Part shown: positions 1 through 64,000 of the stretch, one piece after another | How positions within the stretch are numbered: the first letter of the stretch is position 1 | Layout of the letters: every line of letters begins with the position of its first letter | From: Octopus vulgaris | Lineage: Eukaryota | Direction of reading: 5' to 3' | Length of the DNA: 64,000 nt | NCBI GenBank assembly: GCA_951406725.2 | Contig: OX597819.1 | Coordinates: 56,110,001-56,174,000 of the forward strand | The notes under the pieces: model-generated | Database searches by the model: none | What the model was told of the DNA's origin: nothing | What the model saw: the letters and a program-made list of their open reading frames with translations, nothing else | Made by a program: the position numbers and the translations under genes

Positions 1-198
1 ACTCCTTTACTCTTTTACTTGTTTCAGTCATGTGCTGGAGCACAGCCTTTAGTCGAGCAAATCGACCCCAGGACTTATTCTATCGGTCTCTTTTGCCGAA
101 CCGCTTAGTTACGGGGGTGTAAACACACCAGCATCGGTTGTCGAGCGATGTTGGGGGGACAAACACGGATACACAAACACACACACACACATACACAT
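1..198 (-). mobile_element. tRNA-headed SINE family S1, 3' half (5' half at 1267-1410; split by insert 199-1220)
   Basis: Matches the 3' half of uninterrupted copies at 8976-9414, 34375-34836 and 45908-46297. Confidence 0.85.
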
Positions 199-683
199 AA
201 GGGACTAAAGCCATCATGCTAGATAGGGAGGGTGGTGGGTGTTACTGTGCATTTAGCCCCAGGCGAACATCGACGTCACCAGAAGACCGTCACGGTGCCT
301 AACCGAAATATCGATACGAAACACACAACCATGTTTCAGGTGGTATCACGGCGGTGGTGGCCTCCGCTCGACGAATCACTCTGCAGGATTTTTTATGATT
401 TTCAGCAAATACATTTGCTGATTCGAAAATCTGCGAAGCAAATATATATATAATATATATAAGCCATCTGAATAGGTAGACAGCAGGGGGGTGTTAGCCC
501 TGTCCCTAGCCATATTCAGATGGCTTTAGTCCCTTATGTTATCGAGCAGTTACTGTCTATATCCCTTTTAGAGAATTATTATTGCTTTCGAACAGATTTT
601 CGAAATCAGCAAATGTATTTTGCTTGAAAATCTATATAAGAAAATCCTGCAGAGTGAGAATTCGTCGAGGAAGCGGAGGCCTA

Positions 684-733
684 CCACACGCCGATGATAG
701 GCAATACACCTTGAAACCATGGTCCGTGTGTGG
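684..733 (+). ncRNA. Minimal type I hammerhead ribozyme (U4C core variant)
   Basis: cacacg-CCGATGA-t agg caataca cct t-GAAA-ccatgg-TC-cgtgtg; stem III palindrome accatggt; stem I extends as gaagcgga/tccgcttc. Confidence 0.8.
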
Positions 734-961
734 TTTCCGCTTCATCGGGGAATTACCTCCCTTTGCAGGTTAAGGGCACCGTGACGGTGTCGAGCCTTTC
801 TGGTGACGTCGATGTTCGCCTGGGGCTAAATGCAACAGTAACACCCCCACCACCCTGCCCTGTCCCTAGCCATATTCAGATGGCTTTAGTCCCTTATGTT
901 ATCGAGCAGTTACTGTCTATATCCCTTTTAGAGAATTATTATTGCGAGAAGCGGAGGCCTA

Positions 962-1011
962 CCACACGCCGATGATAGGCAATACACCTTGAAACCATGG
1001 TCCGTGTGTGG
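962..1011 (+). ncRNA. Minimal type I hammerhead ribozyme, second tandem copy
   Basis: Same sequence as 684-733; GTC at 1000-1002. Confidence 0.8.
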
Positions 1012-1219
1012 TTTCCGCTTCATCGGGGAATTACCTCCTTTGCAGGTTAAGGGCACCGTGACGGTGTCGAGCCTTTCTGGTGACGTCGATGTTCGCCTGG
1101 GGCTAAATGCAACAGTAACACCCCCACCACCCTGCCTGTCCCTAGCCATATTCAGATGGCTTTAGTCCTTATGTTATCGAGCAGTTACTGTCTATATCCC
1201 TTTTAGAGAATTATTATTG

Positions 1220-1266
<47 letters not shown>

Positions 1267-1270
<4 letters not shown>

Positions 1271-1410
1271 CGACGGGCTCCTTTCAGTTTCCGTCTACCA
1301 AATCCACTCACAAGGCTTTGGTCGGCCCGAGGCGATAGTAGAAGACACTTGCCCAAGGTGCCACGCAGTGGAACTGAACCCGGAAACATATGGTTCGTAA
1401 GCAAGCTACA
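1267..1410 (-). mobile_element. SINE S1, 5' half
   Basis: tacgacgggctcctttcagtttccg...gaacccggaaacatatggttcgtaagcaagcta matches other S1 heads. Confidence 0.85.
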
Positions 1411-1761
1411 AAATTTCAGATAAACAAAATTCAGACAAGCAACTTCATAATTCAGATGTATGACATGAAGTATTATTCCATTCAAATAACCGCATATCTA
1501 TATTATACATAAGGGGTATTATGAAAGTAGAAAATATATTAAAGGAGGCGATTGAAAGGATCAGACCAAACCTGCGGCCGTTTGAGAAGAGTTTTAAGGG
1601 GCTGTAGGAATTAGTCCACATTCAGCTCACTGTATAAAGACATTTCCTTCCTCAGGGTTCCTTTCTCGTGGTAAAAATCCAGTAAAATCCAGTGGTGAAA
1701 ATTCAGCTTTTGAGTATCTATGAATAAGTGATATATATACATACATACATACATACATACA

Positions 1762-1835
<74 letters not shown>

Positions 1836-1955
1836 GGTACAATAAATTCAGGGTGAATACTTGATAAGTGTAAGCACCTGTATATGCCAGCTAGTAGCAG
1901 AGGTGAGAGGGTATATAAATCAAATAAAATAAAAAAACAGAACACAAAGGATGTC

Positions 1956-2047
1956 GCGGTACACGTGTTTCAAGCTTTATAAAACAATCTATTCTTACAT
2001 CAATGTGTAATCGACATAACAGATGGTTTAAAGCTCTCTTCAGCCGC
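1956..2047 (-). ncRNA. Type I hammerhead ribozyme
   Basis: Reverse complement of 2379-2470 with core intact. Confidence 0.8.
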
Positions 2048-2378
2048 ATGCACTTGCTATACCAAAGAATTACATCACATTATGAAATTATGAAAAATCC
2101 GAAAATGTACATTTGGTATTATCTATAATGCTGGGTATATTGAGTTTCACTGAGAAAGTATGTTTGTAATCAAACCTACTTTGTTGACTGATGATAGAGT
2201 ATGGACGGATTTTTGAAGTCCAATGGTACCCTACACACATATTTGATTATGAAGATTTACAAACATACTTTCTCAGTGAAACTCAATATACCCACAATTA
2301 TAGATAATACCAAATGTACATTTTCGGATTTTTCCTAATTTCATAATGTGACGTACTTCTTTGGTATAGCGAGTGCAT

Positions 2379-2470
2379 GCGGCTGAAGAGAGCTTTAAAC
2401 CATCTTTTATGTCGATTACACATTGATGTAAGAATAGGTTGTTTTATAAAGCTTGAAACACGTGTACCGC
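2379..2470 (+). ncRNA. Type I hammerhead ribozyme with long stem II
   Basis: gcgg-CTGAAGA-gagcttta...taaagctt-GAAA-cacgtg-TA-ccgc; palindromic stem III acacgtgt. Confidence 0.85.
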
Positions 2471-2925
2471 GATATCTTTTGTGTTCTGTTTTTTATTTCA
2501 TTTGATGCATATATATATATGAGGATGTGTGTATGTGCCCGTACGTGTGTATGTTTTTTAAAAATTAAAATCTGTAGAGGAGAATGAGGAATGCCTTGTG
2601 TAGTAGCAGAGCAAGAAAAAATATCACGATTGTTGTTCGTCTAGCAATGTGTGTGCCTCTGTAAAAGAAATAACTAATTTCAATTTTAATTAATTTTTTT
2701 GTGGAGTTCCTAGGTTTCGTCTTTGCTTCAATTAATATATTTTTATTTCTAAACATGTCTGACGAACAATTTTCATAATTCAGCTGAAATACAATACACA
2801 CAATGTTGCCTGATGTTTGAAAATAACCAATATAGCAACAATGTCTAGACAACGGACATAAACACACAAATGTAAGCATGTGTGATACATACATACATAC
2901 ATACATACATACATACATACATACA

Positions 2926-2959
<34 letters not shown>

Positions 2960-3007
2960 CACACACACTTATGTATGTTTATATACACATATGTACATAT
3001 GTACGTA

Positions 3008-3041
<34 letters not shown>

Positions 3042-3539
3042 GGGAGAGAGAGAGAGAGAAAGAGAGATAGAAAGAAAGAGAGATGATACACACAAACATA
3101 CACACAGACCCAAATATAAATTCGCAGTTATTTAATCATAGAACTTTTTGTATTTCCTAAATATCTTTTAATATCACGTTTATTTTATTACATTGCACGT
3201 ATAGACAGCTTTTCATATAGTTTAATGTTTATTTCGCATACTCTAATATCGTCCAACTTCTATTTTCATATGAATGTAAAAGCAGAACTTTATTACTTGG
3301 TCCATTTTCATATGCTTTCCTCCATTCTATATAACGAGTCCAAAACATTTACGTGATATCTAAATTTCTTTCCCTTTTATCTTCCTATTCAGTATACTTC
3401 AGTTTTCAACGGTTTTCTGATAGTTTTTTTTTTCTGTAGCCTCAGAACACATACGTCCAACTTCCCAGCTTCCATAACGCATAACTGACCGAGATCCCAG
3501 CATTCCTCTCAACAAGACATTGGTCCGGTGCAGGGTCCA

Positions 3540-4096
3540 ATGCCAGCAATCTTGAGAGAAGGGAGCGAGTTGATTACGTCGACCTTAATACTTGACTGGT
3601 AATTTGTTTTATTGACTTCTAAGGGGTGAAAGGCAAGTTTGACTTCAGCGGGATTTGAACTCAGAACGTACTTAAGACACGGAACAAATACCTATTTCTT
3701 TACTACCCACAAGGGGCTAAACATAGAGAGAACAAACGGATCAAGTCGATTATATCGACCCCAGTGCGTAACCAGTACTTAATTTATCGACCCCGAAAGG
3801 ATGAAAAGCAAAGTCGACCTCGGCGGAATTTGAACTCAGAACGTAGCGGCAGACGAAATACCTATTTCTTTACTGCTCACAAGGGGCTGAACACAGAGAG
3901 GACAAACAAGGACAGACAAACGGATTAAGTCGATTATATCGACCCCAGTGCGTAACTGGTAATTATTTAATCGATCCCAAAAGGATGAAAGGCAAAGTCG
4001 ACCTCGGCGGAATTTGAACTCAGAACGTAGCGGCAGACGAAATACCGCCACTTATTTCGTCCGGCGTGCTAATGATTTCTGCCTGCTCGCCGCCTT
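3540..4096 (-). mobile_element. SINE family S2, head-to-tail tandem array
   Basis: ~170-180-bp units (tacctatttctttact...gaactcagaacgtag); single head at 4050-4096. Confidence 0.85.
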
Positions 4097-5808
4097 AAAC
4101 ATACGCAAAATTAAACACGATTGTTATTGGTCTTGCTTTATATTATATTTGGGTACAGGGATGGCTGCGTGGATAGAAAGTTCGCTTCGAAATCATGTGA
4201 TTTAGGGTTCAGATCTATTGCGCTGCAAATGGAACAAGCGTTTACAACTATAAACCCGAGTCGTCTAACACATTGTGAATTAATTTGGAACCGGATACGT
4301 TCAAGAAACTGTGCTTAGCAGACCAGGTACTTTTCTCGAATGTCTGCAAAAGAGTTTTTCTTTAAAGACACCCAAGGGTCAATTGTTGGTGTTAATCCGG
4401 TCGATAGTGTTAGTGGATCACGGCTGTCTAGTAAAAAAGTTCGCTTCGTAATCGAGCAGTTTACAGGTCGGCATCATCTTGGGTAAAAGTGTTGTATTAT
4501 AGTCTCCGGTTGATTAAAGCTGTACGATTAAATTTTGGGTGACAAAACAGTGCTGGAGGCCCCCACACGCACGCACACACACACACACACACATACATAG
4601 ATGGACAAACAGAAAGATAAATATATATAAATAGGCGCAGATTATTAGGAATTTGTATCGGACATAAGTGCATAATAATATTTGTTTCTATCCCAGGAAA
4701 TCCCATATACAACCAGATCAACTTTTTCCCCAAACTAATTCGGTAAAATAAGTGCCAAACAGAGTATCCGGATCGATATAACCAATTAAATCCCTTAAAG
4801 GCGAACCGCCAGCATGGTTGTATTCCAATGACGAAAACCTGTAATCGAAAGAAAGAACAGAATATCGAAAATATTCATTTGAAATTTGTGCATTCTTAAA
4901 TTGACCTTTTAGGAATGTCTTCTCAGCTGTGTTAAATTCGTCCTTTCATTTCCTATCCTTTGGCCTTTTAGAATAAATTTCATCCATAGATAGAATCCTA
5001 TAACCAGAAACCTATCCATCAACTTCTCTATGAAAGCTATTAGCCGATGGACTTTCATTGACTTACACTGACGACTATCTCTGACTTACACTCATGCACA
5101 ATATTAAATTCTTCCTATTTCAATCGGATTGCAGATCTTTGTCTAATTCCTATCAAAAGAAATAAATTTAGAGATCGATAGTTTTCAGTCGATTCTGCTG
5201 AAATGCTCTTTGATGCTATTCGATAGCATATGCAAAATTCATACACATCAATCTATTTCATTTGTATCTACTACAAGACGAAATTATTGGTGACAACGAA
5301 ATATTCTGTCAGATGTACACATATATGGTCTCGTGCATTTAGGAAAGATTGACAAAAACATATATATATATATATATATATAAACTGAATAAGATTAAAA
5401 CGACTACGTAGAAGCAGAAAGTGTCAAATTAATAGAGAAACCCTGTTAAAAAGTAGCGATGTTTATATCTTACCTAATGGTCTTAGACATATAAAAGGAA
5501 GAAAGAATACAAAAATGATTTTAGATGGTACTATGAAACAAGAAACAAAACAAATCACTGAACAACGTCGAATACAAAGTTTCTAATATTAGTTTCATGT
5601 TGAAAACTCTCGGTACACATCGCTGAGAATTGGCAACGCTCTAAAATGACTTCATACACAGCTGCAAGGTATCAAATTTCGGGAGAAGAGAATAGTTGGT
5701 TACAATGACCCTTGTAAATTACTTGTACTTCATTAATAAGTGAAGGGTGAATGGCTGAGTTGACCTTAGTGATAATTGAGTGCAGAACGTAAAGGACTGT
5801 AACTAAAT

Positions 5809-6122
5809 GGGGAGACCTCCCCTTCGGTCATGAATGACCATGGGATTGCGCCTAGAATGTTACCCTCCGAGGCACAAGAACGGGCAAGGTTGTTTATAGA
5901 AGGCCAGCAGTCGCCCATGCATACCAGCCACTGATGTTATCAAAGGCCGATACAGCTTGGCACCAGTGATGTCGCAACTCATTCCTACACCTGAGTTAAC
6001 TGGAGCAACGTGAAATAAAGTGTCTTGCTCAAGAACACAACACGCAGCCCGGTCCGGGAATCGAACTCACAACCTCACGATCGTAAGCTCGACGCTCTAA
6101 CCACGGAGCCATGCGCCTTTAC
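5809..6122 (-). mobile_element. tRNA-headed SINE (family S4) with 18-bp TSD, inserted in an old S2 copy
   Basis: TSD aaaggactgtaactaaat at 5791-5808 and 6123-6140; A-box gtggttagagcg and B-box gttcgattcc on minus strand. Confidence 0.9.
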
Positions 6123-6732
6123 AAAGGACTGTAACTAAATACTATATTATTCGCAGTTCTATTGATTCTCCAGTTCAATAATACACACACAGTGAAGGTC
6201 GTGTGTTCGATTCCCGGTGGCACAGTGTGCCCTTGAGCAAGACACTTTATTTCACATTGCTCTAGTCCACTGAATTGGCAAAAGTGAGTTGTACCTGTAA
6301 TACAAAGAGCCAGCCTTGTCCCACCTAGTTTATTTCATGAACTTAGCAAAGATGGACAGCGAAGTTGATATCATCGGAATTTGAACTCTGAATGCAACGA
6401 CCGTAACTAAATAATGCAACCATTTTTCTCTCGTCAGTTTACCGATTGTGCCAATAAAAGAAATTTAGAAGTTTGAAGTTTGAGACAAAAGTCAATGTAT
6501 AAATATGAAAACTGTACCTTCTCGTTCGAAATTATGTCGAGCGTAATGAGCAAAAGAGGCGCGCTGACGACGGTGTAAGTTATTCAGTCATCGTGCTTTA
6601 TATATTTTATCGCTTTAAGGTAGGAAAGAGATGACGATGGCTTCCATGATGGAGAGCAAGAGAAGATTCGTGTGACAAAATGATTCAAATATGACTGCTG
6701 TTGACCTCTGGAAACACACACACACACACAAA

Positions 6733-6816
<84 letters not shown>

Positions 6817-7389
6817 TATATATATAAAAAACTTAGATAAATAAAAAATTAGATATGTTTCGACCAAAGATTGGTCCAGGCCATGTCTAACTTAATAGCA
6901 CCACCTGATAGGATTATCTAAATCCTGTTTAAGTCAAGTTTTGTTTATGGTCCATTGAAGTAGTGAGTTCTTGTTGAGTGAGTTGTATCCAGGTATAGGT
7001 GGCTTATCCGGCAGTTGTATCCAGGTATGGGTGGCCTTTTATACACACACACACACACACACGTATATATGTACATACTTTCCTCGCTATAGACATATAC
7101 GTCGTGGACAGGCGGTCTATTCACTGCTGACTTGGTTCGGGTACGTGATGTTGATAAGACATAAAAATTGTGAAACATTGACGTCTATCATTCCTGAATG
7201 GGTTTTGGGGTGATTTAATCCGCTTGTCTATGACATTCAGGTGTGTTAAAATCCGGCACGTTGAAAGAGTCATCTTTACCACACCAATTTACAACCCACA
7301 CTTACAGGCACACACATACAGATACACACAGACGCATACATGCACACACAGATGCACGAAGCAGTGTAAGATATGAAAGAAAGAAAGAA

Positions 7390-7812
7390 AGGCGGCGAGC
7401 TGGCAGAAACGTTAGCACGCTGTCTTTAGCCCCTTGTGGGTAGTAAAGAAATAGGTATTTTGTCTGTCGTTACGTTCTGAGTTCAAATTCTGCCGAGGTC
7501 GACTTTGCCTTTCATCCTTTCGGGGTCGACCAGCTACGCACTGGGGTCGATATAATCGACTTAATCCGTTTGTCTGTCCTTGTGTGTCTCCTCTGTGTTT
7601 AGCCCCTTGTGGGTAGTAAAGAAATAGGTATTTCGTCTGTCGTTACGTTCTGAGTTCAAATTCCACCGAGGTCAACTTTGCCTTTTATCCTTTCGGGGTC
7701 GATTAAATAAGTACCAGGTACGCACTGGGGTCAATATAATCGACTTAATCCGTTTCTCTGTCCTTGTCCGTCCCCTCTGTGTTTAGCCCCTTGTGAGTAG
7801 TAAAGAAATAGA
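7390..7812 (+). mobile_element. SINE S2 tandem array
   Basis: Head ggcggcgagctggcagaaacg then repeated ggtatttcgtctg...gtaaagaaata units. Confidence 0.85.
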
Positions 7813-7879
7813 TATGAAAGAAAGATAGAAAGAGAGAGAAGGTAAGAAAGAATGAATATGACTTAAAAAACCCCAGCAT

Positions 7880-7913
7880 GACTTTGGTCGACGGAAACTG
7901 AAAGAAGCTCGTC

Positions 7914-7969
<56 letters not shown>

Positions 7970-8125
7970 GTGCATGTGTATATGTTTGTGTATCTGTGTT
8001 TGTCCTCATATCAGCATCGCTCGACAACCGATGCTGGTGTGTTTACATCCTCGTAACTTAGCGGTTCGGCACAAGAGACCGATAGAATAAGTACTAGGCT
8101 TACAAAGAATAAGTCCTGGGGTCGA
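7880..8125 (+). mobile_element. SINE S1, truncated
   Basis: Matches S1 body including internal (TA)n. Confidence 0.8.
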
Positions 8126-8975
8126 ACCAACCAAATGAAAATTTGCGTATTAGAGAAAAACCCATGAAAGATGCTACATGCTTGTAGTTTAAGAGACAGT
8201 GAGAGAGGGAGAGGAGAGAGAGAAGGATAGCGAGAAGGAGAGAAATAGAGAGAAAGGGAAGAGAGAGAAAGAAAGGGAGAGAAGACTTTGCTAAAAAGAG
8301 GACATTGGAGCTTACATGTAGGAGAGAAAGAGAGTGAAGCAAAAAAGAAGAACGGAAAGAGAACTTACGCAATTATCTTGCTTCACAGTCTAGATTTGAT
8401 TAAGGCTTTTGAAGTGGAGTCCGTTTTATATGGATCAATTAATTATGAAATGCTGCTTAATTATATTTATATACATATTTGTATGGCTTATTTATAAGCA
8501 CTTTGATGCCATTAACTACTACCTGCTCCTCTAATATTTTAGTGTTTTTTGAATTACGTCTTCTATCATTTGATGTTGGAATTTAGGTTGATGTTTAGCA
8601 TCGATCTGGTCTCAATACTAATCTATTTGTATCTATTATGTACCTTTTCACATAGACTCGACGATTGTACATACATACATACACACTCAAAGCACGCACG
8701 CGCACACACAAACACACACACACATGGTTGTGTGATTAAGAACATTTCTTTGCAACCACGTGGTTCTGTGTAAAGTCTCACTCATAGCAGTGTTTTCCAC
8801 TATAGCCGCATAGGTGTAGGTGGATTTGGTAGAATTGGTAGATGGAAACTAAAAGAAACCCGACATACATATACACACATATAAATACAAACATACAGTC
8901 ATGCATACATGCATACATGCATGCATACATGCATGCATACATACAGACATACATATACACACATATATGTATATC

Positions 8976-9208
8976 TCTTTTACTTTTTTACGTGTTTCAG
9001 TCATTTGACTGTGGCCATGCTGCAGCACCGCCTTTAGTTGAGCAAATCGACCCCAGGACTTATTCTTTGTAAGCCAAGTACTTATTCTATCGGTCTCTTT
9101 TGCTGAACCGCTAAGTTACGGGGACGTAAACACACCAGCATCAATTGTCGGGCGATGTTGGAGTGGGGGGAAACACAGATACACAACATAAACACGCACA
9201 TACATATG

Positions 9209-9250
<42 letters not shown>

Positions 9251-9414
9251 TACGACGGGTTTCTTTCAGTTTCCGTCTACCAAATCCACTCACAAGGCTT
9301 TGTTCGACCCGAGGCTATAGTAGAAGACACTTACCCAAGATGCCATGTAGTGGGACTGAACCCGGAACCATGTGGTTCGTAAGCAAGCTAATTACCACAC
9401 AACCACTCCTACGC
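8976..9414 (-). mobile_element. SINE S1, full length
   Basis: Head, internal microsatellite and tail all present. Confidence 0.9.
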
Positions 9415-9691
9415 CTGGTGATTAATACACGTTGAGGACGGATAACTACTCAGAAAGTCAAGTCCGTGTGTATCACGTAAGCCCAACTAAGTGTGGCGTC
9501 TTACACAGGATAGTGCTACTGATGTTTCTAGTCCCAGGAAAAAATTTCCTCTAGCTGACTAACGATATATATTCTATGTCCGATTGGTTTTTGCGAGGGG
9601 AGGTCATCGCTCCCATCTCTAGCCTTACGTGATACACACGGACTTGAGTTTCTGGGTGGTTACCCGTCCTTAGCGTGTGTTAATCACCAGG
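9415..9691. mobile_element. Family A fold-back with two degenerate, convergent hammerheads (9427-9469 +, 9634-9680 -)
   Basis: Arms 9415-9480/9625-9691; cores TTGAGGA and CTAAGGA give consensus CTGAGGA; spacer homologous to 44690-44820. Confidence 0.75.
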
Positions 9692-9729
9692 TAGTGATGG
9701 AAGCATACATACATACATACATACATACA

Positions 9730-9761
<32 letters not shown>

Positions 9762-9764
9762 AAA

Positions 9765-10037
9765 GGGTAAAGAGCCCCTTCGGTCATGAATGACAATTGG
9801 ATCGAACCTAGAAAGTTCTCCGCCCAGGCACAAGTCCGGCAAGGTTGTTTATGGAAGACCAGCAGTCACCCATAAATACCAACCTCCCCTCTTCACGTTG
9901 CTGATGTTATCTAAGAGTAAGGCAAAGGCCGATGCAGCTTGTTACCAGTGACATCGCAGCTCATTTCTACAGCTGAGTGAACTGGAGTAACATGAAATTA
10001 AGTGTCTTGCTCAAGAACACAACACACAACCCGGTCC

Positions 10038-10038
<1 letters not shown>
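9765..10038 (-). mobile_element. SINE S4, head truncated
   Basis: Homologous to 5809-6060. Confidence 0.8.
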
Positions 10039-10078
<40 letters not shown>

Positions 10079-10080
<2 letters not shown>

Positions 10081-10500
10081 TTTTCTGCCAGTGGCCTAGT
10101 ATGTATACAAAGTCAATAGACATATTTTTCAGATAAAAATTAGTGTACATTTTTTCCTACCCTGTGTAAACTTAAGAAATGATTTTAGCAATTTTCGAAG
10201 TTTAATCGGAACTTTTATTTGCTGCCGATTGAAATTATGCTTGCACGGTGGATTTGAAAAATTATGATATATAAGGATGAGACACGTGTTATTTGGTCTC
10301 TAATTTATATATTAATGTTTTGGCGTATCCGCTGATGAGAGCTTCGCCTTGAAAAATTATTTTATTTGCTAATTAAAGTTCGAACCTGAGCTGTAAAACA
10401 TGGTTAATGTTTATATTTTTCATTCGCTTCGAAATTGCGTTTAACTGTGGTTAAACTTTTTGACTGTTCTTCCTAGTGTGTTAGGCAACCTGTTTATGTT
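10079..10500. mobile_element. Microsatellite-flanked Penelope-like fragment with partial hammerhead
   Basis: Terminal motif cagtggcctagt at 10089; CTGATGA-gagctt...aagttc-GAAc at 10332-10385, without a clear stem III/stem I. Confidence 0.45.
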
Positions 10501-10568
10501 TTGCCTCTTTGTGTATAAATGTATCTGTTAATGGCTTGCTTCTGTGTATATGAAATATACATACATAA

Positions 10569-10645
<77 letters not shown>

Positions 10646-10646
10646 A

Positions 10647-10681
<35 letters not shown>

Positions 10682-10682
<1 letters not shown>

Positions 10683-10800
10683 CACGTGACCGACCAGGCT
10701 ATCAGATGTTGCTGCACATCGCTTGTCACAATACGCCTCGCATTGTTTTAGCCTTCAAATGACGCCACCCCACTGGCTAAGCGAACAGGCGAATAGAAGA
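10682..10800 (-). mobile_element. SINE S3 tail fragment
   Basis: Reverse complement of 20655-20772. Confidence 0.75.
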
Positions 10801-11432
10801 AAGATTATATATATATAAAAGTATTTTATGTCAATATCTAAGCTTTTATGCTGCGATTGCCATTTTATTTCTTTTACATAAATATCAGTGACAGCTGAGC
10901 ATGATATATCGATCCATATTTATAGATTATATGTGCTCTTAATGATAGTAATACTTTAACACTAGTTGAAGTGTCTGTGCATTGATCGATGACCGGGCAA
11001 GCGTGGTGCTGAATTATCCATTATTCACGACGGAATAAACGTTTCGATATGTAGATTAACATATGAAAGTAAAAAATGTCGTAATATCAGTGTTACCATA
11101 GTTAACTTAAACAGACTTTTGAAGATCTATTTGGAGTAATGGCGATATTTATTGTCCTTCTTTTGTTTTCTTTGTCACCCCATTTGTTGGGCTTTTAATC
11201 TAGAATTTCAAGGTACCTATAACCTGACACTTCGATTATAAATTCTATCTATGAAAATAAATTCTGCGGTCTGTAACCAGGTGAGGTGTCTTTGCGAGAA
11301 TTTATCGTCGGCACTGAACTGATGATGCGGCCATTGTTTTCTTTTTTTCTATTTAATCGTCCACAAAGTGGTCCTGATGAAAGGGTTAATGAGACCATAA
11401 TGAGACCATAATGAGATCATAATGAGACCATA

Positions 11433-11660
11433 AGGTGGCGGGCTGGCAGAAACATTAGCAGAAACAATGCTTAGCGGTATTTCGTTTGACGTTACCTTCT
11501 GAGTTCAAATTCCGCCGTGGTCGGCTTTGCCTTTCATCATTTCGGGGTCGATAAATTAAGTACCAGTTACGCACTGGGGTCGATGTAATCGACTTAATCC
11601 GTGTGTCTGTCCTTGTTTGTACCCTCTATGTTTAGTCCCCTGTGGGCAATAAAGAAATAA
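11433..11660 (+). mobile_element. SINE S2 monomer
   Basis: Head plus one body unit. Confidence 0.85.
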
Positions 11661-12160
11661 TAGTGTGAACATTTCTGATTTGGCCTCTTAAAAGTAGCCG
11701 ATTCCAAGACAGAAAGCAAGAAAATGAGAGTGGAATAGAGGGAAAAAAGGAGGAAGAAAAGAGAGAGAGAGAGAGAGAGAGAGGGAGCTAAAGACAGGGG
11801 AAGAAAGAGGGAAGTAGAGGGAAATGGAGGGAAAGATAGGAAGAGAACAGGAAGGAGATACAGAAAATGGATAGAGAGGGAGAAAAAGAAACGGAGAGAG
11901 AGAGAGAGAGAGAGGAAGACAGAGGGGTAACGGGAAAAAGGGAATGACGGAGAAAGGGAGAGAAAGAGATAGAGAGAGCGTGAAAGAGAAAGAGAGAGAG
12001 GAGGTGGAGGAGAAGGAAGAGGACACAATTTCTGTACTCGACTGGTTCTTATTTATCTTTTCCGAAAGGTCGAAAGGCAAAGACGATCTCGGTGGCATTT
12101 GAATATACAGGCACTTATTCACTCACACATACACACGCACACACACACTCGCACATACAC

Positions 12161-12234
<74 letters not shown>

Positions 12235-12945
12235 CTCAGAGAACTGGAACAAGCACCAAAAGGTATTTTGTCCGACACTCAAAAGAACGTATCATTTCAC
12301 TGCCTAGGAAGAAATGATCTAGAAATCTCTCTTAGGAGATTAGCTATCATTAATTATCATCAATTAGTTAAGTCAGTTCAGCGATCAAATCTTTCCCAAT
12401 CTAATTTTACCTTTCCAACCTGTCGAAATCGATAAAATGTATAGTAGCAATCAAATTTTGGGGTCGTTGAGACCAACTCTTTCCCTCAGAGTCCATGTCT
12501 TTCTACCTACATATTAGAATTGATTAATTAGGTAAGTCAGTAGTGCTAACGTACTTAAATAATAAAACAGATTTAATTAATAATTAGAGCTTGCGTTAAT
12601 GCTTTCCTACCATTAGCGTATGCGTAGTTCTAATTTTAATTAATCAAGATCCGGGAGTTATAACTCTTGTTTTGATTAGATTTAAGCATTCAGCTGATGT
12701 TTTTGTCTTCTTCGTTGTAGAGAAAACCAGTCTTCATGCAGTAAGTATATTAGCACTGACGTAAACGTAACTAAGCGGGTGGAACCACAAGATAATTTCC
12801 GTCGATCGTTATATAATCAAATAGTTAAGCTTGTTCTAACAGCTTTCATATATTGAGGATTAGGTGTATTATACAAACGTCACAGCATAATACATGACTT
12901 CCTCTGCATACTCGTCACTACTTCGGCAAGTACGGTGAAGTATAT

Positions 12946-12996
12946 GGTTAGCTGAGGAGGTTAAGTACAATCGAAACATTCCGGAAGTTGTCTACC
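12946..12996 (+). ncRNA. Aged type I hammerhead motif
   Basis: CTGAGGA-ggtt aagtac aatc-GAAA-cattccggaagttg-TC; stem III near-palindromic; stem I imperfect. Confidence 0.55.
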
Positions 12997-14034
12997 TCTA
13001 TTATGCAAGATAATATTGCATTTTCTTCACCGAGTAGATTTTTCAAATTGAATTTTTGATGCTCACATTCTTTTAACACTATTTTCATTATTGTTTTTTG
13101 TGCAGACGGCATCGCTGAATAAATAACTTCAGTGAATAACTTTGCAATATTTATAATTAACATCGATTTAGTTTCGGACCAACTTCATAATGACTGCTAG
13201 TTTCTAAATTAAAATATTTCCCCACAAGATTATATTTAACCTGGTTACGGACACCAAGTGAAGAATTGCAGAAGCAATATGGAAACCTTAAAGTAGAAAC
13301 TTGATATGCTAGAAATAGCAGTGAAATGTTTCTCAACTCCCACCCACCGTGTAAAAAATGGAAGATATACTGGATAACGTAATCAGAGATAAACTATGCT
13401 TAAAAATAGAAGGCAATATTTGAGAATCTTTAATCTTTAATCATAGATTTGCTCAATCAGAACCTTGGCCTTAAAAATAAGAGCTACTCTCACAACTACA
13501 AGAAGAAAAAGAAAAAGAAGAACAATAAGACAGCAGGGAAACGACAACAACTCGAGCAGCTAACTCTGTACAGTATAAACTTTTCTCGAGTCACGTATCT
13601 GATTCATTCGTTTATCAAATATTCTTTTCTACTCAAGGCACAAGGCCCGAAATTTTTTGTAGGGAGGGGGCCATTCGATTAGATCGCCACCAGTACGACT
13701 AAACCTTTATGAGTAGATTCGGTGGATGGAAACCGTAAGAATTCCGTCGAGTACACGCACACACACAGAGACACACACACATGTACGAGGTCTGATCAGA
13801 CAGCATCGGGTCTGTAGCTATTGTAACGGAGCTAAACAACGCAGAATGAAGTCAATCGGCACAGATTGACTTTGGCATTTGTCGCGCATGCACACCAGGG
13901 TATAATGTTGCCGTTTACTTCCGCTGCTTGTAACAGTGCTTGTAAGAAAAGTGAGTAGTGTGTGGTCGCTTCAAAAAGAAGATCGTACAAGATGTCCTTG
14001 ATTGTGTTGACAAAACTTTTGAAAACAGTCATAG

Positions 14035-14074
<40 letters not shown>

Positions 14075-14078
<4 letters not shown>

Positions 14079-14566
14079 GTTGTCCGGAAAGTTCGTGTCG
14101 ATTTATAGTAGCTTACCTTTCGACTTATTTTAGAACATGGTTGAGTCCATAGAATAGGATTTGACTACACCTCTATTTAGAGCACAGTTTAAGCTATCTT
14201 TTCGTGGAAGAAGGTTTATGTTCCTATCACCTGTGTTAATTCTGTAAGAAAGTTCATTTTAGGCACTTGATGCTGTGAGAACCAGACAAAAATTACTGCA
14301 GCTCGGCTGGAATGTATTAACCCACCCTCCATATTCACCAGATATTGCTCCTTCGGACTTTCACTTATTCAGATGTCTGCAGAATAGTCCTAATGGTAAA
14401 AATTTCAATTCCTTGGATGACCTAAAAAGATACCTTGATGAGGAAAGATTGAGACGCAGTGTGCAACAAAATGGTTCATATTTGGTTGATTAAAAATGTA
14501 ATAGCAAGTATTTATCGACCTTTTTCTTTCCTTTAAAAACCGGCACGAACTTTCCGGGCAACTCAA
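14075..14566 (+). mobile_element. Internally deleted mariner element
   Basis: TIR ttgggttgtccggaaagttcgtg / cacgaactttccgggcaactcaa, TA flanks; transposase motif HPPYSPDIAPSDFHLF. Confidence 0.95.
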
Positions 14567-15628
14567 TATATTTGTGTGTGTGTATGTTTGTCTCCGCTCC
14601 ACCTCTTGACAACCAGAGTTAGTTTGTTTACGTTTGCCTATCTAAGGAGTTCAGCAAGAGAACGATAGAATAAATACCAGATAAAAAAAAAAACTCCTTG
14701 GTACTAGGAGCAATTTGTTCAAAGCTGTGCCCCATCACCGCCGCATTTCAATGACTGAAATAGGTAAAAGATAAAAAGGAATAAAAATGGTAAAAAATAA
14801 ATGCACTATTAACCTTTCCACTGAACTCATTCATTGTTATTTATAGACATTTAACATATGTCCGATAAATATATTCACAATTCTTTCATAAATATTCTAA
14901 AATTAAGCTTTTGTCTATATTGTATTATAATAATTATCGATTTGCAGCTGTTCTGTTTTTCAACCGTTCATAATTTTAACATTCCAGGAGATTTCAAATG
15001 ATAATTAAATAACGTAGGAAACAGAAATATGGAAATTCACCTGAGAGAATTGTGCGACTTCTAATGAAAAGTCGTAGTAAACGTGTTCCATTGGAAGCTT
15101 TCGTTCCCAGAAGATTTATGTGCGTTTTAATCTAGCTTAAGAATAAATCTATTTGGATGGGTGAAATTAATTTCTATATACGTGTCTCCATCTCTGAGAC
15201 AATAGTATTTCATATTTGAATTATCATTTTGATTCTATATATTTTAAGATATTTTCTTCTAAGTTTTGTATTTTTGCTGGTAGTCATTCAAGTGAACAAA
15301 ATCACATTTATATTTAGACTTTATTTCCTTCTCTTATTCATATTCAGTATTAATACTGATTTCATTACTATAAATGAGATTGTGGCTAGAATTATTCAAA
15401 CTATAAACAGCATTTTCCAAAAATAAAGACAAAAAAAAATATTGAAATGTTTGTGTCCTTGTCCTTATTTTACAATACGAACACAACCAAGGTTATGTAT
15501 ACACATGCACACATATATACACACACATGCACACAAACACACACATTGGTGAAAATATCACTATAACTATCCGTCTGCCATTTTGTATGAATTATTGATT
15601 GTTTCTCTCTTTGTTTACCCCGCCTTCT

Positions 15629-15710
<82 letters not shown>

Positions 15711-15715
<5 letters not shown>

Positions 15716-15900
15716 TAATCCAAACAAGAAAACACAGAAAAAAAGAGAAAAAAAACACAACAACGCAGGACGTGGAACAATTAAAGTATTATTGACGCTC
15801 AGGAAAGAAGGGAAGGAGGGTTTAACGTTTCGAGCGGAGCTCTTCGTCGGAAACAAGGAGAAGGAAAGATCCCAAGGAGGGAAGACAGAGGAGACAATAT
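15711..15900 (-). mobile_element. Penelope-like terminal fragment (family C) with minimal hammerhead at 15820-15854
   Basis: Minus strand gttt-CCGACGA-a gagc tcc gctc-GAAA-cg-TT-aaac; 3' end joins (TA)n; same 3' end at 63889-63947. Confidence 0.7.
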
Positions 15901-16221
15901 TTGAGCTGGTGGTGCTTAAGAGATCACATGTTGAAAAGAACAGAATTTGGAGGTAGTTGAAAAATGGTTTTATAATGCAAGAGAGTTCCAAAAAAAAGGA
16001 ATGCCTGTGTGTGTGTGTGTGTGTGCAAGATGACAAGTGTGTTTGTGCGTGTGTGTGTGTGTGTGTGTGTGTATTTTTTGATGAATGAATGTAATGACAA
16101 AGCCAGCTGTGGTGATGACTGCTAGCTGTTTGTGTCAAGCTAGGTCAAAGCCAGGTCAAAAAACAAAGGGCTATATGTATCATAGTGTATGTGTTGTTTG
16201 TATATATATGTGTGTGCGTGT

Positions 16222-16265
<44 letters not shown>

Positions 16266-16328
16266 TATTTAAGTTGATATGATGTAATAATGACCTAGTG
16301 AAATATATATATATATTTTATATATATA

Positions 16329-16560
16329 TTAATAGTAATAGTAAGACAGCAAAAGATTGAAAGAGACCTCGATATTATGCAAATAGAGGAATTTATCTGT
16401 AAATATAATATGTGACAATTGTTCGGTAGCCATGATAAATCTCCGAGTTTCGGATGTCGGTGCGGAAACCCGCATCAGCATCTCTTCAGTTATCGGGACA
16501 TTAAAAATGCTATGAAAATGACCGTTTAACAAATGGAAATGACTATGTGATTGACCGTTA
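16329..16560 (-). mobile_element. Penelope-like terminal fragment with degenerate hammerhead at 16434-16494
   Basis: Minus strand gataa-CTGAAGA-gatg..tgcgg gttt ccgca..catc c-GAAA-ctcggag-at-ttatc; U16.1 not conserved. Confidence 0.6.
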
Positions 16561-17029
16561 TTAAGACAAAAGAGCTATTAGAATGACCGCTAAATAAGGG
16601 GAGGGAGTAAAAGGTAAAGGAGTAAAAATGCTCATAGCAATCGCGTAAGCGCGCATGTCCATACATACATATGCGTGCCCGCACACCCAACTACATGTGC
16701 CTATAGGCATATACTCATCCACACTCACTTTAAACACACACATTCGCCAAATAATATATACATACCCGATTACACGCTCACACACACACACAGCTGTATT
16801 ATAATCTACTAATATAATAATGAGTGTAGAGCTTTTATATATTTGTATATATGTATCTATATATATATTTGTCCAAAATCACGCAGTAAGGTTGAAGGGA
16901 GAGGAGAGAAAACAGTAATTCAGTGAAGGAGAAGTAGTGAGAGTAATACCCATGACTGAGAGGGAGTGGGAGAAAATAATAACAATGAGAGAGAGAGGAA
17001 GTGGCAAAGAGAGCGTCGTGCATCTTCTA

Positions 17030-18180
17030 TTATAAGTTAAGTTAATTTTTTGGCTCAAAAAGCAAAAAGCAAGGCCATGTAGGGGGACATGGAGTTATGT
17101 ACAGGGAGGGTGTTCATGCAAAGAGTTCAGGCCATTTCTGGTCAAGAGAGACTTTGAACCGAGCGGTCGTCGGCATCTTCACTATCCCGTCCGGCAGCTT
17201 ATTCCACGGATCCGTAACACGGACGGAGAAAGCCCCTCTCCTTCGATTGAGATGAAATCGTCGCAGATAGAGCTTTTCGGAGTGACCCCGCAGCCGACGC
17301 TCTGGAGCAGGAGTGAAGAACAGCTCTTTCGAGAGGTTACACTTTCCGCTTATGATGTTGTGAGCGAGAATGAGATCACCACGGCGTCGTCGTTTTTCTA
17401 GAGAATAAAGGTCGAGCGTCTTCAGCCTTTCTTCATAAGACAAATGCTTGAGACCAAGAACCATGCGGGTAGCCAGCTTCTGGACTATTTCGAGATGATG
17501 TATCTCTTTGAGGAGATAAGGAGAAGAGGCTTGAATCCCGTACTCCAATATGGGTCTCACCGGCGTGATATAGAGCGGTAGGAATATGGATGCTGTGAGC
17601 ATTCCGAATGACCGTCGAATCAAAAACAGAACTCCGCGTGCTTTGTTGGCAGCATGGACGCACTGGGCCGAAGGCGAAAAGGAATAATCCACCAAGTTAC
17701 CCAGGTCCTTTACCTGGTCGGTCCTCTCCAGCAGCAGACGACCCGGCTCGAAATCAAGTTGAGTTGCAGGAGAAGAGCCAAAAGGCAGATGACAGCACTT
17801 TGACACGTTCAGACACAGGTCCCATTCGTTAGACCCTCTCCAAACTTGGTGGAGGCATCGACGAAGATCATCTATATCACCGCGAGGAGTGACCAGTTTG
17901 ACATCATCGGCAAATAGAAGGGTGTGTTGCGTGAGGTCGTCGGGCAAGTCATTTATGAAGACTAAAAACAATAAGGGCCCAAGCACTGAACCTTGAGGCA
18001 CGTCACTGCTCGCACTGGAGATGTCGAACAGCGAACCATTAACTTGGACTTGGAAGGAGCGATCTGAGAGGAAGGTACCAACCCATCGTACAATATCCGG
18101 ATGGAAACTATATGCTTGAAGCCTGACAAGTAATAGGCGGTGGTTAACCGAGTCACTACAATAATACTCCTTTGTATTTC
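17030..18180 (-). mobile_element. 5'-truncated CR1/L2-group LINE
   Basis: RT C-terminal half, short 3' UTR and (TTAAC)-like tail. Confidence 0.9.
17114..18001 (-). pseudogene. LINE reverse transcriptase fragment (295 aa open frame)
   Basis: PQGSVLGPLLFLVFINDL, FADD, RPILEY, SYEERLKTLDLYSLEKRRRRGDLI, FSVRVTDPWNKLP motifs; upstream part frameshifted. Confidence 0.95.
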
Positions 18181-18489
18181 TCCGTCACAGCATATGAATG
18201 AGAAATAATGGGGTGATCCACCGATAGACGTGGGATGGTGAAAAGTCAACGGTGAAACAAAAATCAAACAGCGCTTCAACTCTGCGTGAGTATATGTGTG
18301 CGTGTGTAAAAGGGAGGAATGTGAAAGTTTGTGTATGTGTGTGTGTGTGTGCCTGTGTGTGTGTATGTGTGCGTTTGTGTAAAATAAATTTTGTATGTTT
18401 GAGTGTTTGTGTGTGTTTATTTAGAAACAGATAGAAAATAGAATTACAGGCACATGCGCATTTAGAAATACATACATACATATATATAT

Positions 18490-18865
18490 GGATGGAAGCA
18501 CTCCGTCGGTTACGACGATGAGGGTTCCGGTTGATCCGAATCAACGGAACAGCCTGCTCGTGAAATTAACGTGTGCACTCCACAGACACGTGCACCCTAA
18601 CGTAGTTCTCGGGGATATTCAGCGTGACACAGAGAGTGACAAGGTCGGCCCCTTGAAATACAGGTACAACGGAAACAGGAAGTAAGAGTGAGAGAAAGTT
18701 GTGGTGAAAGAGTACAGCAGGGATCACCACCATCCCCTACCGGAGCCTCGTAGAGCTTTTAGGTACTTTCGCTCAATAAACACCCACAACGCCCGGTCTG
18801 GGAATCGAAACCGCAATCCTATGACCGCGAGTCCGTTGCCCTAACCACTGGGCCATTGCGCCTCC
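18490..18865 (-). mobile_element. tRNA(Arg)-like headed SINE S3, tail type 1
   Basis: Head ggcgcaatggcccagtggttagggc...tttcgattccc; same tail at 35795-35980. Confidence 0.85.
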
Positions 18866-18867
18866 AC

Positions 18868-19752
<885 letters not shown>

Positions 19753-19759
19753 ATACATA

Positions 19760-19959
19760 TACGTTTAAATATTTGTTGTGCAAGATATTTTATGTGAAGT
19801 CGTGTGTTGAAACAGATGTTGTTATATTTCGGAATGGTCATAATGCCAGTTTAGCCAATAAAAACACACGCACTATATATGAAGCAAAATAACACCAAAT
19901 ATATAGTGCGTGTGTTTTTATTGGCTAAACTGGCAATATGACCATTCCGAAATATAACA

Positions 19960-19960
<1 letters not shown>
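19760..19960. mobile_element. Small (TA)n-flanked fold-back with possible 3' half of a hammerhead
   Basis: Arms 19819-19880/19899-19960; GAAA-cagatg-TT-gttat at 19809-19825. Confidence 0.6.
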
Positions 19961-20020
<60 letters not shown>

Positions 20021-20141
20021 TTGCGAAAAAGCCCGCCATTTTCATAGATATGTAAGATAAACATTCGTACAAGCTACGACGAATTCTACGGTTGGCTATC
20101 GAGTTTGTAATGTTATGTTTTTTCTTATATTTCTTGAGTTT

Positions 20142-20205
20142 GTTGCACTGACGAACATGAAATGCATATTTTGCATTAAATGCGAAATCACATGTGATAT
20201 GTAAC
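20142..20205 (+). ncRNA. Type I hammerhead ribozyme in (TA)n-flanked insert 20018-20330
   Basis: gttgca-CTGACGA-acat..aatgca tattt tgcatt..atgc-GAAA-tcacatgtga-TA-tgtaac; 12-nt palindrome atcacatgtgat. Confidence 0.85.
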
Positions 20206-20372
20206 TGAATTCTTTTTTAAAATGATGTGTTTTGAAGTTTTGCATTCGGTAAAATTTTGTTTATTTTTAGTAGTTTTGACCGCATTGGTCCCTCTTAGCG
20301 TGTTGGTATCTACGAATAGTAGTACCCTCAATATAATATAAATATATATATATATATATGTATATACATATA

Positions 20373-20775
<403 letters not shown>

Positions 20776-20778
20776 ACG

Positions 20779-20817
<39 letters not shown>

Positions 20818-20822
<5 letters not shown>

Positions 20823-21324
20823 AAACGGTCCCAAATAAGGAAGCTTAGTGCTAGAGACACAAAGAGGGATAAATTCATGGAGAAAGTGAAAATCAAAAAC
20901 ATTTACCATTAACGATATATCCCGGACTGATCAGTTTCTACCTCTTTCTAGCAAAACAGACAGAATATGTTTGCCAAGGCAAGGTTCGTCAGCGGGACGC
21001 CTTCCTAATTCTAGATGCACATGTCGATCTAACAATTTGTATATCTTAACTTTTCAAATCTCTGCGCCGACGCAAAATATACCCGACATAGGGCATCCCG
21101 CGATATATCGTTAATGGTAAATCTTTTGATTTTCACTCTCTCCATGAATTTATCCCTCTTTGTGTCTCTAGCACTAAGCTTCCTTATTTGGGAGCCTTTT
21201 ATTATATTTCTATATGAATAATATTTTTTCTATATGAATAATATTTTGTCTAATGACTAATTCGTCTTTTGTGCTAGGCCACTGATAATAATAACCTATG
21301 TTATTACCCTTTTTGATTATGTTC

Positions 21325-21328
<4 letters not shown>
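20818..21328. mobile_element. Fold-back element family D
   Basis: Arms 20818-20924/21098-21205, (TA)n on both sides; homologous to 44013-44598. Confidence 0.85.
20920..20997 (-). ncRNA. Canonical-core type I hammerhead ribozyme
   Basis: tcccg-CTGACGA-acct...aggt a-GAAA-ctgatcag-TC-cggga. Confidence 0.9.
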
Positions 21329-21382
<54 letters not shown>

Positions 21383-22049
21383 CACATAATAGGAATTCAC
21401 TCATGGGATTTATTACGCTAGAAAGAACAGCTAGGTTCCAAAACCACAAAATTAGGGATAAAATCCCGAAAGGTACGAAATGTAAAAATTGGTTTCTGAT
21501 TTTAGTTTAGGAAATAAGATAATTTGTTAGCTGAAATCGTTATCAACAGGTACACCTCAGATTTAATATATTACAGACGATAAAGGCAACCAATTATATG
21601 CCTCGTTGTTTATACATGGCACACTCTTTTCCAAATCTACTGACCTCAGTTGACGTATTCTCGGTCCTCGACAGAGCTATGTATGTATAGCAAATGAAAG
21701 TATTTGAGACCTATTTCTACAAACTTACAACTGATTTAATCATGTGAGGTACTCAGAGAAATGACATACATGTACACATTTTCACTCAGTTGTCTCAGAA
21801 ACTCACGTGCTAAAAGTCTTTTGTCCAAAGACTATATATTTTTAAAGGGACCAATGTACAGAAAGACATAAAAGCTGATCGCATTACATGGAGATTCATC
21901 AACGCTATGAGTAGAACCATAAAATTGGGTACACATACCCACAAGGAACGAACGGTTCTTCAATATAAAACTTCTTTAGACTCCTGGACCAGACATTTCA
22001 TGTTCTCATTTTAATTTGATTACAGTAATCAAGGCATATTTTCTCTCTA

Positions 22050-22650
22050 GGCTGAAATTCTATTATCCTATCTATAATTTTACTGTCTGTCTTCTGTGTT
22101 CCAATAAGTCTGTACTGATTTCTTCTCTTGCCAACGCTGCAGTCCCACATATCTAGTGAATGATGGGGTTTCATTCTGAGGAAGTTGAGTGACCAGCATA
22201 TTTTTGTCTAGTGGTCCCACACAGCAAATTGTCTGACAGCCATGACTGGGTTCTCTAGTCTTAACATGTATGCAGAATGTCCTGTTATCTAGATCTAGTG
22301 TCCTATCTAGCAGGCTATAGGACAGGGAGACATATCTATCTATCCATCAAAAAGATAGCTTAAATCTCTTATGCTCTCTGAGGTGTGGTCAAGATCCTAA
22401 TGGTATAACGTCGCCATCACCAGTGATCACTTTAAACACCATGATGTTGACTGGATGTTTGATTTTTATCATTCTCGGTACATGTCCTCAGATTGCACTG
22501 TCCTCCGATTGATACCCATATTTGCATTGAAGCTTCCGGCGCGGATGCCAAGCATTATAGCATATCGTTTCCAAATTTGTGGCAGAGTGAATTGCGTCAT
22601 GTTTTTCTCACAGACGGTGTCCAACTGACACTACTATACTGTGTAGTCAA
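22050..22650 (-). mobile_element. Highly decayed RTE-type LINE fragment
   Basis: Faint similarity to RTE RT/C-terminal motifs; many stops. Confidence 0.4.
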
Positions 22651-22739
22651 CAAAATCAAAAGCATATAATGCACATGATGTGAGAAGTTAAAAAATATAA
22701 AATGGCGCCAATTTACCAATCGCAGTCATCATATATGTA

Positions 22740-23034
<295 letters not shown>

Positions 23035-23222
23035 ATATATATATATATATACATGTATGTATGTATGTATGTATGTATGTATGTATGTATGTATGTATGT
23101 ATGTATGTATATATATATTATATACATGCATACTTATATACATACTTATATATATATATACATATATGGATACATCCATCCATCCATCCAGCCAGACATA
23201 CATACATACATACATACATACA

Positions 23223-23293
<71 letters not shown>

Positions 23294-24734
23294 GCACATA
23301 TTTATGTGCATGTGGGTGTCTATATATGCAGAATATATGCATGCACGTGAACGTGTGTTTGTGTGTATTTGTGTGTGTGTGTATGTATGTTTGTGTGTGT
23401 GTGTGTGTGTGTGTGAATGAGGGGAAACTTTAGGATTCAGTTCGGTAAACATGATAAGGTGCTGATTGGTGATAATATGGAAGAGAGAAGAAAAAAATTT
23501 TTTTTCTGATTTAGATTTTTTTCTTTCAAATAGCATTGTAATTTATTCTAGTCGTTGGTTCAGAAAGAAAGAGATCTGATCTTAACTTTGAAATAAACCT
23601 TCTTGAAATAGAAAGAGGTTATGGTTGAGTGACGATAAGGCTGCTGATGTTTAGAAAGAAGGGTTATAGATGTCTGGTTGGTGGTGGAAATAAATGACAA
23701 AAATAAATGAATAAAAATATTAATAAAAAAGAAATATACATAAATTAATAAATAAATAAGGAAAAAATTGCTGTTTCGGGTACTTCTTTTAAACTCATTT
23801 TTAATGAATCAAATGCAGTTTATCAAAGTGCATTTGATGTCGACATTATATTAAAGAGCTGAACTTCTTTAAGAACATTTAATTACGAGACATTAAGCTA
23901 TGCATCACATATTCTTAATTCTAAAATCGATTTAACAAGACCTTGGCGCCAAAAAAGTAAAAAGAGAAAAAGAAAATGCTTTTTTTTTTTTTCACAGATT
24001 TTATTCTCAGTATCAGTTGTTTAGAAATAGTTATAAAGAAACGAAATAATTTTTGGTTTTAAATTATGTCTTCACTTATTTCAGAAGAGTTTGTCTTTGA
24101 TTTTATTTCTTTTGATGTTAAATTGGAATAAATTACAGATCTACGTCTTTTGTGAAATATTTCGAGTAAGTCACCCAGGACAATTCCATTTTAATAATGC
24201 TTTGTTGTTTGCACTCTATTGAAAAACAGTGAAGCGTTTCCCTTTGAGACATATGATGGGTCGAGATACTTTATTAATGCCATCTAAATGTTATCTCTGC
24301 TTGACTAAGAATTTTTACTCTCACTACTACTCATTTACGTTAAAAAAAGTTCTAAATTCATCCTGCACACTTGAAACCAATCGGAAAAATGTGTTCAGAT
24401 TAAAACTTAAATCCGTGTAACACTTTTTTTCATTTATTCTTATCTGCTTGACCAGAACAAATTAGAATATAAGGAATTAAATAGAGATGCATAAAATATA
24501 TAGAAAAGAGATAGTATCACTGGTTAAAAACATGGAGCTGAGGGTTGGTACGATTCGATAAAATGACAGATAAATGCATTTGCTGTAGTTAAATATTTAG
24601 CTCTTTACGTTTTGATTTCAAATCCCGCCTCGATCAACTTTGACTTTTATCCAATCAGGGTCAATAAAATAAGTACCAGTCAACCGTCTTCCTTCAAAAT
24701 TGCGGAAAATGAAAAAAACATTATTGGTTAAAAG

Positions 24735-24986
24735 TAATGTTTCTTAGCCAGTTGCTTTTTTTAACCTTTTGATACCTATTTTACTCGGTGGACCTTCAAA
24801 GCTATTCGATGCTTGAAAAAATCCCAATATATTTTTGTAATTAAATATTAATATGAATTGTACAAAAATTGGTAAATCATTTTGTATACTGTAGACATGT
24901 GACCAATTCATTGCACATAAAATTTATCAGCAAAATCTTATATGGGCCCCACCCCGTGTCATGTGGACCTCGGTTGAAAACCACTG
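24735..24986. mobile_element. hAT-type MITE, old
   Basis: Right TIR ggttgaaaaccactg; 8-bp direct repeat gttaaaag at 24727-24734 and 24987-24994; left TIR degenerate. Confidence 0.6.
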
Positions 24987-26887
24987 GTTAAAAGCATAAA
25001 ATATTTTGTTGTATCTTTGGAGTGGAGTCATAACACTAATTTAAACATAATTTCCAGTGCGTGTGTTTGTTACTGGCACAATCCTTCCAAGATTTAGCAA
25101 AATTCTGTTTCAATGCAGGAATTACATCATGAACTCTGCAAGACAAATACAAATGTATAAGGCTAGCCACTGGATCTGGTTAAAAAGAGACGATGAGCGA
25201 TGGCTAGAAGAATATTAAGCTTTATTTGACAAACTGTTGATCTAGCAAGCGGGGCCTCATATCAGTATGGGGACCGGTGCGCAATGATGCCGTCGAGAGG
25301 TAGGCCCCGAAACGGCGCGCATTCTCTCCTGATGACACCATACGCTTACTGGCTTCCGGTGTGTGGAGCTTTAGACTGGTAGCACTTGCATATGCAAGTT
25401 GTTTGCAAAACATCTAAAGGATTTTATTTATTAATTTTACTTTTTCAAACTTAAATATGGAGAAAAAAAAAACTGGATGAAGTTAATATGTTAATATTTA
25501 TTTTGAATATCTTAATATAATATTAGGAATACCTGGGAAGGGTTTATAGTGATGTCATAGGTAAAGTAAATTCCCTGGACATTACTCTCTAAAGGCCTAG
25601 AACTCACAGGGTCGGTTACTCAGTTTTCATGGCATATAAGCGACCGGGATTATAACATTTCCCCTCATCATGAGGCTAGTTCTTCGTAAGGTGTGTCATT
25701 TACAGTAGAGTGGACTTGTGTAACGTGAAATGAAGCATTTTGCTGAAAAACACAACGCACGGGCTGGTCAGAAACTTGAAACTACGATCTTGCGGAAACA
25801 CTTGAACCGCTAGGCTATGAACCTTCAAAATAATGTAATAACTCCGGAGAAAAAAAAGAGACAAATTACTCAACACAAAGTCTAAAAATAACTTTGGGTG
25901 TATCAAGTTTATTTTAGCTGACAACAAAAATAAGTACGTAGATATTCCTCAAATCTGACTCCAATTTACTATAGAATATCAATGGTTTTGTTCCTTCATT
26001 GTTAATAATTGTCTTTCAGTTGATTAAATCTTTACCCAATACAAATAGTTTGTGTTTGTGCAAAAATGTAGAGAAAAATTGCAATGTGTTATTCATACTA
26101 GAAAGTGTCAGTCCAAAAAATATATTTTTACATCTCTTTCTTCATTCATCATCATCATCATTTAAACGTTCATTTCCTTTCTGTATTTATATGGGCCAGA
26201 TAGATTTGTTGAAACAAATTTTTCTACAGTCAGATGCCCTTCCTTTTGCCCTCACCTATTCCCAAGCTGGGTGATCATTTCCCAGAGTAATGAAAACAAA
26301 CAACACCACTTGTATGGAGACACTCATTAACAGCTATCGCATATCAAACACATACACACACACACACACATGAACACAAATATGCTGACTTGTCAATATT
26401 CTGTTGTAATCAAAGTGTTCAAATGTGAAAATTCAGGAAAAATAATTAAATCCACTATGGTTGCCATAATTTAGCCATCCAAAGTAAACGATACATCATT
26501 GAAACAAAAAGCTAACATCAGTTTAAAACTGAAGTATTTCCTAATATTAAGAAGTCTTTGTGATGCAGTATTAGTTTTGTGAAATATATATATATGGTTC
26601 TCATGTAATAAGATATTTCTAACATTCCTTTGTGTGTAGTTTTAGTACATTTTCGATTTTCTCGAGAAAGCAAGAAAATCTGCAGAACAACAAATTGACC
26701 GGGTGAATTTCAGAATGCTATAGATATGTTTTTCCAAGTAAAACGTAAAAATAAAAGTGCTACACACATACACATACAAACACACAGAGACACAGACAGA
26801 GACATACTCAAACATGTATATGTATATCTATTCTTATGTATATTTATATCTAATCTTATGTATATTTATATCTGTTCTTATGTATAT

Positions 26888-27060
26888 CTTAACATGTCTA
26901 GTCAGGTTCAACCACAAAATATGCTGGGTATTTTAGTGCGTATCATAGGAGAATAACTTTTCCCTTTTAGACAACAGTGAGTACTGTAGAAGTTATTGTT
27001 CTAAGACATACATGTCAGCGGCCAGCATATTTTGCGTGTGAACCTGCTTGATGCGTAAAG
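26888..27060. mobile_element. Fold-back MITE-like element
   Basis: caggttcaaccacaaaatatgctgg / ccagcatattttgcgtgtgaacctg inverted repeat. Confidence 0.55.
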
Positions 27061-27113
27061 AAGAAATATGCACTTTACTAATGTCCCATCTCGCCGTAGA
27101 CATAGCGAACAGC

Positions 27114-27184
<71 letters not shown>

Positions 27185-27188
<4 letters not shown>

Positions 27189-27695
27189 ACCCCTCTCCGA
27201 AATTACTAGCTTTGTGCCAAAAATTGAACCTATATATGTATATTGTGAAGGCGGCGTGCTGGCATAGTCGTCACTGCACCGTGAAAAATATGCTTAGTGG
27301 CATTTCATCCGACTTTACATTCTGATTTCAAATTCTGCTGAGATCAACTTTGCTTTTTATTCTTTCGGGATCGATACATCAAGTACCAGTTGAGCACTGG
27401 GGTCGATGTAATCGATTTAATCCCTCTCCGAAATTACTGGCTTTGTGCCAAAAATTGAACCTATATATGTATATTGTGAAGGCGGCGTGCTGGCATAGTC
27501 GTCACTGCACCGTGAAAAAAATGTTTAGTGGCATTTCATCCGACTTTACATTCTGAGTTCAAATTCTGCTGAGGTCAACTTTGTTTTTTATTCTTTCGGG
27601 ATCGATACATTAAGTACCAGTTGAGTACTGGGGTCGATGTAATCGACAAAACCCCTTTCCTTAAGTGCTGGCCTTGTGCCAAAATTCAAAACCAA
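27185..27695 (+). repeat. ~231-bp tandem duplication containing SINE S2
   Basis: ccctctccgaaattact...gatgtaatcga repeated at 27190 and 27421. Confidence 0.85.
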
Positions 27696-29037
27696 TATAA
27701 TCTGTCTGTTATACCTTCGGTGCCGTAACAGGTTTCCATCTGTTTTTACTTGAGAATTGCTGGTTGTATTGAATAGGCATTGAAAAGAAACGTATTTGTT
27801 GCTAAAATTAATCAGCATACATTTGACTGTATACCGAAAAGTTAGTCTGTTTAAATGTCAAACAATGTGTGTGTAGGTAGCAGAGAGATTGCGTCAGAGA
27901 ATTTTAACATGTAGTCAGGGATTACTGATCATATGAATCTGAAAATGCAGCTATTGAGATACCCGAGCAGAGCCTGTTTATCGAAGCATGGAGAATGAGA
28001 ATATTTCCCCGAGTTGAATTGGAAAGAAATCAATATAACGAGAGCATAGAAAATGTTGTTCATATTTGTTGGATTGTATATTGGTGAATAAAAATGTTAA
28101 TTAAAAGGCAGCTTACGAGTAAAGTAACAATGACCGGTGTGAAATATCTTTCAAGGTATGATTCGCATAATATTTTAAATGAAGTAAAAATATTCCACCC
28201 GTCCTATATTGTAGAACAGGCAGAATATTTGATTATTTATGGCCGTTTGAAAATTTTTTAATATTGAATATTTCGATGACTATCTAAAAAAAAAAAAAGA
28301 AAATTAATAAAGCTTATTCATTATGGGAGGAATCTTAAAGTTTGTTACTCTGTATATAAGAGAGCTATGTCAACTCTATTAACTTAAAATTTGAATGAAT
28401 ATAAATGATATCGAATATTTGCCGCGTAGTAGCTAAGTCGTAATAGCAAACAATTTTTAAAAATAAAGGTTATGAATTCTGTGGAGGCCGTGAACTGATA
28501 AAATCGTTACCACACTGTCAAAATGCTTAGCGGTATTTCATCTGTCTTTATGTCGGCATAATTGTTTGTACGCCGGACAAAATGCTTTGCAACAATTTTT
28601 CCGGTTCCTTACTCCTTGAGTTTAGATCCCACCGACGTCAACTTTGCTTCTCATACATTCGATCATTCTGGGTCGATAAAATAAAGAAGCAGTGAAATAC
28701 CGGTGTGGATTAACCTTCCTTGTGAGTCTCTGGTCTCAAGGAAAAAACTGGATTTCCGTTCAATCATATACAGTAATCTCTCGCCATATCGCGATTCACC
28801 TATCACGGTTCACTCATCGCGGTTTATTATTCAAGCTTACGTCGATTCCTTTGTGGTGTTGTTTTGCATTTATAATAAAATAAATCTTCTTTTATTCTTT
28901 TATTTGTTTCAGTCATTTGACTGCGGTCATGCTGGAGCACCGCCTTTAGTCGAACAAATCTACCACATGGCCTATTCTTTGTAAGCCTAGTACTTATTCG
29001 ATCAGTTATTTTTACCGAACCGCTAACTTACGGGGTC

Positions 29038-30112
29038 TTCTACATTTTGTGGTGTCTGTTTTTTCTTTTTCCTTTTCTCTTGTGGGGAAATGGGGTGGGT
29101 GGGTTTGGTGTCTGTATGGGGAGGATGGGTCTGAGTGGTCTTGGGTGGGATGGAGTTGTACTGGGGTACCACATCATACTCAGTGACATTTCTTTTTTCC
29201 TCTTTCTCCTTCTGCTCTCTGTAACTTTCCATTCTTTCTCCTTTTTCTCGTTTCTTCCGTCTATTTTTCTTTCTCTCTTTTCTCTTCTATCTCCACAACT
29301 ATATCCTCAGCCATTGTCCTACCCACAACCTCAGCACAATTTCCGCCAACGTCACTGTCTCTGCCAAGTTCTCCAATTGACCTTTCTCCGCCTGAATAAT
29401 TAGTTGCAATGTCCTTCCTTTCCACCCTCCTTCTCCTGTTTCTGTGGCTTGGAGGACAGCCACCTTCTCTTCGCTTCCAACAAGGACAGCTACCGCTACC
29501 CAAGCCATTTCTATATCCGGTGGATTAGCTTCTACCCTCACCTTGGAAGTCTTTCTTCCAAGATACGTGGGCAGAAGCACTACTTCCTCCGTCCTCACCG
29601 CTACACTCGCCAGCCTCCTCGCCTCTTCCACTGTCCTAAACTGGACAACCGTATTTACTTCCTCTTGTTATATACGTAATTTGACTCGATTGTTTCATCT
29701 CCTCAGTGCCTTTTCTATTTTTTCCGTTTCCACCTGTTCAAACCTCTTATTCTCCAAGGAGTGTACCTTGTAGGTGATGGTCTTCTTTTCCATATTTACT
29801 ATAACCTTTTTCGGGGATAATAACTTTACATCACTGCCCACCTTCTGTGTCATTTTACACAGCTCCTTCAGTCCGGTTCGATCTACTTCCCTGCAGCCTC
29901 AACAAAACTCTTTACTTTTTCCAAGTACTCGTCCATTCTGTTTACCGCCTTAACGAGCTCCTCCTTTGCTGAGGATAGTTCATACTCGCTAAGGTCCGAA
30001 TACATTCCTTTCCACTGGTACAACACTCACCGACAATCCGCTGACAAGCAACTCAAAAAATTCCGTCCGGCTCATCAAAAATCAACACAGCGAATAAACC
30101 GACAATGCGCGT
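29038..30112 (-). mobile_element. Retroelement ORF1-like fragment (possibly L1/Tx1 group) inside an S1 SINE
   Basis: Broken frame from ATG at 30005 (MYSDLSEYELSSAKEELVKAVNRMDEYLEK...) continuing in 29299-29631; flanked by S1 tail (28893-29037) and S1 head (30113-30142). Confidence 0.5.
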
Positions 30113-30171
30113 AAGCAAGCTACTTACCACGCAGCCACTCCTGTTATAAAAATAATACAAAAGATATACAG

Positions 30172-30257
30172 TACAGTGCTGTTTCTACTTCGCGGATTTT
30201 CACCTGTCACAAGGGGTGTTGGAACGTAACACCCGCGATAGTCGAGGGATTACTGTA
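30172..30257. mobile_element. Tc1/pogo(Tigger)-type MITE
   Basis: TA-cagt...tcgcgg / ccgcga...actg-TA termini. Confidence 0.6.
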
Positions 30258-30479
30258 TAACATAACTAGACTGCATATTTTCGGTACGTAGATATATTTT
30301 AAAATGAAGTTACTGGGTTCGCATTCCATGAAAAGATATGCTGTTTTACCGGCATTATCTTTTGCACTTGTGGTTATTCTTTCATGAAAATATATTTATG
30401 GTAACGTAATTAATAACATAATCTTGGAGATACAAAAAAAAACCCGTATATTCCTACTACGGTTAATGTTTCTTAATTT

Positions 30480-31470
30480 AGGCTGAAGGCCTGCAATTTT
30501 GAGCGTAAAGGGTAAGTCACTAACGTCAACCCTAGTATTTTACTGATGTTATATTTTATTATATTATCCTTGGTGGGATTTGAACTCAGAGTGTACAAAA
30601 GCAGAAGAAATACTGGTTTCAAATTTTGGCACAAGGCCAACAATTTTTGGGGTTGGGGGTAAGTCGATTATCTCGATCTCAGTGCACAATTGGTACTTCT
30701 TTTATTGACCTCCTCCCACCACCACCACCGTGAAAGGATGAAAGGTAAAAGCGATCTCAGCGGAATTTGAACTCAGAACATAAAGATGGTCGAAATGCCC
30801 TAAGCGTCTTGCTCGGTGTGCTAACGACTATGCCATCAAACCGCCTTAACCCTTTGACCCCTAACCTCCTGAACCTTATTTTACCACATACCTGGCACTC
30901 CACCGGTGCTACGGTATGGAGAAGAATAAGCCATCCACCGGTAAACCGGTGTTACGGGCTCAAAAGGTTAAGGCGGAAGAAATTTGCAAAGCACCTTTCC
31001 CGACGTTCTAACGATATTCTGCCCTACGAATATATGATAATTCTTTTTATCTTTTTAATCATGGCCGGAGACTAGCATTCTTTCGAAGAGTGGAAAGTCG
31101 ATTGCATTAACTCCGGCGCTGAATTGATACTTTTTAAATAAACTCCGAAATGATGAAAGGCAAAGTCAAGTTCGGTGGAATTTGAACTCAGAACGTAGTG
31201 AATCGGAAGAAATACCACCAGGCATTTTGTCTGACGTTTCAACGATCCGAACAACTCTCGGCCCAACGAATACACAGCAACGGTTTTTGATTTTGGCACA
31301 AAGCCTGAAATTACACCGATTTCAGTGAATAAGTGAAATGTATTTTATCGATCGCAAAAGGATAGAAGGCAAAGTCTACTACAGCAGAATTTGAACTCAA
31401 ATCTTAAAGACTGACGGAATGTCACTAAGTATCTTGCCCTGTGTGGTGACGAATCTGCCATTTCTCCGCC
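30480..31470 (-). mobile_element. Cluster of degenerate SINE S2 copies
   Basis: Repeated ggaatttgaactcagaac and gaaaggcaaagtc motifs. Confidence 0.7.
30846..30971. mobile_element. piggyBac-type MITE
   Basis: TTAA-ccctttgacccctaac ... gttacgggctcaaaagg-TTAA. Confidence 0.75.
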
Positions 31471-32662
31471 TTTTAACGAATACATAATAATGAAATTTGA
31501 TTGTAATATAGATTTTTAAAAGATGGATTCATTGATGCCAAGAAAAGTCAGTTAACTATTGCGTAAGGCAAAGTAAATACGGAAGGAATGGTAAAATCAA
31601 GAAATATTTTCGAGATCTCCAGCTAGTCAGATTATAAGATAAATATGTAAACGGAAAACTCATTTGCAACGAAGAGCAGCTGTTGAGGAAAATTCCATTC
31701 AAATTTAATACAAACATTTACATATTCAAAACAAAGTTTGATATTAAAAATAAGTGATTTCTCCTTAGGAAACAAAATTCTTTGAGGCAAATATCTTGAT
31801 ACAGATAAACAGAAATAACATATAATCATATGCCATTATCTGTACAACTATCAATCCTGTTTGATTACTAACTAAATTAGATTGTAAAGTTCTGTTCAAA
31901 TCTTATGATAAGAAAGTATCGATCAATATAATGCGCCATACGTGATGAACAAAACGGTTACATAATCAGATATATGGTTTCTGGAAGCTCACAAATATGC
32001 TCCAGGATATTAGAGAGCTGAAATGAAAACTGTAATCATAGGTTGAGAGAAAAACACACAAAAACCAGCGCAAGTGGAAAATTGTATCATATGAGATTTT
32101 AGCTTACGGAAGATGAAATATAGTAATGTTGACTGGTAACTACATAAACAAGTGTAAAAGTTGTCACGAAGGAAACAGTTATTTGGTCTTGACAACGAAT
32201 CAGAAAAACATATAGTTATATTCGAGATGAACATAAGCCGCACCATTTTCCACCGGTCTTAAAAGGCCTGTGAAAACCATAGACATGGGCCTTCTCTCCA
32301 GGGTATTCACATAAAACAGAAAGAAATAGATGTATTAACATACTTTAGGGCCACTAAATGAAGCGGGTCGGAGAAGGTTGGTGAACCACACGTTTCCACT
32401 AAACTGCGCTCGTATAGATGCATTCGTATGTATCCATCGATTTATCAATAGGTAGAGTTTCCTGTTTTTCAATGCGCGCGCGCACACACACTCACACTCA
32501 AACACAAACACACTAACATATATACATACATACACATACACACATCCTCTACATGCATGATGAAAGAGGTTCGTTCTATGAGCCTACGAAAGTATAAGAT
32601 GAATATGGCTGAGACAAACTGTTACATATAAATACATATACACACCTGACGATACATATATG

Positions 32663-32795
32663 CTTACCAACCACATGGTGCTGGGTTCAGTCTCACTGCG
32701 TGGCACCTTGGGCAAGTGTCTTCTACTATAGCTTAGAGCTGATCAACGCCTTGTGAGTGGATTTGGTAGTCGGGAACTGAAAGAAGCCCGACGTA
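32663..32795 (+). mobile_element. SINE S1 5' part running into (TCTA)n
   Basis: Matches S1 head. Confidence 0.75.
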
Positions 32796-32910
<115 letters not shown>

Positions 32911-33165
32911 GTATCTATATTTTGTTCAACGTCCTAAAACTTAGCCAGCTTGCTTTATATATGTATGTATGTTAATCATTTCAAGAAATGTTTGCGCATG
33001 TATATCCGTATGTTAACTAAGAGTAGTATAGCCGTCATACGCAAGCACGATTAATTTGGAAATGCAATATTTTTTCGCTAATTGCTTTTAGGTGTGTGTG
33101 TAGGACTGCGTCACCGTGGGCATCCTCTTGGCGATTCGACCGTTCAGTCAGCGGAACAGAGAGAG

Positions 33166-33227
<62 letters not shown>

Positions 33228-34374
33228 TCACTGATACCGCATTTCAGCTGAGCTTACTGGGACAAGTACAATGAAGTGCTTTGCTTAAGGAACAGGGCAC
33301 AACCCGCTGGCTGGTCCCGGAAGCGGAACCACAACCCTAGGACCGTGAGTGTAACAGCGCTACCTACTCAGCCACATATCGTCATTGCGTAACTAATGTG
33401 CTAATAGCTATACATGATGGAATATATCTTCAGATGATTATTATATCACAGAAACCCGCTAAAATGTTGCAGTAACGATTCTGCAAAGACATGCTAGATT
33501 AGGTTCAAACCAGCAGTTTCTGGAGATCTAAAGATCTCGTTGCTATGTTTCCCCTGACATTCGTATCATTTATAACCTTAAATGATACGTATGTTAGGGA
33601 AACAGCAATGAGATACGATAAAAAGTTTCAACAAAAGAACTGGAAGAGAGAAGTAGATACTTAAATTCACCTTGTTTATCACCTAGAGGTAATAAATTAG
33701 GTGTCAAATTCTCGAGCATAACATGACCACTTCGAATTTACATTAAAAGTCATCTCATAAGTCAATACTCAAGCTGAATATTAATCTGCTGGCAAGGAAT
33801 TTCGTATTTGGAATACAATTAATTTTTGAAATAACTTGTGACAGAAAAGTCTACTCCAAAAGGTTTTACATTAAAATAAATGAATACATAAATAAATAAA
33901 TGAAAATAAGAAAATAAGAAAATAAGAAAAAAGCAAAAAGTGCAACGCTGATGCATAACGTTGCTTAGCCAAGATTTAAACTACACTAGAGAACTTAAAA
34001 ATGCGGAAATGTTCTAATTTAGAATGGCGTTTCCAGTGGTGAGTGTGGGTATTGTGATTGGAAGTATATATAATATCAGCAATTTGTCACGTAGAATGTA
34101 AACAAGAAAATCTATTGGCATCAAAGTCGAGTATCACAAGTGATCTGGAAATATTTGGAACAAAATGCTGATCTTGTGAAGAGCAGAAGAAACGATAGGA
34201 CGACGAAGCAAAATATGCTAAAACGTTCTGCGTTAGTTTGTAGAATCTAGGAATTTCCAATGAAATTACTGTGGAAGGGGGAAATGAAATTTTGAATGTT
34301 CCAAGAGAATGCGTCGTTTTTTATGAAGGAAAATATAATTCATGTATATACATACATAAAAGTATATATGTATA

Positions 34375-34575
34375 TACTCTTTTACTTGTTTCAGTCATTT
34401 GACTGCGGTCATGCTGGAGCACCGCCTTTAGTCGAGCAAATCTACCCCAGGAGTTATTCTTCGTAAGCCTAGTACTTATTCTATCAATCTCTTTTGCTGA
34501 ACCGCTATGTTACGGGGACGTAAACACATCAGCATCGGTTGTCAAGCGATGTTGGTGAGGACGAACACAGACACA

Positions 34576-34667
<92 letters not shown>

Positions 34668-34836
34668 CATATATACGACGGGGTTCTTTCAGTTTCCGTC
34701 TACCAAATCTACTCACAGGGCTTTGGTCAGCCCGAGGCTATAGTTGAAGACACTTGCCCAAGGTGCCACGGCGGGACTGGACCCGGAACCATGTGGTTGG
34801 TAAGCGAGCTATTTTCCACACAGTTTCTCCTACGCC
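34375..34836 (-). mobile_element. SINE S1, full length
   Basis: Colinear with 8976-9414. Confidence 0.9.
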
Positions 34837-34892
<56 letters not shown>

Positions 34893-36023
34893 CTTAGATA
34901 TGTGAGTATGTATGTGTGTGTGTAAGAGCATGTGTGTGTGTGTGTGTGTGTGTGCGTGTGTCAGTATGTTCTTGTACCGCTGCTTCCGTGCGTGCGCTCG
35001 GTGTATTTATGCATTAGCATAGAAATCAAAGCTTGTTCAATACTCACACCCACGACTGCAACGCTAATTTCGTAATGTACAGGTTTAGGTGCGAGAGTTT
35101 AATACACACCTAGATTTATTTTATTTCACCTGACTACCAGGCAAATCGCGAGAAATTCAGGAACACATTAACATCTCCAGTTACTTTACACTCATGCTCA
35201 CTCTTACGTGTACAGATACTTCCACAGACACTCACACCCACGCACAGGCAATCACACACATTCACACAGCCACTCGTACAGAAATACATAACGCACGTAC
35301 ACACATACGTGACGTACGCTCTCATACGCGCGCACCTACGCATACAAACAATTATTAAAACATTCAGATTTGAATTTCACAGTTTCACTTCTCGAGTTCC
35401 ATGAAAGCTAAGAGCAATTCTCAGTTATTGAATCCTTAGCAGTATTTTCAGCTCACCTATTGTTAATTGATTTTTATTTTCACTGATCGATCTTATTGTT
35501 GTTTAGCTCCGAGTAATCCGACATGGGGCATCCGTATGATCAAAATGCTTTCTTGCTAAAACCAATCTTTTTTTAGGCCACCGTATACCTAAGACTACAA
35601 CATCTAATGTGGTAAGGCTTAATGTCAAGGAGTTATAATTGTTATATCTCGCATTCAAAGACTATCTATAATGACTACTGCGTTGAGATGACTTTGTTGA
35701 AGATGTTTGTTGAAGAGGCTGTTATATTTTGGCCAAACACACACATACACGCACATACACACACACACATACATAAGTATGTGTGTGTGTGTGAATAGTG
35801 CCTGTATTTCAATGGGTCAGTCTTGTCACATTTTGTGTCACACTGAATCTCCCTGCGAACTATTTTAAGGGTACGCGTGTCAGTGGAATTCTCAGCCACC
35901 TGCACATTAATTTCACTAGCAGGCTGTTCCGTTGATCGAATGAACTGGATCACTCGTCGTCGTAACCAACTAAGTACCAAAAGAATATATATATATATAT
36001 ATGTATGTATGCATGTATGTATG

Positions 36024-36095
<72 letters not shown>

Positions 36096-36156
36096 AATGT
36101 GCGCATATATATATATATATATATGCACATATACATAAGGACATGTATGTAAACAT

Positions 36157-36368
36157 GGGGTGTGTGCTGAAAAGTTCCTGGTTTTAAGGGTATCGCGAAA
36201 GGCTTGGCCGGAGCCCCAACCTTACGAGTTCTTTTGCAGGGCTTAGAAACACCGAAGGACTGCTGCAATAAGTGTGTGAATCTGAGAGGGGAATATGGTG
36301 AATAAAATCATTATTAACTGATCCTCTTGCATTTTCTTTTACCTAAAACCAAGAACCTTTCAGTTCCT
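36157..36368 (+). mobile_element. Mariner-derived MITE (second family)
   Basis: TIR ctgaaaagttcctggtttta / taaaaccaagaacctttcag; residual transposase C-terminus KCVNLRGEYGE*. Confidence 0.7.
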
Positions 36369-36373
36369 GTCAC

Positions 36374-36795
36374 ATGTATGTATGTATGTATGTATGTATG
36401 TATGTATGTATGTATGTATGTATGTATGTATGTATGTATGTATGTATGTATGTATGTATTTATGTATGTATGTATGTATGTATGTGTGTATGTATGTATG
36501 TGTGTATGTATGTATGTATGTATGTATGTATGTATGTATGTATGTATGTGTGTGTGTGTATGTATGTATGTATGTATGTATTTATGTATGTATGTATGTA
36601 TGTATGTATGTATGTATTTATGTATGTATGTATGTATGTATGTATGTATGTGTGTATGTATGTGTGTATGTATGTATGTATGTATGTATGTATGTATGTA
36701 TGTGTGTATGTATGTGTGTATGTATGTATGTATGTATGTATGTATGTATGTATGTATGTATGTATGTGTGTGTGTGTATGTATGTATGTATGTAT
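36374..36795. repeat. (TATG)n microsatellite, ~420 bp
   Basis: Directly visible. Confidence 0.98.
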
Positions 36796-36963
36796 ACTCG
36801 AGTAATGTTATCTTCAAGAAATTCATGATTAACGACTGAATATTTATTGTAGGCGCAACTCTATGCTGATAGTTGAGTCAAATTTATTCTGAACATCAAG
36901 CTGACTGGGAGATTTAGGTTTGCCTATAGAGTTATATATATTCACATGTACACACGTACATAT

Positions 36964-37460
<497 letters not shown>

Positions 37461-38099
37461 AACAATACATACATGCACACATCCACCCACTCACCTACGT
37501 ACACGCGCACGCGCGTATACACATATGCATATATACATAAAATGGACTCCCGTGTTGGGAACAACTTATAATAGTTTTTCCGATTAGCACTAAGAAAATT
37601 GTTCAGTGAATCAACGTGTGAGTGGTTGAGTATTCCATAGACAATCGTTACCCTTAATGTAATTCTTAAGTATAATTAACATCTTAAAATGTGATGAGCA
37701 GGGATTTTGAATTACAAGTACAAGTCAGCCGGCGTGTATTCCGTACATTTTCTCGTCTGCCCAGTTTCCTTCATAATGACCGTCTGTGCTTTGCCGCAAG
37801 TTTGATGACTTTCCGTAAATAATGGAAATGACTTTAACAGTATCATTTGGAATAACATAATTCAACAGGATATATACCATGGCCTTTCCTTTGATACCAT
37901 TGAATCGTCGTGGTCATGTATAGTACGCTTTTGCAGTGCGCTGACGAATTGTTTTACCCTGATTTCTCATAGTATTATTTCGTCCTGAAGGCGAGGTTGA
38001 CTTAACCTTTTATCCTTTTGGGGTCGATGAATTAAGTACCATTTGCGTACTGGGTTCGATCTAATCGACTGGCCCCCTCTCGCCCAAAATTTCGGGCCT

Positions 38100-38426
38100 T
38101 GTGCCGAGAGGAGTGTCGTGGACGGAGAAAAGGACGAACAACTGGGTACTAGAAAAGCTCGGTTGCGAGATGACACTTCGGCGAAACATCATGAAGTGCA
38201 AGCTACGGTTCCTTGGCCACGTCATGCGCCGGGATGGATTTGAGCGAACGATCATAACTGGCAAGGTGAACGGCAGACGTAAAAGAAGCAAACCACCACT
38301 TCTTGTCTGAAAGACATCGTAGCCACAGGATTGTCTTTATTCTCAGCTGTCCGTTGAGTAGAAGACAGGAGAAGGTGGTAAGACATCGTGATGACCACAG
38401 CATCGCATAGATTGATGATGATGATG
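38100..38426 (+). mobile_element. RTE LINE 3' end
   Basis: VSWTEKRTN..VL, KLRFLGHVMRRDG, GKVNGRRKR motifs; (GAT)n tail. Confidence 0.85.
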
Positions 38427-38869
38427 CCTAGAGGGAGAAAAGTATTATTTCGTCCTGATTTCTCATAGCATCACTTCATCCTGATTTTTCATAACAATAT
38501 TTCGTCCTGATTTCTCATAGTGTTTTCTTGGTAGATATATTGGGGTGTTTTGCCACTGTCTTTCCCCAACTGGATGGTTATTGGCGCACAGGGAACTAAT
38601 CCGCCCTTCGACAAGTTTTGTTTTAGTCCTTCTTTCAAGAGTTGCTAGCTACTTCAGTGGTAGGTACCAGTTTAGTCGTCGAACACCTGACCATGAAACG
38701 GATAGCACTGGTTTACATGGTAGAAGCAGTATGTCTCATCGTTTGTGATGAGATCCGTGACCTGACTACACTATCCAATACCCCAGGTAAAAGCGCAAAT
38801 ATCACAAAACTGTTTAAAGCTTAAAATACCGAAAAATATTAAAATACTGAAAAATATCAGGTATCATCG

Positions 38870-39160
38870 GATAGAATCCATTCGTTTACAAACATTTGCT
38901 GGACTTCTGTAACAAGACCTCAAGAAGGAAACAAACTAACAGTTATCTCGGAAGAATACAGTTATCCACTTTCCAAAAGAAGGTGAGATTCCTCTGGCTA
39001 AGGAATACAGAAGAATTATACTTTTACCTCTGACCTCAAAAGTATAGAACTTAACAACCGTGAAGAGAATCTCCTTTCACATTGATTCTATCAAAATACG
39101 GAACCAAAACGGCTTTCACAAAGGTATATTAACAATATGGGATATCATTGCTCTTAAAAA
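38870..39160 (+). mobile_element. Decayed LINE RT N-terminal fragment
   Basis: EYRRIILLPLTSKV and RNQNGFHKG-like motifs. Confidence 0.6.
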
Positions 39161-39168
39161 ATTAAAGA

Positions 39169-39228
<60 letters not shown>

Positions 39229-41088
39229 CCACATCTATATACGTACACTATATTTTATTGACCTCAAAAAGATGAAATCCCACAGTTGACCTATGTGGGA
39301 TTTGGACTTAGGCTTTAAAGAGCCGGAAGAAATGTCGCTAAGCATTTCCTCCAACTTGCTAATGATTCCCCACCTTTCTAATAGTCACAGAGGAGAGGAA
39401 ATACCTTATAATACGTTGGCTCCAAATTTTGGCTCAAAGTCAGTAATTTCGTGGAAAAGGGTAAGTCGATTACATCGACACTGAAAGGATGAAAGGCAAA
39501 GCCAACACCGGAGCTCTCTGAACTCGGAACGTAAAGTCGGAAAAACTGTGGCAAAGCAATTTGTCTGGCGCAGTAACGATTCTGCCAGCTCGCCGCCTTT
39601 ACCTTGTGAAATATTAATGCATTTCGTTAATGTACAGCCACGTAATGGAACACCTAAACAAGAGTAAACATTATTCACTCGCCATACATTTGTTATATAT
39701 TTTTGATATTCAATGTTTTTTAAATACTTACTGAGACATTTCACATATGGTCTGCGTTGCTGAATTTGCTTGTTTTAAAAACTTTCAACTATATAAACCA
39801 CCCTGGTTCCCTTTCCCCTGCTATCCTTAGTCGTTAGATCAATAATTTCAAATTATATAGATTGTATAGATTTTTTCTCTCCCTTCCTGCTTGTTTGTTA
39901 CCAATTATTAGAAAAGAACTAGTGAGCCGTAACTTAACTTGTAATTTAGCGGAAATATCTGGAAATATCCGGAAATAACCGGAAGTTTATGTTTGCCGGA
40001 AAAAATAACATGATAGTAAAATATTGGTCGGAACTTTTTTTGTTCATCTCAATTTCATTTTTTTTTAGAAAACCATTGTCTGTTGATCTTTTGTTATGAT
40101 ATACATTCCCGTGCACCAAACCACTGAAATACAAACGGAATATGTTATACCACCATTATATTCTGGTCCGAGCTTTCCTGGCTTCTAAATGTTTATTCTT
40201 GTCTGTCTGTCTTTCTTTAGCTTCAAGGATAAGGGCAATAAAAATGACCAAGAAGGTGCATAATATATGGCAAAATTTAGTTCTACCTTGCGTAGTTTTG
40301 TGTTCAAATCACTCCAAACCCTATTTTTGCTTTGTTTCTTACAGAATCGCTAAGTTAATTGCTAGATAGGAAAACGAGAGTATATTCTTATAAGGCTGTA
40401 ATCCGATGTCACCATGTGTGTTTTGTGTGTCGATAAAGCTCAGATCACTTAGAAATCGAATATAGATATCAGATCATTTGGGGATATTATCGGTAATAAA
40501 GTGATAAAGAATCCCTAGAATGACCTCGCCTTCATTTATGTAACCTGACGAAACTGAAAAAAGAAGAAGAAAACAAATTGACATTATTCTTAAAAGCTTT
40601 TTTGTGGATACAGGATGTATGAACATTTAATTATATTGGTGTCAACTTGCAAAGAAAAATGGCCCTTCTGGCAAATCAGAGAGAAACCGATTAATGCAAA
40701 GATAAAGCAAAATGAGGGACAGCTTATTAAAAATAATTTGATTACAATCTATCCATCACATATTCCTGTGTAGATATTTCAGCTGTGCAACGTGTCCTGA
40801 ATAACAGGAACGGTTTGCTGGAACTTGCCAAAGCTTTCATAACTATGAATTATAGAAATATCCTACGCTTCGATGATTATGTTCATGAACAGAAAGCAAC
40901 TTAATCATATATTTGACAAATTTAGCAAGTCTCTCACTACATTATATCGATTGAAAATATTTCTCATGGTACCTATTTTTAAAATAATCAAGATTGGATC
41001 GTAGAGTGTTAAAAGTCATTGGCCGTCATAAAGTAAGGGATTCGGTTAGCTTTGCGTCAAACTTCACGTTCATTAAAGAATTATTGGC

Positions 41089-41159
<71 letters not shown>

Positions 41160-41343
41160 TGTGTAAATCATACGATTAAAAAATAGAATAATTTATCAGT
41201 CGTTCGTTTGCGTAATAAAAGTCGTAAGACTACATATTTCCATATATAGGAGTGTATAAAGATATATACACAAAAAGAAGACCCATAACAGGACTTCTTA
41301 CATGCTAAAAAGGACAGTTAAACCCAAACCCAAATTAGTTACG

Positions 41344-41401
<58 letters not shown>

Positions 41402-41620
41402 AACACTACTACATGAACCCGAAGATTGCAGAATTCAATGCATGAAAGTACTAGTTCAATCAGAATGAATATTTAACATTCTACTATTTCATTTTATTTT
41501 ATTCAATTATAATATATTATCTTATAATATATCATTATAAGATTGTAAATAAAACGTGAAAATCAGACAAGGTTGGAATTCTTTTTATTAATATATTCTT
41601 CTATACACAATCACACACAC

Positions 41621-41675
<55 letters not shown>

Positions 41676-41676
<1 letters not shown>

Positions 41677-41705
41677 TAGCAGTGATACCCGGCGTTGCCC
41701 GTGTC
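41676..41705 (-). mobile_element. Helitron-like 3' terminus
   Basis: Minus strand cgggcaacgccgggtatcactg-CTAG followed by T: GC-rich hairpin-like motif upstream of CTAG. Confidence 0.5.
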
Positions 41706-41919
41706 ACATAGACTTGAAGAATTAGACTTTTCTTTTATATTTTCTCTAATGAACTGGAATACCTATGATTCGAATTTCATCAAAATTGCTGATGAAGAAT
41801 TAAAATGAAGGTTCTTTCCCTATTTACACACTCTAACAAAAATTCTAGTCATACTCACATACACTTACACACACACACACCATATTCATACCTAACTTTT
41901 CTTCCACTTTTGTTACATA

Positions 41920-42326
41920 CCAGTTTTCACATCCGTTATGGATGAGAGAAATGAAAAGTACAAAAAAAAAACCGAAGGAGAAACAATGGACAGGTCCCAA
42001 TTCACATGCTTAGTGAGAAAACTGCAAAATCTGAAATGACACAATTGAAAGGACAACGCACATCAACAGGATCAGACGCTGGAACTGGATCGGACATGTC
42101 CTCAGGTAAGCGCGAGAAAACTATTATATGGTGGTATTAAAGTGATAAGCTGAGGGGAAAAGTGCAGCCGAGCACCCTAAAACGACATGGCGAAGGACCA
42201 TTGACAAGGAAATGAAACTACAAGGATGGAGAATCTGGAATGAGGCAAGAAGAATGGCAGAAAATAGAGTTGGCTGACAGAGATTGTGTTGCGGCCTTAT
42301 ATGCTACGTGACACGGAAAGAACTAA
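41920..42326 (+). mobile_element. RTE-type LINE 3' fragment
   Basis: RRWNWIGHVLR and WRRTIDKEMK..W.EARRMAENR..W motifs, frameshifted. Confidence 0.8.
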
Positions 42327-43833
42327 CTACTTTGTACTCATACATATGAAGGCACACACATTAATTGTATGGAAATACATATAAAATGCATTTATTTAAA
42401 GTACCGGTGGGAAGTTGACATAATTGTTAGAGTGTTAGAATGTCTCAGGGTAGTTGCTCAAACACAATGCCCTGTGAGTTCAAATCCTATTGAGGTTGAA
42501 TTTGCCTTTTATACTTTCAGACTCGATATATATATATCTATATCTATATATCTATATATCTATATCTATATCTATCTATCTATCTATCTATCTAACTATC
42601 TATCTATCTATCTATCTATATAAGGAAATAATTTTATTCTGAGACGCAGGAGAATGCTAATAATATGGATAGTTTATCCTATTCATGCTATATTATTAGC
42701 ATTACCCTGCGTTTGTGAATAAAATTATTTCCTTATCTGTATCTTTCAATACATCTCAACGCTTCTACACATATTTCAACCGCACCAATTAGTAACCGTT
42801 TCTTCAGTGTCTTTACTTTAATATCCTTCAATCTAACCGTTTAAAATTTTTCGTTTATCCAATTTGCGTTGTATGATGTAGAGTTTGTCGTTAAGTTTGA
42901 CGCGAACTACCTTCAATTAAAGTTTTGATTCTATAATCACTTATATAATCCTTTATTTCGAAACATTCTGTTCTTTAAATGTTTACTATTCGTTTATACT
43001 GGGAAATGTGAATTTCCCCATGTGCAAGCATCTCAAAACTTGTTCCTGTCTAGAATTTATTACACTATCCTTAGATGTAAAAATCTGGTAAAATTCTTCT
43101 AAACATGGGTTACTCTTTTTAGTTCCAGGTCCGTATGTATAAATTAATCCCCAATTGATAGTATAGCCTTTGTTTCTGACTTTAATAGACCAGATTAATT
43201 AACTAAGACTTGTTTGGAATCTTTTATTTTTATATTTAATGTAATATATTCAGAATTATCCAAGGGAATATATCTCTAAATTCTTATCATATAAGAATAT
43301 TATTAGATTTACATACTAACAGTTGAATAACCCATTTTGAATACCTAACTGTGAGCAAACCGGTAATCGCTTGGAGTAATCCCTTACTCTTTACTTCCCT
43401 CTCACCCACTCTCTCTCTGTATATATATGTGCGTGTGCGTGTGTGCGTGTGTGTGTGTGCGTGTGTGTGTGCATGTGTGTGTGTGTGTATGTGCGTAAAT
43501 ACATTCATTATATTAAGGGTTATAACTACACGTAAATTCCTCACACTGTTATGGGTCTCTGAAGTCAAACTACTTTAATAAATGCACACGGCACGGAAAG
43601 CGACTAAATCTGTTTTTAAAAGGTAACATTTCAAGTTGCATTCTTTCGCTTTCGGTTCCATGTGTATTTAGTAAAGTAGTTTGACTTCAGAGTTTCGAAA
43701 CAGCGAAAGGCATTTACGTATAGTAATAAATGTATTTATATTCAAAGGGAAAAATTATATATTTTGTATGAATTTTTTCCTGAACTAGTTTCCCACGCTG
43801 ACTACTTGATAAATTCTTATATAGATTTTATCC

Positions 43834-43929
<96 letters not shown>

Positions 43930-43965
43930 ATTTATAAATATATATATATATAAGTATAAATATAA

Positions 43966-44013
<48 letters not shown>

Positions 44014-44114
44014 TAATAAAAGGCTTCAAATAAGGTAGCGTAGTGCTAGAAACACAAAAAGGGATAAATTCATGAAAGGAATGAAAATTAAAAACATTTA
44101 CCATCTCAGCTATA

Positions 44115-44190
44115 TCCCAGACCGAACGGTTTCTACCTATTTTTAGCAAACACACAGAATATATTTGCTAGGCCAGGTTCTTCAGTGGGA
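44115..44190 (-). ncRNA. Type I hammerhead ribozyme
   Basis: tccca-CTGAAGA-acct...aggt a-GAAA-ccgttcgg-TC-tggga. Confidence 0.9.
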
Positions 44191-44321
44191 AGCCTTCGTA
44201 ATCCTAGACGCACAGACTGTTAGAAGCACATGTAGATCTAAAGGTTTGAAAAGTTAGGATATACAAAGCGTTAGATCTACATGTGCCTCTAACAGTCTGT
44301 GCGTCTAGGATTACGAAGGTT

Positions 44322-44398
44322 TCCCACTGAAGAACCTGGCCTAGCAAATATATTCTGTGTGTTTGCTAAAAATAGGTAGAAACCGTTCGTGTCTGGGA
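44322..44398 (+). ncRNA. Type I hammerhead ribozyme (1-nt insertion in stem III)
   Basis: tccca-CTGAAGA-...-GAAA-ccgttcgtg-TC-tggga. Confidence 0.8.
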
Positions 44399-44593
44399 TA
44401 TAGCTGAGATGGTAAATGTTTTTAATTTTCATTCCTTTCATGAATTTATCCCTTTTTGTGTTTCTAGCACTACGCTACCTTATTTGGAAGCCTTTTATTA
44501 TATTTCTATACGAAAAATATATAGTCTAATGACTAATTCGTCCTTTGTGCTAGGCCACTGGTAATAATAAATTATTTTATTACCCTATTTGAT

Positions 44594-44652
<59 letters not shown>

Positions 44653-44656
<4 letters not shown>

Positions 44657-45215
44657 CGTATATTTGCCATTTAAATATGGCTAACCCCTAAGGGTGGATG
44701 CTACTGTAGTTTGTAGCCCCAGGAGGACACCTCCTCCAGCTGGCTATAGACACACTTTCTGTGCCCTATCAGTATTTGCAAAGGGAAGCCATCCTTCTCG
44801 TCTTCAACTTATGATACACACGGACTCGAGTTTCTGGGTATTAACGATTGTCTCACGCCGATGACGGGTCAATACCCAGAAACTCGAGTCCGTGTGTATC
44901 ATAAATTGAAGACGGGAAAGATGGCTTCCCTTTGCAAATACTGATAGGGCACAGAAAGTGTGTCTATAGCCAGCTGGAGGAGGTGTCCTCCTGGGGCTAC
45001 AAACTACAGTAGCATCCACCCTTAGGGGTTAGCCATATTTAAATGGCAAATATACGTCACGATGTGTTGCAGCTACTGTTTATAACTCGCTCTAAGATTT
45101 ACTATTGCTTGTTTACACTTTTTCGATATCAGTGTCTGTACGATACTGGAAAAAGGATATGTATTTGCGAAGGGAACCTATTTTTCATCGACAACTATGA
45201 TTGTCACTATGATTG
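44653..45215 (+). mobile_element. Family A fold-back, third locus
   Basis: Arms 44653-44842/44871-45060 with 3 mismatches, followed by the family A tail. Confidence 0.85.
44854..44896 (+). ncRNA. Minimal type I hammerhead (U4C core variant)
   Basis: cacg-CCGATGA-c gggt caat accc a-GAAA-ctcgag-TC-cgtg; palindrome actcgagt. Confidence 0.8.
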
Positions 45216-45861
45216 GGAATAAAAACCTATCAAAGGTATATATTATTTAAAATTATAATTTAGGGTATCTAAGAGATACAACCACGTTGGAAATAGCAGT
45301 CAAAACTTGACTCTAAAACCACACACACACACACACACATATATATAAAAGAAAAACGTGGCAGTACAGTTTAGAAGATTGGCAGAAAATTAGACCAAAC
45401 GCATTTAGCTGCATGAATACCCCTTTGATGCTATGACAGTAATAATGCCCACAACGACACTGATGCAAAGCTGAATTGTTTATTAAAAAATGACTTACAC
45501 TTGGAAAACAGTAGAGCGTGGAAAAAGAAACTTGCACGCGTAAACTTGCCAATTGAAAGCAGACCGATACCAGTTCAGTTTGAATCTTAATTTTATATTG
45601 GGCTTAATATATTCTCTTTGGTGTTTAGAAGGTTCATATTTGTTATTGCCGTGTCCTTATTAATTTATAGGATTTCTTATATACGTTTGCATTACTAAAT
45701 GACTTTATCGATTAATCTCTCAATCTATTGCTGCACATGTTCTGTCATGTTATATATGTATGTATATTGTTATGCTGGTTTTAAAATAATAAATAGACAT
45801 AATATAATGTCTTAAAGTTGATGAATACCACCTCTTGATCCCATCTATTTTCTTATTGCTG

Positions 45862-45907
<46 letters not shown>

Positions 45908-45909
<2 letters not shown>

Positions 45910-46297
45910 CTCTTTATTCTTTTACTTGTTTTAGTCATTTGGCTGTGACCATGCTGGAGCCCCGCCTTTAGTCGAACAAATCGACCCCAGGACTTATTCT
46001 TTGTAATCCTAGTACTTATTCTTTCGGTCTCTTTTGCAGAACCGCTAAGTTACGGGGACATAAACACACCAGCATCGGTTGTCAAGCGATGTTGGGGGGA
46101 CAAACACAGACGCACAAACACACACACATATATATACATATATACGACGGGCTTCTTTCAGTTTCCGTCTACCAAATCCACTCACAAGGCTTTGCTCGGC
46201 CCGATGCTATAGTAGAAGACACTTGCCCAAGGTGCCACTCAGTGGGACTGAACCTGAAACCACATGGTTCGTAAGCAAGCTACTTACCACACAGCCA
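45908..46297 (-). mobile_element. SINE S1, near full length
   Basis: Colinear with other S1 copies. Confidence 0.9.
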
Positions 46298-46591
46298 ATC
46301 TGAATTAAAATAGGGTATTTGTTTTAATCATTACAATACTTGCGTCACGTAATACTATGTTTTAATGGGAAAATAAAAGTAAACCCAAAAAGAAAAACAC
46401 AGTGATTTACAATGCTGCATATAAAGTTTTATCCCCAAAATGGGGAAGATCGAAAATATCCAGACTTTCATCGTTTATTTTATGTCCAAAAAAAAGTAAA
46501 GAAAGAAAATAAAAGAAATTTGTACCCCGAGAAAATAGCTGGTAGGGTTGTTTTGAAGCGTTTCATATTACGCAGTATGAAGAATTATTTA

Positions 46592-46781
46592 TGTTGTGTG
46601 GACACCCCCTGACGATGAAGTAGGCTAGCCCAATACGTAGATATAGAGGGAGAAGCCTAGACATCCAGAGCACAGAAGAGTAGCAGTCAGAGTAGCGATG
46701 AGAGCACAGTTGAGTAGCAGTCGGAGTAGGAGAGCAGAGTCGAGTTGAGTAGTAGAAGGCATCCGAACGTGCGACATAACA
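46592..46781. mobile_element. Solo LTR (190 bp)
   Basis: TGTTGTGT...ACATAACA termini; 5-bp TSD ATTTA at 46587-46591 and 46782-46786. Confidence 0.75.
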
Positions 46782-46987
46782 ATTTATAATACCAAGATAT
46801 ATACTGTTAGGCTTCCCATAAAGAAAGAAGGCATCTTTTGTACCGGGCAAGGGAACTGTCAGCTTACACTGCTTCAGAAACAAAAGTTCTCTGGAATAGA
46901 GAATCGCAGTACCAGAGATGATGAGAGATTCCACTCTGAATGTAATTTACCAATTGTGAAAACAACTGTTGTACTAATTTCTCTCTG

Positions 46988-47438
46988 ATCTTTTATCGTT
47001 AACTTGTTTCGGTCATTTGACTGCGCCCATGTTGGAGCACTTCCTTGAAGAATTTGTAGTCGAAAGAATCGGCCGCAGCACTTATTTTCTTCAGGCCTGG
47101 TACTTATTCTACCAGTCTCTAAGTTACGGGGGTGGGGTAAACACACGAACACCGGTTGTTAAGTGGGGGTTGGGGGACAAACACAGACAAAAAGTCACCC
47201 ACAAACACACACTTACACACAAACACACACTTACACACAAACACACACACATACACACACAAACACACAATCACATACGACGGGCTTCTTTCAGTATTCA
47301 CCTACCAAATCTACTCATAAGACTTTGATCGACCCGACGCTATAGTAGAAAATACTTGCCCAAGGATCCACACAGTGGGACTGAACCTGGAACCATGCGG
47401 TTGGGAAACAACCGTCTTACCACAACCACGCCTGTGCC
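46988..47438 (-). mobile_element. SINE S1, diverged
   Basis: Colinear with S1. Confidence 0.8.
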
Positions 47439-47531
47439 TCAGTTCGCGATTGTGAATATCGTTGTTTTTATTCATCTATCCATCCATCCCTCTATCCATA
47501 CATACATTTATACATGTATTCATATATTCAA

Positions 47532-47574
<43 letters not shown>

Positions 47575-47577
<3 letters not shown>

Positions 47578-48326
47578 TAAGGGTAAAAATTGATATTAGT
47601 CAATTAAAACCAGTGGTCTAGCATATTAAAAAGAATCCGAAGATTAAAATATTTATATATACCAATTAAGGACTGAACACGAAAAAGTGGACAGTCAACA
47701 TGCTAGATATAGACGTCAAATCGCCATTCTCCACAAAGATTATGTTCTCAAATAAAATAAAATTCAGCACGACCCAAAGCAATAGATAAGACAAAAGAAA
47801 TATACGAAATGGAATAATCACCTGTGTACCGAACGGTTTCAGTTATTAATATCACAAGGATATCTGTAACTTCGTCAGCACAGTTTGTTATGAAAATAAT
47901 TTGCTGTACTAAATGAAAAACGATACCGGAGTCTCGTATGCAAAAAGTACAACCGATTAAGTTCGAATGTATCTTTCAAATGCCTTTACTTTTGGCGCGC
48001 TGAGACTCGAAAAACCAGCATGCAGCTAATAATTAGCAGCAGTCAATTTATCGGTTTAAGAACATATATTTCATATTTAAAAATTAAGGGTAAAAATTGA
48101 TATTAGTCAATTAAAACCAGTGGTCTAGCATATTAAAAAGAATCCGAAGATTAAAATATTTATATATACCAATTAAGGACTGAACACGAAAAAGTGGACA
48201 GTCAACATGCTTTTGGGTCGTGCTGAATCTTATTTTATTTGAGAACATAATCTTTGTGGAGAATGGCGATTTGACGTCTATATCTAGCATGTTGACCGTC
48301 CACTTTTTCGTGTTCAGTCCTTAATT

Positions 48327-48330
<4 letters not shown>
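47575..48330 (-). mobile_element. Penelope-like tandem+inverted element (family E)
   Basis: Direct repeat 47575-47703 = 48081-48210; 48211-48330 inverts ~47658-47780; (TA)n on both sides. Confidence 0.85.
47822..47883 (-). ncRNA. Canonical-core type I hammerhead ribozyme
   Basis: ctgtg-CTGACGA-agtta..gatatc cttgt gatatt..taact-GAAA-ccgttcgg-TA-cacag. Confidence 0.9.
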
Positions 48331-48383
<53 letters not shown>

Positions 48384-49085
48384 GCATACATATATATGTT
48401 TATACATATATATATACTATTTATATTTGCTTATATATACATATTTACATGCATATATATATGTATATGTACAGTATGAAATCAGCCAAAACGTATACAT
48501 ACATATATAGAACCTTCTGTCTTTTTAGCCTTATACATCATGTATAAACATGCAACTTTAAGAAAGAGACTGAGACATTACACAGAAATGCTTTTATGGA
48601 AAGATAATTGAAGGACCACTGGGAGATTGCGACAAATATCTACACATGGATCCGCAAAGCAAATGAAATAGAATTGATCGAAACACGTGACTGAGTGATT
48701 ATAATTTGACATAATGTTTATTAAGTAATGTGCATAAAGGCGTGATGTTGATATCATTCATGTCTGAGCAGGCAGAAATTACAGGAAACTGTATTAAGTA
48801 ACTTTCCATATTTAACACATTACCACCGCCACCAGAGTCGATAAAAAATTGATAACCGGACATGCACAGATAGCTATATTCTTCTATACAAATTTTGTGG
48901 CTTTGACCCATTATTACAAATAATTATTATTGAAATGCAGTGCAATTTCTCAATTCAGATAAGTGGATAAAAATACTTCTTGATATTGATTAGTATTCCT
49001 TCGTGCAGTGAGTCAAGAAATAACAACGATGTAAACAACTACAACTTCGATAAGGTTCTCTGCATAATCGTTCAACAGTATAGAA

Positions 49086-51486
49086 CAGTGATTCCCAGCG
49101 TGGTCCCTGAGGCCCAGTGGTGGTCCCCAGAGAATTTGTAGCCATAAAAATTTGAAGCCATTTCAGATCTACACAATATTGTTCGATAATAAAAACACTG
49201 TTAGCTAATAATAATTTATAAGAAGACAATAATAATAAGAAAACAAAATAATATATTACAATTAAGAATTACCTAATTTAAATTTTACAATCACAACAGT
49301 TTCATAATAAATTTTGATATTTTTAATATTTCGCTACATAATATTGTTTAATAATATATTTGATACTTTTAATTTATAGAAATAAAGTATTTATTATTTT
49401 ATAAAAATAAAGTATTTATCATTTATATTTTTTAAAGATCAGTTGTAATAATGTCTGAAACAACTGTTAAGAAGGCAAAACTGAGGAACTACAAAGAAGA
49501 TTTTATCATGTTTGGTTTTGTATCTGTAGACTCAAAACCTATGTATCTTGAATGTGATGCCATCATGACAAATCAGCATCAGAAATTAAGGCATCCGTCA
49601 TCTGTTGGTAAAGGTAGGGGAACGTTTTGAGAATAAAAAGAAAATACAGCCAATCAAACTACCCGGCTTTGTGAAGATCAATACTGAAAAAGCAAAGACA
49701 CTCAAACCAAGTTATTTGGTCTCTGAAATTATTGCCAAGGTTGCAGCACCTCAGATTTATGGTGAGAAACTTGTCAAGCCTGCTATGATAGCTTGTGCAA
49801 AAGAGGTTCTGGGAAAAGATGCTGCATCTACTCTGAGTACAATTCTACTTTCAAATAACACAGTTACAAGAAGACAGGATGAAATGTCTAATTTTGTTGA
49901 GGAGAAGATTGTGGAAATTTTCCAGACACATTTTTCTATCCAGGTTGATGAGAACACAATTCATAACCAAGCTATCATTCTGGTCTATGTCAGATTCATC
50001 CATGAAGATGATATAAAGGAAGAAATGTTATTCATTAAAAGTTTGTCTGAAACTACTAATGGAGAAGATATATTCAATGATGTAATGTAGTATTTTGATG
50101 ATAAAAATATTCCATTGACTAATTTGATCAACATTGCATCAGATGGAGCTGCAGCCATGACTGGAAAAGTGAAAGGCTTTGCTTCTAGAATGAAATTAAT
50201 TGCTTTTCACATTTTTCATATACATTGCATTATCCACAGACAGCATTTGGTTGCTAAGAATATTGGAGGACACATGGAAGAAGCACTCAACACTGCCATA
50301 CATGCAATTAACTTTGTCAAATCAAACTCAGTGAATAATAAGATTTTTTATACAATTCTGTGAAGATGAAGAGTTTAAAACCCTATTGCTTCACACAGAA
50401 GTAAGATGGTTGTCAAAAGGCCTGAGCCTTGAAAGACTTGTGAATTTGTGGGAACCATTAATCAACTTTTTCATGTTCAAGAGTCAGATGACTCATTACA
50501 ACACCAAAAAGCAAGCTGATACTGCTAAGAAAATTTTGGAAAGACTTTCGGAGTTTAAATCCAAAATATTCTGCTTGAGTGATATTTTTAAAACAGTGAA
50601 TCTACTTAACTTAGGTAGAAAATCAGATTTGGTCACCTGACCTCAGAAGATAAAATGGTATATGGGAAAATTAAAATTTTGGAAAAATTAGTTTGAATAA
50701 ATAAATTTGGCATCATTTTAAGATTTTAACACCACTGTTACTACATCAGAAGGTATTACTGCATGCATTGCTATTATTGAAGGTCTTCATGTAGAATTTG
50801 AAAGAAGATACAATGATTTATTAAAGATGGATTATCCACTCTGGTTTGTAGACCTAGAAAATTATGAGCCAGAAGATGAAAATTTTGTGTTGGCTGAAAT
50901 GTTGTTAGATTTGGAAGGGAATATGAAACTGAGAAAAAGAGTTGAAAAAGAAGGTGTATTTACCTACATATCGATAAAGGAATCACACCCAAATATTTTT
51001 CGACATGTAGAAGCAAGCATCATTTCTTTTCCTACCAGATGCATGGTGGAATCTGCATTTTCATCTGTTGTAGATATTTTAAGTAGAAAAAGAAAAAAAA
51101 ATTGTCAACAGCAGAGGAACTATCAGACTAAAGCTAAATGAGTTCATGAAAATTGATTATGATATCTTGTGTCAGAAACACCAATATCAAGCTAGTCACC
51201 AGCTGAATGGACTAAAAATGAACGACTTTATGAAAAATGATTTTGATATCTTGTGTCAGAAACACCAATATCAAGCTAGTCACAAGCTGAACGGTCTAAA
51301 AAAGAACGACTTTATGAAAAAGGATTTTGAGATCTTGTGTTTATCTTTGTTTACTAACATAAATTAAAAATTTTATCTCTTGTTTGCTAAAATAAATTTC
51401 GAGGTGTAAATAGACTATTTTGTCTTTTCATTAAGTATTTTAGTGTGAAAATAAAACGGCATAAAGTAAAAGGTTGGGAACCACTG
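49086..51486 (+). mobile_element. Full-length hAT transposon, Buster/Charlie type
   Basis: TIR cagtgattcccagc / ggttgggaaccactg; perfect 8-bp TSD GTATAGAA (NNNTANNN) at 49078-49085 and 51487-51494. Confidence 0.95.
49451..51210 (+). pseudogene. Disrupted hAT transposase
   Basis: LSNNTVTRR, FSIQVDE, DGAAAMTG, HCIIHRQHL, HTEVRWLSKG, VESAFS motifs over several frames with stops; 84-bp tandem duplication at 51146-51340. Confidence 0.95.
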
Positions 51487-51614
51487 GTATAGAACACCAG
51501 TGATAACTTGATAAGCGACATCTATATTTCTTATTTCATTATTGCCCACAAGGGGCTAAACATAGAGGGGACAAACAAGGACAGACTAAGGGATTAAGTC
51601 GATTTCTATTTCTC

Positions 51615-51790
51615 TTTTCCTTCACATGGACATCGTGCCGCAAAACATCTCCAGTTTTGAATATAGTCGCCCGCATCGTCCCAGCTGATACTCAACTGCT
51701 TCAGTTCTTCGTTGAAGGAGATGCACTATGTTTCCTTGGGTCTTCTTCCCTTCGTGCCGCTGTTTTCGATATTTGCTCTTCTGGCAGTCT
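51615..51790 (-). mobile_element. RTE LINE 3' fragment
   Basis: GRRPKET*...ELKQLSISWDDA...NWR motif pattern. Confidence 0.55.
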
Positions 51791-51799
51791 TCAGACCAT

Positions 51800-52175
51800 T
51801 TTATCTTTTGTTCCTTATTTATTTCAGTCACTTGATTCTACCACGTTGGTGCAGTGCCTTGAAGGGTTTAGTCGAAGAAATCAATCCTAGTACTTAGTTT
51901 TTTTTTCTAAGTCTGGTACTTTTTCTATGAGGTATTTTTGCCGAACAGTCACGGGATGTAAAGAAACCAAAACAGGTTGTCAGGCGGTGGGGCGAGGGAG
52001 AACGCTAACACGAAGACACATACACAGACACACACAGCTACCGAATTCACTCAGATATAGCATTAGCCGATTCGGGGCTATCGTAGAAGACACTTGCCCA
52101 AGGTGCCACACAGTGGGACTGAACTTGAAACCACATAGCCGTAGAGTGAGCTTCTTAAACACTCAGTCATTCCTA
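51800..52175 (-). mobile_element. SINE S1, diverged
   Basis: gaagacacttgcccaaggtgccacacagtgggactgaac and tail motifs. Confidence 0.7.
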
Positions 52176-52627
52176 TGTTACTTGTTGATATTAAATGTGA
52201 TATACGCATAATTATTTTGTTGTGTAATACTGGTCCAAGTACTGTCGATCACGTGCTTAGTGTTGTTGTAAAAGTAGTGTAGTTCTCTAAAGCATTCAAA
52301 TAATCAACAGTCTTAAAAAGATATTTTAAGCAATGTGGCCATTATTCGAGAGCAGAGGCCCAAAACAAATAAAATATGGATATTTTCTCTCAGAATTTTA
52401 AAAAGGTTCTTCTCAAAAATTTAACTGGTCACTGACAAAATGACAATATTTCTTTTTATTTTCTGAGTCAAGAACAAATCCAGGGATCTGCGAACGTGTG
52501 AGGGTAAGTTAATATATGAATAAATGCGGGTGTACATTTGAATGCGTTTGACATTCATTTAATGTGTGTTCACCAGACCGTGTAACATATTTGCAATCCG
52601 TATTTTCGTTCGTACACACGTACGTGT

Positions 52628-52684
<57 letters not shown>

Positions 52685-52688
<4 letters not shown>

Positions 52689-52989
52689 AGTAGTAACAAG
52701 AATATCTTCAGTAATTTGGTACGATCGTTTCACGCTACATCATTTTATTAAACATTGTAAGTATTACATCAGTTTTAAAATGTTGACCAATTGATCAACA
52801 TTTTAAAACTGATGTAATACTTACAATGTTTTATAAAATGATGTAGCGTGAAACGATCGTACCAAATTACCGAAGATATTCTTGTTGCTTACTTTGATTA
52901 TAATCATCCCATGGATTTATATGGATAACAACGTACAAAATTCTGGTGCATCTCACTTAAGCACCATATTCACTTGAATCTAAATTTTG

Positions 52990-52992
<3 letters not shown>
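52685..52992. mobile_element. Spacerless fold-back with 3' half of a hammerhead in each arm
   Basis: Arms 52685-52790/52791-52897 centred on caattg; GAAA-cgatcg-TA at 52850-52861; (TA)n on both sides. Confidence 0.75.
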
Positions 52993-53031
<39 letters not shown>

Positions 53032-53209
53032 TTAGAGATAAAACAAACCACTATTAGGCAAATCAAACAGTGAAAATCATAAAGCAATACATAGAAATAA
53101 AATTAATTAATAAAAAATATATAAAATATAAAATTCAAAATTTAAATTATTTAAATTTAAAGTTAAAATTAAAAAAATTATTTAAATTAATAATTTATAC
53201 TTATAAATA

Positions 53210-53262
<53 letters not shown>

Positions 53263-53331
53263 TTTTTTTTTTTAAATATATATAACTATCAAAAAGTATT
53301 AAAAGTTTAATATAAGATAAAGAGTAAAACA

Positions 53332-53400
<69 letters not shown>

Positions 53401-54278
53401 AGTACACACGCAAATACACACACATATATATATACGTACACCTACACATATTTATAAATATATTTATTTATTTAATTTATTTTTATTACATAATCATTTT
53501 TCTATAAAAATATAACAATATTTGAAATGTTCATATTATTCATTTATATATATTTTATAAATAAGTTTATTATATTTTATTTTATTTTATATTTACTTTT
53601 ACGTAATAGATTTATTTCCTCACGAAATACATACGCACTAAATATATGAAATAGCATCTTAAACTTCTTTAGTTATGAATTTGAATTTGTACGAGTAAGT
53701 TGTAACCTTCGTTATTATTAAAACAAAATCCCTAAGAGATTCTACTCCTCACAGCTTAAATTCGTAACATTGAATTTAACCCAAATATTTTGAAATATGC
53801 ATTACCAAGGGGCTAGAATCGAAACATATGTAGGTTTTTGAGCCTACTATTGTGTTAAAAACTTATTTGTATTTATACCTTAAAAAGAAATCTATAATGT
53901 AAATAAATTAACTGTACATTTTTAACTCACCATTTTCTTACATTATTAATTACACACACACACATATATATACATGCATACTTGCATATATTCATGGATT
54001 AGTGTAAGTTAACTTCATGGGAGGAGAAATGACAGAACTTTTTGAGTTTAAAGAGTTCCTGGTGTTTGTAAATTTGCAGCTATGATGATAAGTACAAATA
54101 AGAATTCCTCGTCAGGGTACAAGAGCTGTAGGTTCCGCATTAATTCGCCATATATGTTCTAGTTTTCTTGGACTTTTGATTGCATAGGGTGGTCCAAAGG
54201 TCTCGTCACTCCTTACCGAAAAGTAATAAGAACAATAGAGGAACAATATAATAACATCAAAGATATGTAGATGTTTTA

Positions 54279-54827
54279 CTGGGTTGTCCGGAAAGTTCGT
54301 GCCGATTTATAGTAGCTTACATTTCAACTTATTTTAGAACATGGTTGAGTCCATGAAATAGGATTTGACTACACCTCCATTTAGAGCACAGTTTAAGCTA
54401 TCTTTTCGTGGAAGAAGGTTTATGTTCCTATAACCTGTGTTAATTCTGTAACCCTTTAAAATGGAAGATAAGAAAATTCATTTCGGCACTTGATGCTTTG
54501 GGAACCAGACAAAAATTGCTGCAGCTCGGCTGAAATGTGTTACCCCACTTTCCATATTCACTAGATATTGCTCGTTCGGATTACCACTTATTCAGGTCTC
54601 TGCAGAATAGTCTTGATGGTAAACATTTCAATTCCTTGGATGACGTAAAACGATACCTTGATGAATTCTTTGTCATGAAACCACCTCAATTCTGGTTAGA
54701 GGGTATTTTCGTGTTAAAAGAAATATGGAGACGCATTGTGCAACAAAATGGTTCATATCTGGTTGATTAAAATGTATTGGCAAGTATTTATTGACCTTTT
54801 TCTTTCCTTTAAAAATCGGCACGAACT
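54279..54827 (+). mobile_element. Internally deleted mariner (same family as 14075)
   Basis: Same TIR; HFPYSLDIARSDYHLF; right TIR clipped. Confidence 0.95.
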
Positions 54828-55664
54828 GTCATTGACACTGACACTGTCACGCATCGAGACGGTCTGTTGAACACGACTATTTTTGTGGCACAAAATGATG
54901 CGGTGCCATGCCCTGTGTGATATTTTAGGAAGCTGTGCTTTGGTGCTTTGTTGCAAAGGCTGCGAAACAGCGTCCTTCAACTGCTAGGTATTCTAGTATC
55001 GCTCTTCTGAAACTCACTCCTTGATAATAGAAAATTAAAATAATATTTACAGGTGGTGACATTCCACATCCTCTGGGTAGCAGACCTCCATAAAAGTGTA
55101 ATTATGTATGTATGTATGTATGTATGTATGTATGTATGTATGTATGTATGTATGTATGTATGTATGTATGTATGTATGTATGTATGTATGTATGTATGTA
55201 TGAATGTATGTATATATTTATGTATGTATGTTTGTATGTATGTCGTTATTTATGTATGTATACGTGTATTCATTTACTTAATTATTTATTTATTTATTTA
55301 TCAAGCTACATTACTGGGGATTTAGGTACATAGAGAATTATATAGATGTTTATATACAATTCTATTCATCCATCAATTGAACGTTACTTTTCTGACACAC
55401 ACACACACATACACACAGACGTATATATGTATGCTGTGTGTATATAGATATATGGACACACATATACATACGCATAGAGACACGTGTGTATGTGTGTACA
55501 TAAGTATGTATATATCTAATAATATACATGTATTTGAAAATTAATTTATATACACAAGTACTTCACCTCTATAAATAGCTATTTACAAATAAGTACATCA
55601 GCAAAAATATGAAAATGAACGAATCGACATACGGAAGAGAATCACAGAAGACAGAAAAGGAAAC

Positions 55665-55695
<31 letters not shown>

Positions 55696-55938
55696 TGTAT
55701 GTATGTATGTATGTATGTATGTATGTATGTATGTATGCATGTATGCATGTATGCATGTATGCATGCATGTATGTATGCATGCATGTATGTATGTATATAT
55801 GTATATATATATATACATACATTTATATATATATATATATATATATACATTTATATACATATATACATATGTTTATATATACCTGTGTGTACATATATAT
55901 ATGCACATGTTTATATATATATATATATATATACATAT

Positions 55939-55973
<35 letters not shown>

Positions 55974-56565
55974 GAGAGAGAGAGAGAGAGAATGGAGGGA
56001 TAGGAAAAAGGGCAGGGAGAGAGATGTAGGGCACGTAGAGAGAATGAGAGAGATTGATAGAGAAATGTAAAAAGGATGCTGGAGAAAGACAAGAGAGAAA
56101 AAGGCATGAAGAGAAACTAATAGAACCGTGTAAATCGATAGACAGTTGATAAAAACGAAAGGCATTAAAAAAGAGCTTAAGGATAATAAGCAACAACTAA
56201 AATTATAGAGTAAAAGGAATGAAAAATATATAAGGCAAAAAGTAAAAGCATAAATTAACAAAAAAAAAAAAAGTATGATAAAAATTGCCCTTCGTCAATA
56301 ATTGTAACATCCAGAATATTTTTAACATCAATATTATAAAAAGACAAACATGAAATTTTCTAATTCCATGAAGCAACCGATGACCAGAGTCTACTAGATT
56401 CTTGAATAGACGCCAGGAATAACCATGTAACTGGTGCGCACGAGTTAAGAAATAAATATTGTCTTCTTTTGCAGCAAAAAAATCTACTATTTTTGCCTCC
56501 TTCGAGGAAAATATCATAAAACGATTTTCCAATTTGAAATGAGAAAGACATAGCGTGTACATACA

Positions 56566-56619
<54 letters not shown>

Positions 56620-56991
56620 TATATTAAACGCACACAAAAGACACGCACACAAAAATAAATGCAGAAAAATATATTTATATCTAAGTACGTACACACGCAT
56701 ATGTGTGAGTAAGTATGCTTATGTATGTACGAATTTATGTAAATGTATATGTATGCATACATCGTATATGAAAATAAATACATATATATATGTGCATATA
56801 TAAATATATGTATATATTTATATGTGACGCATAGACATACATACATATAGTTTAGTCTTAAACAAAAATAGTGTTGACAGGGATGTCAAACTTTAGACCT
56901 GTTAAGCCACAAACTTTAGACCTGCACACACACAACAAATATATACATATATATACATATATAAGTATGTGTATATATATATGTATGTATA

Positions 56992-57104
<113 letters not shown>

Positions 57105-57106
57105 AT

Positions 57107-57300
57107 AGAAGGTTGAAAAAGAACACACGAGTTGATATGTAAAGGAAAATAAGACAAGTTAGAAAATACTAAAATAATTTTATCACAAAGAACATTTTAG
57201 TACCGGTTTCAGCCTTTGCGACTTTTCAACTTAGAGTAAAGCATGAAAAACAATTAAATTGTGGAAAAATTATATGAAGTGTTTTTTAAAACTATTTCCA
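57107..57300 (-). mobile_element. Penelope-like terminal fragment with variant hammerhead at 57197-57233
   Basis: Minus strand ag-TTGAAAA-gtc gcaaa ggct-GAAA-ccgg-TA-ct; U3-A8 core; 3' end joins (TA)n. Confidence 0.5.
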
Positions 57301-57472
57301 TAGTTTTCAAATGCAAGGGACATTTTCCTTTTTCTGTCTGTCTCTCTTTTTTACTTAAGAGTAATATATGTACATAATGTGTGTGTATATATATGCACGT
57401 ATATGTAAGTATGTATACATATATACAATAAACACATTTATGTACAAGTTGATTACTTCCTACCCCTCTTTA

Positions 57473-57962
<490 letters not shown>

Positions 57963-58337
57963 AGGAAGCAATGTGTATGTGTGTGTAAGAAAAGTTAAAA
58001 ATCGAAGCTCATCAAAAATGGTTTGAGAAAATCAATATTGCTAGGGTTGGGAAGGTGGGGAGAAATGTAGGTTTTAGCCTTTTAGGTTTACACAAACGCA
58101 TAGATATAGACTTATACTTCGTATGTATGTATGTATGTATGTATGTATGTATGTATGTATGTATGTATGTATGTATGTATGTATGTATGTATGTATGTGT
58201 ATATATGCATATGCAATATGCATACATATACGCACATTCAGATACATACGCATGCATATATACACATACATACACATATTTATATGTATGTATATATACA
58301 TACATATATATATACATACATATATATTCATATATAC

Positions 58338-58385
<48 letters not shown>

Positions 58386-58479
58386 CTGTATACATACATA
58401 TCTGTATACATACATATACATACATATGTATACATATATATATATATAAATACATTCATACATACATATATAACTTAAA

Positions 58480-59229
58480 CAATATTTTATAATTACGAGT
58501 ATAACTATAATTAGGGTTCAGCAAAGATTTGCTTTATCACATACCGAAATTTAGAAATAGCAGCCAAAGAACCTTAGCTATTTCTTCTACTGTAAGAAGA
58601 GGGTCTCGGACAAAACAAAATACTCGAAATAACCCATGCGGACAGAGAGGAAAAATAACGAAATTCACTCGGTATTTGATTACCTGTGGACGCGTTTCGG
58701 AATTAGATCGGTATGAAGAATGTAAAAATCATACTTCACCCAAACGTTTTCCTCCTCAGTACAGGAATCCACGATATTAGATTTGAGAGCACTGGAATTG
58801 AACATACCTATCCAATTCAAAGCAGTATCAGACAAATCATATTCAACGTCCAGTACCAGCGAATTCAAAATATACGAATAAGGTTCCTCACCTTCCCTTG
58901 CCCATCCACGTGTGTTGTCGAGTAAAAATACTACAGAAAAAACTGTAGTTTATTATCAGGGAGAGAATTATATTATCAATAATAATAAAGGGTAAAATTA
59001 ATTAATTAACTAGTAATTAATAATTCCACCACGTAGAATTCGGCATGATAAAAGGACCATTTTTCGGTAAACTTAATATTTTATAATTACAAGGAAAAAT
59101 GTGATTTTTACATTCTTCATACCGATCTAATTCCAAAACGCGTCCACTGGTAAAAAAATGATCCGTTTATCATGCCGAATTCTACTTGGTGGAATTATTA
59201 ATTACTAGTTAATCAATTAATTATTATTG

Positions 59230-59232
<3 letters not shown>
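58480..59232 (-). mobile_element. Penelope-like rearranged element (family F)
   Basis: Hammerhead at 58683-58765; its partial inverted copy at 59102-59152; second inverted pair 58995-59052/59166-59225. Confidence 0.75.
58683..58765 (-). ncRNA. Type I hammerhead ribozyme
   Basis: cctgta-CTGAGGA-ggaa...ttcc-GAAA-cgcg-TC-cacagg; one stem I mismatch. Confidence 0.8.
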
Positions 59233-59283
<51 letters not shown>

Positions 59284-59284
59284 C

Positions 59285-59510
59285 GTTTAGAGAGTGTAAT
59301 TCGGCAGGAGGACTTAAACGACATGTAAAGGTACATGAAGCCCAGTTACAACTATAGCCGGCTATTACCGGTAAAGGTATTAGTTGCCAATTCTGTAGAA
59401 GACATTGTAGATATTTAGCTGGGCTAAAAAGTCACATTCGATCACAGCACCAGTAACCATTAAGCTTCGTGCAATGGCCATACTCGATAACGAGGGGGGC
59501 AGCCATAATG
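59285..59510 (+). mobile_element. Probable RTE LINE 3' end with zinc-finger remnant
   Basis: ECNSAGGLKRHVKVH; tail tggccatactcg..cgagggg..gcagcca. Confidence 0.45.
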
Positions 59511-59669
59511 GAATGTCATATGTATATTTATGAAGGGACATGCAATTTTAGCCAGTTACGTTAAGATAAACGAAATGGTCACACCAACGAGAGAGTGAAT
59601 CTTTCAACTCCACACAAACGCATACACATACACACACACAAACAAATAAACACACACATACGCACACAC

Positions 59670-59980
59670 CGTGTATAGGGAATGTTCCATCGTCACAATT
59701 GATTGCCGTCTTATTGTGATTCTCAATGTCAACGGTATTTCTGACTCTCTATCCATGACCTGTCAGAACGCTTTTCAGTTCCGTTGCCTTGTGACAGTGT
59801 GCTTCCAACTGGTTAGATCTGCACACATTTCCATAAGACTTTCATTAGAATGAATAATAATTAACCACTGTAATCACCATAAAGAGACACATGCATATCA
59901 CTGTGTCATAGTGATAAACACTGTGGATCTCCGTGGTAAATATCTGGTGAAGGGCGAGACAAGATGTCCAGTAATAACAT
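59670..59980 (-). mobile_element. Decayed RTE LINE fragment
   Basis: SLYGD and QLEAHCHKATE-like motifs. Confidence 0.4.
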
Positions 59981-60017
59981 GAAACCGCTGATTTTCCATT
60001 AGAGTGTGCTTCTCGAA

Positions 60018-60860
60018 CAGTGGTTCCTAAACGTTTTCGGGTTGCGAACCTTTTGACACACTGGTCACATTCCTAGCACTCCCCATCTCAACTAACCATA
60101 GACCTCTTTCTGAAGCAAATTCAAAACAACTGTATTTCATAAATAAACTTAACCGGAAAGTTCGTGCCGATTTTTAAAGGGAAAAAAAAAGGCCAATAAA
60201 TACTTGCCATTACATTTTAAATCAGCCAAATATGAACAATTTTCTTGTACAATGCGCCTCCATCTTTCCTTTAACTTGAAAATACCTTCTCTCTAGAATT
60301 GAAGTGCTTTCATGGCAAAGAATTCATCAAGTTATCTTTTTACGTCATCCAAGGAATTGAAATTTTTACCATTAAGACTATTCTGCAGAGACCTGAATAA
60401 ATGGAAATCCGAACGAGCAATATCTGGTTAATATAGAGGGTGGGGTAACACATCCCAGCCGAGTTGCAGCAATTTTTGTCTGGTTTCCAAAGCATCAAGT
60501 GCCGAAAATGAACTTTCTGATCTTCCATTTTAAAGGGTTACAGAATTAAAAGAGATTATAGGAACATAAATATTCTTCCACAAAAAGATAGCCTGATCTG
60601 TCCTCTAAATGGAGGTGTAGTCAAATCCTATTTTATGGACTCAACCATGTTCTAAAATAAGTCGAAAGATAAGCTACTATAAATCAGCAAGAACTTTCCG
60701 GACAACCCAATATTTTGTTGTTTTTACATGAATCGCTACGCCATTATCACCACAATTTTTGCATGAATCGCTACTCATTATCACCCCAATTTTCTTCAGT
60801 GCCCCCTTGGAACTATCCGCCCCCAGGGGAAGGCAATCCCGCCCACTTTGGGAACCACTG
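60018..60860. mobile_element. hAT-type MITE hosting a nested mariner
   Basis: TIR cagtggttcctaaa / tttgggaaccactg; TSD only 5/8 matched. Confidence 0.65.
60153..60710 (-). mobile_element. Internally deleted mariner (third copy)
   Basis: Reverse complement of 54279-54827; MEDQKVHFRHLMLW N-terminus. Confidence 0.95.
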
Positions 60861-61015
60861 TCCCAGAAGGATGCTGTGGCAACTACTAGCGGCTGACTCA
60901 ATTCCGGTGGATTTTATGTACCTGATAATTAATCCAAAGCTAGGACACATGTAAGTATGTGTGTATGTATCGTGTGTGTGTGTCTGTGTGCTTGTTTGTA
61001 AATAACCATAAATAC

Positions 61016-61065
<50 letters not shown>

Positions 61066-61069
61066 GTAT

Positions 61070-61707
61070 TAATAGTTATCGCCAAGTAAACATGGCAGTC
61101 CAGAAAAATAGGACGAATGCTGCCACTGGTTAGCTCCAAGAGTCCATCGCGTCTAGGCAGCTATGTGGCACACGAACCTGTGTCCATTATAACCTTCGAA
61201 CAGGGCTACAATGGGCACAGGTTCGTGTGTCAGATAGCTAGCTAGCGGCGAGGGCCTCTTTGAGTTAATCAACGACAGCATTCGTCCTATTTTCCTGGAC
61301 TGCCATGTTAGCTTGGCAATAACTATTACTATCCAATACCGAAATATTAATATTTCTAGTTTTGAAAAACAGTGGAAGTATTCCACTGAATTTTAGGTAA
61401 ATAATCCTTCGAACAGACGGTCAGCAGCGACGCCTGCTGGGTTCGGCTACTCTACATTGATAGGGGGCAAATACCCTGAAAGTAGCCTGTAAATGCCAGA
61501 CCAGCAAGGGGAAGCGGCTGACCTCCCCAGTTCGAAGGTTATATTGGACACAGGTTCATGTGTCACATAGCTAGCTAGAGGCGATGGTCTCTTGGAGCTA
61601 ATCAACGGCAGCATTCGTCCTATTTTCCTGGGCTGCCATTTTAGCTTGGCGATAACTATTAATATTCAGTTCCGCTGCCGTAGTCTCCTTTAGAGAGACT
61701 GAAAAAT

Positions 61708-61710
<3 letters not shown>
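61070..61710 (+). mobile_element. Inverted+tandem element (family G, ~333-nt period) with atypical hammerhead-like motif at 61445-61487
   Basis: 61070-61201 inverts 61529-61660; 61211-61328 repeats 61544-61660; (TA)n on both sides. Confidence 0.8.
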
Positions 61711-61791
<81 letters not shown>

Positions 61792-62493
61792 TACTTATAC
61801 GCGTATATATAGTCACGTCTAAATGTATTTATAGACGCACACATATATCAGTACACATGTAGAACATGTATCTACCAATATATCTATATACATAGTAATA
61901 TATTGCATACATCCACACTCACACACGCACACACATTCGCGCGCACGCACACAAGCAAGGTCTCACAGAAACACACACACATACGCACACACTAACGCAA
62001 ACACAGACATTCACATATGCACACCATTATTTGGTGCATTCTGAATTTCCGGTTTAATTAAAACTATTCAACATGTCAGCTAGAAATGAAAAGCTTCAAA
62101 TATAGAACACCGGGCCGCGTAAATCACGCGAAAATAAATGAATAAATAAATAAATAGACGAAATGAATATATAAAATCAAATCAATAAATATATAAATAA
62201 ATAATCATAAGATTGTGTATAAAAAATTATCAGTACAATTATTCCTGATTGTGATAGCTTATTAGAATATTGATTCATTTCTGACTAGGCCTAAAATGTC
62301 CTGTATTTTAAATAAGCAGAAATGCGTTCATACGTTTCCCAAGTGTATTAAGCTTCGTAAGTGAAGTAATGTCTGCTTGTGATTAAAATCACACGTCGGT
62401 TTTTATTTAACCAAAAGTATATCTCTTAATCGCTGTGAGTCGCTGCAAGGATAATACGAATACGATACAAATATTCTCTCTCTCTCTCTCTCA

Positions 62494-62528
<35 letters not shown>

Positions 62529-62646
62529 GCACGCACACACACACACACGCACGCACACACACACATCACACACATTTATATGTGTGCATAACCCCCACCC
62601 ACATAATATTTGTATATATGTATATTTGTATGTATGTATATTTATA

Positions 62647-62708
<62 letters not shown>

Positions 62709-63019
62709 CGTATAAATATATTTATGTATGTATTTGCACATTTGTACTTTTATACATACATACACACACACACAAATATATATATATATATATATATATA
62801 TGCACGTATAGAAACACTCACACACACACATAAGTAGATTTACATATATATATATATATAGATGTATACACGCATACACACATGCATACACAGAAACGTA
62901 TATATATATATATATATATATGTATACACACATACACATACACACACACACACACACGCACACACACACACACACACACAAACACACACATATCCGTTCT
63001 GCAGTGGAAGACAAGTTTG

Positions 63020-63190
63020 GGGGCAAGTCAATATCATGAACCTTATTACTTGAGTGGTGTATTATTTTGTCGACCCCTGAGCTAAGAGAGGTAAAGTTTG
63101 ACCTCAATGAAATTATTTGAACTCAGAGCGTAATGAGCTGGAGAAGGACAAGTAATCATGCTTTTCAACGTTCTAATGACTCAGTTTGCC
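63020..63190 (-). mobile_element. Degenerate SINE S2
   Basis: tttgaactcagagcgtaa and related motifs. Confidence 0.55.
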
Positions 63191-63212
63191 ACCCTATAAC
63201 AATGTCTGTCTG

Positions 63213-63310
<98 letters not shown>

Positions 63311-63888
63311 GACAGTAGACACAGGCATGACAGACTTATTTAAAGAATTCGTTTCACAATTAAAAGGTGGCTGTTTCAGCCATACTGCTTGGAATGTTTG
63401 GCAAATGTCTCTGTCGTAATCTTGGGTCGCTCCAAGTGCTGTGAGTGACAATGTGTTGATGGAAATTTTGTAGAATCCCCCGCCCCGACGGTCTGTACGG
63501 TAATTTAAAAGTTCAACTGTTGTACTCAGTGTCACGCAGAATCTATCTGGTAATTATGACAACGGCAAGATAATTCAATGAGTTGAACACCGCCTTGATT
63601 TCGGGAATAAATGCTTCGACATCAACACCAGTTGCTACGAGACGTTTGGGCGCCGCTTTTCTGGCAGCACTGATTCGATGCTGACTTATTTGACTTCAGA
63701 TGTTCTTTTTATGTTTCACTCGTTTTACTGTTTCTCTCGTTCTCTCCTTCCCTGATTTCCTCTCTCTACTTATGCATGGGCATATTTCTCTGTGGGTATG
63801 AGGAGAGAGAATATGTATATGATGCCAATCGTACTGAATCAATAAATTGTAAAAACCCTATCTCTCACTCCGTTATAACACTATACTT

Positions 63889-63942
63889 CTTCCACGTCTT
63901 CGCGTTGTTTTTTTTTCTCTTTGTGTTTTCATGTTTGGCTTA

Positions 63943-63947
<5 letters not shown>
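63889..63947 (+). mobile_element. Family C 3' terminus joined to (TA)n
   Basis: ttccacgtcttcgcgttg...gtttggcttaacttt matches the reverse complement of 15711-15778. Confidence 0.7.
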
Positions 63948-63995
<48 letters not shown>

Positions 63996-64000
63996 CTGTG

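Follow-up and report, generated by a model that had tools for sequence, protein, structure and literature searches.

Metazoan non-LTR retrozymes, the closest described systems to the locus analysed here, have units of 350–390 nt in mussels and of 330 and 350 nt in the axolotl (Cervera and de la Pena 2020, PMC7229834). According to PMC7761336, retrozyme repeats lack any motif by which the partner mobilising them could be named, and Penelope-like elements (PLEs) were described as a "strong candidate" for that role (PMC7229834). Insertions of PLEs are marked by 5′ truncation, partial tandems, an adjacent inverted copy, a tail of 30–40 bp and a bias for (TA)n (PMC8557442; marks also described in PMC8969392), and their pseudo-LTRs carry hammerheads (PMC4209133). 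Hammerheads of PLEs cleave poorly in vitro, and motifs with a short palindromic helix III work as dimers (PMC4209133). A recent preprint (bioRxiv 10.64898/2026.07.22.740005) proposes an origin of retrozymes from PLEs, on the basis of co-occurrence and of pseudo-LTR phylogeny, mainly in vertebrates; one of nine predicted retrozyme dimers was cleaved. In its main text the word "tail" is absent and "inverted" stands only in a reference. In the literature that we searched (supplements of PMC7229834 and of the preprint excluded), no earlier report of a retrozyme in cephalopods was found.

The stretch of DNA analysed here (the window) comprises 64,000 nt from Octopus vulgaris and contains four copies, labelled A (195–1220), B (9414–9691), C (44650–45206) and D (61067–61711), of what is probably a multi-copy, protein-free non-LTR retrozyme of about 360 nt, moved in trans by Penelope-type enzymes, for which self-cleavage and RNA circles are predicted. 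A closed 360-nt unit, a hammerhead motif, a fold conserved round the unit, a cycle free of ORFs and the anatomy of the insertions are seen directly. Like the retrozymes of PMC7229834, the element has a tandem unit within the range of 150–450 bp, one type I hammerhead in each, GC below 50%, no ORF and a strongly self-paired predicted circle; its weak palindromic helix III is like that of the axolotl HHR_Amex1, and the U·U pair at the base of helix II like that of HHR_Amex2 (PMC7229834). It is unlike them in having C, not U, at position 4 of the hammerhead core (U4C) and in occurring, in this window, as dispersed partial tandems without long arrays, and its head-to-head arms, 46–48-nt tail and (TA)n targets are not among the features described for retrozymes in the excerpts of PMC7229834. 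Truncation, tandems, an inverted copy, a tail, microsatellites and a terminal-repeat hammerhead are shared with PLEs (Craig et al. 2021, PMC8557442; Cervera 2014, PMC4209133), whereas the element has no RT/GIY-YIG ORF, its tail measures 46–48 nt rather than 30–40, and its hammerhead is canonical-like, not minimal. An ORF-less unit served in trans by PLE enzymes also agrees with the proposal of the preprint and with Chlamys MRC1 (PMC8557442). The U4C change itself is known from a viroid variant (in PMC3088659); here it is common to two subfamilies that are 57% identical. A link between retrozymes and PLEs is thus already proposed; new here are the U4C core and the integration footprint, which is itself the evidence, as opposed to the co-occurrence and phylogeny of the preprint. 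The features of the four copies are as follows, P1 (unit position 899) being the end of the inverted arm and P2 (945) the end of the direct copy on the copy A unit.

195–496, minus strand: inverted (head-to-head) arm of copy A, compared with 586–899; outer end at P1
497–585, plus strand: last 89 nt of a copy A monomer, continuing into the next monomer; 100% identical to 857–945
586–945, plus strand: full 360-nt monomer of copy A; 47% GC; stops in all six frames round the circle
592–636, plus strand: two-part hairpin of copy A, conserved in copies A, C (45115–45158) and D (61358–61398)
640–690, plus strand: 5′ strand of the copy A rod, extending hammerhead helix I; pairs with 725–775 (duplex −58.5 kcal/mol)
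685–730, plus strand: type I hammerhead motif of copy A, from the motif scan
900–945, plus strand: 46-nt tail of copy A, P1 to P2, from the comparison of end points
948–1220, plus strand: 5′-truncated tandem copy (unit 670–945) of copy A, ending at P2; second hammerhead motif
1221–1270, no strand: 3′ (TA)n tract of copy A, the likely insertion target
9691–9482, minus strand: copy B, a decayed partial copy, with a 68-nt inverted piece at 9414–9481; both cores broken
44650–44845, minus strand: inverted arm of copy C, 191/196 identical; adjoins (TA)n; outer end at P1
44846–45206, plus strand: copy C, one 354-nt monomer, permuted according to its modelled structure, plus 7 nt; circular fold z −5.2
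45160–45206, plus strand: rod strand of copy C, whose counterpart stands upstream of the hammerhead in copy A
61067–61711, plus strand: copy D (new), with inverted arm 61067–61205, direct run 61195–61711 and a 47-nt tail

Locus A reads, in order, (AC)n, inverted arm, 89-nt piece, 360-nt unit, 5′-shortened unit and (TA)n. The initial annotation had reported at 497–1220 a 360-bp period followed by a 5′-shortened unit, and this is borne out: 497–585 and 857–945 agree in all 89 nt and start 360 nt apart, and 948–1220 is 98.9% identical to 670–945, three 1-nt deletions being the sole differences. The direct run 497–945 makes 1.25 turns of the 360-nt cycle and is followed by the shortened unit, not by a second full monomer. 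The inverted arm aligns to 586–899 with 243 matches, 1 mismatch and 34 deletion runs totalling 70 nt; because the arms of copies B, C and D, unlike that of copy A, differ mainly by substitutions, we suspect from the sequence that these deletions arose when long reads of an extended palindrome were misassembled. The homologues claimed at 9415–9691 and 44653–45215 are related, 9514–9685 to 45014–44846 at 73% identity and 44854–45108 to 687–945 at 61% (E 2e-12), but 44650–44845 turned out to be an inverted arm outside the monomer; the sequence blocks said to be shared are present in copies A and C and partial in the 9.5-kb copy, as judged by alignment. The inverted arm 195–496 and copy D had no place in the family as first drawn up. 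Copy D was found by nhmmer with a profile of copies A, B and C (E 1.4e-8); its direct run crosses the monomer junction, it has a degenerate hammerhead near 61457–61495, and (TA)n lies on both sides of it. Copy A, when rotated, is identical to copy C in 200 of 349 aligned columns (57%), with GC of 47% and 43%, respectively, and the copies form three subfamilies whose hairpins are kept alike through compensatory changes. Stops occur in all six frames of the doubled copy A unit, the reading frames of the unit that were tested against Pfam gave no match, and the unit has no tRNA head. A short ORF in the tail region of copies A and C was rejected, as it stops early, is shifted in frame between the two copies and has no start in copy D.

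Besides three unrelated candidates, a motif scan of the window found the type I hammerhead pattern at 691, 969 and 44858. In copy A, helix I comprises 6 bp, CCGAUGA at 691–697 forms the core, helix II has 3 bp over a U·U pair, GAAA follows, and helix III is an 8-nt palindrome (716–723), with the predicted cut after C724. The core of 948–1220 is at 969, with the predicted cut after C1002; copy C has CCGAUGA at 44858, a palindromic helix III at 44882–44889 and a predicted cut after C44890. The palindrome is kept in copies A and C despite a different inner tetramer, and helix I and the loop-2 motif are also kept between these two copies, which are 57% identical overall. The core is thus not CUGAUGA: position 4 is C in copies A and C, and C was the only letter listed at position 692 in all four of the public sequencing runs that we aligned. 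Copies B and D have U at position 4, within broken cores. The two broken cores of copy B together suggest an ancestral CUGAGGA with an ordinary U4. Copy B is closer to copy C than C is to A, and by sequence U4C may have had two origins or may have disappeared in places. In the circular fold, forcing helices I and II costs 5.7 kcal/mol. Rfam gave no match to the whole window at the gathering threshold and none to 480–1230 even at E 10; the matches to copy C were miRNA-like ones on the palindrome and a weak snoRNA one, all below gathering. In the U4C viroid variant, activity is considerably decreased in vitro and sufficient in vivo (as cited in PMC3088659). For CCGAUGA as a hammerhead core, the literature searched offered nothing related; U4C variants may be described by Lunse et al., on PLE hammerhead variants. 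A decayed second hammerhead considered after 45206 was dismissed because 36–208 of 500 shuffles score as well, whichever copy is compared. The hammerhead pattern had one match in metagenome contigs, which we attribute to chance as it lies in GC-rich, gene-like DNA without similarity to the family, and none in viral contigs.

Copy C had been described as running on through the homologue of the 540–640 junction and returning to GATTGTC. The first step holds, since 45064–45165 against 540–640 scores 67, which none of 2000 shuffles reaches, but the later stretches are weak (45110–45215 against 586–690; 11 of 2000 shuffles reach the score) or not significant (45165–45215 against 640–690; 1416 of 2000). 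GATTGTC does occur at 44846 and 45200, 354 nt apart, but alone it is weak, with five occurrences of the 7-mer in the window on both strands. The circular permutation is carried instead by structure: 45160–45206 pairs with 44895–44945 at −40.6 kcal/mol, which beats all 2874 random pieces of the window (best −33.7). The equivalent rod of copy A joins 640–690 with 725–775 and extends helix I, and copy D has the same rod and hairpins, ordered as in copy A. Because the 3′ end of copy C is modelled to pair just after its own hammerhead, its monomer is, by predicted structure, circularly permuted. Closure of the long rod requires a circle or neighbouring units, and the junction from the tail into the segment before the hammerhead is crossed in copies A, C and D.

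The circular minimum free energy of copy A is −116.2 (z −4.7 against 60 shuffles), and three copies have circular-fold z of −4.7, −5.2 and −5.1, with one of 25 background windows lower. The folds of the reverse strands are likewise better than those of shuffles (z −2.1 for A and −5.5 for C), so the z-score alone does not pick the strand. Independent folds of copies A and C have 20 exact pairs in common, five of them changed on both sides, and the joint fold of the two reaches −44.5 as against −18.1 ± 4.9 for 100 shuffles; its 20 double-sided changes are not above those of shuffles (maximum 24). Covariation is found in hairpins outside the ribozyme, at nine of 21 consensus pairs. In the 592–636 hairpin, four of seven pairs change on both sides, a score that four of 500 shuffles reach, the comparison comprising only three sequences. 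In these alignments the compensatory pair changes point to selection on the fold of one strand.

Half or more of the sampled words of the unit are present in 20 of 24 listed public sequencing runs (nine studies, five organism labels), and no listed run with the unit is on record as RNA. Four of the 24 were aligned on 540–899, one of DNA and three guessed to be RNA from three studies, and all four matched the unit at up to 99–100% identity. Of the 1427 contigs from the DNA run, 683 are at least 99% alike, and the family therefore has many young copies; depth in this run is not a measure of their number. In every RNA-guessed run a single contig wraps by 360; the three contigs measure 390, 390 and 358 nt, at depths of 153, 15 and 10, respectively. 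The two 390-nt contigs have one mismatch and are broken at different points, and their length is presumably 360 plus a 30-nt assembly overlap. The joint from 899 to 540 is found in all four aligned runs, and since this includes the DNA run (five contigs), the wrapping contigs do not establish a circular RNA. At the level of sequence they confirm the closed unit, circle and tandem being indistinguishable from contigs whose RNA label is guessed, and a cycle of this kind could also be assembled out of background reads, given the many nearly identical copies. Among the 24 of 97 loose-end rows and 32 of 1511 pieces that were listed, ends after 601 and 609 belong to relatives that keep a CAG-CTG hairpin with other letters, and ends after 587–588 look like flanking DNA; in two of the three RNA-guessed runs, one contig each departs from the unit at 587–588, the tail end. 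Sequence, conserved fold and wrapping contigs together uphold the claim of a closed, circularly permuted, ORF-less monomer of about 355–360 nt with one hammerhead motif. The retrozyme interpretation offered by the initial annotation is therefore supported in its fit to metazoan non-LTR retrozymes, with cleavage and an RNA circle as predictions.

The inverted arms of copies A, C and D end 15, 13 and 14 nt past the same hairpin, and the tails, from this end to the end point of the direct copy, measure 46, 48 and 47 nt. The arm is head to head in these three of the four copies; the arms of copy B point inward, the opposite arrangement. The direct copy stops at the tail point in A and D, and in C it continues, completing a monomer. 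Copy A starts at (AC)n and ends in (TA)n, the arm of copy C abuts (TA)n, and copy D lies between two stretches of (TA)n; such tracts make up 3.7% of the window, and a check for target-site duplications found the flanks of the copies to be microsatellites. The initial annotation had set against its own reading the possibility of fixed linear ends on an ORF-bearing element: the ends are indeed fixed, at two points 46–48 nt apart, and no ORF is attached to them. They lie 175 and 221 nt past the predicted ribozyme cut, and because the copies run across both that cut and the junction between units, we infer that either a circle or a tandem RNA left uncut must have served as template. Three marks of PLE insertion are thus present, namely, 5′-truncated partial tandems with an inverted copy, a tail at one end and a bias for microsatellites, and by analogy with PLEs the offset ends, at fixed positions in three of the copies, point to integration by enzymes of Penelope type. 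Among the 120 longest of 188 filtered open frames of the 64-kb window there was no GIY-YIG domain and no RT plus GIY-YIG ORF of an autonomous PLE, and the unit itself closes at 360 nt; the only RT match among these frames is 16 kb away, with animal LINE-type RTs as its best relatives. No autonomous partner was found in the window, and the 31 recently active PLE families of O. vulgaris (PMC13282606) are possible partners. A motif common with the squid element Naiad is inside the coding sequence of that element and was hence treated as chance.

In the mechanism that we propose, read-through transcription would give a tandem RNA in which two hammerheads would pair via the palindromic helix III and cut after GUC (C724). 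A host ligase would close the monomer, and in the monomeric circle a helix III of 2 bp, together with U4C, would make for slow cutting. A PLE reverse transcriptase and GIY-YIG endonuclease would then nick (TA)n DNA, with priming not at the cut end but at fixed positions, 175 and 221 nt beyond the site of cutting, and copying past one full turn would produce more-than-unit, 5′-truncated, tandem and head-to-head inverted copies with the 46–48-nt offset. It is a tentative proposal, within the retrozyme reading, that the copies in the genome are a record of Penelope-type reverse transcription on a circular RNA template, primed at two internal sites, and that a U4C hammerhead acts only as a dimer and so keeps circles closed. 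U4C, the lack of an Rfam match, the run of copy C past the tail point and the reversed arms of copy B all speak against a retrozyme moved by Penelope-type enzymes, as do the 899-to-540 joint in DNA, the cleavage of only one in nine predicted dimers in the preprint, the number of double-sided changes in the joint fold of A and C, which lies within that of shuffles, and the lack of an autonomous partner in the window. A non-autonomous PLE copied from uncut linear tandem transcripts, with a weak or vestigial hammerhead and no accumulation of circles, would accommodate the U4C of copies A and C and the invariant C at 692 in the four aligned runs, would place the genomic ends at P1 and P2, away from the cut site, and would explain the wrapped contigs, as tandem RNA, equally well as a circle; the poor cleavage of PLE hammerheads in vitro (PMC4209133) is in its favour as well. 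We nevertheless regard it as unlikely, given the conservation of helix I, of the loop-2 motif and of the palindrome in helix III across two copies only 57% identical, the sufficient activity in vivo of a viroid hammerhead that naturally has U4C (PMC3088659), and the need of the long rod for a circle or adjacent units.

Truncated PLE insertions typically show partial tandems, inverted copies, tails and targets in microsatellites, and hammerheads occur in PLE pseudo-LTRs (PMC4209133), so the copies could instead be 5′-truncated pseudo-LTR leftovers of an autonomous, ORF-bearing PLE, the 360-nt period being a local accident. In three divergent copies, however, the tail leads on into one and the same structured segment and, in A and D, to the hammerhead again; closure at 360 is seen in public contigs, and no ORF runs round the cycle; and a helix I of 6 bp with a helix II of 3–4 bp is not the minimal PLE form with its long helix II. 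We find this explanation quite improbable, although, with 24 of 97 loose-end rows listed, a rare ORF-linked form of the unit may exist. More improbable still is a minisatellite, fold-back repeat or assembly artefact at the DNA level with a chance hammerhead-like motif, to which the garbled left arm of copy A, resembling sequencing error, and the absence of an Rfam match would lend themselves, but not the presence of the unit in 20 of 24 listed runs from nine studies, its identity of up to 99–100% in all four aligned, the compensatory pair changes or the fixed, offset ends in three copies. Returning to the retrozyme served by Penelope-type enzymes, a PLE integration signature on ORF-less hammerhead units, with fixed points off the cut site, makes a model of circular templates and PLE enzymes in trans testable, and a U4C common to two subfamilies lends itself to testing what prevents retrozyme circles from opening again. 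If the tentative proposal of a circular template is true, the copies would provide a direct footprint naming the mobiliser of animal retrozymes and a possible answer to why the circles stay closed.

Elsewhere in the window, 44013–44598 is a head-to-head palindrome, 95% identical over 491 nt, between (TA)n tracts, and in the vicinity of 44327–44395, in its right arm, is a hammerhead-like motif whose core is CUGAAGA and which, with its long helix II, resembles the minimal PLE form; by its sequence, this palindrome appears to represent a second family with an anatomy similar to that of the family described above. Hammerhead-like cores with a long helix II also lie beside (TA)n tracts at 47878 (minus strand) and 20148 (plus strand), the former within a direct-plus-inverted repeat structure at 47575–48328. 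Further long palindromes are located at 1912–2513, 19816–19963, 42620–42736, 43520–43729, 52685–52897 and 58996–59222, and may be more Penelope-type insertions; those at 19816 and 52685, the two that were viewed, abut (TA)n. A 356-aa open frame on the minus strand (17117–18184) encodes a LINE reverse transcriptase (PF00078, E 2e-14). Its relatives are exclusively animal LINE-type proteins, at no more than 50% identity, and we take it to be of CR1 type. On the plus strand, broken frames at 49590–51138, which by eye presumably resemble a hAT-type transposase, gave no match to Pfam. Tandem repeats are found at 27184–27684 (period 231, 2.2 copies) and 51146–51340 (period 84, 2.3 copies).
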